Assembly (NCBI GenBank): GCA_025594325.1
Contig: JANHCV010000001.1
Span: forward strand, 1,612,001 to 1,676,000
DNA: 64,000 bases
Direction of reading: 5' to 3'
Source of the DNA: Blastocladiella emersonii ATCC 22665
Taxonomy: Eukaryota > Fungi > Blastocladiomycota
Numbering within the stretch: position 1 is the first letter of the stretch; each line of letters starts with the position of its first letter. Below, piece after piece: positions 1 to 64,000 of this stretch. The notes beneath the pieces are model-generated. The model was not told the origin of the DNA, did no database searches, and worked only from the letters and a program-made list of their open reading frames with translations. The translations under genes and the position numbers were made by a program.

Positions 1-1143
1 AGGACGTGCTGGAAGGTGCGCTTCTCGAGGAACGTCTTGCACGCGTACTTTTCCCAGGGCACCTGTTGCGGGCGCGGAAGCGGAAGCGTGTCAGCTTGGT
101 CGCGGTGAAGTGAGAGCGGCAGAGACGTACGTCGGCGAGTTGCGAGTACCAAGTGTGCGGGGCGCACTCGAGGAGCGCAACGTCCTTGCGCGTCTTTAGG
201 CGCTGGGTGATTGAGGTTCGTGTCAGTTCTGCACCGACAACGCGCGCGCGCGAGGTGAGACAGGAAGCGTACACGTAGCCAGTCGCCGTTCTGAAAGCAC
301 TCGTTCCAGTCGTCGTAGCCGACAATGTCCTCGTGGTCGCGGTGGCGCGCGCGCGTGGCCGGAGCCGCGCTGGTCGTCGCCGCGGCGCGCGGCTGGTCGC
401 GGGCCTTGGGGTCCTTGAAGGACGCGTTGCGCAGGACGAGGTAGGTCGGGCGCACGACGTCGGCGAGAAAGGACGGGCGGCCGCCGGCGGCGTCGGGCGA
501 GGGCGACGCGTCGCCGTGGAGCAGGTCGAGGAGCGCGGCGTGGAAGGTGAAGGCGAGGAACTCGGGGCAGAAGCGCAGGTTCGCGGCCTCGCCCCAGATC
601 GACAGCCACAGCAGCACCTGGGCGAGCAGGCGCGTCGACGACTGGGTCTCGGGCTGCAGGCTGGCGAGGTGCGCCTCGGCGCGGGTAGTAGGCGTTAACG
701 CGGGCGCTCCGTCGTCACCGGGTGGCGCAGCAGCAGCGGGCGCGGTGGGTGCGGAAGAGGCCTGCGAGAAGAGGGCCGCAGCAACGGACGGCGAGCGGAC
801 CCACTGGGCGTAGTTGGCGTGCGGGCCCGAGACGTACTCGCGGTGCACGTCGGCGAGCGCGGCGGCGTCTGAAACCGCGCGCGAGCTGCGCGAGAGCAGG
901 ATGCTCGTGATGAGGGCGACCTGATGGCAAGGAAGGTGAGTGATCTGTCGGCCACCACGCGATGATGCATGAGCGGCGAGCACGCACCTGGTTGGCGACG
1001 CTGGCGGGCTGGAAGCCGAAGCGCTGGACGAGGTAGGCGGCGAGGTCGCGCAGCTCTTCTCGCCAGTCCATGGCGGGCGTGGCCGAGCCCGTGTGGCCGC
1101 CAAGGCCGCTGTCGACGTCGTTGCGGGACGGCGGGGCCGTCAT
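1..1143 (-). CDS. FKS1: 1,3-beta-glucan synthase (FKS1/callose synthase family), 5' part; runs off the left edge
   Basis: The spliced translation (introns ~987-921, 272-203, 130-63, all GT..AG) gives QRFGFQPASVANQ, LLWLSIWGEAANLRFCPEFLAF, GYDDWNECF and KTFLEKRTFQHV. These match the conserved FKS1 N-terminal domain motifs (FGFQ..NV.NQ, WGEA.N.RF.PE.L, YDD.NE.F, KT..E.RS..H). Confidence 0.88.
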
Positions 1144-2404
1144 GGTGTATGGGCGCGGCGGCGGGATAGTGTATGCGGGCCAGCGGCGCGCGTGGGGTAT
1201 AGAGCAAGGGAGCAGGTGGCGGTCGAGCGAGGGCGTGCGAAAGTGTGCGATGCTGCCGGGCAGCAGGGGGGCGGCGACGGCGTCGAGGGGGGCGGCGACG
1301 GCGTCGAGGGGGCCGTCGTTCGTGACGGCGAGCCGAGCGGGCGGGGAGCGGCGGGAGCGCGGGCACCCCGCCGTCGCGCGCGCCGTGGTCGCTCGGGCAG
1401 GGCCGCGTGTGTGTCACCGGCATGCCGGCGCGCCGTGTCTCATGCCCACCCACGCGCGATCATGGCGGCGAGACCGGGTCGCGGCCTGGGCCAGGGTGAG
1501 ACCTTGGCGGCGACATGGGTCACGTCGTTGCCCCGAGCGATCGGCGGGGCACGTCGAGGAACACGTTGCGGCGCGGCGCGCGCCTGGTCGCGCGAGGCCA
1601 CCGATGCCGCTGCTGTCGTCGCCGAATGTCTCACGGCGTGTCTCGCGGCGCGAGGGCGCGATCACGCGCGGCGCTTGCAGGTCGAGCCGGCGGGTGAAAT
1701 GCATCAAGTTGGGAGGTGCATGAAAGCGTCTGGAAGAGGCAAGTCGGAGCGTGAAATGGAGCGAAGCGGTCGGGCGGTGTGAATGCGCGAGCCGGGTCGC
1801 GGCGACGGCAGGTGGGCCAACAAAACGCGACCCCACACGACGCGATGCGCCACACGCCCGTGTGCTCACCTGCCTGATCGCCGCGTCGCCGCAAGTCGCG
1901 TTGGTCGGTGGCCAGCGACGGGCGCTTGCCGGCGTGGGACGGAACTTGGACGCTAGCCTCTCGCTCTCACGTACTTGTGTAGTTGGCTGCCGATGAGGGA
2001 AGCAAATGCAATCTGAGCGCCAACTTGTGCTAAACGCGTTCCTGCTCGCCTCGAGCGTCCCTTCTCGCTTGCGTGAGATCGCAGCTCGGAACCTCGATCC
2101 GGGGCACGATGGAGCGTGCGCCGGCTCCATGAGAAGTGCTCATTCGCGATCTTTGCGACGCCTCGGGCGCCCATGAGAACAGTACCCAACGAGCGGCCGT
2201 GGAGCACCCGGACCGCCATTGACGGGAGCTGCTCGGCCCTTCTCGAACGAGAAGCGCTCGCACCCTCGTCGCTCCCGCCTTGGTCGATAAAAGGCCCGCA
2301 GATCCCCGCCCTCTCGCCTTCAACGGCATCGACGGACCCTACCCGCCCTCGAGACCTCCTTGCGCATCCACCAACACTCTCACCACCCGCCCAACTCTTA
2401 CAAC

Positions 2405-3469
2405 ATGGCGACCATCGGCTACGGCAGCGCGGACTACTACGGCGACGTCCTCGCGGGCTACGAGTCGGGCTACTACGGCGACTACTCGGCGGCGGCTGAG
2501 GGCGCGTACGAGGCCGGCTACTATGGTGACGCGGCAGCGGCCGAGGGCGCGTACCAGTCGGGTTACTACGGCGACGCGGCAGCGGCCTACGAGGCCGGCT
2601 ACTACGGCGACTACTCGGCTCCGGCCGATGCCGCATACGTGGCCGGCTGCTATGGCGACTACGCGGCGCCGGCCGATGCTGCGTACGAGGCGGGTTACTA
2701 CGGCGACTACGCGGCGGCGGCTGATGCCGCGTACGAGTCGGGTTACTACGGCGACGCGGCGGCGGCCTACGAGTCCGGCTACTATGGCGACGCGACGGCG
2801 GCGTACGACTCGGGATACTACGCCGATGCGGCGGCGGCGGCGTACGACTCGGGATACTACGCCGACGCGGCGGCGGCTGATGCCGCGTACGAGTCGGGTT
2901 ACTACGGCGACGCGGCGGCGGCCTACGAGTCCGGCTACTATGGCGACGCGACGGCGGCGTACGACTCGGGATACTACGCCGATGCGGCGGCGGCGGCGTA
3001 CGACTCGGGATACTACGCCGACGCGGCGGCGGGGTATGACTCGGGTTACTACGGTGACTATTCGGCGGCGGCCGATGGCGCATACGAGTCGGGCTACTAC
3101 GGCGACTACGCGTCCGCGTACGATCCCGGATACTACGGCGGCGGGTACGAGGCCGAGCCGGCCGCGGCCGACTACACGACGGGCTACGGCGCCGATCCGG
3201 CCGCTACCTCGACGGGATACGCCGGCGAGGGCGTGTACGGCGAGTCGGGCTACGCGGGCTACGAGTCGTACGGCTACGACGCGGGCGCCGACCTGACCGC
3301 CGCGGGCGCCGAGGCGTACGGAACCTATGATCCGGGCTACTACGGCGGTGGCGAGAGCTACGCCTACGACTCGGGCTACTACGGTGACGCCGCTATCGCG
3401 TACGATGCCGGGTACTATGCTTCTGGCGAAGCGTACGCGGGCGACGCCTACGCGGGTGGCTGCGCCTGA
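2405..3469 (+). CDS. Intronless Tyr/Gly/Ala/Asp-rich acidic repeat protein (~354 aa), unknown function
   Basis: ATG at 2405 follows a pyrimidine-rich leader and a GATAAAAG box near 2286. About 19 Y[ED][SA]GYY[GA]D units; third codon positions are GC-rich in this frame. Synonymous variation between units (TCG/TCC, GGC/GGT/GGA) while the peptide is kept supports real coding. Confidence 0.72.
   Translation: MATIGYGSADYYGDVLAGYESGYYGDYSAAAEGAYEAGYYGDAAAAEGAYQSGYYGDAAAAYEAGYYGDYSAPADAAYVAGCYGDYAAPADAAYEAGYYGDYAAAADAAYESGYYGDAAAAYESGYYGDATAAYDSGYYADAAAAAYDSGYYADAAAADAAYESGYYGDAAAAYESGYYGDATAAYDSGYYADAAAAAYDSGYYADAAAGYDSGYYGDYSAAADGAYESGYYGDYASAYDPGYYGGGYEAEPAAADYTTGYGADPAATSTGYAGEGVYGESGYAGYESYGYDAGADLTAAGAEAYGTYDPGYYGGGESYAYDSGYYGDAAIAYDAGYYASGEAYAGDAYAGGCA
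2711..3032 (+). repeat. Perfect 156-bp (52-codon) tandem duplication inside the YG-repeat gene
   Basis: 2711-2866 is identical to 2867-3022 by direct reading, plus a partial third start to 3032. Confidence 0.9.
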
Positions 3470-3816
3470 GCAGAGGTGGGCTATGTACCCGTCGGTTTTG
3501 TTCCTCGATTTTCCTCTCCCTTGCTCAAGACAATCCACGCCCTCTTTCCCTCTGGACTTGCACTTCAATACCACAGACGACGCGTTCTTCTCTTCTGCCC
3601 GACTTCTCTCTTGAGGCGAGCGGCAGTGTGGCGCAGCGCGAGGCGCGTTCGTCCCGCCGATCGTTTCAGCACGGCGGCGTGACATCAGGTGGGCCCGATT
3701 TTCTCCAACTTTGCTTTCGTCGGCGGCCGCTTTCTCGGCTCGCACCACGTACCCATCGGGATTCAGGCCAACTCCATTGACGCCGTCCCCGCGCACTCTG
3801 TGCAACCGCCACCGCC

Positions 3817-4407
3817 ATGTATTCCATGAACGCTAGCCGCCACGCGGTCCGGGCCGGGCACCGCGCCATGTCGTCGGCGATCCCGACGGCGACGACCGCG
3901 ATCCCGTCGAAGCCGGCGCTCGGCGAGATCTCACTGATGCCGACGAAGCCACTCGCTCCGCTGCCCATCAAGCTCAAGGCCAAGTCGCTGACCAAGCTGC
4001 AGCCGGCGGTGGCGACGCTGGCCGACGGCACCACGGTTCACCTGAACGCGGCCGCGTACGCGCCGCAGTTCACGCGCGAGACGCTGCCGCCGCCGTCGCA
4101 CAAGTTTGCGGCTACGTCGCTGGCGGCGCCTGGCGCGGACCCGATCGAGCCCCGCGTGCGCAAGGACCTGTCGCTCGCCGAGATCAGCGAGATCCGCGCC
4201 CTGCGCACCTCGGACCCCGACACGTGGACCGTGCGCAAGCTCGCGGCCAAGTTCGGCGTCTCGGGCGTGTTCATCTCCATGGTCGCGCGCTGCCCACCCG
4301 CGCGCCTCGCCAGCCTCGCCGCCGTCGAGGAGGAGCGCGTCGCGCGTCTGCCGCCATCGACGCTCCACCACATCCGCGAGCGCCAGCGTCGCCGCGAGCA
4401 GTGGTAG
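3817..4407 (+). CDS. MRPL20: Mitochondrial large-subunit ribosomal protein mL58 (fungal MRP-L20 family)
   Basis: Presequence-like N-terminus and LSLAEISEIRALRTSDPDTWTVRKLAAKFGVSGVFISMVA, matching the MRP-L20 core (LT.E.I.EIR.LR..DP..WT...LA.KF..S..F...V). Confidence 0.8.
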   Translation: MYSMNASRHAVRAGHRAMSSAIPTATTAIPSKPALGEISLMPTKPLAPLPIKLKAKSLTKLQPAVATLADGTTVHLNAAAYAPQFTRETLPPPSHKFAATSLAAPGADPIEPRVRKDLSLAEISEIRALRTSDPDTWTVRKLAAKFGVSGVFISMVARCPPARLASLAAVEEERVARLPPSTLHHIRERQRRREQW

Positions 4408-4496
4408 GGGTGCTCTCGTGCGGTCCCGCGTCGGTTAGCTGTTTGTTTCGATCTTACTATAAATATTGTCTACTTGTTTCTATCTCCACGCATCCG

Positions 4497-5969
4497 TCAG
4501 CCCTCAACCTGGATCCCGCAGCCGAGGCAGTGGTCGCCGTCATACAGGACGAGGACCTGGCCCGGCGTCACGGCGCGGACGGGCGTCGCGAATCGCACCG
4601 TGTAGTGGCCGGCGTCCCTGTTATGTGAACGTCGATTCTGTTAGTGGCCGTTCGCACGATGACTGTCGCAGAACCACACGTACGCTTGCTCGATGGTGCA
4701 CGGGACGGGTTCCTGGCGGTACCGGATCTGCGCGGACAGCGACGGGCTGCCGGCGAGCGCGCGGGCCTCCTCGCTGGGCAGGATCCAGCGGATCCACTCG
4801 ACGCGGACGTGGGACGAGTACAGGGCAGGATGGTCGCGGTCGGGAACGAGCAAAATGTCCCCAGTCTCGCGGTCCTTGCGCGCGACAAAGTACTTGGTCG
4901 CCTGGCTGTGGATCTTGGCGTTCTGGCCGATCGTGTACTTGGCGAGGCCGTCGTGGGGGCCTGGGAGCACCAGTTTAGTATCCAGTGATGGTAGGAGCGG
5001 TGCTGTGAGACTCGTACCAAGTACGCGGCCGTCCTCGAGCACAAAGTTACCCTTGGTCTGCTCAATGTAGCCGTCTAGACTCGCCAAGGATGTGAGCGGA
5101 AGACTGAGATCCCGATGGGTGAGCGGGAGCATACCCAAAAAGTCGCCAAACCGCTTGCGTTTGCCGATGAAGCAGATCCCCATGCTCTCCTTCTTGTTAG
5201 CAAACTTGGCGAGGCCAATCTCGCGCGCGAGGTCCTTGACCTGGTCCTTGCGCGCGTGGGCGAGCGGGAACAAGACCTGCGGCAGGACGCGGCCGTCAAT
5301 GGACGCGAGAAAGTAGCTCTGGTCCTTGTTGGCATCGAGGCCGCGCGCGAGGTGGAACTGGCCCGGCTCGCTCGCACACGGTTCACGGCGCGCGTAGTGG
5401 CCCGTCGCCAAAAAGTCGAAGCGCGGCTGGCCCGGGATCGACGCGGCGCCCTTGACGAACAGGCGGCGGTACAGGGCGCCGAACTTGATCTCCTTGTTGC
5501 AGAACACGTCCGGGTTCGGCGTGAGGCCGTCCTGGAACGCGGCGAGCACGTCCTCGAACACGGCGCCCCAGTACTCTTTCACAAAGTCGACGCGGTGGCA
5601 CTCCATGTCGAGCGCGCGACACGCCGAGCGCACCTCGGCCCAGTCGGCGTCGCTCGTGCACACGCCCGTCTCGTCGACGGCGTCCCAGTTCTTCATGTAG
5701 ATGCCGGTCACGCGCGCGCCGCGCGCCTGGAGAATGTGCGCGCACACGGCGCTGTCGACGCCGCCCGACATGGCCATGGCGACGTGCGCGCCGCGCGGGA
5801 CGTGTTCGGCGAGCGCCCACGCGGGCAGCGTCGACAACGAGCGACGCGCGGGAGTGGACGCGCTAAGCCACCGCAGCTGCAGGCCGCCAAGCGCGCGACG
5901 GGCGGCGGCGGGGCCGGGAGACAAAGCAAGAGCGCGGTGTGCCAAGCACAGGTGTTTCATGAGGTACAT
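4497..5969 (-). CDS. SLM3: Mitochondrial tRNA-specific 2-thiouridylase (MnmA/TRMU/MTU1)
   Basis: [51 protein letters not shown] and C-terminal [22 protein letters not shown]. Introns 5134-5075, 5017-4961, 4683-4618. Confidence 0.95.
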
Positions 5970-6324
5970 TTGGCCGGCCCGAGGTGTGGGGACAGCGGGA
6001 GGAGCAGGGGCAGCGGAGGCGGGGAATCGGCGGCCTCGGAGAGACGGGGACTCACGTCGCTGATCGGCGCGGCGCACGTGACGCCGGAGTGGCTGGGCCG
6101 GGTCACGCGGCGGGGGCGCGTCGTGCCATCACCTCGGGCGGCGACGTGGCACCGGCGCGACTGCCCCACTGCGGGGAAGGCAACCGCCCTCTGCTCGCCG
6201 TTCGCTCTCTCTCCCGCCCCTCTCTCGACTCGTCGCACTCTATCGCTTCCATCCATCCGCTCCGCGCACTTGCATTGCGCTCTCCGCCCTCCCCCTCCGC
6301 CTTGACCGCCCCACCACCGCCACC

Positions 6325-7319
6325 ATGCCACGCACTACCATGCATCAGCGCCACTCGTCGTATGCCGAGCGCAGGCGAAACCAGCTTGTCAAGGAGAGCG
6401 ACGCCTCGGCCCAGGCCAACTTCAACTCGGACTGGGTCAACTACAAGGGTCAGTACCCCACTGCGATCCGCCGTGCTGCTGCTGCTGCTGCCGCCGCGCC
6501 GCGCCATGTCCGCCGAGGGCCTGCTTGGCTCCACTTGGCCGAGCGCGTGTCCTGACGTGGATCCATCGCGTCCGAGTGCTGTCGTACTGTTCGCCACGGT
6601 CCTGTCGCCCGACCACGCGAGTCCGACGCGCTCGATCCGCTACTGGCGGCGACTGCGCCACGTGGACATCTCTCGACGGACATGTGCGGTGCCAGAACAG
6701 TAGCGGCAGCAACGGCACCAACACCGTCCCCTTCGTGCCGCTCGTTAACCGCCGGCTCGCGTGCTCCTCCGTCTAGGCGCATGGGCGACCAACGTCTTCA
6801 TCATCCTGGCGCTGCGCGTGCTGTTCGGCATCGTGCCCGCCATCTCCTCTGAACTGGCATGGACGCTGACCAACATCAGCTTCAACATTGTACGAATCGG
6901 CTCGCTCGCCTCATCCTGCCCGCCCGCCACAGAGCGCTGACACGCGCCATTGCCCCGTCACTAGGTCTCCTTCTTCATGTTCCACATGATCATCGGCACG
7001 CCGTTCGACTTCAACCAGGGCGCGTGCGACGGCCTGACCCTGTGGGAACAGATCGACAACGAGGTGCAGTTCACGCCGGCCAAGAAGTTCTTCACCGCGC
7101 TACCCATTGGCCTGTACGTCTCATTGCGCGCCCGTTCTCGCGAGACTCGCTCACGCACCCTCCTCGTCCGCGTCCAGGTTCCTCATCTCGACCCACTACA
7201 CGCACTACGACGCGACCAACTTCTGCGTCAACCTGATCGTGCTCGCCATCGTGCTGATCGCCAAGCTGCCGTCCATGCACCGCGTGCGGTTGTTTGGCAT
7301 CAACAAGATCGTGGACTAG
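6325..7319 (+). CDS. ORM1: ORM/ORMDL sphingolipid homeostasis protein
   Basis: Spliced NFNSDWVNYKG|AW..., WTLTN, FHMIIGTPF, LTLWEQID, FTPAKKF, FLISTHY, AKLPSMHRVRLFGIN. Introns 6449-6776, 6890-6964, 7114-7177. Confidence 0.95.
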
Positions 7320-7825
7320 GGAGGGGGCAACCCGCTCGACGACGGGCCGCCCGCTCGAGCGAGCGAGTCCTCGGGGCCGTGATGTGCCCTGCCTACCCTC
7401 CCTCGCCTGCTGCTGCTGCTCCACCCGTCGCCGTCGCCGTGTCCACACGCTTATCTATCCTAACTATCTACCTGTCCGTCATGTCACTGTCTTCTCCCGC
7501 TACACCGTTCCGCTTTCTCTCGCTGCCGCTCGCTGCTCGTCCGTGTCGTCAGGTTCGCTCGCGCGTCCGAGGCCGCGGTGGCGCAGCACGGCCCAGCATT
7601 TTCACGCGGGCTATGCGAGACTAGCTTCCGTGTCTATCCCTGCCCCATGGCAACCTTCTCCTGAGCGTTTTCAGGGCCATCTCCTGAGCATCGCGACCAT
7701 CAGCATGAGGAGGATGACCCGCAGTCGCGAGCACGCGGCGATCAACACGCGCCGAGCCACACCGTCCCCGCCTTCTCTCCCTCCCGTTAACCGACAACCC
7801 ATGTAACTCGAACCGACTCTCTGCA

Positions 7826-9290
7826 ATGGTCATGGAATCGCTCGTTGAGACGCTCACGTCCAATCCGTACTTTTCGGCGGGCTTTGGTCTGTTCGGCCTC
7901 GGTACCGCGGCCGCGATCGCGCGGCAGTCGGCGATCCACGGGCTCGCGCTCGCGCGGCGGCGCATGCTGGTGACGCTGGAGATCCCGTCCAAGGACAAGA
8001 GCTACGCGTGGGTTCTGCACTGGCTGTCGAACGTGGAGCGCGGCATGGTGGTCGAGGAGTCGGCGACGGCGGCGGCGTGGCTGCAGCGGTGGCGGCCGCG
8101 GTCGCACCAGCTGTCGGTCGAGACCACGTTCCAGCAGCACGACAACGGCGCGGCGACCACGCAGTTCGCCATGGTGCCCGGCGTCGGCAACCACTGGATC
8201 CAGTACCGCGGCGCGTGGATGCAGATCACGCGGCAGCGCGACACCAAGATGCTCGACCTGCAGAACGCGGCGCCGTGGGAGACCGTGTCGATCACCACGC
8301 TGCGCCGGTACGCGCACCTGTTCCCGGCGTTCCTGAAGGACGCCAAGGAGCACGCCATGGTGTCGCAGATCGGCAAGACCGTCATCTACACGAGCTACGG
8401 GCCCGAGTGGCGCCCGTTCGGCCAGCCGCGCAAGAAGCGGCCCATCACCTCGGTCGTCCTCGACAACGACATCTCGCACACCATCCTCGCCGACGTCCGC
8501 CGCTTCCTCGAGAACTGGAAGTGGTACAACGAGCGCGGCATCCCGTACCGCCGCGGGTACCTCCTCCACGGACCGCCCGGGTCCGGCAAAAGCTCGTACA
8601 TTCAGGCGCTCGCCGGCGAGCTCGAGTACAACATTTGCATCCTGAACCTCGCCGAGCGCGGCCTGACCGATGACCGGTACGATCTGGCGGGCTTTCCGTC
8701 GGGTGGGGCGTCCGCTCACGCTCAAATCCTGTAGCCTCAACCACCTCATGACGGTGATGCCACCACGCAGCATCCTGCTGCTTGAGGACGCCGACGCGGC
8801 CTTCAACAAGCGCACGCAGACCAACGAACAGGGATACACGTCGGGCGTGACCTTCTCGGGTCTCCTCAACGCGCTGGACGGCGTCGCGGCCGCCGAGGAA
8901 CGGCTCATCTTCATGACGACGAACCACGTCGAGAAGCTGGACCCGGCGCTCGTCCGCCCGGGCCGCGTCGACATGAAGGTGCTGCTCGACTGGCCGTCGG
9001 CGGCGCAAATGCGCAACCTGTACGTCAAGTTCTACGGCGAAGAGCGGGCTGCTCTGGCCGACGCGTTCGTGCAGCGCGTCGAGGCGCGGCTCGCGGACAT
9101 GGCGACGAAGGGAACCCTTGACGCGCCGGGCGTCGAACGGCCGTCTATGGCGTCGCTCCAGGGCCACTTCATCTTCTTCCGCGACCACCCCGAGGCCGCC
9201 GTCGACTACCTCGGCCTCCTGTTTGGCGAGTTCCCCGAGCAGCCGCAGACCGCGCCCGCTGCCACCGCTGCGCCGGCCGCAAAGGAGTGA
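7826..9290 (+). CDS. BCS1: Mitochondrial AAA chaperone BCS1
   Basis: NPYFSAGFGLFGLG N-terminus, GIPYRRGYLLHGPPGSGKSS (Walker A), LLEDAD (Walker B), VTFSGLLNALDG, DPALVRPGRVD. Intron 8677-8734. Confidence 0.96.
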
Positions 9291-9421
9291 TCTGATAGGG
9301 TAGATTACACAGAACTAGTCTTTTATAGTCATTCCGAGCGTGTTGAGCACGACGAGTGGGTCCGCGAGATGCTCGACGCAGAGCACGAGGGGATGGACGA
9401 GTGGAACGCTCGCCTTGGGAT

Positions 9422-12175
9422 CTATACGCGCGCGAGGTCGAGGTCAGCGGCAGCGTCGCGACGTGGCGGGGAGGGAAAGCGTACGTAGTTGACCTTGGGC
9501 CGGCAGTCGTCGAGTATCCGCGGATCGAGCGCCCTCTCAACCACGAACTCGCCAGGCGACGGTGGCCGCACCTTGGGCGGCGGTCTTGGCGGTTCGCCGA
9601 CATGGACCGCGTACGCCTCAGCCGCGGGTGCTGGCGAGCTCGAGAACGCGGCCCTCGCGACGGGTTCCGCGAGGACGCGCGCCGTCCACGCGGCCACGTC
9701 CCGCTCGAGCGACGCGCGCTCGTCGACGAGCCGCTGCCACTCGGCCGCGAGCCGGCCGCGCTCCGCCTCGAGCGCCGTCTCGCCTATGTGCTTGTGGTGC
9801 AGGACGTCGTGGTGGAGCGACTGGATCCGCTTGCGCTCGCCGGCCGCGCGCTCGTAGCACGCCCTCGCCTCGTCGAGCGCCGACTGCACGTCCCTCGCGC
9901 GCTCGTCGAGAGACTCGCGCTCAACCGCGACCTTGGTCTGCGCCATGGCCAGCCGCTGCCACCCGACCGCGAGCCGCGCCTCCTCGCGAACCAGCGCCTC
10001 GGTGCGCCGCGTCAGCTCGCGGTGCTCCGTGTCGTGGAACGTGGCGATCTCGGCGGCCGCGCGGTCGTGCTCGAGCCGCCGCCGCGCGACCTCGGCGAGC
10101 CCGGCACCTACCTCCTCGCGCTGCTTGGCCAGCGTCACGCGCTCCGTGACCAGCGCGCGCCGCTCGGCCTCGGACGACACGGCGTGCTCCTTACGCGCGA
10201 GCTCGAGCCGCTCGCGCGCCGCGTGCAGCTCGACCCGCGCCGTCTCCGCCGCCGTATCCGCTGCGGCCCGCGACGCCTCGACCGCCGACCGCTCCTGCGC
10301 GAGCCGCGCCGTCTCCCGCTCCGTCCACTCGCGCACCTGCGCGTCCCGCGCCAGGACTTCGGCGCGCAGCGCCGCCACCTCGGCCGCCGCGGCACGCACC
10401 TCGTCACGAGCGCGGTCGACCGCGTCCTTGTCGCCCTGCAGCGCGGCGGTTGCGGCGGCGAGGTTCCGTTCCCGCTCCGCGAGCGCGGCCTCGCGCGCAT
10501 CGAGCGTCGCGACCTGCGCCGTCTGCACGGCCGTCACGCGGGACTCGTGCTCGGCGACCGTCGCCACGAGCGTCTGCAGCGTCGCCGCGGCGGTGGTCAC
10601 GGTCGAGGCCGTCGCGGTTGCTGTGGCGTGCCGCTCCTCGACGCGCGCCAGCTCGGCGGCGTGGGCCGCGGTCAGCGACGCGAGCTCGGTGGCGTGCGCG
10701 GTCTGGAGGTCGGCGAGCTCGGTGCGCACGGCGGCGAGGGCAGACTCGGCCGCCGCCAGGCGCGAGACCAGGTCGGTGGACGACGACTTGGACTCGGCGA
10801 GTTGCGACTCGAGCTCGGCGATCCGCGCGGCCTGGGCGGGATCCGCCTGATATACGATCGTCGGTGCGGCAGGAGGTGGAGCCGGTGCAGTGGGTGGGGC
10901 AGCTGCGGCGAAACGTGGTGGGACTGGTAGAGCGGTGGCCGTTGTGGACCGGGTGAGGAACGAGAGCGGCGATGTGACGGCGGCCGAGGCCGCGGCGGGA
11001 GCTTCCATAGATGCGGCACGAGACACGGCCGCGGCGCGAACGGGTGGTGGACTCGGTTCTCGCACGGGTTCGGGAGGAGGTGAAGGCGCAGCTGGTGCGC
11101 GGCGGGGTTGCTTGAGAAGCCCGGCCAGCGGATCACCAGCGGGCGGCCGTGCTTGAACAGGCGCTGGCTGCTGAACCGGATCCGGGACTGGTGCCGGTGC
11201 AGGCGGAGCCGGTGCAGGTGCGGGAGCTGACGCCGGCTTGGGCGCGCCGAGGAAGGCGAGCGGATCGCTGACGGCCGTCGAGGCCGCCCCGCCGCTCGGC
11301 TTCGGTGCAAATAGCGAGTCGAGTCCGCCGGAACTCCCACCACCACCGTCACCGAGCGTCTCCTGGGCCATGTTGAGCAGCCGTCGACGTCGCTGGCGTG
11401 CGGCCTCGGCACCGCCGCCCGCGTTGGACGACGGCTGGCGCAGAAAGTCGGGCAGCTCGACGTCGTCGTTGTCGGTTTCGCTGACGGGCGCTGGCGAGCG
11501 GGCTCGCCCCGAAGCCGGCTTGGGCGTGTCCTTGACGGCCGTAGCGGCGGGTGGAGCGATGGCTGCACGCGACTGTTTCGGCGAGTCGAGCAGGTCGAGC
11601 ACGTTGTCGTCGTCGCCACCACCGCCCGTGGCCGCGCTCTGGCCGAGCGTCGAGATGGACAGGATCGAGGACCGGCGCGAGGATCGAGATCCGGTTGCGG
11701 CAGACATGCCGAACAGACCCTGTCCGGCCGGTTCCTGCGCCGCGGGTGGTGGTGGTGCAGCGGCGGGCTTTGGCGGGTCGGCGAACAGGCTCGGGCGGTC
11801 ACCGCCGCCGAAGAGACTGTTGCCGCCGAACAACGAGGTGAGCCCGGCGGCGGCGGGAGTGCCGGTGCTCGGTGGCGCGGGTGCGTCTTCGAACAGCGAC
11901 CGCGGCCGCGCGCTGCCCGAGTCGTTGGACGAGATCCCGAGCGAGAAGAGCGACGGCTGCGACCCCGCGCCGCTGGTCCCGCTGAGTCCGAACAGGCTCC
12001 CGGACGGTTCCGGTGCCGCGGGAGCGGGGGCCGGGGCGCTTTGCTTCACGGGTGGTGGTGGAGCAGGTGCCACTGCTGCCACGGGCGGCGGCTTGGCGGA
12101 CGGGGCCGAGAGGTCGGCGTCCGAGTTGAGAATGTCGTCAATGTTTTCATCCCACGAGTTGCTGTCGTCATCCAT
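9422..12175 (-). CDS. Large protein with disordered Pro/Ser N-terminal half and long C-terminal coiled coil; resembles the ciliary transition-fibre protein FBF1
   Basis: ATG at 12175 (MDDDSNSWDENIDDIL). About 330 aa of heptad-rich E/R/A coiled coil; segments such as ETARLAQERSAVEA and ARERLELARKEH recall the FBF1 C-terminus. Identity is from memory only. Confidence 0.5.
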   Translation of the reverse strand: MDDDSNSWDENIDDILNSDADLSAPSAKPPPVAAVAPAPPPPVKQSAPAPAPAAPEPSGSLFGLSGTSGAGSQPSLFSLGISSNDSGSARPRSLFEDAPAPPSTGTPAAAGLTSLFGGNSLFGGGDRPSLFADPPKPAAAPPPPAAQEPAGQGLFGMSAATGSRSSRRSSILSISTLGQSAATGGGGDDDNVLDLLDSPKQSRAAIAPPAATAVKDTPKPASGRARSPAPVSETDNDDVELPDFLRQPSSNAGGGAEAARQRRRRLLNMAQETLGDGGGGSSGGLDSLFAPKPSGGAASTAVSDPLAFLGAPKPASAPAPAPAPPAPAPVPDPVQQPAPVQARPPAGDPLAGLLKQPRRAPAAPSPPPEPVREPSPPPVRAAAVSRAASMEAPAAASAAVTSPLSFLTRSTTATALPVPPRFAAAAPPTAPAPPPAAPTIVYQADPAQAARIAELESQLAESKSSSTDLVSRLAAAESALAAVRTELADLQTAHATELASLTAAHAAELARVEERHATATATASTVTTAAATLQTLVATVAEHESRVTAVQTAQVATLDAREAALAERERNLAAATAALQGDKDAVDRARDEVRAAAAEVAALRAEVLARDAQVREWTERETARLAQERSAVEASRAAADTAAETARVELHAARERLELARKEHAVSSEAERRALVTERVTLAKQREEVGAGLAEVARRRLEHDRAAAEIATFHDTEHRELTRRTEALVREEARLAVGWQRLAMAQTKVAVERESLDERARDVQSALDEARACYERAAGERKRIQSLHHDVLHHKHIGETALEAERGRLAAEWQRLVDERASLERDVAAWTARVLAEPVARAAFSSSPAPAAEAYAVHVGEPPRPPPKVRPPSPGEFVVERALDPRILDDCRPKVNYVRFPSPPRRDAAADLDLARV

Positions 12176-12430
12176 GGCGTGTGCGATTCCGTGAAGGGTT
12201 AGGAGAGGCGATCGGCGGGCCGATGTCGAGAGGCGCGTGCGCAGGCACGACGCGTCTCGCGTCTCGCAGCGCGACGGCGCACGTGGGCGGCCTGATCCGC
12301 CACGCGCTCGCGCGGTCCCTCGCCAAGACGTCGCGAGCGCGCGCGTACCGCTGCCGGGGACCGCGAGGAACGACCACCCCTTGCTCGTCGACCCGCACAC
12401 CACCTGCTGCAAAGGTGGGTGCACTTCACC

Positions 12431-14819
12431 ATGGACTCGTATGACCACCTGATGTATGGCGGCGACGACGCTGACGTGTCGGCCGCCAGCGACGCTGGGT
12501 GCGTGCTCCGCTTTCCCCACCCTCTCTCTCGGTGCCACCCGACACTGGCGCTAACCCGTCACCCCCCGGCCATCCCCTCCAGAAGCGACGTCGAGTCGGA
12601 CGTCGAGGAGGCGGTGCTCGCGCAGATCCACTACCGCCCGAGCTCAACCTTCAAGCCGGCCGAGAAGCCCAAGCCTCCGACCCCGGAGGCGAGGACCGCC
12701 CCCACCGTCGCGCACGCCGCCGAGTCGGGCCGCTCGACTCCGAGCACCGACGATCCGGACAGCGGCGGCGGCAGCGCTGACGAGGACGACGACTCGCGCT
12801 ATGCGTCGTCGGCGCGCAACGCCCCGGCCCAGTCGCGCTCGGTCGTTGTTGCTGACAGCGACGACGAGGCCGACGATGCGTCCTCGACGACGCGCCGCCG
12901 CACCAACACCACCTCGGACCGCGCGGGCGGCGGCGAGCCCCCGGCCGAGCGCCCGCGCGTCGACACCCCGTCCTCGCTCGCCCCTTCCACCAGCGATGAC
13001 GGCGCCGACGACGGCCTCACCCTGCACGTCATCGACACGGAGCTCCTCGCGCAGCGCGACGCCGAGGAGTTCGACGGGCCCGCCCACGACTTTGGCTACC
13101 TCGACAGCGCCCGGCTCAAGGGCAAGTCGCGGTACTGGCTCCCCGACCCCACCGAGCCCATGCCCGTCTCCGACGACCTCCACCTGCCGTGTCTCCGCTG
13201 CAACAGGGCGCATAAGGAGGCGTGCAGGTTAATCCGGGTACGTCGGTCTTCGCTCATCCCGTCCCGCCCCGATTCCGAGTGGTTAACCTCAATCTCCCCC
13301 TATAGTGCGACGCGTGTTTGGCCACCAACTCGCACACGACGCCCAACTGTCCGCTTTCGCAGTCGCCCTGCTACAAGTGCGGGTCCCCCGCCCACCCGAG
13401 CACTTCATCTGTGCGTCTTCTCGTCGAATGGTCGGTTTCATGGGCGTCATCTCACCACGGTCGTGTCGCGCCTGCAGGATTGCCCGCTCGGCAAAAAGGA
13501 GAAGGGCGAGCTTTGCTCGGATTGCCCTGCCCCGGCCCTGCACCTCGCCACGGTACGCGTCGCTCACTGCGCGGATTCTCATGGCCCCGCTGCTAACCGC
13601 CCTTCGACGCCGTGTCCAGGAATGTCCTCGAATATGGCGCGCCTACGTCCTCGTCGACGAGGACTCGCGCTCCAGCTCCACCTCCAGGGTACGACTGTAC
13701 TGGACTCTTGAGGTTCATCCGCGCTGATCCTCACCTGACCCACGATCGTATAGTCGTCTTCGCCCTTCCCCTTGACCTGCCCGTCCTGTGGCGGCAGCCA
13801 CGGTCTCAACGTACGCTTCGTCAGCCCCCGAAGCTATCGTCGTCCGCGAGCTCACCGTTTCGCCCCGCCTCTAGGAATGCCCGACGAGCCGCCCGGTCCG
13901 CGCCGGCCTGCTGTCGCCCTTCACCAACGTGGACATGCACTCGCGCGCGTGCCGGCTCCCCGCGCGCGGCGAAGTCGAACACCCGATCCGCGTCCCGACG
14001 ATGCCGGACCTCAACCGCGACGACTACCGCGTCGAGGCGGCGCGCCCGCACTTTGAGCCCATCAAGGACTTGCGCCGCAACGGCAGCAACGGTAACAACT
14101 ACCAGCGGTCGTACCCGCCGCCGACCGACAAGAACGCCAAGCTCGAGACGCCGTGGCGCCACAAGGACCGCAACGACAGCCGCGGGCCCACGAGCGGCGG
14201 CGGTGGTGGCGGCGGCGGCAAGCTGGGCTTTGCCAACGGCCCGCACACCTACAACAGCCGCCAGGGCCAGTCGTCGGGCGGGTCGTCGTCGGCGCACGCC
14301 GCGGCCCACGCCGCGCGCGGGAACGGCAGTAGCGGCGGTGGCAACGCGCACGGGCGGGATCGCGACCGCAGCTACGACAATCGCGACCGCGACCGTGGGT
14401 ACAACAACCGTGACCGTGACGGACGCGACTACAACACTCGCAGCAACAACAACGGCGGCAGTGGCAGCAACAGCTACAACAGCAACCGCGATCGGGATCG
14501 TCCTCGCGATTACGGCAGCAGCAGTAGCAGCGGCACGCACTCGCAGGCCAACCGGCCGGGCTCGTCCAACTGGAACCGGTTACAGGGCCGCAGCGGGTTC
14601 GGCACGCTCAACACGTCGTCGTCGTCGTCCAGCGGCGGCAGCAGCACGTTACCGAGCCGGCCACCGCCCACGCCGTTCAACCGCGGCGGCGGTCGCAACG
14701 CCAACAACAGCAGCAACGGCGGCGGCTACAACAACAACGGCAACTTCCCCCGCGGCGGCGGGTCAGGGAACAAGGGCGGCTCGCAGCCACGGTACCAGGG
14801 CGGGTACTCGCACCGCTGA
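12431..14819 (+). CDS. Air1/Air2/ZCCHC7-like multi-zinc-knuckle RNA-binding protein (TRAMP subunit-like) with RGG/N-rich tail
   Basis: Six introns (12499-12582, 13238-13305, 13411-13477, 13553-13619, 13689-13753, 13811-13874) join five CCHC-like knuckles, plus ECPRIWRAY, similar to the Air-family CPxIWRxY linker. An N-terminal EEAVLAQIHY motif and an R/D/N/G-rich C-terminus are also present. Confidence 0.68.
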
Positions 14820-14930
14820 GCCCGCCGTCGCACCGACCCCGTCTCCTTGATTGCATCCATTGATTCCTCTCGATACACTCTCCCAGCCTTTTCACGCATA
14901 TATATTTCTCGCCAGCGCGCTCATCCAGTC

Positions 14931-15575
14931 TCAGGGTCCCGCGATCCGGGCGATCCCCTTAACGGAGCTCTTGGAGAAGGCAAAGTCGACGGCGACGGTC
15001 TTGGTCAGCAGCTCCTTGCCGTTCATGGCGGTGACGGCGGCCTTGGCCTCGGCGTACGTCGCGTACTCGACAAACGCGTAGCCCTTGACGTAGCCCGAGC
15101 GGCGGTCCAGGTTCAGGTGCAGGTTGCTGATGGGCCCGTACTCGCTGAACACGTCGTACAGGTCCTCCTCGGTCGCCTCGTCGTTGATGTTGGTCGCGCA
15201 GATCACGTAGCCCTCGACGGCTAGACGCGCGAGCGGGGAGGGTTAGGGACGGTTGACAGGGCGAGGGAGAGGGTGGGACACGAACACTTTTGCGCGCGGC
15301 CCGTGTTGGCCTCGGACTGCTCGTAGGTCTCGTAGTCCATCTCGTCGATCATGCCCGGCTCGCGGTCGCTCGCGCCCACGAACCCGCGGCCACGGCGCAC
15401 GCGGCTGTCGGCTGCTACAACAACACGTCGTCGGGGGTGATCAGCGCGCGCGTGTGAGGGCAACGCGGTAGAGGGACCGCTTACCCTCGGCCGAGCGCTC
15501 CACCTCCATGGCGTCCTCCTGCGCCCTGCGGCGCGCGGCGAGGCCGACAAAGCTGAGTTCGGGTTCGGGTTCCAT
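14931..15575 (-). CDS. RBM8A: Exon junction complex RRM protein Y14/RBM8A
   Basis: RRGRGF, SVEGYVI, and RRM with NLHLNLDRRSGYVKGYAFVEY...VAVDFAF. Introns 15484-15415, 15285-15221. Confidence 0.95.
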
Positions 15576-15816
15576 TGCAGCGAGTGGTTTGGTCCGCGAA
15601 AGAGGAGGGGAGGGGACGGCGCGAGTCGGAGGGCGATCGCTGCACGCAGCGCTGCACGCGGACGTGACCGCGCGTGGCGGGCGGAACGAGGAGAGCGGGT
15701 GCCCGACTCGGCCTCCGCGTCGACGGCGACGCCCGCGCCACGCTCTCTCTCTCCTCTCCCCCTCGCTCAAAGCACACAGAAACGCACCGCGCAACGTAAC
15801 GCAACGCATCAACACC

Positions 15817-16170
15817 ATGTCGTCCATGCCGATCCCGACCTCCGCCACGGCGCCGGCCTCCGGCCCCTCCACCAGCAGCACGGCGGTCGTCGGCCCGCAC
15901 GGCGCCGTGTCGCTCAAGTCCAAGCTCCCGCCGTGGGTCGTGTCGGCCGTGTCCAAGGCCGCCAACTTCCTGTTCTGGCCCTTCATCGGCGGCATCATGT
16001 ACGGCGTCGGCGAGGTGGCCGCCCGCGAGTACCTGGCCCGCAAGGCCAAGTGGGGCGTCGCGCCCAGCGCCGAGGCCGCCGTTGCCCAGGCCCGTATCGA
16101 GGCCGACCGCCGCGCCGCCCGCGACGAGCAGCAGGTCGCCGCTACGCTCGCCACCCAGCGGATCCGCTAA
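15817..16170 (+). CDS. MIM1: Mitochondrial outer-membrane import protein Mim1/Tom13
   Basis: 117 aa with a single TM, AANFLFWPFIGGIMYGVGEVAARE, matching the Mim1 signature (INL.LPF.NG.MLGFGE..A.E). Confidence 0.75.
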   Translation: MSSMPIPTSATAPASGPSTSSTAVVGPHGAVSLKSKLPPWVVSAVSKAANFLFWPFIGGIMYGVGEVAAREYLARKAKWGVAPSAEAAVAQARIEADRRAARDEQQVAATLATQRIR

Positions 16171-16306
16171 GGTTGAGCGAACCGACCGCGCAAACGCCGC
16201 AACAACGAACGAGAATGCGTGACTGTTCCGCCCCGATTCCCTGTACAAAAGCTCTCTGTGGTATATATACATCTTACATCGACCACACCACACCCGAGCG
16301 CACCCC

Positions 16307-17341
16307 TTACGCGGGCGCGATCCCGAGCGACGACGAGATCGACCCAAGCAGCATCGACGCGAGCCCGCTCTCGATCCGCCCGCCCGCGTCCGCGTACGCG
16401 ACGAGCACGCCGCCCGCCCCGCCGAGTGCGCACAGCGCCGGTGGCAGCCCGACCGCCACGTACACGCGGCGCGGCGTCTTGCCCGTGCCCGGGTCCTTAT
16501 TCCTCGCCAGCATGGCCGTCACCGAGACCCGCGGGCACGTCACGGGCGGGCTTCCGGGGACCGCGAGCTGGATCGCGTCGTGCGCCGGCGTCGCGCTGAA
16601 CGCCGCGCCCACGTACCCCTGGCGCGCGTGCAGGTGCTGCGCTGCAGCCTGCAGCACGGGCAGCGGCTGCGGCGCCGCCAGCGGGTGCGGCCGCACCACG
16701 GTCGCCACAGGGAGGACCGGGAGCACCGTTACCGACATGGTCGGTGTCGGGACCGCTACCGCGCCCACGGTCGGCGTCGGGTGCACTACCAGCACGTGCA
16801 GCGGCGGGTCCGACCGGTACCACAGCGTCGTCCCCGCCGGGAAACGCAGCGTCGCGCGCGTGTTGGTGACCACGAGGTGCGCGGGGAGAGGCGAGATGTG
16901 TGTCAGCGACGCGGCCGGCGTCGCGAGCGGGTGGACGACCGCGTCGATGAGCGCGTGCACGGGCTCGGACCACGTCGCGGCCGGCGTCACGGGTGGCGGG
17001 ACCTGGACCGGTACTGGCGGCACGAGATGCTGCTGCTGCGCCTGCACGGCGGGTCGACCGGGCAGCGACTCGACCGTGTGCTCGCCGGGCATCGGGATCG
17101 GCGAGTACTCGGGCGGCGGCACCGCGCCGTGGACCGGGTCCTCTTCTTCTGCGGGAGCGGAAACCGGTCTTGGCACCGTGCTCGTGCCCGCGCCGTGCGG
17201 GTGCAGGCTGCTCATGTTCATGACCGTGTTGGACCGCGGCGGCAGCGGCGGGCGGCCGTCGGGACCGCGCGGGAGGGTCCCCGGCAGCACGGCCGCCGAC
17301 TGCGTGTGCATGAGGCCTGGGCGGTGAGATTGAGTTTCCAT
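16307..17341 (-). CDS. Hypothetical protein with Pro-rich N-terminus (PPLPPR, PPPEY) and beta-rich C-terminal domain
   Basis: Intronless ORF from ATG 17341 with GC3-rich codons, flanked by UTR-like low-complexity DNA. No family recognised. Confidence 0.65.
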   Translation of the reverse strand: METQSHRPGLMHTQSAAVLPGTLPRGPDGRPPLPPRSNTVMNMSSLHPHGAGTSTVPRPVSAPAEEEDPVHGAVPPPEYSPIPMPGEHTVESLPGRPAVQAQQQHLVPPVPVQVPPPVTPAATWSEPVHALIDAVVHPLATPAASLTHISPLPAHLVVTNTRATLRFPAGTTLWYRSDPPLHVLVVHPTPTVGAVAVPTPTMSVTVLPVLPVATVVRPHPLAAPQPLPVLQAAAQHLHARQGYVGAAFSATPAHDAIQLAVPGSPPVTCPRVSVTAMLARNKDPGTGKTPRRVYVAVGLPPALCALGGAGGVLVAYADAGGRIESGLASMLLGSISSSLGIAPA

Positions 17342-17574
17342 GGGTGGGTTGTGTGTTGAGGTTCTACTGTATGAGAGGGAGAAGGGAGGAGCGCGCGGTT
17401 CGCGGAAGCTTTGCAGTGCGCGCGACCAGCCAGCGAGCCGGGCGGAGAAGAGGCTGCGCCGCATCAGCTGACGCGGGCGCCTTGGCAAGAGCAACGCGTC
17501 GCCGTCGAGTCGGCGCCACTCCTCGCACTCTTGCAGCAGCATCTTGAAAGCGACGAATCAACCCACCAAACACC

Positions 17575-18303
17575 ATGCAAGCAGCCCTGAGTGGCATGAA
17601 CTCGCGCCTATCGTCGATCGGCGGCGGCGTCATTGGGTCGAGCAGCGACTCGCGCGGGGGCGCGGGCGGCGCACGGTCGATCCTGGACCGCAACCCGAAC
17701 CGGCTGCGCAACACGGACATGTCGCTGTCGGCGTTCGGCTTCCTCTTCTCGGAGCTCGTCCAGTACTCGCAGCGCAGCGCCAAGGGCGTGCAGGACCTCG
17801 AGCGCATGCTCAACCTCGTCGGGTACCGCGTCGGCCAGCGGTTCCTCGAGCTGCTCGTCGCACGCGACAAGGGCGGCGCCAAGCGCGAGATCCGCCTGCT
17901 GCAGGTCCTGCTCTACATCAACACCAACGTGTGGAAGGCCCTGTTCGGCAAGTCGGCCGACACGCTCGAAAAGTCGTCGGAGAACGACGACGAGTACATG
18001 ATCTCCGACAACGACCTGCTCGTCAACCGCTTCGTCTCGGTCCCAAAGGAAATGTCGCAGCTCAACACGGGCGCCTTTGTCGCCGGCGTCATGGAGGCTA
18101 TTCTCGACGGCAGCGGCTTTGTACGGTCTCTCCGACGTTTCGATTGCCCTCTTCCTCGTTTTCTCATCCCCTTTGATGTGTAGCCCGCTCGCGTCACCGC
18201 ACACACCGTGCCCATCGACGGGTTCCCCATGCGGACAACCATCCTCATCAAGTTCGACCCCAAGGTCATTGAGCGCGAGAAGCGCATGGGCGACACCAAA
18301 TAA
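17575..18303 (+). CDS. TRS31: TRAPP complex subunit Trs31/TRAPPC5
   Basis: SILDR, MSLSAFGFLFSELVQYSQ, GYRVGQRFLEL, VWKALFGKSAD.LEKS, LNTGAFVAGVMEAILDGSGF|PARVTAH, TTILIKFD. Intron 18121-18183. Confidence 0.95.
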
Positions 18304-19128
18304 TAGACGACGGGTCAAATACACGCACACACGTTAAAATTGCCAACCCACTTCCCTCGACACCCCCTCAACCCTTGGGAAGGGCGCGTCATCGAAGCGG
18401 CAGACTCTGAACCCCCGCGCGATCCACGCGTGGCCCTCGGTGGCACGCATCGCGCGCGAACCTGTCCCAGATGGGCGTCTCGCTTGCTTCGAACACATCA
18501 AGCACGCCAGCGTGGGGGAGTCTTACGGGTGCTGACACCATTGCGGCCATCGGAAAGCTCGCGTTCAGGGCCTCCACAACCCCGCCGCGTCGTCCTCGCT
18601 TGCGTTTTGCCAAGTGACTCAAACTCGCCTTCTCTCGTACCGCGACGGCCGCCGCGTCGCGTCAAGGCAGTGGGTGCGACGACGACGACGACGACGACAA
18701 CGGCGCCTTCACGACACGACGCTGTGCGCGGCGCGAGCCTGTTCTCGCTCGATCGGCGGGCGCTATGACGACGCTGCGTTTCTCGATTGGCGGGCGGGCG
18801 GCGGGGTAGACAGTGAGTAAATGAACGAAATGAATGGTGCGGCCCGGTGGAGGAGGGCTGTCGGGTCTCACTCGAGTTGGTCGCGCGCGCGCTGAACGAT
18901 GCGATGATGCGGGACGACGACGACGACGACGACGCGAGTCTCTCTCGCTGGCGCGAGTAAAAGGCTAGCAGCAACCAGACAAAGGGAATCTATACACCAC
19001 ATCTAGCTATCTCTATTTCCTATCTCCAAAGGCAAAAACACAACAACTCACGACACACCGGCGCAGCCGAGCCTCGTCCGCCGCGCGTCCCGCGTGCGGC
19101 GTGCGGCGTGCGGCGACGACGACGGCTA

Positions 19129-22100
19129 CTAGTACAGCGACTCGAGCCCGTAGCCGTCGTGCTTGAGCAGCTCGTCGAGGTACGGCGGCAGCGGCGCACC
19201 CACGACCGTGCGCAGAAACTCGGGGTCGGTAACGTTGAGCGCGCGGACCATGACGACGAGGTTGCGCGCCGCCGACAGACAGGTGCACTGCTGGTCCGTG
19301 GTGGTGGTGGTCGCGGTGGTCGCGGTGGTCGCGGTCGCGTGTCCGTGTCCGTGGCCCGCGACGACGAGCGCCGCCGCGCTCTCCTTGGTCTGCAGCCACG
19401 CGCGGTGAAGGCCGCGGGGCTCGTCGATGCCCGCCAGGACCGACTCGCGGAGCGCCTGCTGCGCGCGCTGCGAGACGACGCGCGCGAGCGAGCCGACCAC
19501 GTCCGCGCGCTGCGGAATGAACACGAGCTCGGGGTCCGTCGGGTCGGAGCCGGCGTGGGCGTGGGCGAGGGCGAGGGCCGCCTCGGCCGCCTCGGCCGTC
19601 GCCGTGATGCGCTGCAGGTGGGCCTTGGCCGCCTCGTCGAGGAGGATCACGAACGCGAACAGCATGACCTGCTGCTCCTTGAGCGGGCACGTTGCACACA
19701 GGTGCCCGAGATCGGCGCCGTACTTGGTCGCGCCCGCGGGCAGCGCCGGCTTTGGGAGCGCGCCGTGCAGCTGCTGCAGGTCGCCGTCGCCGCCGCCACC
19801 CACGTTGTTGTCGAGCGAGAGCGCGAACGCCTTGCTCGTGATACCCGAGATGAGGGCGGGCACCATGTCGGGGTGCGACCGGATGATCTCGAAGAACCGC
19901 GCGTCGACCGCGTTGTCGCCCTCGTCGCCTTCGCCGCAGATGCCGACAGGCGTGAGCCACGCGGCCTCGGGGCTCTCGACGATCATTTGGATCGCGCGGC
20001 GCTCGGCGTCGGTCGGCGAGCCGTCCTTCCACATGGCGGCCAGGACGGCCAGGATCTCGAGCGAGGACACGAGCGGGCGCGGTACCGACACGAACGCGAG
20101 CCCGCAGCGCACCAGCGACGTGGTCGGGTTGGCGCCCGCGAACTGGGCCGGGTCCGGCCGGTACTTGGAGATGAGGCTGAACGGGGCCAGTGTCGAGGAT
20201 GATGGTGGTGGTGATGCTGGCGCTGGTGCTCCTTGTCCTTGAGCGGCGCCGGCGACGGCGGGGGCGACGGCGGGGGCGGGGGCCGGCTGGTGGCGGCCCG
20301 CGAACCGTAGCACGCGCTGCGGCTTGTCGTTGATGATGGCGGAGGTACCAGTCGTGGCGGCACCGCGGGAGAAGGCGATCTCGAACGCTACACACACACG
20401 CGCGCGCGCATGTTAGATAGTGCGAAAACGAGCGTAAGCAAGTAGCAGAAAAGTACCCTTGGTTACGATCGCGGTGCGGCGGCGGACCGACTGCTGGTCG
20501 ACGGCCACCCGCCAGTACCGGTCGATAAAGTCGGACTCGCGTGCCGGCGACTCGAGCGCATCGACCAGCGCGCGACCCCACGCGGGCGCTCCGAGGAACT
20601 CCCACGCCGCGTCGTCAGGGAGCGCCAGGACGCGGAGCAGGTGGCGCGGGCTCGACGCGAGCGCGGTTTCGAGAGCGTCCCGATCGACCTTGCCGCCGTT
20701 GCCCAGGTCGTTGATCATGCGCAGCGTCGCGTCCGGGTGCCGCTCGAGGCAGTCGACGAGGACCTCGGGACCCCCGTGCTGCGCCGCGAGGACACCGACG
20801 AGCGAGAGACGGCGCGGTCCCTGCAGGTTTTCGGGGCGCCAGTCGTACGGGACGAGCATGGCCGTCATGTGCGCGGCGCGCTGCTGGAGCGGGCTGGTCT
20901 CGTCGCCGACCGCGCGCAGGATCGGCGCCGAGATGGCCGAGGTGAAGAGGAGGTGGGTAGTCGCGTCGGCGAGGTCGAGTCGGTGCTCGGCCAGGTGCGG
21001 CGGCAGGTCCTGGAGCGCCTTGACCGCCTCCGGGTTGACGGTCTCGGTGCTCATGGCGCCGAGCAGCTGGATGAGCGAGATCAGCTTGGGCAGGTGGCGC
21101 GGGTCGGCGTGGTGGCCGCCGCCGCCGTGCTTGCGCTTGCGGTCATGCTGCCGGAACGGGCCCGACGACGACTGCCACGGCAGGAGCATGGGCTCGAGGA
21201 GGAACGGCGCGGCCGACTGCACGGCGTCCACGAACGCCGGAAGTCGCGCCGAGAACTCGGGCAGCCGCGTACACGCGGCGAACAGCGTGAAAAACGCCGT
21301 GATGTCGGGGTGGGCGTCGAGAAGCGGGTGCAGCGCGACGAGGTGGCGGTTGCTGGGCTGGTTACGGCGGCCGAACATGTGGACGCGCGCCAGGGCCTCG
21401 ATGACGACGCGCAGCACCTGGGCCTTCACGGCCGGGTCGGCGTGGGCGGCCGCGATGACGGTCTGGACCGCGTCACGCTGCAGAAGGCGAAGGCCGGTCG
21501 TGTCGAGGACGAGGCCCAGGATGCGGCGCGCGTTCTCATCCTCGGGGATGCGGTTGGTGAGCATGGCCTCGATCAGCCCGGGCACCGTCATGTTGGCCGC
21601 GTCCAGGTAGCCGCCGCCACCGGCGCCAGCGCCCACGGCTTCTTGATGATCGAGCCCGAGCCCGAGCACGAGCTGCAGCACGGGGATCGGCTGCTGCTGC
21701 TGCTGCTGGTGGTGGTAGTGGTGGAAGGTCGTGCCGAGGTTGGCGAGGTCGATGGGGCCCACGCTTGGCGGCGGCGGCGGCGCGGGAGCCGCTGGTCCTT
21801 GGACATGAGCCGCCGCCGCCGTCGACGACGACGACGTGGAGGTGGAGGCGGTGGTGGTGATGCTCATCGACGCGGCCGCGGCCGCGGTACTTGAGGATGG
21901 CGACGACGACATGGGCGACGGCGACGAGGGGGAGGGGAGGTAGGAGGAGGGCGACACGTTGTCGTGGGTGCGAGCGCGCTTCCTCGCGGGCTTGTCCCCC
22001 ACGTCGCGGTTGAACGCGGCCGCCGAGGCGCGTGTCGCCGAGCTGGATCTCGCCGAACCGGATCTCGCCGATGCCGATGCCGATGCCGACGCCGCGGTGC

Positions 22101-22131
22101 CGGTGGGTGACGAGGCGCGCGAGGACCGCAT
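19129..22131 (-). CDS. Large hypothetical alpha-helical protein (~980 aa) with low-complexity N-terminus
   Basis: Two long ORFs joined in frame by a GT..AG intron 20456-20388, with coding-like codon bias. Probable 5'UTR intron ~22260-22172. No family recognised. Confidence 0.72.
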
Positions 22132-23880
22132 CGTCGTCGTCTCGATGGCGGTGAGGGGGTCGATGCTACGACTACACAATTGTGCGCGCGCCGAAGGTGA
22201 GTGAGCGATCCAGGCGTGCGTGTCTCGCGTCGGTGCGCGCGAGCAAGCGCAACGTGGTGGTACCGACCGACGACGTGTGTAGTGGTGTAGCGTTGGAGGT
22301 AGGTGGCTGTCGGGTGCGACGACGACGGCGACGAGGGTGGGAGGATGGTGCTGCTGCTGCTTCGACGATGATACAGCGGATCAAAGGCCGGTTACGGTGG
22401 TGTGTTGTTGAGGCGGGAGAGGGAGAGAATGGGCCGACTGGATACAGCTGGCTGGCCGTGGCTCGCAGCAGCGGGGAACGCGGGCGCACGGGGGCCAGGC
22501 CGGGCGGGTCGGGTGGGGTGTGGGCGGCCCAATATGTGATACTCGGATGCGTCCCAGCTTGGTTCCGGCACCACATTGCAACCAGTTCATTCGGGTGGGG
22601 TTCATTTTGTGCGTCATTCTTCCTCGCTGCGCCTGCACACGGGCCGCGATGCAACCCGCGCCTGGCGCGCACGCGCCTCGCTGACGAATTTCGCGCGACG
22701 ACGCGAGTGCACCCGCGCGCGGGCGAAATGTCTCGCAGGAGCAACGTCTCCGGCGCTCGCGTTGCGCCCAGTCGGTCACGGTGACGTGGCCGGCATCGGG
22801 GGAACCCGAGGCGAGACGAAAAACGCGTCGCCGACGCGTCGCGAAACACAGCGCACGTGAGCAAAAGGGCGAGAGACACGGCGTGCGTGCGCCTCACGTG
22901 AGGTGAGACGTTCCGAATCGAGCGCGTCGCGTCGCGTTTCGTTTCGTCGCGTCGCTTCGATCGCGGTGCAGCCAGCACCCAGCACCCAGCACCCACCCCT
23001 GCTTCTGGTGAGACTCGGACTACCCGCAACGGCACTGTCGATGATAAGCGGATGCAGTACCACCAATGATCGCCCTGTCGCGATCCGCGGACTCGAGCGG
23101 CGTCCCGTCGGGCACCTTGGACAGCTCTTGAGATACCTTACCGCGCACTCCGCACTCTCTGTTTGTCGATCGAGCGGACGGGGCCAGTTGCGCTCGGTAC
23201 TTGGTCCCGACGCTGCGACCAGCGAGCGGGTTGCCCGTCGCGTCGCGTCGCGTCGCGTCGCGGTGGCGAGCTCCGCGGCGCGGGACTCGGTCCCGCCACG
23301 CCTTTGGCACCACGAGATGACCCGCGTCCATCATTCATCCCCTCGCTCACTCACTCGCAGCAGCAGCAGCAGCAGCAGCGGGCTCTCCGACGCCGCCGCG
23401 ACCTTCTCAGTCGGGTCCCTCCAAGGCTTTCATGGACCCTGGTCGTCGCCGTTTGCGCGCGCCTTTGCCGATCCTCGCTTCCATTCCACTCCAGCGACCG
23501 ACGCGAGCGTCCAACTGCAAGCGGGTCATACGCTCGCTCTCGGGCTGCCTAGCTAGCTGCCTGCCTACAGCTCGCACACCTTCTTGAAAACAACGAGGGA
23601 CCTGGGCGGCGTGCGTGTCTCGCGCCGGGTCCTCGCGCTTTTACAGGGATTTCGCCCCGCGACGCACGGACGCGACGCGAAACGGACAAGCAAGCTTGTG
23701 ACGTCGAGCACCCGCAGGCCAGTACTAGTAGTAGTAGTAGATCGAAATCCAAGTCAAAATCAGTCGTGTGAGCGCTGCTGGACCTTCGCGACAGATCGAC
23801 TTGGTTGATCCTTTGGCGGCGGGCTTTGCAGAGGAAGGAAAAGGCGGGGAGACTCCGTCCGCCAGCCAGTATGCGCGCAA

Positions 23881-23881
<1 letters not shown>

Positions 23882-23932
<51 letters not shown>
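23882..23932. repeat. (ACT)17 microsatellite
   Basis: 17 perfect ACT units read directly. Confidence 0.95.
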
Positions 23933-23940
<8 letters not shown>

Positions 23941-26241
23941 ATCAATCAAACAAAAGGAACAAAAAAGAACTCAATGATCAGAATCAGGCGCCGGCGAAAC
24001 AAAAGTGAAGGGAAGCATCGATTGCGCGTAGTTTGGACGGAAGCCCGACCCGTGAGACTCGAACCGCCGCCCGAATAAAGTACTACGGTAGAGTAGTTCC
24101 CCGCCTTGGCCGCCTTAGACTAACGGACCACTTTCGGCAGTTACCCATGCGATGGAGTTTGCCTAAATAATGGCCGTGTCCCGGATGTACCGCGTGCCCC
24201 CCGCGCCCGTCGTTCTAAACGAGCAACACACGACGGCGACTCGCAGCAAGCATGGCCACATGCATAAACCAACCGCCCGCCCGCCCCGCCCCGCTAATCC
24301 ACCTGGGCGTAGTCCAGCATTTACCGCGCTCGACGTCGAGCGATAGACCACTGACTGACTGACTGGACTTGAAGCGGGACCAGGAAGCACGCCACGGCAA
24401 GTCGTCGAGCAGGGAACTGCTTCAAGTTTATCAATCGTTTCGTCTTTCATTTCTGAAGAGGCGCTAAAACAATCCAATGTCTCCCAAGGTCACCCGCCAC
24501 GCACACACGACCGGGCCGGGCCGAGGGAACAAACAGTCGACGCGTCGCGTCGCGTCGCGTCGCGTCGCGCCACTCAAGAAAAGTGATCTGATCCGATCGC
24601 TGATTTGATCGCAGATTCTCCCCCCACACCTCGTCGCCGCGCGTCGTCGCTTCTCCCACCCCCCCCCCCCCTCAAAGAACTCAAACAGCAAGTTCGTTTT
24701 ACCCATCAGCAGCGCGCGCAGCAAGAAGAAAGTTTTTCGGTTCTACCAGGCTTGAAAAATATGAAAGGGAGACGGAAGCACCGTTGCGCGTGGTGTGTGA
24801 GGAAGGCATCCTGAGGGAGCGAAAGCCCTCCTCCGTTTGGGCACCACATGCAGAATGGTCCCCTACCGTTATTGGTCCGACGCACGAAGAACTATGCGAC
24901 CTTGACCGAACGACCGTACCGGCGGTGTTCTTCTCTGTTGAACTTTCACACTTACCTTCGGGCGTGAGGAGAGTGTGGTTAGTGACACGGGGCGGACGGC
25001 CGTGCTATCGAGCGAACGTACGTATGCAAGAATGAACGAGAAGCCGCGGTGAACTGCTAAACTGGCCGAGTTGCAAGGTGTCCACGCTCCGATCAGTATG
25101 CCGCGTAGCGTGAGTGGGAAAGCAAACTACTACCACCTTGCTGAGTTGATTGTTTAACTGATTAGTATTATGTGCTCATGTCTCCCGGACTGGCTCGTTC
25201 GCCCCACTCGATGAGGTGGTGGGCGGTGGATGACTCGTCGCGCCACTTTAGCAGGGGCAACGGCGGCCGCTGCGCGCGCTCAAGGAGTTCGAGGTGACGA
25301 AGGAAAGTAAGGCGGACAGCTTGCTGTCAAGGTGGTGTACCGTGTGTGCGCAGATCACGCACGGTTTGATCCACAACGCCTGAATTGGGATGTTGAATTG
25401 GCTCCGACCCGCACGTCCGTCGCTCGTGCCAGTGCGCAACCTACTGGAGCGGGCGCCGTTCTGTGGAAGCATGTTCCGTTTATCGAGAGTTTGGAGCGGT
25501 GAGAGCCCGTTCACTAGGCACAACTCGTTCAAGGTCGGTCCGTTGAGCGATGTCCCGCTTGAGCAGACGGCCGCGGCAGATGTGGGAGCGATGCTGGCCG
25601 TAGTCGGTCACGTTGGGACTGAGAGCGGGTTACGCTCTCATTCAGGCGGGACATGAGAGTGGGTCGCGTCCAGTTCGACGCGTGCGTAAGGGTCACGCGT
25701 CGATGAACGGCGCGTCGGCGCGAGCAGCACAGCCTCAGCTCACGTGACACGACTTAGCTTCATAAATTCGAGATGCATCGGAAACATTTTTCTGAAGGCA
25801 GATTCGTGATCAGCGGTCTTCAGAGGTCCGGAATGTGCGAAAATCTCGAAGTCGAGGTGTCGGGGTACCGAGAACTCGTCCGACCGTGCAAAGATGAAAA
25901 AAACTTTCGGTTTGGTCGCTCAGACGAAAAACGCACTTAAGACTTAGCCTCTTGAATTCCAATGTGTTGTCGAATCGCCTGAAAACTGGGCAGAAGGTTT
26001 AATATGAATTCTAAGGCCTTCCTACATTTTCAGAATAATTATGCCATTTAATCTGACGCTTAGGGCCACGGCGTGAGTTAGCTTCAGTAATCGGGCCCCC
26101 CCTTTGCCCACCGCCCAAGCAAAGCGCCACGCCACACACACGCCTCCGCCGCCGCGGCCTCCCGCGCTCCCGCTCCCGTTGATCCCTCTGCAGCGCTAAC
26201 CCGACGCTTTGAACGGAGTCCACACCACCTGCAACGTAACC

Positions 26242-27840
26242 ATGTCATCGAAATACGACAAGCTGCCCGATATCGTATGGCGCGCGCGCCCGCTGGTCGC
26301 CCACCATCTCATCCCCAGCGACCAACACCAACCCAACCCTGGCACTCCCATTTCTAGGCCCGGGACCAGCCCGACGTCTACGAGACGCCCGACGTGTCCG
26401 CCCTCCCTGCAGCTGCCGTGGCCGAGGACTCGCACAACGCGGGACTCGACGCGCCCGGGGAGGACGACGACGCGGTGGCGGCGGGGGCAACGACGGGCCA
26501 CGGGCCCGCCGAGTTCAGCGACGGCGAGGACACGGACGGCGTCGTGGTCCGCACGCGGCTGTCGGTCCGCGCGGCCGCCGGCAAGTTTGCGAATGTCGGT
26601 GTTGACGCGTCGGGTGCCGGTACGCTCGCTGCGCGATGATTGATTGCATTTGGGGTGGCGTGAAGCTAAGCTCACACCTTTCCTCCGGCCACTTGTAGAT
26701 TTCTCGGGCGCCATCGGCTCACGCACCGCCATGTTCCGCACCTACAACCGCGCCGCGTACGAGGCGCTGGCTCGGTCCTCGCGGGCCGCGCACGAGTCGC
26801 CCGCGCAGAAGCTCGCGCGGCTGCGCGAGGAGATGAAGCAGCTCGAGACCGAGCTCTCGAGCGGCGGCGTTAATGGCGGGCGGATCAACCCGGCCGCAAC
26901 GGCGTCGGGCTCGTCGTCCGAAAAGTACGCCGACGCGTTCACGCAGCTATCGTCCATGGCCAAGGACCTCGACGAGCTGCAGGCGCGCGCGGGCGGGGCG
27001 GCCCCTCCGACGCCCGCCGGCGAGGGCGTGACGGCGTCGCGGCTGCTCGACCATCTCAAGAGCTACCGCGAGACGACGGCCCCCGGGAGCATGTCCCCGC
27101 CGCTGTACGGGCGGAGCAACCTGTCGTCGAGCAACCTGCACGGCGACGACCCGACGTCTCCGACGACCGCCACCGCGGCTGCTGCCGCCGCGGCGAACCA
27201 GGTCACGTACGAGGTGTACTACACGCCCGAGACGTCGGCGCTGGTGCGCAGCAGCAAGCTGGCGGACATGGATGCGCGGGTGCACGCGCTCGAGAAGGTG
27301 GTCGGGCACACGGTGGAGCCCGACCTGGTCCCGCTCGACCCGCTCGTGACGCTGGTCGCGCGGCTCGACCGCCACCTCGACGCCCTCGCCAACCCGCGCC
27401 AGCTCGACGCACTCACGCGCCACCTGCGCGCGCTCAACGAGCAGATGGCTATGGCCCAGGCGCAGCACCACGCGGGCGCGTCGCGCGCTAGCCCCGGTGC
27501 AGCTGGAGCCGTCGTCCCCGCCGACCTCGCGGACAAGGTCGACGCGCTGTACGCGCTCGTCGACAAGGTTGACCCGCTGGTCCCCGTAGTCCATCGCGTG
27601 CTCGACCGCATGCAGGCGCTGCACGCGCTGCACGCGGACGCGGCGACGTTTGCCGCGACGCTGCGCCGCGTGGCGGCCGACCAGGGCCGCGTCGACCGCG
27701 CGGTGCGCGACCTGACGGACGCCGTGGCCCGGCTCGACCGCGCCATGGTCGATAACGCGACGACGGTCCAGGGCAACGTCATCTCGCTCGAGGAGCGCGT
27801 GGCCGCGCTCGCGGCGCGGATTGACCGGCTCACCGAGTAA
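26242..27840 (+). CDS. DCTN2: Dynactin subunit 2 (dynamitin, p50)
   Basis: MSSKYDKLPDI|ARDQPDVYETPD, DFSG, ESPAQKLARLREEM.QLE, EVYY.PE, LEKVVG, and C-terminal VQGNVISLEERV. Introns 26275-26357, 26620-26698. Confidence 0.92.
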
Positions 27841-28187
27841 AGAACGCATAGGAGGGCGGGAGGTGTAGCATACGGTCGTGTTATATACTGGTGGAAGGGA
27901 AACGAATTTTACGCAAACACTGCAGGCCAGGGGAGAGGGCGCAGACGGCAACAACAGCAAAACGGGGGGGAACCGCGAGCGGGATGGACGACGCGGCCAC
28001 AAACCAGAGCGACAAGGGGGGGGGGGGGAATAGCGATAGCCAAAAGGGAGGGAAACGGATAAGTCAAGATGCGGGAGGGAGGGAAGGACAAGCAACGGGT
28101 GATGGTGGTGGATGAGGTAGAAGATCAGCGTGCGGATACTCCAAAAAGGGAACGGGAACGAGGACGAGAAGACCACGCGCAATCGTC

Positions 28188-30407
28188 TTAGTGCACACGG
28201 ATCCCGTTGTCGCGGTTGTGCGAGAACGCCGCCGCCGCCGCAGCCGCCGCCGCCGCGTGGGCCTGGGCGACCGACGCCTGGTGGTGGTAGTAGGCCGCAA
28301 CGGCGGCCGACGGCGGCGGGCCGTGCATGGGCTGGCCCGGGTGCGCGTGCGGGTGCGGCGGGGGCGGCATCATGCGCATGCCGTACGGCGACGTGAGCGG
28401 CCCGGCGCGCGCGAGCGGGTGGTGCGGGTACGCCGCCATGTGCGAGTACGCGTGCGGGTGCAGGTGCGCCGCCGGGTGCAGGTGCGACATGGGGTGCGGC
28501 GGCAGCGCCATCATCGGGTGCGGCGCGGGCGGCAGCGGGCCGACCGACGGCGTGGGCGCCGGCGTCGCCGAGGCCGTGGACGGCGCCGAGGTCGCAGGGC
28601 CCGTGCTCGAGGACGCCGAGTCGGACTTGGCCTTGGACTTGCTCGACGACGCGGACGCAGCGGCCGCAGCGGCGGCGGCAGCAGCAGCAGCCGCGGGCTC
28701 GACCGAGGCGGCGCGCTCGGGGGTCTGGCTGCGCTTGAGCTTGGCGAGCGTGGACGCCGTGACCTCGGCGAGCGCCGTCTCGACGTCGATGCCCTTGAGC
28801 ATTGCGAGCTCGCGGGTCAGGTCCTCGACCTTGGACCGCAGCTCGTCGGCCGTGGCGACGGCGACGCGGCGCTGCTGGCGCTCCGAGGCGAGGTCCGACT
28901 TGAGGGCGGCGACCTGCTCCTCGAGCATCTCGAGGTACATTTTGCGGCGCTGGCGGAAGTTGCGGGCCGAGATCTTGTTGCGCAGCTGGCGGCGCTCCTT
29001 GGCCGTGAGCCCGGCGGCCGTGTCGTCGAGGACAAAGGGCTCCGTGTTGAGGTGCTTGGCGGGCCACAGCGCGGCGCGGGCCTCGGCGACGCGCGCGTCC
29101 ATGTGGTGGTCGTGGCGGCGGCCCGCGGCCATGGGGACCGTGGGCACGGCGCCGGCGCTGGCCTTGGCTCGGCCAGCCGTCGAGCGCGCGGGCGGTGGCG
29201 GGCGCGGAGCGGTGGGGGCGGCGCCGACCACGTCCATGGAGTGGTGCGAGTCGCGGTCGTCGTCGTGCTCGTCGTCGTCCTCCTCGTCGTGGTCGTAGTC
29301 CTCGTTCGGGTTGAGGGGCTGGCGGTGGAAGAGGAGGTCGGGGCAGAGCGCCGCCGCCTCGTTGGGCAGCGGGGCGGGCGTGGAGCGCGAGGTGAGGCGG
29401 CGCTTGACCGTCAGGTTCTCGGTGGGGTTGACGGCGAGCGGGGGCGGTGGTGGGGGCGACGGGGTCGGCAGGGTCGCGCGCGGGCTCCAGGGATCGGCAG
29501 CACCGGCGATCGGTCCCCGCGGTGCGGGCTCCTTGCGCGCGGAGGCGGCGGCCGACTGGAGACCGCTGGCAGTGGCGAGGGTGGCGGGAGCGGCCGTGGA
29601 CTGGAAGGCGGCGTTGGGCCAGCCGGCAGCCGCAGCGGCGGTGGCGGTGGAGGAGGACGAGGTGTCGCGGGTATCCCACGTGGGCGGGTACGGCGGCGGG
29701 GTGGTGTCGAGCGAGCGCGCGGCGAACGAGCGCAGGGCCGACTGGTGCTGCTGCTGCATAGCGAGCGGCAGATCAGCGCCGTGCGAGGCCGACGAGGACG
29801 CCGCTGCCGAGAAAAAGGCGGTGGGCGGCACGGCGTGGGGCGGGCTGACGGGCGAGGCGGCGGTGGCGGGCGAGACGGGGGTCAGGCCGAGGTGGAAGGG
29901 CTGCATGGGCGGTGCCGAGCTCGAGGGCGGCGGGGTGCAGCCGGCGTTGGGCGGCGAGCCGTGGGCAAAGGGGTGGAGGATCGGAGTAGGGGAGCCGAGG
30001 GGCAGCTGATTTGCGGGTGCCGACGTCGTGGTGGTGGCGGTGACCCCGACAGGCGCCGGGGACGAGAGGCCGAACAGGACGTCGAGGTCAAAGTCGACGG
30101 GCTCGGCGGCGGGGGCGGCGGCAGACGGCGACGGGTCGACGTCCATGTTGTTGTTGTTGTTGAGGTTACTGTTGGAGGACGAAGACGACGAGATCGACGC
30201 CGTCGCGGCCGCGGCCGAGCGCGCCGTCAGGGCGGCAGCGAAGGCGGCCGACCTGGGCGTGGAGGAGGGCGCCGAGACGGCGAGATTGGCGGGGCTCAGG
30301 GCGGCGAAGGAGGCGGCGAGGTCGGCGTTGAACTCGAGCGGGCTCGGGCTCGGGCTCGAGCCGTCCGACTGGCCGGGGAAGTCGTCAAAGTTGAAGAAGT
30401 CGTCCAT
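28188..30407 (-). CDS. bZIP transcription factor
   Basis: Basic region KERRQLRNKISARNFRQRRKMYLEMLEEQV followed by a leucine zipper; the rest is low complexity. Start MDDFFNFDDF at 30407. Confidence 0.9.
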   Translation of the reverse strand: MDDFFNFDDFPGQSDGSSPSPSPLEFNADLAASFAALSPANLAVSAPSSTPRSAAFAAALTARSAAAATASISSSSSSNSNLNNNNNMDVDPSPSAAAPAAEPVDFDLDVLFGLSSPAPVGVTATTTTSAPANQLPLGSPTPILHPFAHGSPPNAGCTPPPSSSAPPMQPFHLGLTPVSPATAASPVSPPHAVPPTAFFSAAASSSASHGADLPLAMQQQHQSALRSFAARSLDTTPPPYPPTWDTRDTSSSSTATAAAAAGWPNAAFQSTAAPATLATASGLQSAAASARKEPAPRGPIAGAADPWSPRATLPTPSPPPPPPLAVNPTENLTVKRRLTSRSTPAPLPNEAAALCPDLLFHRQPLNPNEDYDHDEEDDDEHDDDRDSHHSMDVVGAAPTAPRPPPPARSTAGRAKASAGAVPTVPMAAGRRHDHHMDARVAEARAALWPAKHLNTEPFVLDDTAAGLTAKERRQLRNKISARNFRQRRKMYLEMLEEQVAALKSDLASERQQRRVAVATADELRSKVEDLTRELAMLKGIDVETALAEVTASTLAKLKRSQTPERAASVEPAAAAAAAAAAAAASASSSKSKAKSDSASSSTGPATSAPSTASATPAPTPSVGPLPPAPHPMMALPPHPMSHLHPAAHLHPHAYSHMAAYPHHPLARAGPLTSPYGMRMMPPPPHPHAHPGQPMHGPPPSAAVAAYYHHQASVAQAHAAAAAAAAAAFSHNRDNGIRVH

Positions 30408-31591
30408 GACGGGGCGGGCGATGCAGCGGCAGGGACGGAGGTGGTGTTGCGGGAAGTTGGGTGCAGTCTGTGAGGAGCAAAGTGCGAGCGCAGGAGGGTG
30501 GATCGAGTGCGGGAGGAGGGCGGGACGCGGGACGCGGGACGACGAGGAGGGCGATTCGACGACGTGGCGGTCGAAGCAGCGAGGGCAGTGAGTCGAACGG
30601 CAACAAAGGGGGATGTGTGGCGCGGCTTTGTCAGTCGACGGACGTGGAGGAGAGGGAAGGCGAGCGAAGCGGGCGAAACGCACCGTCAGCCGCCGAAAAA
30701 GTGCGCGGTGGACAGCGCCGCGTGACTCGAATCTGGGGCTCGCCGATCACTTGCTCGCGCTAGTCTCGCGCGGGTTGCAGAATCGATGCAGGGCGGAGAG
30801 GAGGACAGGGAGGAGGGTCGACGGGAGGAAGTCGGTCGGTGGCGCAAACGGCGGGGCGGGTCTCACGCGCGTCGGTGAACGAAACGCGGCGATGGGAACC
30901 GGCGGCGAGCGACGCGTTTTTCGAAGGCCGCTTCTACGGGTGAGGTCGCCGTCAGCGCCTCGTTCGCTGCGTTCTCGGCAGATGTCCATCGCAATGTTCA
31001 TCCACGGCCGAGCGGCGGCAGCGAGCACGTGTACCTTGAAGGGCTGCTGCTGCTCGAGTGGAGCGACGACGTGCGCGAAAGTTTCAGGCGGTGGACGCGG
31101 GTCGTGTAATGGATGGAGGCGACTGCGCGCCTGCGGGGGGTATGGGTAGCTCCGTTGGATGGGGCGAAGATCGCGATGGGTGGCGCACAGAAGGAGCGGT
31201 GGCGGGGGCGGGGCCCGCGGCGAGGAGAGCGAGGGAGCGAGGGAGCGAGAGCGGCGGGCGGGCGGGCGCGGCGCAGGGCGCGGCGGGTGGGCGTGCGGGG
31301 GTCCCCGAGTGGGGTCGGGTCGGGTCCGGCCGGAGGGGGACCAGATGATGAGGGTGCAGCGTGGGAGGAGCAGCAAAGCGAAGCGGGAGACGCGCCCGCG
31401 GACGCGCTTCACACCCGGCGCACGGGACACGTGATGCCGGCCGATCTCACTCGCTCGCGTCGTCTTGTTGCCGGGCCGTCCCTCCTCTCTCCCTCCCCGC
31501 TCTGCGCACCCCCACCCTCGCTGCTACGCATCACTCTCTGCAACGGACTCCGACACCGCGTCTGCCGCGCATACGCTCCCCGGATCCCACC

Positions 31592-34500
31592 ATGGTCGGC
31601 ACCCTCGGCGCGTCGTCGGCCCTCGGCCCCGCCGACGAGCCCACCATGGGCCTCGCCGAGATCGACGCCCTCTACGACAAGCTCAACGACTACACCGACT
31701 GGCTCTCCGGGGACGCCCTCGGCATCGCCCGCGACGACTGGTTCGCCGACCTCATGTCCATCATCCGGTGCGTGCGCGTCCGTTCGCCCTCCGCTCGCAA
31801 ACGAGGTTCTTACACTTCTTCGGACGCTTCCAGGACCATCGGCACCGCGCCCGTGCTCGTCATCACGCGCATCTTTGACCTCGTGCTCTCCGGGCTCGGC
31901 GCCATGCCCGCCGCCTGGCACGCCGCCACCGAGGCCGCCCACGGCCTCGCCTACTCGCAGGTCGCGCAGGGCGACCTCGAGATCCTCAAGCTGGCCCTCG
32001 AGCGCTGGCTCGACCTCGCCCACAACCTCATCGTCGCCGCCGAGCACCGCTCCATCCACTTCGCCTCGGTCGCCGCCGCCTCCGCCTCGGCCCTCGGCAC
32101 CTCCCGCCGCGGCCGTGGACGTGGACGTGGGGGTAGCACCGCTGGCCCCTCCAAGCGCGCCCGCACCGCTGCCTCGCGCGCGCTCGACGAAGGCGCCAAC
32201 TGGGACTGGCACGGCCTCAAGGTCCGCGCCATGCACACGCTCGCCCGCGTCCTCAACCTGCCGCTCCACACGGCGCTCACCGACGCCGAGCGCGACGTGG
32301 CCCTCGGACACGTCTCAAAGTCCGTGAGCGAGCTGCTCCAGAACAAGGACCGCACCAGCCTGCGCAACCCGGAGCTCAAGCGCCTGCTCTTCGCCATCTA
32401 CGCCGACTGCATCGTCAAGCACGGCCTCAACGTGCTCGTCGCGTGCGAGCAGAACCTCAAGTTCTTCGACTTCCTCGCCGAGCCCATGGCCGACTTCCTC
32501 GTCTACCTCGAGCAGGAGCGCGAGCACACCAAGCTCACCGCCGACCTGCTCCAGGCCATTGGCGCCGCCGACGTCACCGACGCCGCCCACGCCAAGTCGC
32601 TCGCCCTCTTCCTCACCGCCCTCGCCAACGCCGTCCCGAAATCCGTCCAGCGCTGCCTCGTCTACCTCCAGGCCCAGCTCGACTGCCCAGAGTACCCGCT
32701 CCGCTGCGCCGTCCTCCACTGCGTCGCCGCCGTCGTGCGCCACCTCATGACCCTCGAAGAGACGGTCGACCACGGCGCCGGGCCCGGCTTCTCGGTCCAG
32801 TCGCTCGTCGAGGTCATCGAGGAGCGCTTCCGCGACGTGTCGGCCCAGGGCCGGAAAAAGGCCCTTCTCGTTGTCGCCGACCTCCTCGAGTACAAGTACT
32901 TTTACGTCCGGTACCCGGCGCTGTGGCTCCACCTGCTCGGCCTGTGCGTCGGCCGCCTGCAGGACAAGAACCAGCCCGTGCGCGCGTCGGCGATCCGCGT
33001 CGTCACCCTGTTCCTCGTCCGCCACCCCTTCACCGTGCACGGCAACTCGCTCCGCCCAGCCACCGTCGCCGAGCTCGCCAACGACGTGCGCGACGAGCTG
33101 CAGGCCTTCCTCGAGGCCGCCGAGGCCGACCCCGACGCGCCCGTCGACAACAAGGTGCTCACCGTGCTCAAGACGCGCCACGACTACTTTACGAACCTGC
33201 GCCGGTTCCTCGCCCTCATCCACGACGTGGCCATCCCGAGCCTGACGCAGCTGCTCGCGTCCAAGAACAAGAGCGAGGTCATGGACGCCATGGAGTTTTT
33301 CGTCGAGGCGCACGGCCTCGACCTGCCCGGCGCCGCCACCGGCCTCAGCACCATGTGGCAGCTCGTCTTCAACGTGCGCAACACGGACCACGTCAAGGAC
33401 ATCCACGCGCACCTCGTCCAGTGCTTCCACACCGTGTACCTCGCGCGCGAGCCCGAGACCACGGTCCGCAACCTCATCACCCTGACCTACCACACCACGC
33501 TCGCCGAGGTGACCTGCCTCGAGCGCGTCGTCGGCATGTGCCTCGAGCAGGGGTTCATCTCGGACCACGTTGTCGCGCACCTCTGGGCCATGCTCGGCGC
33601 GTCGCCTGCCCGCGTCACCTTGCCCATCAAGCAGCGCCGCGGCGCGACCCTCGTCCTGTCGTGGCTGTGCCGCGCGAAACCCGCGCTCGTCGGCGCCGAC
33701 CAGCTCGCGCTCCTCGTCCGCGTCCTCCGCACGCACCGCGACGCCACCCTCGCCCGCTACTGCTGCCAGCTGCTCCAGTGCGTCGAGTCGCGCCTCCCGC
33801 GCGACGCCGAGTTGTTCGCCGTCCTCCAGGCCTGGCTCACGCTGCCCGCGCCCGCCGTCGATGTCGCGGCCGCTACCACCGCGAGCGGCGACCCGTGGTA
33901 CGCCATGGCACAGCAGGCGCTCAAGACCGTCTACGCCATCTCGCAGCAGCCCATGGTCGTCGCCAACGACGTGCTCCGCGCGCGCGCCGCCGTCCTCGCC
34001 GACCCCGCCGGCCGCGCGCGCGTCCCCGAGCTCGCCCGCCTCTTCTTCGTCCTCGGACACACGGCCGTCCAGCAGCTTGTTCTCCTCGAGCAGATCGAGG
34101 CCGACTACAAGCGCCAGCAGGCTGCGTCCGAGGCCAACGGCAATAAGGCCGCGGGTGCCGCGGCCACGATGCCTGCCGGCGCCGGTGGAAACGCGGCCGC
34201 GACCAACCGGTCTCGCCGCAGCGCCACGTCCGCCGCCGCGCGCACGCGCAGCCGGCGGTCGCGCACGTCGCGGCGGTCGAGCGGCGGGAACCTGACCGAT
34301 GGCGACGGCGCCGACGACGACAACGAGCTCGACCAGGTGGTCGGGACCGTCGAGGACGTGTTCGCCGAGAACCTGGCGGCGGTGCGCGAGCTCGAGCTGC
34401 TGTCGGGCAACCAGTCCCTGCTGGCGGCGTTCGGCCCGCTCGTCGTCGAAGTGGCGCAGTCGCCCGCGACGCCGCCCGCGCTGCGCGTGTTTGCGACGAC

Positions 34501-36610
34501 GTGCCTCGCGCAGTTCATGTGCGTCAGCGGCGGGTTCTGCGAGGACCACCTGCCGCTGCTCAAGTCGATCCTGGCCGCCGCCGACGCGCACACGCGCAGC
34601 AACCTCATGGTCGCGCTCGGCGACCTCGTCGTGTGCTGGAACACGGTCATCAACGACGATATCCGGCTCCTGTACGACGCGCTGCGCGACGCCGAGACCG
34701 ACGCCGACGGGAAACCGGCGCCCGTCAAGAAGAACGCGCTCATGGTCCTCCTCCACCTCATCCTCAACGGCATGGTCAAGGTCAAGGGCCAGCTGTCCGC
34801 GCTCGCCCTGTGCCTCGAGGACCCCGACGAGCGGATTTCGGGGCTCACCAAGCTGTTCCTCGCCGAGCTTGCGGGCAAGGACCAGGCGCTTTACAACAAC
34901 CTCAGCGACGTGCTCTCGCACCTCCTCGCCATCGGCGTGCCCGCGTCGAGTACTACGACGGGCGGCGACAGCGCCGCAGCCAAGAAGAAGGTCAAGGCCA
35001 GCGACGTCGAGGACTCGGACGCCGACGACGCCATGGACGTGGACAGCGACCCGGCGCCCGAGCCCGAGGCGACGCAGCCGCTCACGGCGACGCAGACGGC
35101 GACGCTCGCGGCGAGCGACGTGGACGAGGCCGCGGTCCTGCGCGTGCTCAAGTTCCTGTTCGGGTTCATCACCAAGGACAAGCAGACCGAGAACCTCCTC
35201 GACAAGCTGTGCCAGCGGCTGCGCGAGGCCGAGCACCCGCGCCAGTGGCGCGCCATCGCCTACGCCATCTCGTTGCTGCCGTGGGAAACCGCCACCGACG
35301 CCAAGTGCCGCAAACTCCTCGAACACTTCCCCGCCTTCGCCGACAAGCTGCACGAGGACGCCGTCCACAAGTCCGTCACCGAGATCCTGCACCGCGCGAG
35401 TAAGGCCGCGTCCGCGCCGGCGAATGCTGCGACGAACGCGGCGAACTCTGCTGCGGCGGCGGCTGGCGGCGCGCCCGCTAACCAGCGCGCCGCCCAGCCG
35501 CTCATCGAAGAGCTCACGGCCCGCGTCGAGCAGGCCCGCGCCGGGCTCGTCGAGGAGGCCGCCCGCGCCGCATACGGCGCCCAGAACAAGCGCCGCCGCC
35601 GCGCAGCTGCTGCCGTCGAGGCCGCCGTCGCGGGTCGGTCCACGGGCCGCGGGCGTGGGCGCGGGCGCGGCGGGGCTGCGGCTGCCGGTACACCCGCCGC
35701 GCGCCGCCGCCGCGCTGCTGCGGTCGTTGAGACCGAGAGTAGCGAGTCGAGCAGCAGCGGCAGTGGGAGCGGTAGCGGCAGCGACGACGAGGAGGAGGAG
35801 ACCCGCGCGAAACCCGTCAAGCGGTCCAAGCCGTCGCAACGGCCCACGGCCAAGGCGGCGAGCGCGAGCGGCAGCGGAAGTGACGAGGAGGAGGCTCCCG
35901 CCAAGAAGCGCGCCCCGCGTACTCGTACCCCGCGTGCCGCGCCTCGCCGTGCTGCTGCCGCCGCCGCCGCGCGCAAGGTCGTCGCCCAGGACGAGTCGTC
36001 GTCCGAGTCGTCCGAGTCCGAGTCCGAGAGTTCGGGCGAGGAGGAGTCGGGCGAGGAAGGATCGGGATCCGGCGACGATGACAAAAAGAAGGCGCCCACG
36101 ACCAAGAAGAAGGCGACCAAGGCCGAGTCGTCCGCGTCCGAGGACGAGGAGGCGCCCGCGGCCAAGAAGACGGCCGCCAAACCCACGTCGTCAGCGTCCG
36201 AGGAGAACGAGGAGGACGAGGAGGAGGCGCCTGCGGCCAAGAAGCGGAAGGCCGCCAAGTCCGCGCCGTCCGCGTCCGAGGAGGACGAGGACGAGGAGGA
36301 CGCGCCGTCGCCCGCCAAGCCCTCGCCGAAACCCAAGGGCCGCAAGCTCGTGCGCCGCGCGGCACGGCCCGCGTCGTCGTCCGACGAGGAGGAAGCGGAG
36401 GATGAGCTCGAACCCGTCCTCAGCACGCCGCCGCGCAAGTCCAAGCCGTCGGCTCCGCGCAAGACGCGCGAGAGCAGCGACGAGGAGGAGAGCGACGATG
36501 AGGACGCACCCACGGTCCGCACGCCGGCGCGCAAGGGCGGGCGCGCAGCTGCGGCGCGGATCGTTGAGTCCGAGTCTGAGGAAGAGGAGGCAGAAGAGGA
36601 GTCGAACTGA
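31592..36610 (+). CDS. YCS4: Condensin non-SMC subunit Cnd1/Ycs4/NCAPD2
   Basis: HEAT-like repeats, LQDKNQPVRASAI, LLASKNKSEVMDAMEFF, TTCLAQFMCVS..FCEDHL.LL, RSNLMVALGDL, VKKNALMVLLHLILNGMVKVKGQL, LYNNL. Intron 31768-31833. Long acidic/basic tail. Confidence 0.95.
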   Translation: MVGTLGASSALGPADEPTMGLAEIDALYDKLNDYTDWLSGDALGIARDDWFADLMSIIRCVRVRSPSARKRGSYTSSDASRTIGTAPVLVITRIFDLVLSGLGAMPAAWHAATEAAHGLAYSQVAQGDLEILKLALERWLDLAHNLIVAAEHRSIHFASVAAASASALGTSRRGRGRGRGGSTAGPSKRARTAASRALDEGANWDWHGLKVRAMHTLARVLNLPLHTALTDAERDVALGHVSKSVSELLQNKDRTSLRNPELKRLLFAIYADCIVKHGLNVLVACEQNLKFFDFLAEPMADFLVYLEQEREHTKLTADLLQAIGAADVTDAAHAKSLALFLTALANAVPKSVQRCLVYLQAQLDCPEYPLRCAVLHCVAAVVRHLMTLEETVDHGAGPGFSVQSLVEVIEERFRDVSAQGRKKALLVVADLLEYKYFYVRYPALWLHLLGLCVGRLQDKNQPVRASAIRVVTLFLVRHPFTVHGNSLRPATVAELANDVRDELQAFLEAAEADPDAPVDNKVLTVLKTRHDYFTNLRRFLALIHDVAIPSLTQLLASKNKSEVMDAMEFFVEAHGLDLPGAATGLSTMWQLVFNVRNTDHVKDIHAHLVQCFHTVYLAREPETTVRNLITLTYHTTLAEVTCLERVVGMCLEQGFISDHVVAHLWAMLGASPARVTLPIKQRRGATLVLSWLCRAKPALVGADQLALLVRVLRTHRDATLARYCCQLLQCVESRLPRDAELFAVLQAWLTLPAPAVDVAAATTASGDPWYAMAQQALKTVYAISQQPMVVANDVLRARAAVLADPAGRARVPELARLFFVLGHTAVQQLVLLEQIEADYKRQQAASEANGNKAAGAAATMPAGAGGNAAATNRSRRSATSAAARTRSRRSRTSRRSSGGNLTDGDGADDDNELDQVVGTVEDVFAENLAAVRELELLSGNQSLLAAFGPLVVEVAQSPATPPALRVFATTCLAQFMCVSGGFCEDHLPLLKSILAAADAHTRSNLMVALGDLVVCWNTVINDDIRLLYDALRDAETDADGKPAPVKKNALMVLLHLILNGMVKVKGQLSALALCLEDPDERISGLTKLFLAELAGKDQALYNNLSDVLSHLLAIGVPASSTTTGGDSAAAKKKVKASDVEDSDADDAMDVDSDPAPEPEATQPLTATQTATLAASDVDEAAVLRVLKFLFGFITKDKQTENLLDKLCQRLREAEHPRQWRAIAYAISLLPWETATDAKCRKLLEHFPAFADKLHEDAVHKSVTEILHRASKAASAPANAATNAANSAAAAAGGAPANQRAAQPLIEELTARVEQARAGLVEEAARAAYGAQNKRRRRAAAAVEAAVAGRSTGRGRGRGRGGAAAAGTPAARRRRAAAVVETESSESSSSGSGSGSGSDDEEEETRAKPVKRSKPSQRPTAKAASASGSGSDEEEAPAKKRAPRTRTPRAAPRRAAAAAAARKVVAQDESSSESSESESESSGEEESGEEGSGSGDDDKKKAPTTKKKATKAESSASEDEEAPAAKKTAAKPTSSASEENEEDEEEAPAAKKRKAAKSAPSASEEDEDEEDAPSPAKPSPKPKGRKLVRRAARPASSSDEEEAEDELEPVLSTPPRKSKPSAPRKTRESSDEEESDDEDAPTVRTPARKGGRAAAARIVESESEEEEAEEESN

Positions 36611-36647
36611 ACGATCGTGATATTTAACACACACTCTCTTGCGAACT

Positions 36648-38921
36648 TCACAGCCCAAACTGCTCGAGCATCCACTCGGACAGCTGGAACCCCTTGTCCA
36701 GGTCGTTGATCAGCCGCAGCGCGTACTCGGGGACGTCGCCGCCGCCTCCGTTCGAGCTCGAGCTCGAGCTCGACGTACGGGACGGCGCGCGGCCGCGCGG
36801 CGGGAACGGTGGGTCGTCGTCGAACGCGAGCGGGTCGCGCAGCGGCGGCGCCGACACGACGCGCGGGCTCGGGGTCATGGGCGACGACGCGTTGCGCGGG
36901 CTCGGGGTCGTGGGTGACGACGACGCGTCATTTGCCCCCGCGGCGCGGGTCGGCGACATGCTCATGGGCGCGCTCGACGGCGAGCTTGGGTGGTGGCACC
37001 TGGGACCGATGGACGGCGTGCGGGCGCCGCCGACGCGCGAATTGGACGAGGAGGAGGACGCTGAGCCCGCGCGCTGGTGCGATCCGCGCGGCGGCACCAT
37101 GGCAGTCCCGCCGACGAGCCAGCCGTCGAGTCCCGAGGCGACGTTGCGGAGCAGCAGGCGCTGGAACTTGGTCGGTGCGGTGGTCCCGCTGGGCGGGAAC
37201 AGGGCACGAGAGAGGCGGTTGACCTGCGCGATGGGCAAAAAGGTACTTGCAAGACACGCGTGCGTGAGCGTCGGGTAGCGCGCGAGCAGGTCAGTGATGC
37301 GCACGGCGCGGCCGGTCGGGCCCTGCAGGTGGTCGACAACGAGGCACTGCAGGCGCGGGCACTCGGGCAGGCCCGCGAGCCACGCGGAGGCGGTGGCGCC
37401 GGCGAGGTGCGAGTCGAGCGTGGACGCGGGCCCGCGGCACCGGTCGTCGAACCGCAGCGCGACGAGGTGCGGGAGGTAGAAGCGCGGCGAGATTCCGGAC
37501 GTGGTCCATGGAGCGAAGCTGCTCGAGGAACTGGTCGTTGCGAGGCGGAGAGAGATGCCCGACAGGGACAGCGAGGTGAGCGAAGCGGCAAAGGACGGGT
37601 GCAGCAGGGTCGCGGGGCTGATGAGGCTCGAGTGGACCGAGTGGAACTGCTGGTCAAGAACGAGCCGTGTGAGTCCTCGTTTACGGCCGAGAGCGTCGGG
37701 ATTAGGATCGGGCAGGGTCGCGGACGGCGAGCGGGGCGGCTGGACGGCAAAGCCGCGGACGACCAACGTCTTGAGCGGTGCCTTGGGTCGGCAGAGAAGC
37801 GTGTCGAGCGCGTCGAGGAGGACGTTGCTCGAGGCGCCGACGCGGCAGAGGGTGAGCGACTGCAGCTGGGTAAGGCAGCGGGCAAGGTTGGCGGCGACGG
37901 CGTGCACGTTGCTGTCGGTGATAAAGGCCGCACGGTTGAGGTCGAGCGCGACGAGACGCGACCATGAGGTGAGCGAGGACGAAAAGTCGGGAGCATCGAG
38001 CTCAGTCATCAGACACAGCTTGCGGATGGCGGGTAACGGGTTCAAGCCAGCAGCGAGGACGTGATCGATATTGGGCGCAATGAGCACGAGCTGGGTCGCG
38101 GACAGGTCGATCTTCGAGCCAGCTTTTGACGGGCCAGTGCCACCAAAGCAGGCTTGAGCGGCACATAGCTGAAGGGACGCGAGCAGCTCGAGTTGAATGG
38201 TAGCGTTGCGCACGCGCCACGGTCCACGGCTGGGCGAGAGCACGTCAATAGAAGGCAAGACTCCTCGAGACGGTTCCAGGGTAGTTTCGGCGGTCAAGGC
38301 GAGGTCGATGGTGCGGCGATCAAAGTCCACGCCGGTCACAGCGCACAAGACGGGCTCCATGGGTTCGGCAAGCGCGCAGGTCATGGTGGCGAGGCGTACC
38401 ATGGCGGTGGAGGAGAGGGATCCGCGCCGGTCAGCGAGGACGGAGAGGAGTTCGGCTGGATCGGGGAGCAGATGAACAGACGTGGTCGAGAGCAAGTTGA
38501 GGCTGACTGTTTTGAGGTTCGGAGCGACGTGAAGCAGCTGAAGAAGCATCGGGGTAAGACCCGTTGCATCGTCCATGGACGTCGTCGCCTGCAACGCGTC
38601 CAGGCTGGTCGACGTCACGGTGAGGAGCTGCACATGGGCGGCCGTGTCCGGTGCCAGCTCGAGCGATTGGACCAAGCGCGGAACTTGGAGGATCGAGGTG
38701 ATCCAGATGTGGTGGTAGCGTAGCGGGACGAGCTTCGCGTAGAGCGTTCGGCACGCGCGAGCCAGACCGTCAAACGACGGGGAGAGCGCGGGAGCGCCAT
38801 TGGACTCGACGGCGAGAATGTGCTCCAAGATATCGACGGGCAGGCGAGCAAGCGTGGCGGTGCGCTTGGCCGACTCGGGCTCGCCCTCGCGCGCCTCGGC
38901 GCCGGCGGCCGAGAGAAGCAT
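36648..38921 (-). CDS. F-box-like / leucine-rich-repeat (RNI-like) protein
   Basis: N-terminal LARLPVDILEHIL...LARACRTLYAKLVPLRYHHI is an F-box pattern. It is followed by LxxLxL-type repeats (LKTVSLN, LQSLTLC, LTSLSLS, LQCLVVD) and an S/P-rich tail. Confidence 0.7.
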   Translation of the reverse strand: MLLSAAGAEAREGEPESAKRTATLARLPVDILEHILAVESNGAPALSPSFDGLARACRTLYAKLVPLRYHHIWITSILQVPRLVQSLELAPDTAAHVQLLTVTSTSLDALQATTSMDDATGLTPMLLQLLHVAPNLKTVSLNLLSTTSVHLLPDPAELLSVLADRRGSLSSTAMVRLATMTCALAEPMEPVLCAVTGVDFDRRTIDLALTAETTLEPSRGVLPSIDVLSPSRGPWRVRNATIQLELLASLQLCAAQACFGGTGPSKAGSKIDLSATQLVLIAPNIDHVLAAGLNPLPAIRKLCLMTELDAPDFSSSLTSWSRLVALDLNRAAFITDSNVHAVAANLARCLTQLQSLTLCRVGASSNVLLDALDTLLCRPKAPLKTLVVRGFAVQPPRSPSATLPDPNPDALGRKRGLTRLVLDQQFHSVHSSLISPATLLHPSFAASLTSLSLSGISLRLATTSSSSSFAPWTTSGISPRFYLPHLVALRFDDRCRGPASTLDSHLAGATASAWLAGLPECPRLQCLVVDHLQGPTGRAVRITDLLARYPTLTHACLASTFLPIAQVNRLSRALFPPSGTTAPTKFQRLLLRNVASGLDGWLVGGTAMVPPRGSHQRAGSASSSSSNSRVGGARTPSIGPRCHHPSSPSSAPMSMSPTRAAGANDASSSPTTPSPRNASSPMTPSPRVVSAPPLRDPLAFDDDPPFPPRGRAPSRTSSSSSSSNGGGGDVPEYALRLINDLDKGFQLSEWMLEQFGL

Positions 38922-39466
38922 GCTGCTAAGCGAGGTTAGCTGGCCGTTGGATGCATCGGGTTACATGGTGGAGCATACATTGCAGAGAGAGGCACAGCGC
39001 GATGCTTGACCGGTCGTCGCGAGGTCGAGGTTGAAGCGGACGGCAGCAGCGTCGCGTGGCGGCGCCACGACGAAGGACGCGTCAACGGAGGCTCACGTGC
39101 GGGCGATCACGGCGCGCCAACACGTTTCGGCGACGCGCTCCGCCACGCACGTTTTCGACGGTGAGGACCCTGTTGCGCCACTCGCGGCAGCACGCACGCA
39201 CGCGCGCTCCATGCATCGGCCATGAATCGCTCGCGCCGGCCCATTGGCCGGGACTTGAGCGTGGCGGCGGCCGCGGCGCTTGTGGTGGTGGTGGTGCGGC
39301 GCAGCACGGGCCATGTCGCGAACGCGCTCGCAACGTGCGCCGACCACACGCGCACGCTTCGGAGAGAACGGAGACGACGGATCCGATCGCTAGCCCTACT
39401 TAAGGCCGCGTCGTCCCCCGCTCCCATCGGCGCTCTGCCCGCGATGCATCTCTCGTTCCAGCAACC

Positions 39467-41632
39467 ATGAGCCCGCCCACCGCCGTCGACAGCCGTGCTC
39501 GGCTCGCGCGCGACTCGCTGAGCCTCAGCGCCTTCCTCGAGGAGATGCTCGGCGACCTCAACGACGCCGAGACCTCGGCCCTCGCCCGCGCCTACGAGAC
39601 CGGCCGTGCGGGGACCCCTGCCACCGACGACGGCCAGCAGCAGCAGCACTCGATCGCCGACCTGTACAACCTCGACGGTCCGTCCCATCGCACCGATATC
39701 CGATGCCGCAATTAAGTGACTGACCCGATCCTCGCTCGCACAGGATCCGACGACCACAACAACCCGAACCGCGAGCGCGCCGTGCAGGAGATCCTCTCGA
39801 CGGAGCGGTCGTACGTCGAGATGCTGCGCATCCTCGTCGAGTGTTTCGCCCGCCCGCTCCGCGTCCTCGCCAAGTCGAGCAAGCGCCCGCTCCTCTCGCC
39901 CCCCGACGCCAACATGCTGTTCGGCAACGTTGAGGAGGTGCTGGGCCTGCACGAGACATTCCTGCGCGGCCTCGAGGAGCGCATGTCGGCGTGGCACCCG
40001 CACCAGTACCTCTCGGACCTGTTCCTCTCCTTCTCGCCCTTCCTCAATGTCTACAAGCCCTTTGTCATCAACTACCCCTCGGCGCTCAAGACCCTCGACC
40101 GTCTGTCCCGCGACAGCGCCGATTTCGCAAAGTACCTGCAGGACGCCCTCCTCGACCCGCGCACCAACGGGCTCGAGCTGCGCTCCTACCTGATCCTCCC
40201 CGTCCAGCGCATCCCGCGCTACGTCATGCTCCTCGACCTCGTCGCCAAGCACACGAGCCTGCTCCACCCCGACTACACGGGCCTGCTCTCCGCCGCCGAC
40301 ACGATCCGCGAGTTTGCCGACGACCTCAACCACGCCGTGCACGACCACGAGGCCCAGCTCAAGGTTGCCGAGATGCAGGCCGTCCTGCTCTCCGGCACCT
40401 TCAAGTCGCACCGCGTCCAGGCCGTCAAGGCCCTCGTCACCCCGGCCCGCCGCTTCGTGCACCGCGGCGTGCTCTGGACCAACCCGACGTGCACCGCGAG
40501 CCCCGCCTCGCCGACCGCGGCCAACGACGCGCCCGCCGCGTCCTCGTCGGCTACCCCCTTCACCATGTCGGCCATGTCGTCGCTGCCCCTCATCCAGCCC
40601 ATCAAGAAGAAGAAGCCCACCAAGACCAAGTTGCCCGCGCGCTCCGACTCTGACGCCGTGTCGCCGCTCGAGGCCCTCGCCGCCCTCGACTCGCCCAAGA
40701 GCATCTCGACATCGCTCGACGTCGCCTTCAATGGCGGCATCACCACGGCGCGCCGCGCTTCTGCCTCCCTGGACGTGGAGCAGCCGTCCTCGCCGACCGT
40801 CCTCGCCTCGGTCAAGGAGCTCTCGCAGGCCGTCACCGCGTTCCCGGACCAGGTCCACGTCTTCCTCTTCTCCGACATCCTCGTCCTCGGCCGCCAGACC
40901 GCGCCCGACCGCATCGAGTACCTCGCCCAGGTAGATCTGCGCATGGTGCAGCTCATCTCGTCGCCAATCCCCGCTTCGCCCGCCCTGCCCGGCAGCTTCG
41001 CGCCCGCGGCGCCGTGGAACCACTCCGAGTTCACGACCCCGCCGCCCGCGCGCCGTTCGAGCAAGGCGTCGATCATCAACGACGGGTCGGCGGGTGTGCC
41101 CGACCAGGTCGCGCTCGTGCACCTGCTCGTCACGTCCGTCTCGCCCACCGGTACCGCGTTCCTGGACCTCATGTTCTTCACGCCGTCGACCGCCGAGGCC
41201 CAGACGTGGCACGATCACCTGTCGTCGACGCTGAACCATCTCAACCACGGTATGGCGCACCAGTCGTCCGGCGCCTCGGTCATGATGATGCCCGGCATGA
41301 CGGCGAGCCGCCGGTCGCGCCCGCGCACGCTGTCGGCGAGCGCCGCCGGTAGCCGCGTGTCGATGGCGTCCATCTCGTCCAACTCGTCGCACGGGTCCAC
41401 GTCGCGCGGCCGGTCGCGCTCGCCCGCGACGCCCACGGTCCCGACGGTCCCGCCCGAGTACTACCAGGCAGCGGCGGCGCGTAGCCCGCGCCCGCGCACG
41501 TCGTCGGCCGATCCTGTCCTCGCGGGTCCGCGGTCCACGTCGCTCAGCAGTGGCACGATGGGCTCCCGCCAGCCGTCGTCTTCGCGCGGGTCGGTTGGTG
41601 CGAGCACGCTTGGGATCCCGCGCCTCGGATGA
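39467..41632 (+). CDS. Rho guanine nucleotide exchange factor (DH-PH), tandem copy 1
   Basis: RERAVQEILSTERSY, LFGNVEEV, YLILPVQRIPRYVMLL, HPDY, PH segment HVFLFSDILVL. Intron 39678-39743. Confidence 0.9.
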
Positions 41633-42050
41633 TCGCTTCTCCCTCAATTTTGTCTTTGGTGTGTCTCTGTATATAGCCCTTCACATGTACTTTCTTTGGC
41701 CGTCGGCCTGCTCGGATCAGTGATGGGTGATGTCGCGGGCCGCGGCCAGCACGTTTCCCGACGCGTTGCGTTTCAGCCTCCTCCAACCAGGGGTTCTGCT
41801 CCAACCGACCATTCAGGATCCGCAGCCGGCGCAAACGTGCGCCGCGCAGGATCACAGCTCCGATCACCGCCCGGGTCGGGTGGCGCCGCCTGCGTGGCCC
41901 GGCGCGCCGCAGATCTCGCACGCGTGCATGCCGGTCGCGCCGCGTGCAGCCGCGCACGTTTCCGCAGCCTCCGCGTGCGCCTGCTGCTGGGCCACCCACC
42001 TTCCGTGCGCGTCGGCCGCGGAAGACCTGCTCTCCTTGCCCCCTCAAACC

Positions 42051-44453
42051 ATGTATCGTAATACGGCCCGGATCCGCGAGGATCACATCACCATGGCCAA
42101 CGCGCAGGTCACCCAGGGTCTCCAGGATGTCCTTACCGACATGCTCGAGGAGCTTGAGATCGCGAGTAACCCGTCGCTGTCGCGGCCGGGATCCGACGCG
42201 TCGTCGTCGTCCTCACTCGGCCGGTACAGCTCGCAAGTGACGACGCGCTCGTCGCGCTCATCGTCGTCGTCGTACTCGCGCCACTGCGACTTTTCGTCCA
42301 TGATTGCGATGTGGCACTCGCCACCGCCGCCGCGAGGAGCGTCGGTTGCTGAACGAGTCTCGCCTAACTACGGCTGCCTCGCGGCGCCAGGTGCGTGATA
42401 GCGCTCACGAGCTTGCCAGCACCCCCTGACCGCGAATTACTCCCTGTAGTTCACGAGGAGTCCAAACCCCACGCGTGGCCCGCCTGCAGCCGCGCCATTG
42501 ACGAGCTCATCTCGTCAGAAAAGACCTACTTCGACATGCTCTTCACGTTGGTCAACCTGTTTCTCCGCCCGCTGAAGCGCGCCGTGCAGCAGCATCACGG
42601 CAAGCACCCGATTCTGCCGGCCACCGACGTGGCGCGCATCTTCTCCAACGTCGAGGAGATCTTTGGCCTCCACGCGACGCTGCTCCAGGGCCTGCAGCGG
42701 CAAGCGTCACCCGCCGAGCACCCCGTCGAGCGCGTGGCCAGGGCGCTTGCCGACGTGCTCCCGTACCTCAAGGCGTACCACGCCTACGCCATCAACTACG
42801 CCACGGCTGTCGAGACGTACGAGGCGTGTCGGCGGTCGCACCCCGCGTTCGCCAAGTTCATAGAGGTACGCGTCGTTGCGTCGCGTCTCACGCGGCGACA
42901 AGCTGACCAGCCCGACTCCGTAGACCTGCCACGCCGACCCGCGCCTGAACCAGCTCGAGCTTCCCGCGTACCTGATCCTGCCGATCCAGCGCGTTCCGCG
43001 CTACGTCCTGCTGCTCGAGCGCGCGCTCGAGGACACGCACCCGCTATACCCGGCGCACGCGCCGCTGGCGAGTTGCCTCGGCGGAATGCACGACCTGGCC
43101 AGCAACCTCGACCACGCCGTCAGCGACCACCGCGCGCAGCTCAAGGTCGCCGAGATCCAGCGCGCGCTCATGGCCGGTACCTTCAACCCGCGCCGTGTTG
43201 AGGCGGTCCGCGCGCTTGCATCGCCGGCGCGGCGATTCGTGTGCCATGGGCCGGTTCGCGCACGTCCGCCAGCGTCAACCGCGGGCGAGTCCGAGGCCGA
43301 GAAGACGGCGCGGCTCCCGGCTGCTCCGCTACCGTCGACGGCCGCGATGTCGGCCGCGACCCCGTTCACCATGGCCGCCATGTCGTCGCTCCCGCTGTTC
43401 GAGCCCATGAAGAAAGGCAAGAAGCAAGTGCAGAAGGCGCCCTCGAAACTCAACCTGTGGGCCAAGCTCACGCGTAGCGGCTCGCGCACCAGCAGCAGCG
43501 GGAGCGACGTGGACGACGAGTTTGGGTTCACAAGCGAGTACGACTCGCACGCGCTCGAGGTCCTGTCGACGGCCGCGGCCGGCGCACCTGACCTCGTCCA
43601 CCTCTTCCTCTTCTCGGACCTGCTCGTCGTCGCGCGGCCGCTGCCCGAGGAGCGGTATGAGTACCTGTACCAGATCGACCTGCGCGGCGTCGTACTCGTC
43701 TCCGCGCCTCCACCGTCCGCGCTAGGCGTGATCAATTCCGCGCCTTTGGCCGCGCAGCCCATGTACGTCGCGCTCCCGCCGACGCCGGTCCAGCTGCAGG
43801 TCCACAACCTCGACGCGTCGCGTTCTTCGGTCCTAGACCTCGCCTACTACCCCGGTTCGCGCGAGGACTCGCGCGGGTGGCACAACGCGTTACGGACGGC
43901 GCTCGACGAGCTCAACTTTGGCGTCGCGCACTCGGCCACGGGCGCGTCGGTCGCCACGCACCCGGGCGCAATCGTTGTGCGGCGGATCCGGTCCCGAAAC
44001 CATGTCGGCGGCAGCGTCTCGACTACCTCGCTGTCCAGCTGTCCGAGCAGCCCAACTTCGAGCGCGCCGCCAACACCCACCGGCCCGCTGCCAAGGATGC
44101 TCGGGATGCACCAATCGGCGTCGGCCAGCTCGCTCAGCTCGATCGCGTCGAGCAATTACTCGTTCGGCAGCGTCTCGCCGCGGCGCGGCCGCACGCCGCC
44201 ATCGACGCCCACCGTCCCCGCGCACCCGGCAGCAACGCTGGACCAGCTGCCCATTATGCCGACGCGCGGCCCGCCCACGCCACGGCTCCACGCGCCGACG
44301 CTCGACCGGATGGCCGCGGTCCCGTACTCGCATCGGCTGCGCGAAGGCCGGCGGCTTGGCCAGTTCTTCACGGGCTCGGAACCCGACCTGCACCGCGCTG
44401 CAGCTCAAGCGGAGCGACCACGGTGGATTGAGCCCGGTCGATCCTCCTGCTGA
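42051..44453 (+). CDS. Rho guanine nucleotide exchange factor (DH-PH), tandem copy 2
   Basis: AIDELISSEKTY, IFSNVEEI, YLILPIQRVPRYVLLL, HLFLFSDLLVV. Introns 42391-42449, 42866-42923. Confidence 0.88.
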
Positions 44454-44937
44454 ACAACCATTTTGACAAACTTTTTGATCGTGACGCGTTTCTCAATATG
44501 AGCGTGCCTCGCAAGGGCCGAGGCCCTCGACTCGGACCCGCACCGTAGCAGGAAAACGTGCATATAAGCGAGCGGGGGAATCCGGGCCGGGGTTCGCGGC
44601 CGCGGCATGGCCACGGCCACCAACGTGCGCCGAGCCACCGCGGCACGCTCTCCGCGCGCGGTGGCGCCGTTTACATCACCGATACCGGCGCAGTAGCAAC
44701 GTGGGAATGAGGATGAGCGACGCGCTCGTGCCGAGAGCCGAGGCGCGCGAATGCGCGCGGCCGTGCGCCCGTCCGAGGCGCGCGCAGCGGAGCACGTTCG
44801 CCGCGATCCGGCGAATGATCCGCCACGGTTGGTCTGTATAAAGCTCGCCGCGGCCCGTCCTTGTTCTCCAATTCTCATTTCGCGCGAGATTGACCCCCCT
44901 TGTCCGCTGATCTTCCTCGCGCAACACGCCATACGCG

Positions 44938-47401
44938 ATGACTGCCGCGACACCACCTTCAACGACTCTCCGATCGGCGGCTGCGCGGTCCAAGGAGCAC
45001 CCGCCGGTCCCGTCGAGCCAGGGGCTGAGCCACTTCCTCGCGGACATGCTCGGAGACCTCAATGTGTACGACGAGTCGCCGACCCCGCTCCTGCACAACG
45101 CCACACTCGACTTTGGCGACCACAACGACGCGTGGGGCGAGGGCGGGTGCGACTCGGAGCTCGAGACGCTCGTTGGCATGTACTCGGATGCCTCCGACCA
45201 TGGTACGCCGGCCACCGTGATCGAATCGCGTGATAATCCCGGACTGACGCCTGTACTGTACACCCGTCCTAGCCGAGCGCGAGGGCCGCCGTCGGGCCAA
45301 GGTGATCCAGGAGCTCGTCTCGTCCGAGTCGACGTATCACAACATGCTCGCCGCCCTGATCCACCATGTCGTCCGCCCGCTGCGCGAGTCGGTCCAGACC
45401 AAGCGGCCCGTGCTCTCGGCGCAGGATGTCGGGTGTCTTTTTTCCAACGTCGAGCACATCTACGCCGTGCACACGACGCTGATCGAGGCCTTCCAGGAGC
45501 GGTACGTTTGTTCATCGGGGCGCAGACCTCGACCAGTATTCTGACCGCAGGCAACGACCGTAGAATGGGCGTGTGGCACACGAAGCAGTTCATCTCGGAC
45601 GTGCTCATGGGCGTGTTCCCGTACCTGTACGCGTACAAGGCCTACGTGATCAACTACGGCTCCGCGCTCCGCCTGCTCGAGACGCGCGTGCAGGACTCGC
45701 CCGAGTTTGCGCGGTTCGTGTCGGTACCGTACGCTTTTTCTGTAGCTGATGCTCGTCGCGACCAGATCACTGATCCCATCAACCCGACGACCGCAGGAAT
45801 GCCAACGCCATCCAGCCCTGTGCGGTCTCACCCTCGACGCGTACCTGATCCTGCCTGTGCAACGGATCCCGCGCTACGTGCTCCTGCTCGAGCGCGTGCT
45901 GCAGCACACGACGCCCGACCACCCCGACTACCACCCGCTGCTCGACTGCCTCGCCGCGATGCGCGAGCTCGGCAACGACCTCGACCACGCCGTGCTCGAC
46001 CACCAGGCGCGCCTGCAGGTCGCGGCGGTCCAGATGCAGCTGCTGGCGGGCACCTCGGACCCCGACCGCGTGCGCGCCGTTCGCGGGCTCGTGCACCCGG
46101 CACGCCGGTTCGTGTTCCGCGGGACCATCCAGACGTCGCCGAACGCGCCGGCGGCAGCGGGATCCGGGCTGCCGTCGCCACCGCCGTCGGCGTCCGCGAC
46201 GCAAGCCTCGCCCACGTCGTCGCTGCCACTCATCGAGCCGCTGCGCAAGAAGAAGAGCAGCGCCAACCTCAAGAAGGCCTTCATGCGCGACGCGAGCGGC
46301 CCGCCGCCGTCGCCCCGCCGGCCTTCGCTCACCGTCACGGGGCACTCGCGCCGGCCGTCGACGGGTAGTGGTAGCGGGTCGTGTGACGAGCGCGACGGGA
46401 GCGTGAGCCCGGATCCTGTCCGTGTCCCGCACGTCGCGATCCGGGACCTCGCGCAGGTCGTCGACGCGCTGCCGGACCACGTCCACCTCATCCTGTTCTC
46501 GGACCTGCTCGTGCTCGCGCGCGATCTCGGCGGTGACCGTTTCGAGTACCTCTGCCAAGTAGACCTGCGCATGGCTCGCCTCATGTCGTCGCCCGCGCTC
46601 GCACCCCGCGAGCTGACCGAGGGCGCCGGTCCCCGCCCGCGCCGTCCCTCGGACCTGCTCGCACGGCGGATCAACCAGCAGCTCTCGCCCATCACGACCA
46701 CGTCATCCTCGCCCACTGCACTTTCGGCTCCACCGACCCTCGCCACGATCCACCTGCTAATCACATCGGTCGCGGCGGCCGGCACCGCCTTCCTCGACGT
46801 CCGCTTCTTCACCCGCTCGGCCGACGTCGACCACGCGTGGCACCACCACCTCGCGCGGACCCTCGATGCGCTCAACGTCGGCATGGCGCACACGGCCGGC
46901 GCGTCGGTGACCACGGACCCGACAATTCTCTCGGTCCGCCGGGTCCGGTCGCGCAACCCGTCGTCGTCCAGCAACCTGGGCTCGGCGTCTCCGCCGTCTC
47001 CTCGCCCTGTACACGGCCGCCGCCGCGCGCCCTCGGCCCCCGAGAAGTACCACCACCACGCGGACTCGTCGGATCGGGCGGTCCCGTACCCGTCGCCCGT
47101 CACGCCGACGTATGCGACGGCCGCCCCGCCGCCTCCGCCATCGCCTGTCGGCCCAATGCCGCCTTCGGCTGCGCACACGCGACGTGTCGGGCTCACGCAC
47201 CACATCTCGGTCGACGCGCTCACGGGCAGCAGCGCGAGTGTGCGGACCACGTCGCTGCACCCGGCCGCGGCGGCGGTGGCGGCTCGCGGGCGGCATCGGA
47301 GCCAGAGTGACGCGCCGCGCCCGCTCGAGCCTGCCGTGGCACGGGTCCCGCGAGGTGCGGCGGTTGGCGGAGTGTCGCGGCAGTATCGTGAGTACAATTA
47401 A
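44938..47401 (+). CDS. Rho guanine nucleotide exchange factor (DH-PH), tandem copy 3
   Basis: KVIQELVSSESTY, LFSNVEHI, YLILPVQRIPRYVLLL, HPDY, HLILFSDLLVL. Introns 45203-45272, 45502-45563, 45724-45796. Confidence 0.88.
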
Positions 47402-47607
47402 TTGAAATGGTTGATATGTACTTGACTGGGGTTTAATTTGGACAGGGTGTGGTTCGGCGATCGGCGCACTTCCAGAACCAGGGGCGTGAGACGCGTCGAA
47501 CATCATAACGTGATGCGGACGGCGGACGCGGCGCGCGGCGAGCTGCGCTTCGGGAGCCTCGTCCACGTCTGCCTGTCCCTCCCCGCATTCGCATCAATGT
47601 TAACTAC

Positions 47608-49216
47608 ATGCAACTTGCTTTCATAATGACAGAATCCATGCGGCACCGTTTTCCCCGCCTGCTTCTCCAGGCGATCCTCGTCCGCGCCGTGCGCCTCCAT
47701 GACCCGAACGACGTTGCCGGCATGCTCCAGTACGCGCGGGTGACCTCCCACCACGAAATCCCGCGCGTCCAGCTCGCGATCCTTGTCCGCGCGCCGAGCC
47801 TGTCGCCCGCGAACGCGATCACGTCCGGCAGGGCAGCAGTCCTCGCTCGGTGGTACCAGTTCGGCTTGGCCGTCAAGGTGACCTCGGAGGACATTGACCG
47901 AGCGATCTGCATGCGGTCACTTCGCGTTCTTGAGCTTTGGCGGGACCTCGGAGTCTTTGACTCGGCCGCTGGCAAAGACGAGCTGGGTTGGTGGAACACG
48001 AGCGCTCGCGTTGCACTTGGTCTGCGACCAACGGTATTGTCCCGGCGTTGAGCTATGATGGATTCATCCACTAACGTTTGCGTCCATCGTGTAGGCCCAT
48101 CATCTACTCCCGATCCGCGCGGCGTGCTTCCGTGTCGCATCGGGCAGGTCGACGGACCTCGTGCTCTCGCGACGCGTCGTAACCGACGAGGGCATCGCGT
48201 TTCTGAACCGTTTTCTGCTGAGCTCAGATGCGCGGTCGCTCAAGACGATCATTCTAGATCAATGCACCATCGACTGGCCGCGACTGCTCGCGCTCACTTT
48301 TCCGGATACGGTGACGGCGATCCACATCGGGTCCATCTGGCTCGACACCATCCCAAGCTCCTGCTCGGGCGTCTCGGTGCGCTGGCCCGCACAGCTCAAG
48401 GAGCTCCAACTGAGCCGTATTCTCCTTCGGCCAGCAACGGTCGTTCAGCTTCTCTCGACGTTGCCGAGTTCCTTGACATCGCTCAGCTTCGCCCGCTCTT
48501 GCATCACGGGCCCCGCGCTCCTCGGTCTCATGCACGCGCTTCCGCCGACCCTCACGAGCCTGAGTTTGCAGGCAACGGGCCTCACGAACGCCCGGCTGGC
48601 TGCGATCGGGCCCTTGTTTCCGCCATCGCTGGTGACACTCGACCTTGGCCGTAACGACCTGCATGTCGAGGTAGGCACTCCCGCGTGGCCGCTGCCCGTC
48701 TCGCTCGTGTCGCTCTGCTTGCGCGGGGCCGTTCTCGGTCCCCGCGGACTATGCTCTCTCATGTACACTCTGCCACGGTCTCTCGAGGTGCTCGACCTCG
48801 CGCACGCTGTCCTCGACTACTTGCCCGTCACTCCTCCTCATCGCACGCAGCAGCAAGTGCTCCTCTTCTCGTCGCTGCCCAAATGGCTCAAGTCGTTTGA
48901 TTTCAGCGGCCACCGGCTGACCGACGACGCGGTCCGGGCGTTGGCGCTGTGGCTCCCGCGCGGGCTCGAGGTGCTCGTGCTGTCCAAGTGCCATCTCTCG
49001 GAGCACGCCGCGCAGCACCTGATTTCGCGGCTCCCGTCCACGCTGCGGCAGCTCGGGCTCTCGACCGACACGGTCGGCGGCGCTGTCGGTGCGCTGCTCG
49101 CAAGCCATGTCCCGAGGCTCGAGCAGCTGATTCTCGACCGCGACTTTGTGGTGAAGGCGGCCGAGGCGCTCCTGGCGAGCGTGATGGCGGCGTCGTTGTG
49201 TGTGCCGGGGTCGTGA
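47608..49216 (+). CDS. RNI-like leucine-rich-repeat protein with a degenerate ankyrin-like N-terminal region
   Basis: Exons joined in frame by intron 48034-48094. Repeats LP.SLTSLSF, LPPTLTSLSL, FPPSLVTLDL, LPRSLEVLDL, LPRGLEVLVL, LPSTLRQLGL. Confidence 0.75.
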
Positions 49217-49464
49217 GTTGCAATGCATGAAACCGTTCTTGACTCACTGGGTGACCGTGCGCGGCAAGGCTCCGGGCGAGAACCCGCGAGACCAAGGGCG
49301 GCGAGACGCGCCGCGATATCATGTGAGCTCAGGAGATGCCGCCGCTCACGCCAGGAGCCAGGAGCCCGCCGTTCTCCTGCCCCCCCCTTCCTTACCTCTG
49401 GCGATCCGCGTCGCTGACTCCTGCTCCCTTCGATCCCGCAAAGTCAGGGCACCACCACGCATCC

Positions 49465-50886
49465 ATGGATCCACACTTCCCGCACCACCCGGCGGCGGCA
49501 GCAGCGCCCGGAGACTCGCACGGCGGTAGCGAGCATCCGCTGAGCACGGCGTCGCCGCTCGACGGCACGGGGCTCCCGACGGAAGCCGAGTGGGCGGCGC
49601 AGCTCGCGGCGGCGCACGCGCACCACGGCGACATGTACTCGTACATGCCGTCGCGGTACGCGGCCGTCGGGCCCGGCATGCTGCCGCCGTGGGCGAGCCT
49701 CGCGCACGAGTTTGGCGGGGTCGGTGTCGGTGACCTCGGGCCCCTGGAGCCGGCGCACCACCACCAGTACGAGCAGCATCAGCAGTACCACGCAGACACG
49801 CAGCACCAGCACTTCCACCCGGGCGCGCAGCAGTACCACCACCACCACCACCACGAGCACGCGGGATCCGCGCCAGAAGAGGTTTTTTTCCCGCCGCCAC
49901 CACCACCAGAGGCCGAGGCGGCCGAGCCCGCGCCCGAGCCGGAGCCCGAGATTGTCCTCGAGGGCATGGCGACAGTCGCGACGCAGACCGAGCCCGCGAT
50001 CCCCGTCAAGCGCGGCCGCGGCCGCCCGAAGAAGCACGTCCCCGTGGTGGCGTCCGCGACCGACGTGATCCTGATGCCGTCGGCCGCCGCTACTGCGACT
50101 GTACCACCCGCTACCGGCGCCGCCGCCGCCGACTCGGAAACCGGTACCACCACGCCCGCCACGAACGGCACCCCCGCGACCCCGCCGCGCCGCCGGCAGC
50201 TGAGCCACCCGTCGGCGGCGGCGTCGACGGCTCCCGGCGAGGAACCGCTGTCGCCCGACGTCGCGGCTGCGCTCGCCGCGCTGGTCTCGGGGTCCGAGCC
50301 CCAGATGCAGACCGAGCCCGCGCCCACCGCCTCGGAACCCACCCCCGCGCCCATTCCCGCACGGCCCACGCGACCCGCCGTCGAGACGTGCGACGTGGCC
50401 GTCAACTTCCCGCCGTCCGGCACGCCGTTCAACGGCACCTCCGCCACCGCCGCGTCTGCCGCGACGTCCGCGGCCGGTACGGCGCCCAAAAAGGCCAAGA
50501 CGATCAAGCCGACGAAGAAGCGTGCGGCCCCGGCCGAGGGCGAGGAGGCGGTCGAGGGCGCGGAGGTGCCGCCGCCCCCGCCAAAGCGGCCACGCGGGCG
50601 GCCGCGCAAGAACCCGGTCCCTGCAACGCAGGCGGTCGCGGTGTCGGCGCCTGCTGCTCCCGCCGCGGTGCCAGGAGCCCCGGCAGCGGAGGGCGGAGCA
50701 GCGCCCGTCAAGCGCGGGCGCGGGCGGCCGCGTAAGAACCCGCTCCCGGTCGTCGTTTCGGACCCGGTCGTTGTCACGGACCCGCTCCCAGTCGTTGCGG
50801 ACCCGCTCCCCGCCGGCATGGACCCGCTCGACGCCGCGATGCTGCATCCGTCGCCGCCGCCGGCGCCCGTGGCGGAGCAGCAGTAG
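49465..50886 (+). CDS. AT-hook (HMGA-like) DNA-binding protein
   Basis: Three AT-hook cores (KRGRGRPKK, KRPRGRPRK, KRGRGRPRK) in a Pro/Ala-rich disordered chain, with a His/Gln-rich N-terminal region. Confidence 0.8.
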   Translation: MDPHFPHHPAAAAAPGDSHGGSEHPLSTASPLDGTGLPTEAEWAAQLAAAHAHHGDMYSYMPSRYAAVGPGMLPPWASLAHEFGGVGVGDLGPLEPAHHHQYEQHQQYHADTQHQHFHPGAQQYHHHHHHEHAGSAPEEVFFPPPPPPEAEAAEPAPEPEPEIVLEGMATVATQTEPAIPVKRGRGRPKKHVPVVASATDVILMPSAAATATVPPATGAAAADSETGTTTPATNGTPATPPRRRQLSHPSAAASTAPGEEPLSPDVAAALAALVSGSEPQMQTEPAPTASEPTPAPIPARPTRPAVETCDVAVNFPPSGTPFNGTSATAASAATSAAGTAPKKAKTIKPTKKRAAPAEGEEAVEGAEVPPPPPKRPRGRPRKNPVPATQAVAVSAPAAPAAVPGAPAAEGGAAPVKRGRGRPRKNPLPVVVSDPVVVTDPLPVVADPLPAGMDPLDAAMLHPSPPPAPVAEQQ

Positions 50887-50943
50887 ACAGACTCGTGTGA
50901 CAAACCAAGCATGCGTAATATACATTTCCCCTCCTCAACCCAG

Positions 50944-52110
50944 TCACTCGACCTTGGTAGCGACCGGTTCCGGCTCCGCGGCCACCCCAGCCGTCTTGAC
51001 GCCGCGCAGCATCGCCATGACCTGCGCGCCGGGACTCAGGGTCTCGCCGGGGACCGCGTCAGGCATGCGCGCGTGTGCCGCGCGGCAGTACTCGACGACG
51101 CTCGGCTCGCGCGTGCGCAGGAACGGGTTGGTCGCCCACTCGCGCGCGAAGAGCGACGGGACCGTCGCGCGTTTCGCGGCGCGCAGGGTACGGACTTCGC
51201 GCAGGTCGTCCTGCACGAGCGAGCGCGGTTAGTTGGTGTCGTGCAAACGTGTCACAGACCGACGTACCAGGACGGCGGGGTTGGTCGGGTCCACGAGCGC
51301 GGCAAACTCGAGGTTCGGCAGCGCGTACTCGTGGCCGGGCCACAGCAGCGCGGTCGCGGGCGGGAGCAGGGACGCGGGCGCGGCGCGCAGCGCGTCGACC
51401 ACGGCCTGCATCTCGTCGGCGCTGCCCTCGAAGAACTTGCCGACGCCGCCTCGGAACACGGTGTCGCCCGAGAAGAGGCACGGCGGGAAGGTGGACGAGG
51501 TCGGGACGTCGAGGACGTAGACGAGCGAGGCTGAGTAGCGCGGCACGGGTCGGGTCAGCGCGATGGGCCGGAGAGCGATGAACGAGAACAGCGTACCCCG
51601 CGTATGGCACGGCGTGACGACGGACCGTACGCGCATCCGAGTCCCAATCCGCGCCTCGTCGGGCGCATCGACGGTCCCGCCGAGCTCATGAGTCGCGGCA
51701 GGGACCCACTCGCCGCGTCCGCCGTAGACGGCGCAGTTGGGGAACCGCGCGACGATCTCGACGTTCCCGCCGCTGTGGTCGTGGTGCTTGTGGGTGGTCA
51801 AGATGGCGACGAGCTTGGGCGGGGCGGGGCGGCCGAGGGCCTCGTCGATCCACGCGAGGACGTGGGCCGCGTCCGACGGGTCGACGAGGGCCAGCTCGTT
51901 GTGTCTGGCGTCGAGCACCGCGTACGCGTAGTTGTCCTGGCCGACGGGCAGCGGGATCACCTGCACGCCGTCGGCATCGAGCACGTTGCGTTCCGGGTCG
52001 ACAAGCGAGTGCGGCTCGGGGCCCGTCGGGTTGAGCAGGAACTTGTTCAGGTACCACCCGACCGGGCTCGTGTAGACGCGGTACAGGGCTTTGCCGAGGA
52101 ATCCATCCAT
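50944..52110 (-). CDS. Metallo-beta-lactamase-fold hydroxyacylglutathione hydrolase, PNKD/glyoxalase II-like
   Basis: DNYAY, VDPSD, LVAILTTHKHHDHSGGN (THxHxDH), TPCHT, CLFSGD, LLWPGHEY, NPFLR. Introns 51596-51531, 51267-51211. Confidence 0.9.
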
Positions 52111-52412
52111 GGTGGTGCGGTATTACATGTAGTACGCTGACGCGCGATGGCGGGGAGCGCGGAAGGGACGCGACGCGTCGCGCGCCTCTTCACCCTCGCG
52201 CCTCAATCGACTCAGCTTCTCCGCCTGGCAGTCGCGGCGCAGCTGCAGAGACAAACGTTTGCTGTGTATGGTGGGGCAAGGCTAGAGTAACAATACAAGA
52301 TGGCGCGGTAGCGAGACAAATGGGGGGGATCTAGATATGCATATGACGAAGAGGGGAGGGGATGCGCGCGCGTGTTGATGGTGGAGAGCAATAAATACGG
52401 CCGAGCCAGCAC

Positions 52413-53630
52413 TTAGGCGTCGGCGGCCACGGCAGCGACGGCCTCGGGCTCGGGGGCGGCGGGCTCCTCGATCAATGGCTTCTTCTCCTCGGCGGCCTCG
52501 ACCGTCTCGGCCGTGGCCGTGACCTCGACGACCTCCTCGGTGACGGGAGCAGCGGGAGTGGCCTCCTCGGGGACCGCGGCGACGATCTCCTCGACAATGG
52601 CCTCGGCGACCTCCTGGGCGGGCGCCGCGGGGGCCACCTCGACGGCGACCTCGGGCTCGGCCGACTCCTTGACGATCACCTCCTCGACCACCTCCTCGAC
52701 GACCTCGGTGGTCGTGGTGATGACGATCTCGCGGGTCTCCTCCTCGGCAGCGGCCTCCTCGGTGGCAGCGAGAAGAGGCTCGGCCTCCGCGGCGACCTCG
52801 ACCTCCTTGGTCTTGGTCTCCTCGGCGACCTTCTCGGCCGTGCCGGCAGCGGGGGCGGCGGTGATGAGCTTGCGCAGCGGGGCGAGGAGCCACTCGGTGA
52901 AGAAGCGGGTGAGCTTGAACTTGGACATGTAGTAGCGGGTGGTGAGCCAGTAGCGGGTGCGCATCCACCAGGTGGAGGCGGCGCGGCCCGAGCGCCACGT
53001 GGCGACGGCGCGGGCGATCTGGGCGGCCGTGGGCTGGTTGGCGAGCACGAGGTCGACGGCGTCCTCGACGATCTTGCCCGTGGCCGCGTCGACGACGATG
53101 GCGGTCGGGATGCCGACTAGAGGCGCGGGTGAACGGGCGGGTGTTAGCGAGACTGCGAAGCAAAGGGCGGATCCAGTGGAGCAAAGCGTACGCTTGCCGA
53201 GGGCCTTGACCGTGGCCCAGTGCGACGCCCAGTGCGGGTTCTCGCAGTCGGCGGGGAGGTCGGCGGGGAGGTCGGCGCCGGTCCAGCCGAACCGGAAGTA
53301 GGGGAGAAGGTTCTTCTCCTCGTGCTCGGCGCGCGAGTATTCGAGGCCGACGTAGACGAGGTCGACGTCCGTCTCGTGGTGGTTGTGGTGGACGGCGGCG
53401 AGCGTCGGCGCGAGCGCGCGGCACGGCGGGCACCACGCCGCGCTGAACGCGTAAAGCGTCAGCGGGCGGCGCAGCGACGACAGCGTCGCCGGGTGGCCCG
53501 CCGCGTCCTGGAAGTAGGTCCACGGCAGACGCTCGGCAAGGAGCGCGGGCGTCTGCGCCGTCGTGGTCGTCGCGGTCGCGGGCTCGGCGGCGCGCGTGGG
53601 GAGCTGGCAGACACCGTTCTCGCAGTCCAT
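52413..53630 (-). CDS. Nucleoredoxin/tryparedoxin-like thioredoxin (WCPPC) with a Glu/Ala/Val-rich tail
   Basis: YAFSAAWCPPCR active site and K|LGIPTAIVVD cis-Pro loop after intron 53191-53117. Confidence 0.85.
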   Translation of the reverse strand: MDCENGVCQLPTRAAEPATATTTTAQTPALLAERLPWTYFQDAAGHPATLSSLRRPLTLYAFSAAWCPPCRALAPTLAAVHHNHHETDVDLVYVGLEYSRAEHEEKNLLPYFRFGWTGADLPADLPADCENPHWASHWATVKALGKRTLCSTGSALCFAVSLTPARSPAPLVGIPTAIVVDAATGKIVEDAVDLVLANQPTAAQIARAVATWRSGRAASTWWMRTRYWLTTRYYMSKFKLTRFFTEWLLAPLRKLITAAPAAGTAEKVAEETKTKEVEVAAEAEPLLAATEEAAAEEETREIVITTTTEVVEEVVEEVIVKESAEPEVAVEVAPAAPAQEVAEAIVEEIVAAVPEEATPAAPVTEEVVEVTATAETVEAAEEKKPLIEEPAAPEPEAVAAVAADA

Positions 53631-53928
53631 GGTGATGATGTGCGTTTAGTTGCGTGAACGGGGTTCGCTTCGCTGGTTCGTGGACCCTGAATGCAGGTCA
53701 GAGGGAGAGCGGGGACCAAGGGCAGGGCTAGCCGGGCAGGGCTCGCCTCCCTCGCCTCGCGCGCCGCCGGCGATCGTCAACACACACAGGAAAATTTCCA
53801 ACAGCATGGGCCCACTCCAAAACAAGTCGCGCAATACGATGGCAACAGCCCACGTGACGTGGATCCACTCCCGCGTGGGTGGCGCAGCGCCTCCTCCGTG
53901 TGGCGCCGTCGTGGCGTCATCCACACGC

Positions 53929-54881
53929 TCACGCTCGCGAGATCCACAGCAGGTCGACGCTCTCCATGCCCGCCATCTGCCAGTCGCCGTCGCCATCGCC
54001 CGCCGTGACGCGATCCCACCACGCGGTCCCGACGGCCCCGGCCTCGCCCGCCGCGTAGTGCGCGAGCAGGTCCGACGCTGGCTGCGCGCGAGTCACGACT
54101 AGGCCCCACACGGCGAGCAGCGGCGTGAGCGTGTGCGACGAGCTAAACGGAAGCAGGGAGTGAGATGGCGCCATCCCGAGGGTTACCAGGGTGAGCGCGT
54201 ACCTCCGTCGCTGGTGCGCGATGACGAGCACGGGCGGCGTCGAGGAGCCCGCGGCGAGGCGGTGGAACGTGCCGAGGACGCGGTCGTAGTCTACTCGGAT
54301 CAGCACGTCAGTCACGTCCCGCTTGCGCTGCCAGTGAACGAGCCGTACGGTCGTGGTGGAACAGGACGTCGGCGCCGAGCACCACGTCAACGTGCCCGCC
54401 GAGCGCGTCAAGAACCGACTCCACGGCCTCGGCGTCGCCCCATGGCATCGGCGCCGTGGCCAGGACCCCGGCAGGGAGTCCCGGGTTCGCGCGAGCCATG
54501 GCAGCGACGGGCGGCATCGCGCCGTGCGTCCGGTCAGTCGCGAGGACGTAGCGCGCCCCGAGCTGTGCCGCGACGAGCGACGGGAGGCACGTCCCTGCGC
54601 CGAGCTGTGAACGATCGTGAGTGAGAGCATTCGAGGAGTGTAGCGGCGAGGCGTACCTCGACGACAACGCGTCCCTGCGCCAGCGTCTCGGCCTGCGCGC
54701 ACACGGCAAGCGCGAGGGCGAGCGCCGCGGGCCAAACATTGCCCGAGTACGCGACGGCCGCCTCGAGACTCCGGGATTCGACGACGCCGATGCTCAGGAG
54801 TCCGTCGTCCCCGTGACCACCGAGCCCGTTGCGCCGAGTCGCCGCGACGGGCAGCACAATGTTCCGTGTGAAGCAATCCAT
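53929..54881 (-). CDS. Class I SAM-dependent protein methyltransferase, Methyltransf_16 (METTL23-like)
   Basis: YSGNVWPAAL, VVE|LGAGTCLPSLVAA, LATD, MPWG, DVVLGADVLF. Introns 54656-54605, 54348-54291, 54202-54143. Confidence 0.88.
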
Positions 54882-54913
54882 GTCATGTTCATGTATTTCT
54901 ACTCAGAGTACAG

Positions 54914-57736
54914 TTACCACCTGGAGCGCGGGATCTGATCAATCAGCCCGCGCCGCTCGCCCGAGTTCCCATTCACACCGCCAGAACCGCCGCCGCGCCG
55001 GTGCTCGATGCGGTCCAGCAGCGTGCCGCGTCCACCCACGTCGTGCGTCGAGACCGCCGCGCCGAGCGGCGCCGCCGGCATCGAGTTGGCGCGGCCCAGC
55101 GTCATGGGCCCGCGCGTCCGCGACTTGGACCGCGACCGCGATGCCGACCCGTGTGCTGCCATGGTCGGCCGCCGCGACAGGGTCCGCGAGCCCTCGGCGG
55201 CAGCGGCTGCGAGACCGAGTGGCCGGTCGTCCTCGTCGCTGTCGGCCGCGTTGGCCATGCGCCGCGGCGACGACTCGGGCTCGTCGAACGGACTCCCGCC
55301 GCCGCCGAACGCGTCGTCGTCGAGGTACCGCGGCGACCCGGCCGCGTCGGGCGAGTCCCACGCGTTCCCGCCGCCGCGACCCAGTGTCGCCGACGAGCCC
55401 ATGCGGTTGCCCGCGCTGCTCGGTGCGCGGCGCAGCAGCGTGGCGCCTGGTGATGGCGCGGCGGAGGACCCACCGCCGCCGCCGTTGTTGGTGCCGGAGA
55501 TGGTGCGCGACCGCGACAGGTGCGAGGACCCGAGCAGCGTGGGCCGCTCGAGCGTGAACCCGGCGAGGTTCTCGGAAAAGTCGAGCAGGGGCTTCCCGCC
55601 GGGCCCCGCCGTGATCGACGTCCCGTGCACGATGCCGCTGGTCGGCGCCGAAATGTCGCCGACGAGCGTGCTCGGGCCCGCATCGTAGTCGAAGGCGGCG
55701 GCGTCAAAGTCGCCGCCCGACAGGTCGGCCGCCGAGTCGGCGGGCGGGAGCGGCAGCTGCGACTGGTCGTGCTCGTCGTCCTCGGGCTCGTCCTCGAACC
55801 ACTCGCGGTGCATGAACCGGTCGACGTGGGCCTTGGCGGCGCGCAGGGCGAGGACCCAGGCGCGGTGCAGGTCGGGGTTGTCGGCGTACAGGTAGTGGAC
55901 GTGGTCCGACTGCTCGAGGAACAGGCCCATGCGCGCCGAGTTCTTGAGGGCGATGCCGAACGCCGTGGGCTGGCGCTTGCGCTTGGCGGTGATCGTGTAC
56001 ACATCAAAGTGGGCGAGCGAGCACAGCGGGGCCATGGGTTTGGACGACCCGGGGCGGCCGGCGAAGACCGACGCCACGTCCTCGGCCGACGTCTGCGACC
56101 ACTCGATGGCCGACGTCAGCGTGCCGGGGGCGGCAAATTCGGCACCCGTCCCGCGGTACGCCACGGCCTCGGCGCCGAGCCGCAGGTCGACGGCGCGCTT
56201 CTTGTAGTGGCCCGGGCGCGACTCGAGGTGCAGCGTGTGGCAGAAGGGCGCGGCGGGGCCCATGAGCGCAAACTCGGGCGCGCGGTGGAAGGCGTACCGG
56301 CGCAGGACCAGCACGTTGCGGGTCGTCGGCTCCCACGACCTTAGCACCTCGCCGAGCGGCTCCCACGGGCGCAGCGGCCGCTCGAGCCCGAGGTCGTGGA
56401 ACTCCTCGAACAGCGTCCACCCGGGCACCTCGCCCGCGAGCGCGGCCAGGTCCGTCGGCGACAGGTCGAGGTCGTCGAGGTACGCGGCGTGCAGGTCGAG
56501 GTGGTCGACCAGGAACGACACAATGTCGCCGACGGGCGTGATGGACGTCACCGACACGGGCTGCACCCGCGACGTGTCGTGGATGAAGATCTTGGTCGAG
56601 ATCTTCTGCACCTTGGCCTGCGCGAGCTTCTCGACGAGCACCGACGGGTCGACCCCGCCGCCCGCCGCCTTGGTCTTCTTGGTCGACGATGACCCGGACC
56701 GGGCCAGCGCCGAGTCGCCCTTGCGCGACCCGGACCGCTTGACGCGGCGCTCCGCTGGAGACAAAGCCGGGTCCTGCGACCGGTCGCGGTCACGGCGCGA
56801 CGTCGACTTGGACCGCGCGAGCACGGCCGAGGCAGCGGCGGCCGCGTTCCCGCCCGATGACAGCGTGCGGCGCAGGGTGCCGAGCGGTCGGTCCTCGTCC
56901 TCCTCGCTCGGCCCGGCGGCGAGGGCCGGGACGGGCGGGGCGGCCGGGTCAGCGTACGGCGAGCCGCGCGAGATGCCGAGCCCCCTTGGCGCGGCCGACC
57001 CGCGCGATGTGCTGTTGGACCGCGACAGCGGCACGTTGTCCTCCTCGTCGTCGTTGTCGGCGCGGGCGCTCGAGTGCGAGAGCGGGCGGCGCGGGGCGAG
57101 CGACGGCGTGCGCAGGGGTTCGGTGAAGGTGGTGGTGGCGGCGGAGGGTGGCGCAGGACTGCTTGTGTAGCGCGGGAGCGCCGGAACGGGCGGCGCGTGT
57201 GGGTCGGCCGTGCCCAGCATGGGCGCCGAGGGCGACGTGGGCACGGCGGCGGCGGCGGCGGTGGGTGCAAACAGCATCGAGAGGCGCTTGGTCGAGGGCG
57301 CGCGGCCCGTGGCGAGCATCGAGTCGAGCTCGCTCGCCATGCCCGCGAGGTCGCCCCAGTCGAGGTCGGCAAAGTGCACGGCGCTTGCGGACGAGGGCGC
57401 AGGTGCGGCGGCGTGGTGCAGGTGGCGCGGGGTTGGCGCCGTCGGCGTCAGGTCGGCCACGACGTCGGCGGCCTCGTCGTCCTCGTCGCCGTCGCGGCTG
57501 CTGTCGACGGTGAAGGGCGACAGCGGCAGCGGCGACGACACGCTGCTCTGGACGCGGCTCGGCGGGCGCGACCCGTACGGCGACGCGGCGGCCGACTCGA
57601 ACGGCGTCGACGCCGACGTGGGCGTGCCGGAGGCGCCGGCAGCGGCCGGGTCGTCGTCGCCGAACGCCGACAGGTCCATGGACAGCTGCGCGAGCAGGTC
57701 GTTGAGCGAGGCGCTGGTGGCGGGCTGGAACGCCAT
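54914..57736 (-). CDS. Ras-association-like plus PH domain signalling/adaptor protein with disordered flanks
   Basis: KISTKIFI, GWTLFEEFHDLGLERPLRPWE (RA-like ERPLR motif) followed by a PH-like region ending HRAWVLALRAAK. Confidence 0.7.
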   Translation of the reverse strand: MAFQPATSASLNDLLAQLSMDLSAFGDDDPAAAGASGTPTSASTPFESAAASPYGSRPPSRVQSSVSSPLPLSPFTVDSSRDGDEDDEAADVVADLTPTAPTPRHLHHAAAPAPSSASAVHFADLDWGDLAGMASELDSMLATGRAPSTKRLSMLFAPTAAAAAVPTSPSAPMLGTADPHAPPVPALPRYTSSPAPPSAATTTFTEPLRTPSLAPRRPLSHSSARADNDDEEDNVPLSRSNSTSRGSAAPRGLGISRGSPYADPAAPPVPALAAGPSEEDEDRPLGTLRRTLSSGGNAAAAASAVLARSKSTSRRDRDRSQDPALSPAERRVKRSGSRKGDSALARSGSSSTKKTKAAGGGVDPSVLVEKLAQAKVQKISTKIFIHDTSRVQPVSVTSITPVGDIVSFLVDHLDLHAAYLDDLDLSPTDLAALAGEVPGWTLFEEFHDLGLERPLRPWEPLGEVLRSWEPTTRNVLVLRRYAFHRAPEFALMGPAAPFCHTLHLESRPGHYKKRAVDLRLGAEAVAYRGTGAEFAAPGTLTSAIEWSQTSAEDVASVFAGRPGSSKPMAPLCSLAHFDVYTITAKRKRQPTAFGIALKNSARMGLFLEQSDHVHYLYADNPDLHRAWVLALRAAKAHVDRFMHREWFEDEPEDDEHDQSQLPLPPADSAADLSGGDFDAAAFDYDAGPSTLVGDISAPTSGIVHGTSITAGPGGKPLLDFSENLAGFTLERPTLLGSSHLSRSRTISGTNNGGGGGSSAAPSPGATLLRRAPSSAGNRMGSSATLGRGGGNAWDSPDAAGSPRYLDDDAFGGGGSPFDEPESSPRRMANAADSDEDDRPLGLAAAAAEGSRTLSRRPTMAAHGSASRSRSKSRTRGPMTLGRANSMPAAPLGAAVSTHDVGGRGTLLDRIEHRRGGGSGGVNGNSGERRGLIDQIPRSRW

Positions 57737-58365
57737 GGCGGTGGTGGGGTGGTTGATAACGGTTTAAGTTGTGTGGCGCGGCCGGGAGAAGAGAGGGAGA
57801 GAGAGGGCGGGGTGCGGGGTGATGGATGCCTTGATGATGATGAAGGCCACTCGCGCGAGGGAGATGGGGGCGGGACCGCTGGCCGTCGCGCTGCTTCCGC
57901 TTCCGGTTACGGCGTCGGTGAGGGTGTTGCGGTGTCGCCGGCGAGGGTGGAGAGGAGAGGCGGAGGAGGAGCGCGAACTGCAAAAGAACAAGGCACGGCG
58001 GGGCGGGCGGCGCGGCGCAGCGGGGCCCGGCGCGAGCGGAGTGGCGTGCCTAAAACAAGAAGGCGCGCTGAAAACCGCGGTTTTGCGGGTCACCTGATGC
58101 GTGCCGCGGCGACGCGTGCCAGCGTGTCGTCGCGTGCCTCTTCTCGTTCGCGGCGCCGCCCGCTCCCTCCCGCGCCGATCGCCATCGCGCACCCCGCCGC
58201 CCATGTATCGCTCGCGCCTCTAACCGGCCGCACTCTGCTTGCACCGCCGTCCACCGAGTGCCGATCCCACCACACCCGCGCCGCTGGCAGCGCGCGACCC
58301 CGAACCAATCACCCGCTCCATCACCTCTCGCACACGCGCCGCGCTCGCCTACCCGCCTCCCCGCC

Positions 58366-61300
58366 ATGCCCGAGGCCAACGTCGGCCGGTGTGTCGCCCT
58401 CGTGGTGCTGGTCCTGGCCATCCTGGTCGCCGTGTTCCACCACGCGCCGGACCGCACCACCAACCAGGACCTGCTCTACTCCCGCAACCCGATACTACGC
58501 GCCGCGCAGCCCGACCCGGAGCAGCCCGCGCCTCGCCCACGGCCGCAGCAGCAGAAACATCATCAGGAGCAGCAGCCCGCCCCACCCGTGCCGCAGACGA
58601 AGCCGCCCGCGCCTCCATCGCAGCCCAAGCCGGCCGCCGAGGCCGCGACTGCGAGCACGACCTCGACCACCTCCTCTTCTACCTCGACCTCGTCCTCGGC
58701 TGCCGCCTCCGTGAAGCCGAAGGCTAAGCCCAGGGCCAAGGCCAAGCCAGCGGAGCAGAAACATAAGAAGCAGGAGAAGCCCAAGCAGGCGCCCTCGTCT
58801 CCGCCGCCACCGTCACCGCCGCCGCCCGCCAAGCAGCAGCAGCAGCAGCAGGAGCAGGCCCCGAAGCCCGAGGATGAGCCGGCCTCGCCGCCACGGCCGA
58901 AGAATGCCGTGATCCCGCCACGGAAACGCGCCGTCCGCGCCGCTTCCACGGCCGACCAGCCGGGCGCCGTCGCCGTCGCCGCCGAGGAGGCCGTGCCCGA
59001 GCCCGCGTCGGGTGGAGCCGCCGTCGCACCCGCGGCCAAGCCGAACCAGAAGAAGGTCCCCAACGGCCCGCTCTCGGCCCTCCTCGACAAGGACCCGAAG
59101 CGCACAGAGGGCGACAAGGCGCGCGCCTCGGCCGCCCCCTCCGCCGCCGCTGCCAACGCTCCCGCTTCCCCACCGCCCGCACCGACTGATGTCGTTGTCG
59201 TCGACGCGTCGTCCATCTCGACCAACGTGCCCGCCCCCGCCCCCACCGCCGGTGACGCCCTCGTTGCCGAGGCCCTAGCCATGCTGCGCGACCTCGACCG
59301 CGCCCGCCCCGAGTGGCACCATTTCGGCCACCGCAACGTGCGCGCGATTCTGGACGGACCAAAGGACCAGATGTACTCGCTCTTCGGCACCGTCGACGTA
59401 CACTTCCCCGCCGACTTCCTCGCCCTGTTCGACGGCTCGCTTGACTCGGACCACGAGGTCCGCCGCGAGCTGCGCGCCTACAACGCCAAGGCCAAGGACG
59501 CCGTCCGCAAGCTCAAGTACGCGTGGGAGGCCAACCGCCACACCGACGCTGGGTTCCTGCTCGCCCAGATCGCGCTGGTACGCGTTCTTTGGCCCGGCGC
59601 GCTCGAGAGCTTCGTCGCTAACCTGTTCGCGATCAAACTACTAGTTTGGAAACTACTCGCTCCCGATTGCGCCGCAAGTGTCGTTCGACCTCCTGCACAC
59701 GCTCGCGTCCAGCACGGGCAACGCCACGGCCCACTACTACCTCTCCGTCTTCTACGCGACCAACCTCGGCGGCGTGCTCGGGTCGGGCCCGCTGCGGTCC
59801 ACGGTGCGCCAGGACAAGGCCTTCCTGCACCTCACCCTCGCCGCGTCCTCGGGCGACTTCCCGCTCGCCGATATGGCCCTCGCCTACCGCTACCTCCACG
59901 GCATCGGCGTCGCCGCAGACTGCGAGCGCAGCGCCGCCTACTACCAGCGTGTCGCCACCCGCGTCCTGCGCCACTACTACTCTGGCCCGCCCGGCGGCCG
60001 CACCCTGCCCAGCCCGCGCGTGCGGCTCGCCGACGAGGCCGGTGGTGTGTACGGGCCCGGCTCTACGTTTGTCGCCGACCGGCCGTCGCAGGACCTGTCC
60101 GAGGAGGACGCCTTCGAGTACTACAAGACCATGGCCGAGAAGGGCGACCTCGCGTACCAGTTCACCCTCGCCAACATGTTCTACCTGGGCACCCACACCA
60201 TCGAGGCCGACCTCAAACTCGCCTTCAAGTACTACAGCATGGCCGCCGCCTTCGACGTCGAGGCCGAGGCCGCCAGCCTGCAGTACGAGCACGGCCCCGC
60301 CAGCTCCCGCGCCAAGGACGAGATCCAGGCCGTGCAACAGCGCGTCGGGCTCGCCTCGGCCATGGTCGGCCAAATGTACGTGCGCGGCGAGGCCGTCCCC
60401 GCCAACAACGCCACGGCGTCGCGCTGGTTCGAGCGCGCCGTCAAGTACAGCGACCCGCTCGGCCACTACTGGTCCGCCGTCATGGCCATTGACCGGCTCG
60501 ACGCCGCCATCGCGGCGCAGAAGCGGCTCGCGACCGCCAAGGAGTCGGCCGAGTACCGCCGGCTCAGCGGCGTGATCGCGGCCAGCGCCAAGGCCGGCCG
60601 CCACGAGGCCCAGGCGTACGTCGGGCTCAACCTCGCGTCGCGCGGCGAGTACACCAAGGCCATCCAGTACCTCTCGCTCGCGTCCAGCAAGGGCCACCTG
60701 CCCGCGTCGCACCGGCTCGCCGAGCTCCACTACTACGGCCGTGGCACCTCGCGCATCTGCACCGTCGCCAACACGTACCTCAAGTCGATTGCCGAGCGCG
60801 GCATGGAGTGGTTCGACCCGACCCTCACCACCGCCTACAACGTGCTCGGCCACCACAACACGGACCTCGCCGTGCTCCTGTACCTCATGGCCGCCGAGCG
60901 CGGCGTCGAGGTCGCCCAGGCCAACCTCGCGTGGCTCCTCGACCAGCGCAACGCCCACCGCGAGTCCGATTCGCTGATCGCGCTACTGTACCCGCTCGTC
61001 GCGCCCAAGTCGGCGTCCGCTTCGGGGACCGATGTCGCGGCCTCGGCGGCGGCCGACTCGGACACGCACGCGCACGAGCCGTGGACGTCCTACTTCCCCG
61101 CGCGGTCCGTTGACCTCGACGAGCTCGCGCTCATGTACTGGGTGCGGTCGGCCAACCAGAACCAGGAGGACTCGCGCGTCAAGGTCGGCGACTACCACTA
61201 CCACGGGCGCGGCACCCTCGCCAACCCCGCGCACGCCGCCACCGCGTACCTCGCCGCCACCGAGTCGCAGCAGTCGGGCATCGCCATGTGGTCCGCCGGG

Positions 61301-62479
61301 TACATGTACCACCACGGGCTCGGCGTCCCCAAGGACCGCCACCTCGCCAAGCGCTACTACGACCTCGCCCTCAGCACCAACGCCGACGCGTGGCTCCCCG
61401 TCTCGGCCTCGCTCCTCCACCTCCAGGTCTCAGCGTGGTGGGACCGCGTGCGCGGCGTCGCTGAGCCCGACGCGCCTAGGCAGCAGGAGCAGGCCGCGGT
61501 CGATGCGCCCAACAAGCGCAAGGACGCGCCCGCTGCCGCCGCGGCGGGTAAGAAGCAGGCGGCCGGTTCCTCGGCGAGCAAGTCGCCCGACGCGCGCCGC
61601 GAGTCCAACTCGGCGCCGGTCCCTGAGGCACCCGCTCCCGCGCGCGGCGCCGACGACTCGCACGACTGGACGTGGCGTGACCTCGTCAAGCGCCGCCACC
61701 GCGGTTCCTCCGCCGCCGCCGCTGCCGCCTCATCCGCGACCGCGGCCACGGACCGCATGCCCAACACCAACTCGGGCGGTAACATCCTAGTCCGTACGAT
61801 GCGCCTGCTCGGGTCGCTCATCGGCGTGACCATTGATGATGACGACGACGTCGAGTTTGCCCTCCTCATTTGCTTCTGCTCGGCGCTCGTCTACCTCGTC
61901 TACGTCCGCCACCTCCAGGTCCAGCGCGTGGCCGAGGCCGAGCGGCGCCGCGCCCAGGAACGCGCGCGTGAGGGCCTGGTGCAGGCGGGCGTCGCTGCAG
62001 TTTCCGTTGCCGTACCGGCCGCTACTGCTCCCGCCGCTGCCCCAGTTGCCGCTTCCGCTCCTGTCGCTGCTCCAGCTCGGGTTCCGTCGCCAGCCCCAGC
62101 TGCGGCTCCTGCTGCGTGCGCCGAGCCCGCGTCGTCGAGCTCTTCCGCTGCACCCGCGCCATCATCCTCATCCGCGGCCGCCTCTGCCCTAGACCCTGCA
62201 GCTGCCGCATGGGCTGAGCGCGAGGCCGAGAAGTGGCGGGACTCCAAGGCGAGCAGTTCCCGCACCACCGCCGCGACCGAGACCGACCCGATCCGCGACG
62301 ACGAGCCGCCCGTCCTCCACGCCCGCCAGGAGACGCCGAGCGAGGAGGATCTTGACATGGAGATTCCCGCCAACGGACCTGCTCGCGCCCAGCGTGCTCC
62401 TCGTCCTCCTCATCGCGACCGGCCCCTCATCGACGAGTTTGAGCTCGATCCCAATCGCCGGTGGCCCAATGACCCGTAA
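58366..62479 (+). CDS. HRD3: ERAD adaptor Hrd3/SEL1L (Sel1-like repeats, type I membrane protein)
   Basis: N-terminal hydrophobic signal; intron 59578-59644 restores AQIAL|FGNY. Motifs MALAYRYLHGIGV..DCE, PPGGRTL, VAQANLAWLLD, RSANQ...SRVKVGDYHYHG, GYMYHHGLGVPKDRHLAKRYYD; C-terminal TM VEFALLICFCSALVYLVYV. Confidence 0.92.
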
Positions 62480-62682
62480 TCGCGGTGATGTGTGTGCGTG
62501 ACAAGAGTATAAACGAGATTTTACGACGACTCGAAGCGTGCTGTGCCGAAGGGCGGTGAGTCGCGCTCTGAGTCGAGCCCAAGAGTCACGAAGCAGTGCA
62601 GCTCGAGGCGATAAAACGGTGGCCGCAGCGACGCTGCAGCTCTCGCTCTCTCACAAGTCACCGACACGTACTCGAATGCACT

Positions 62683-63321
62683 ATGGCGACTAAGTTGCAA
62701 CACCTTCGCTTCACCGTCGCCGCCGACCCCGCAGCCAACCGGCCCGCCGTCTACGTGACCGAGTGGACCGACGCCGACGCCGCGGCCCTGCCCGCCATCT
62801 TCAACAGCAACCCGTCGATCCACGCCAACACGATGCGCGTCCCGGACCCGTACACCGAGGGCAACGCCGTCTCGTTCATCGACTTCGTCAAGCGGTCGTA
62901 CGCCTCGGGCAACCACGAGCTCGCCCTGCGCGTCGACTCGCCGACCGGCCGCGTCATTGGCGGGTTCATGATCGAGGAGCAGACGCTGCGCCAGGGGATC
63001 CCCGAGTCGCCGCACGCCGCGTCGGGGCTCGCGCAGGACCAGCTGCGGTCGTGGCTCCTGGGCTACTGGCTCGACGGGTCGATGCGCGGGCGCTCCATCG
63101 CGCCGCGCGTCGTCGAGGCGACGCTGCGCGAGGCCGAGGCCCAGGGCAACGTGGTCCGGGTAGCCCTCGACTGCTTTGTCGAAAACGTGCCGTCGCGCCG
63201 CGTCGCCGAGAAGGCCGGGTTCGAGCTCGAGGGCCGCACGCGCGCGTGCTTTGTCAAGGACGGCAAGCTCCGCGATATCTACACGTTTAGCTGGATCGCT
63301 CCCAAGTTTCGTAGTGAATAG
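62683..63321 (+). CDS. GNAT acetyltransferase, RimJ/RimL-like (Acetyltransf_3)
   Basis: VPDPYTEGNAVSFI, LGYWLDGSMRGRSIA, NVPSRRVAEKAGFELEG. Intronless. Confidence 0.88.
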   Translation: MATKLQHLRFTVAADPAANRPAVYVTEWTDADAAALPAIFNSNPSIHANTMRVPDPYTEGNAVSFIDFVKRSYASGNHELALRVDSPTGRVIGGFMIEEQTLRQGIPESPHAASGLAQDQLRSWLLGYWLDGSMRGRSIAPRVVEATLREAEAQGNVVRVALDCFVENVPSRRVAEKAGFELEGRTRACFVKDGKLRDIYTFSWIAPKFRSE

Positions 63322-63809
63322 ATGACTACCGTCTTTTGCGCCGAGATGCCGAGATGCACCGCGACGCAAAGCGTGAGACAGTCTGTGAGTCGCGACCATG
63401 TGACGAGCGCGAGACGTTTCAGATCATGCATATGGACCTTTGTTCGTCGCAACGTGCGCGCTTGCCACGGGAGAGGATGATGGTTGATACTCGGTTTCTT
63501 GCCGTGTACCTCGACATCACGCCAAAATGTTTAAACCTCGGATCCCTTGAAGCTGTCGCCGAGTTGCGCGACTCGCTCTGTTTCAAGCTCGAACGCGTCC
63601 TGCGACGCAGTTCGAGGCGGAGCGCCGGACTCTCGCTTACTCTTCATTCATTCATCCCGCGGAAGAACTACACCCAAATCACGGCTACCATTGAAGAGAG
63701 CCTCCGGCGAACCGTCGTCTCGGGCCTCGATGACATTTAAAGCAGCAGCCCAGCTCTTAGCGCTACACTCTCTCCTTCATCGAACCTGCAGGAGTATTAC
63801 ACTCAAATC

Positions 63810-64000
63810 ATGGCTACCAGCGCACAGCACCTCCGCCTCACAGTTCCTGCAGATCCCACGGCCGACCGCCCGGCCATCTTCGTCACGCAATGGACCGTGG
63901 CGCGCTCCCCGCCATCTTCAACAACAACCCCTCGATCCACGCCAACACGATGCGCGTCCCGCACCCATACGCTGAGCAAGACGCAGTGTCGTACACCGAG
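63810..64000 (+). pseudogene. Second tandem GNAT copy with an apparent 10-nt deletion frameshift; truncated by the window edge
   Basis: MATSAQHLRLTVPADPTADRPAIFVTQWT aligns to copy 1. Between WT and PAIFN there are 11 nt (63897-63907) where copy 1 has 21 nt. The homologous PAIFNNNPSIHANTMRVPHPY resumes in another frame. Confidence 0.7.

Follow-up and report, generated by a model that had tools for sequence, protein, structure and literature searches.

Tandem-repeat, disordered, tyrosine-rich proteins of variable repeat number, in which Tyr is the reactive residue, are known as cross-linked components of trematode eggshells (eggshell/vitelline proteins; PMC11727788), as nematode epicuticlins with a GYR motif (PMC9612446) and as insect resilin (PMC7794388), all of which carry signal peptides and act extracellularly. 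Trematode eggshell proteins are quinone tanned via DOPA-Lys/His links (PMC11727788). Hydrophilins are defined by a Gly content of >6% and a hydrophilicity index of >1 (PMC11277543). Like LEA-like proteins, they are disordered and rich in Gly, reside in the cytosol and are probably required in large amounts. Fungal repeat-peptide precursors (dikaritin-type RiPPs and Kex2-processed repellents) combine a signal peptide with dibasic KR sites between repeats. FET-type low-complexity domains (FUS/EWS/TAF15) are disordered and rich in Gly and Ser, and their Tyr residues serve as "stickers". The Bacillus subtilis spore-coat proteins CotC and CotU are Tyr/Asp/Lys-rich, leaderless and assembled inside the mother cell. 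Here, we report a locus of Blastocladiella emersonii ATCC 22665 that is, judged from its sequence, very probably a genuine single-exon gene and the sole divergent, solitary member of a lineage-restricted family of 13 loci.

The window, which is the whole stretch of DNA analyzed, comprises 64,000 nucleotides of contig JANHCV010000001.1 (assembly GCA_025594325.1; positions 1,612,001 to 1,676,000, forward strand). Positions in the text and in Table 1 count from its first letter.

Table 1. Positions of the gene, its repeats and its putative promoter in the window
Feature	Position	Strand	Description
TATA-like box GATAAAAG	2286..2293	+	119 nt upstream of ATG; putative promoter, function inferred
Single-exon CDS	2405..3469	+	354 codons plus TGA; acidic Tyr/Ala/Gly/Asp repeat protein; based on translation, composition, GC3 and paralog alignment
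Family N-terminus	2405..2425	+	MATIGYG vs MTGYGYG in paralogs; M1 and G-Y-G columns invariant (alignments A1, A2)
Main tandem array	2459..3137	+	Units of 12-16 codons; higher-order periods of 48 and 156 bp; 17 of 19 cores inside
Exact tandem pair of a 156-bp (52-codon) block	2709..3020	+	2709-2864 = 2865-3020; 168-nt exact run at offset 156
Degenerate C-terminal third, residues 239-350	3119..3454	+	Tyr/Gly/acidic character kept; just 2 canonical cores
Family C-terminus, Gly-Cys-X-stop	3455..3469	+	GGCA-stop vs GDGC[H/C/S]-stop in paralogs; G and C columns invariant in all aligned members

A first-pass annotation had read a product of ~354 residues with ~81 Tyr (~23%), and the translation agrees: 81 Tyr (22.8 to 22.9%) were counted in the open frame, beside 104 Ala (29.3%), 63 Gly (17.8%, ~18%), 38 Asp, 23 Ser, 19 Glu (Asp plus Glu, 16%), 1 Gln and 2 Cys. 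Lys, Arg, His, Asn, Phe and Trp are absent by composition count, net charge is ~−57 and GRAVY is −0.41; the lack of K, R and H and the GGCA end, both described earlier, are seen in the translation. Where ~19 copies of AY[ED][SA]GYY[GA]D with poly-Ala linkers had been reported, the regular expression Y[EDQV][SAP]G[YC]Y[GA][DG] returned exactly 19 cores, 12 to 16 residues apart; between the cores lie 12 Ala runs, each 3 to 5 residues long, and cores 17 and 18 are separated by a 69-residue gap. Tandem Repeats Finder detected periods of 36, 48 and 156 in the gene with scores up to 649 (282 to 649 in the main array), and the 156-bp block pair is, judged from the exact match, a recent in-frame duplication.

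The gene had also been put forward as a unique system, which is contradicted by 12 more loci of matching architecture in the same genome. These encode MTGYGYGDDS-(GY[DE]SGYYGDDS[K/Y])n-GDGC[H/C/S] proteins and were matched by the window protein in a six-frame search at E values of 3e-26 to 1e-12; the reciprocal search of a paralog against the window gene gave an E value of 1e-28. Window protein and paralogs align in register at ~55% identity, with the M1, GYG, Y-S-G-Y-Y-G-D and G-C columns invariant. Shared features are an M-x-x-GYG start, a Y[DE]SGYYGD core, a Gly-Cys-X stop, a single exon, no signal peptide, a TATA-like box ~120 to 160 nt upstream and strongly acidic character (family-wide net charge, −20 to −90), and Tyr makes up 23 to 29% of all members. 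Paralog linkers are DDSK or DDSYG with 0% Ala, whereas those of the window protein are Ala runs (29% Ala, no Lys); GRAVY is −1.3 to −1.7 in the paralogs (~−1.7 in the long Lys-rich ones), well below that of the window protein. Because of its Ala-run linkers and lack of Lys, the window protein, the single divergent member, was filed as a divergent variant and not as a typical one. The absence of Lys thus holds for the window copy but fails as a family trait, since paralogs carry up to one Lys per 12-residue unit. At least nine paralogs have a conserved partner open reading frame (ORF) directly upstream on the same strand (tblastn), which has no Pfam match at an E value of ≤1; it had no match in the 64-kb window, and none at an E value of ≤10 over window positions 1 to 5000 (tblastn). 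The window gene differs further from the paralogs in its degenerate C-terminal third and in lacking flank similarity.

Homologs were sought beyond the genome. Pfam assigned no family to the window protein or 8 paralogs at an E value of ≤1, so the TES, GYR (PF02756) and chitin-binding R&R signatures of the cross-linked animal proteins are absent. A PDB profile search had no match to the family, the ESM Atlas, searched twice, had none either, and when the window protein and one paralog were run against a word index of proteins, no real match came back, the single hit (P0001) being spurious. A profile search of 1.84 billion (1.84e9) representatives yielded 118 hits, all unrelated repeat proteins, and did not detect the family in other Blastocladiomycota. 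The 16 hits inspected were tandem arrays, mostly of 12-residue period; none of the 118 held GYYG/SGYY arrays, and their Tyr content was ≤11.5%. They were rejected as homologs and ascribed to a periodicity artefact of the 12-residue-repeat profile. A metagenome DNA pattern scan found four single chance matches and no arrays; one match lay on a microbial contig of a gut-metagenome assembly, where ~100 codons around it were translated. In the searched literature the peptide motif occurred in antibody CDRs only, proteins of this kind go unmentioned in the EST and genome papers on B. emersonii, and no open paper on Blastocladiella melanin was found. Look-ups of the exact product among transcript and assembly records gave no match, although entries for this genome may have been left out of them. 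The earlier description of an undescribed protein that matches no characterized family is upheld by the Pfam, PDB, ESM Atlas, word and profile searches, which by sequence comparison show the family to be lineage-restricted, with no homolog outside the genome.

Upstream of the gene, an FKS1 exon at 3-1139(−) was confirmed (Pfam FKS1_dom1; E value, 6.9e-18). The first FKS1 ATG is at 1143, and therefore the divergent spacer is 1144-2404 (1261 bp), as the head-to-head intergenic region of ~1.26 kb reported previously. No ATG occurs between the TATA-like box and position 2405 (start context, ACAACATGG). Paralog boxes (CC[GC]ATAAATA) lie at −122 to −158, a placement similar to that of the window gene's box, and MAFFT gave some anchoring near the box between window and paralog upstream regions. 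BLASTN found no significant collinear similarity between the window-gene flanks and the highly conserved paralog promoters and untranslated regions (UTRs); a common promoter was accordingly rejected, and similar box placement alone is claimed. No convincing 3' UTR homology to the paralogs was found, and a bacterial promoter/terminator scan, which has no relevance to a eukaryote, was empty. The readable paralog flanks (one 10-kb side of each paralog) contain a Sec2p-GEF, an isopropylmalate-synthase-like gene, a Ty3/gypsy element, pAdhesive_15 and DUF3684, with no FKS or wall genes among them, so that FKS1 adjacency was seen at 1 of the 13 family loci. The proposed co-regulation with glucan synthesis is unsupported because these flanks lack a wall gene and the window copy lacks the partner gene common to at least nine paralogs; the window gene also has a TATA-like box of its own. 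Its head-to-head placement with FKS1 is, from the sequence, most likely coincidental, and annotators should not take the adjacency as functional linkage.

A hydrophobic core is missing from the N-terminus, MATIGYGSADYYGD (top 9-residue Kyte-Doolittle mean, 0.71 within the first 40 amino acids), and neither an in-frame ATG nor a candidate exon was found upstream of the start, after the TATA-like box, in agreement with the earlier statement that no signal peptide is evident. By sequence, none was found in any family member with a preserved start (12 loci read). AlphaFold2 with the family alignment gave the window protein a mean pLDDT of 36, a pTM of 0.12 and no secondary structure; the protein is thus predicted to be intrinsically disordered. 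Like hydrophilins and LEA-like proteins it is Gly-rich and predicted to be disordered and cytosolic, and it may be needed in bulk. Its Gly content exceeds the hydrophilin limit, but its hydrophilicity index of 0.41 falls short, in contrast to 1.3 to 1.7 in the paralogs; the long Lys-rich paralogs pass on both counts (Gly, 25 to 26%; index, ~1.7). A simple LEA-like role fits the window copy less well than the long paralogs because of this hydropathy difference. LEA classes also have far less Tyr, and there was no LEA/dehydrin Pfam match.

Long open frames are cheap in repeat DNA of 69% GC (an antisense frame, 2339-3805, is open for 488 codons), and regular units recall repeat-peptide precursors; nevertheless, it is very improbable that the frame is a by-product of GC-rich tandem-repeat DNA or encodes a polyprotein/RiPP-type precursor cut into peptides. 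The GC3 of the gene's frame is 0.856, against 0.59 to 0.67 in four of the five other frames, and the fifth (0.859) contains 55 stop codons. Diversity among the 19 cores is 0.076 at codon position 1, 0.095 at position 2 and 0.353 at position 3, a position 3/positions 1-2 ratio of ~4. This asymmetry and the GC3 pattern single out the gene's frame, and start and stop are conserved across the 13 loci. Fungal precursors have a signal peptide and dibasic sites, whereas the window protein has neither; with K and R absent, there are no Kex2-type sites. Tyr is encoded by 73 TAC and 8 TAT codons (the latter from 7 independent events), with no CAC, one internal TGC and no stop; Tyr codons have been kept despite GC pressure favoring Tyr-to-His and Tyr-to-Cys transitions. 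Together, these codon patterns point to purifying selection acting on the core Tyr and Gly residues. The 1.0 to 2.5% Tyr of two neighboring genes and the recurrence of the core at 12 other loci also speak against a chance feature. Another view is that the window gene is a decaying paralog, copied away from the normal gene pair, with linkers drifting to GCN (Ala) under GC pressure and little or no function left. The missing partner ORF, the loss of Lys and of BLASTN-detectable flanks and the weaker codon bias (TAT, 10% vs 0 to 4% in the paralogs; GC3 also below paralogs) are compatible with relaxed constraint, as are the degenerate C-terminal third and the visible breakage of three other family loci; every linker replacement (D, S, K or G to A) raises or keeps GC content. 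We nonetheless regard decay as quite unlikely: the start, the core and the Gly-Cys end have each been kept, the core diversity ratio is that given above, the TATA-like box sits at the usual family distance, and 354 codons are open although each of the 81 tyrosine codons, mostly TAC, is one transversion from a stop (with the caveat that the ORF was picked for being open). Free Tyr is poorly soluble, and insects have Tyr storage forms; by analogy, the family could be a soluble reserve in which Tyr is stored until melanin or wall material has to be made in a burst, after which the protein is degraded. High Tyr with solubilizing acidic residues, multiple copies and an expanded tyrosinase set would suit such a reserve, but it would need neither a conserved repeat core and N-terminus nor a C-terminal Cys, and the family is lineage-restricted, which makes this reading improbable.

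The main rival, in our estimate unlikely, is that the family is an oxidatively cross-linked structural precursor whose Tyr would be converted to DOPA/quinone or dityrosine by tyrosinase or peroxidase. In the wall of the cyst or resistant sporangium, the tanned family would make up an insoluble, melanin-like matrix, with paralog Lys and terminal Cys as nucleophiles. Blastocladiella forms melanized resistant sporangia. The high Tyr content of every member, retained by selection, speaks for this rival, as do the invariant C-terminal Cys, the one Lys per unit in paralogs and a large tyrosinase set in the genome (17 PF00264 matches at ≥12 loci). Against it, no family member has a tyrosinase locus within 100 kb, FKS1 adjacency is, by the readable flanks, confined to the single locus, and the profile search did not detect the family in other members of the Blastocladiomycota, where walls of this type are also made. 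Quinone tanning uses Lys and His, of which the window protein has neither, and its Cys number just two. The first-pass proposal of a secreted wall or cyst protein is further weakened because no member with a preserved start has a signal peptide, unlike the trematode, epicuticlin and resilin proteins. CotC and CotU, with extreme Tyr and Asp and no signal peptide, would be a precedent for an intracellular Tyr-cross-linked layer; they differ from the window protein in being bacterial, short and Lys-rich, with no tandem dodecamers and no homology, and we know of no comparable intracellular coat in Blastocladiella. A more specific form, which we consider quite unlikely, is that the whole family, including the Lys-free Ala-rich member, is a substrate of the expanded tyrosinase set and is assembled, bypassing classical secretion, into a tanned, proteinaceous and melanin-like layer or granule in cysts or resistant sporangia. 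If true, this would be a fungal protein-based sclerotization system, in which the window protein would form a distinct block with silk-like Ala segments, cross-linkable solely through Tyr and Cys.

The best explanation as a whole, with a probability of about 0.5, is that the locus is a divergent family gene encoding an intracellular, disordered Tyr-sticker polyanion. The Tyr-Tyr pairs, placed at regular intervals, would serve as multivalent stickers, with the acidic and Ala segments as spacers, and by binding further copies of itself, paralogs, basic partners or cations the protein may form a gel or condensate; alternatively, the protein may act as a protective shield. This mechanism, proposed from composition, is tentative and may well be wrong. 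FET domains, too, are disordered and Gly-rich, with Tyr recurring at regular intervals, and multivalency is a plausible working principle; they differ in having no homology to the window protein, which contains just three [GS]Y[GS] triads, and in being near-neutral, with Gln and an RNA-binding domain, whereas the window protein is highly charged, with a single Gln, repeats throughout and no other domain. Large amounts might be wanted quickly in some stage or stress, and a multi-copy family with TATA-type promoters would fit such fast bulk demand. The other suggestion of the first-pass annotation, an intracellular granule scaffold, is consistent with the data. Having no tryptic sites, the window protein would be invisible to standard trypsin proteomics.

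If expressed, the family would be among the most extreme natural Tyr-rich polyanions. It has no detectable relatives and has grown to 13 loci in a fungus that is a classic model for how zoospores differentiate. The window copy amounts to an experiment of nature in which the same Tyr-Tyr sticker core is kept and the charged, Lys-bearing linkers are swapped for short Ala runs, and it may be useful for asking what role linkers have in phase behavior or cross-linking chemistry.

The open frame at window positions 2405-3469(+) runs from ATG to TGA and translates into 354 residues (Ala, 29.3%; Tyr, 22.8% [81 residues]; Gly, 17.7%; Asp, 10.7%; Ser, 6.5%; Glu, 5.4%); Lys, Arg, His, Asn, Phe and Trp are absent. 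A regular expression found 19 cores, Y[EDQV][SAP]G[YC]Y[GA][DG], at intervals of 12 to 16 residues; between them lie twelve Ala runs of 3 to 5 residues. The protein begins with MATIGYGSADYYGD, in which hydropathy revealed no signal-peptide-like hydrophobic stretch, and ends in GGCA. Translation, regular expression and Pfam thus bore out every element observed in the first-pass annotation (composition, repeats, missing K/R/H, GGCA end and neighboring glucan synthase gene FKS1). DNA repeat periods were 36, 48 and 156 bp (Tandem Repeats Finder, scores up to 649), and one 156-bp block is exactly duplicated (2709-2864 and 2865-3020).

Long open frames are cheap in the window because its GC content is 68.7%, and the antisense frame over the gene is open for 488 codons. 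Three sequence measures single out the plus frame as putatively coding. Its GC3 is 0.856, against 0.59 to 0.67 in four other frames (the sixth also has high GC3 but contains 55 stops). Nucleotide diversity across the 19 cores is 0.076, 0.095 and 0.353 at codon positions 1, 2 and 3, so the units diverged synonymously, with Y1, G4, Y5 and Y6 essentially invariant. Lastly, TAT accounts for 8 of the 81 Tyr codons, through 7 independent events, none of the 81 has given rise to TAA or TAG, and GC-raising transitions led to CAC (His) in no case and to TGC (Cys) in one. The start context is good, and no ATG lies between the TATA-like box and the start at 2405. Look-ups of the exact product returned no transcript or peptide in the records searched.

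The window protein matched 12 further loci in a six-frame search of its own genome (32.65 Mb, 21 contigs), all confirmed by a reciprocal six-frame search; a DNA pattern scan of the genome returned 184 matches (0 with the reversed control), and the 100 listed were all inside known family loci. Paralogs (101 to 509 aa; Tyr, 25 to 29%; Lys, 1 to 7%; Ala absent) open with MTGYGYG[DGS]DS, continue with 7 to about 40 units of GY[DE]SGYYGDDS[K/Y] and close with SGYYGDGC[H/C/S]. They are 85 to 95% identical to each other, compared with about 55% for the window protein, which aligns with them in register (invariant columns M1, GYG, Y-S-G-Y-Y-G-D and terminal G-C). Promoters and 5' UTRs are almost identical among paralogs, with CC[GC]ATAAATA at -122 to -158. 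Three loci are visibly damaged (in-frame TAG without ATG; frameshifted non-repeat tail; truncation after about 4 repeats), so the family undergoes birth and death. An inverted head-to-head pair on contig C1, whose copies score identically, lie about 4.1 kb apart and each have a partner ORF beside them, suggests a recent segmental duplication in inverted orientation.

This partner, a same-strand homologous ORF (copies 47 to 100% identical; no Pfam family at E ≤ 1), lies just upstream of at least nine paralogs, so what is duplicated as a unit is a pair of genes. It was not found at the window copy, and BLASTN detected no similarity between the flanks of that copy and those of the paralogs; only its TATA-like box sits at a distance similar to theirs. 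Given the in-register identity of about 55%, the missing partner and the dissimilar flanks, the window gene is, by sequence comparison, the single divergent, relocated family member. DDSK-type linkers were swapped for Ala (GCN) runs through changes that are all GC raising or GC neutral, which removed Lys and raised GRAVY from about -1.7 in paralogs to -0.41. New here is a Lys-free, Ala-linker family variant without the partner gene, whose position beside FKS1 is not shared by the rest of the family.

Nine family members had no Pfam match at E ≤ 1, a PDB profile search and the ESM Atlas gave no match to the family, and a word-index protein search gave no real one. The family HMM profile, run against 1.84 billion cluster representatives, returned 118 hits at E ≤ 1e-3 (down to 3e-31), although E-values from a 12-residue tandem-repeat profile need inspection at motif level. 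The 16 hits that were read consist of tandem arrays, in most cases with a period of 12 residues; none of the 118 has GYYG/SGYY arrays, and Tyr reaches at most 11.5%. We rejected them as homologs and regard them as unrelated repeat proteins. A back-translated core pattern gave four isolated chance matches in metagenome contigs, and no description of the family was found in the literature. Low-complexity repeat proteins rich in Tyr are already known as a kind, but this family has no detectable homologs, in searches that are blind to unannotated genes of sister species and among low-complexity families, which diverge fast.

Fungal genes in the window include FKS1, MRP-L20 and a MnmA/SLM3-type thiouridylase. 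With the start of the first FKS exon at 1143, the divergent spacer measures 1,261 bp. Only 347 bp separate the window gene stop from the MRP-L20 ATG, and the downstream neighbors are ordinary housekeeping genes. Readable paralog flanks contain a Sec2p-type GEF, an HMGL/LeuA-type synthase, a Ty3/gypsy pol, a pAdhesive_15 protein and a DUF3684/sacsin-like protein, with no glucan or chitin synthase. Because only 1 of the 13 family loci adjoins FKS1 and the window gene appears to have its own core promoter element, we read the head-to-head arrangement as coincidental. The same observations lend no support to the coregulation with FKS1 that had been proposed, and a new wall system was not borne out. 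About 4 kb upstream of the family copy at C11:1772722, an uninterrupted 1,286-aa Ty3/gypsy-type pol ORF (protease, RT, RNase H, integrase and chromodomain) may be a young retrotransposon. Downstream of the broken copy at C11:1482201 are an ORF whose pAdhesive_15 domain (E 5e-34) is of the ice-binding-like adhesive type and, adjoining it, a 1,375-aa high-GC3 ORF with no Pfam match.

Coordinates of features in the window, in its genome (G000; C, contigs) and in DNA pieces around paralogs (L)
Feature	Location	Strand	Remark
TATA-like box	window 2286-2293		GATAAAAG; 119 nt upstream of window gene ATG; from sequence
FKS1_dom1 (Pfam)	window 3-1139	-	E 6.9e-18
MRP-L20, mitochondrial ribosomal protein	window 3817-4407	+	E 8e-18
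MnmA/SLM3-type tRNA 2-thiouridylase	window 4641-6077	-	E 4e-66
Broken-looking family locus	G000:C21:227750-228226		L025
Broken-looking family locus	G000:C11:1482201-1482611		L023
Broken-looking family locus	G000:C11:955288-955443		L028
Inverted family pair	G000:C1:1350850-1351644 / G000:C1:1355740-1356534	- / +	L016/L017, L033
Partner ORF	L037:7098-8705	+	
Partner ORF	L038:7405-9141	+	
Partner ORF	L029:8150-9414	+	
Partner ORF, also upstream in	L011, L012, L013, L014, L016, L017, L024, L025, L027		
Ty3/gypsy-type pol ORF	L034:2096-5953	+	G000:C11:1765095-1768952
pAdhesive_15 ORF downstream of C11:1482201 copy, and adjoining 1,375-aa ORF	L035:8365-9351 and L035:3815-7939	+	
Tyrosinase loci, examples	C11:1913907; C6:571201; C15:898111		
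Tyrosinase, identical inverted pair	C1:4190146 / C1:4203731	- / +	

AlphaFold2 with the family alignment predicted a disordered window protein (mean pLDDT, 36; pTM, 0.12; no secondary structure). The protein carries a net charge of about -57, lacks basic residues altogether, and contains 20 overlapping YY pairs but only 3 [GS]Y[GS] triads. Hydrophilins are defined by Gly >6% and hydrophilicity >1 (PMC11277543), which takes in the long Lys-rich paralogs but not the window protein, so the Ala linkers would give different, more cohesive material properties. These analyses show a leaderless polyanion, predicted to be disordered, with selected, regularly spaced Tyr-Tyr pairs and a conserved C-terminal Cys, in a multicopy family with putative TATA-type promoters. 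Our best reading, held tentatively (probability roughly 0.3), is an intracellular multivalent sticker-spacer polymer whose Tyr residues would contact the protein itself, paralogs, cations or basic partners, and which would associate into a gel, condensate or protective shield in situations that call for large amounts of it.

In the main rival, tyrosinase or peroxidase would cross-link the protein oxidatively and so tan it into a matrix, in the manner of trematode eggshells (PMC11727788), epicuticlins (PMC9612446) or resilin. This reading is favored by the high Tyr, the terminal Cys, the Lys of paralogs and the tyrosinase expansion; yet it is doubtful given the missing signal peptide, the lack of Lys and His in the window copy and the restriction of the family to this lineage. 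The tyrosinase repertoire of the genome is large (PF00264 matched 17 times, across at least 12 loci), and no locus lies within 100 kb of any family member. Relaxed constraint or decay of the window copy, which has lost partner gene, flanks and codon bias, is unlikely, as the frame is open and the ends are conserved. We consider a tyrosine reserve very improbable, and give least credence to a non-gene or a peptide/RiPP precursor, the latter having neither leader nor dibasic sites here. While we only infer a function for the window protein, the intracellular polymer and its rivals make this curious orphan family a source of hypotheses testable in material science and cell biology.
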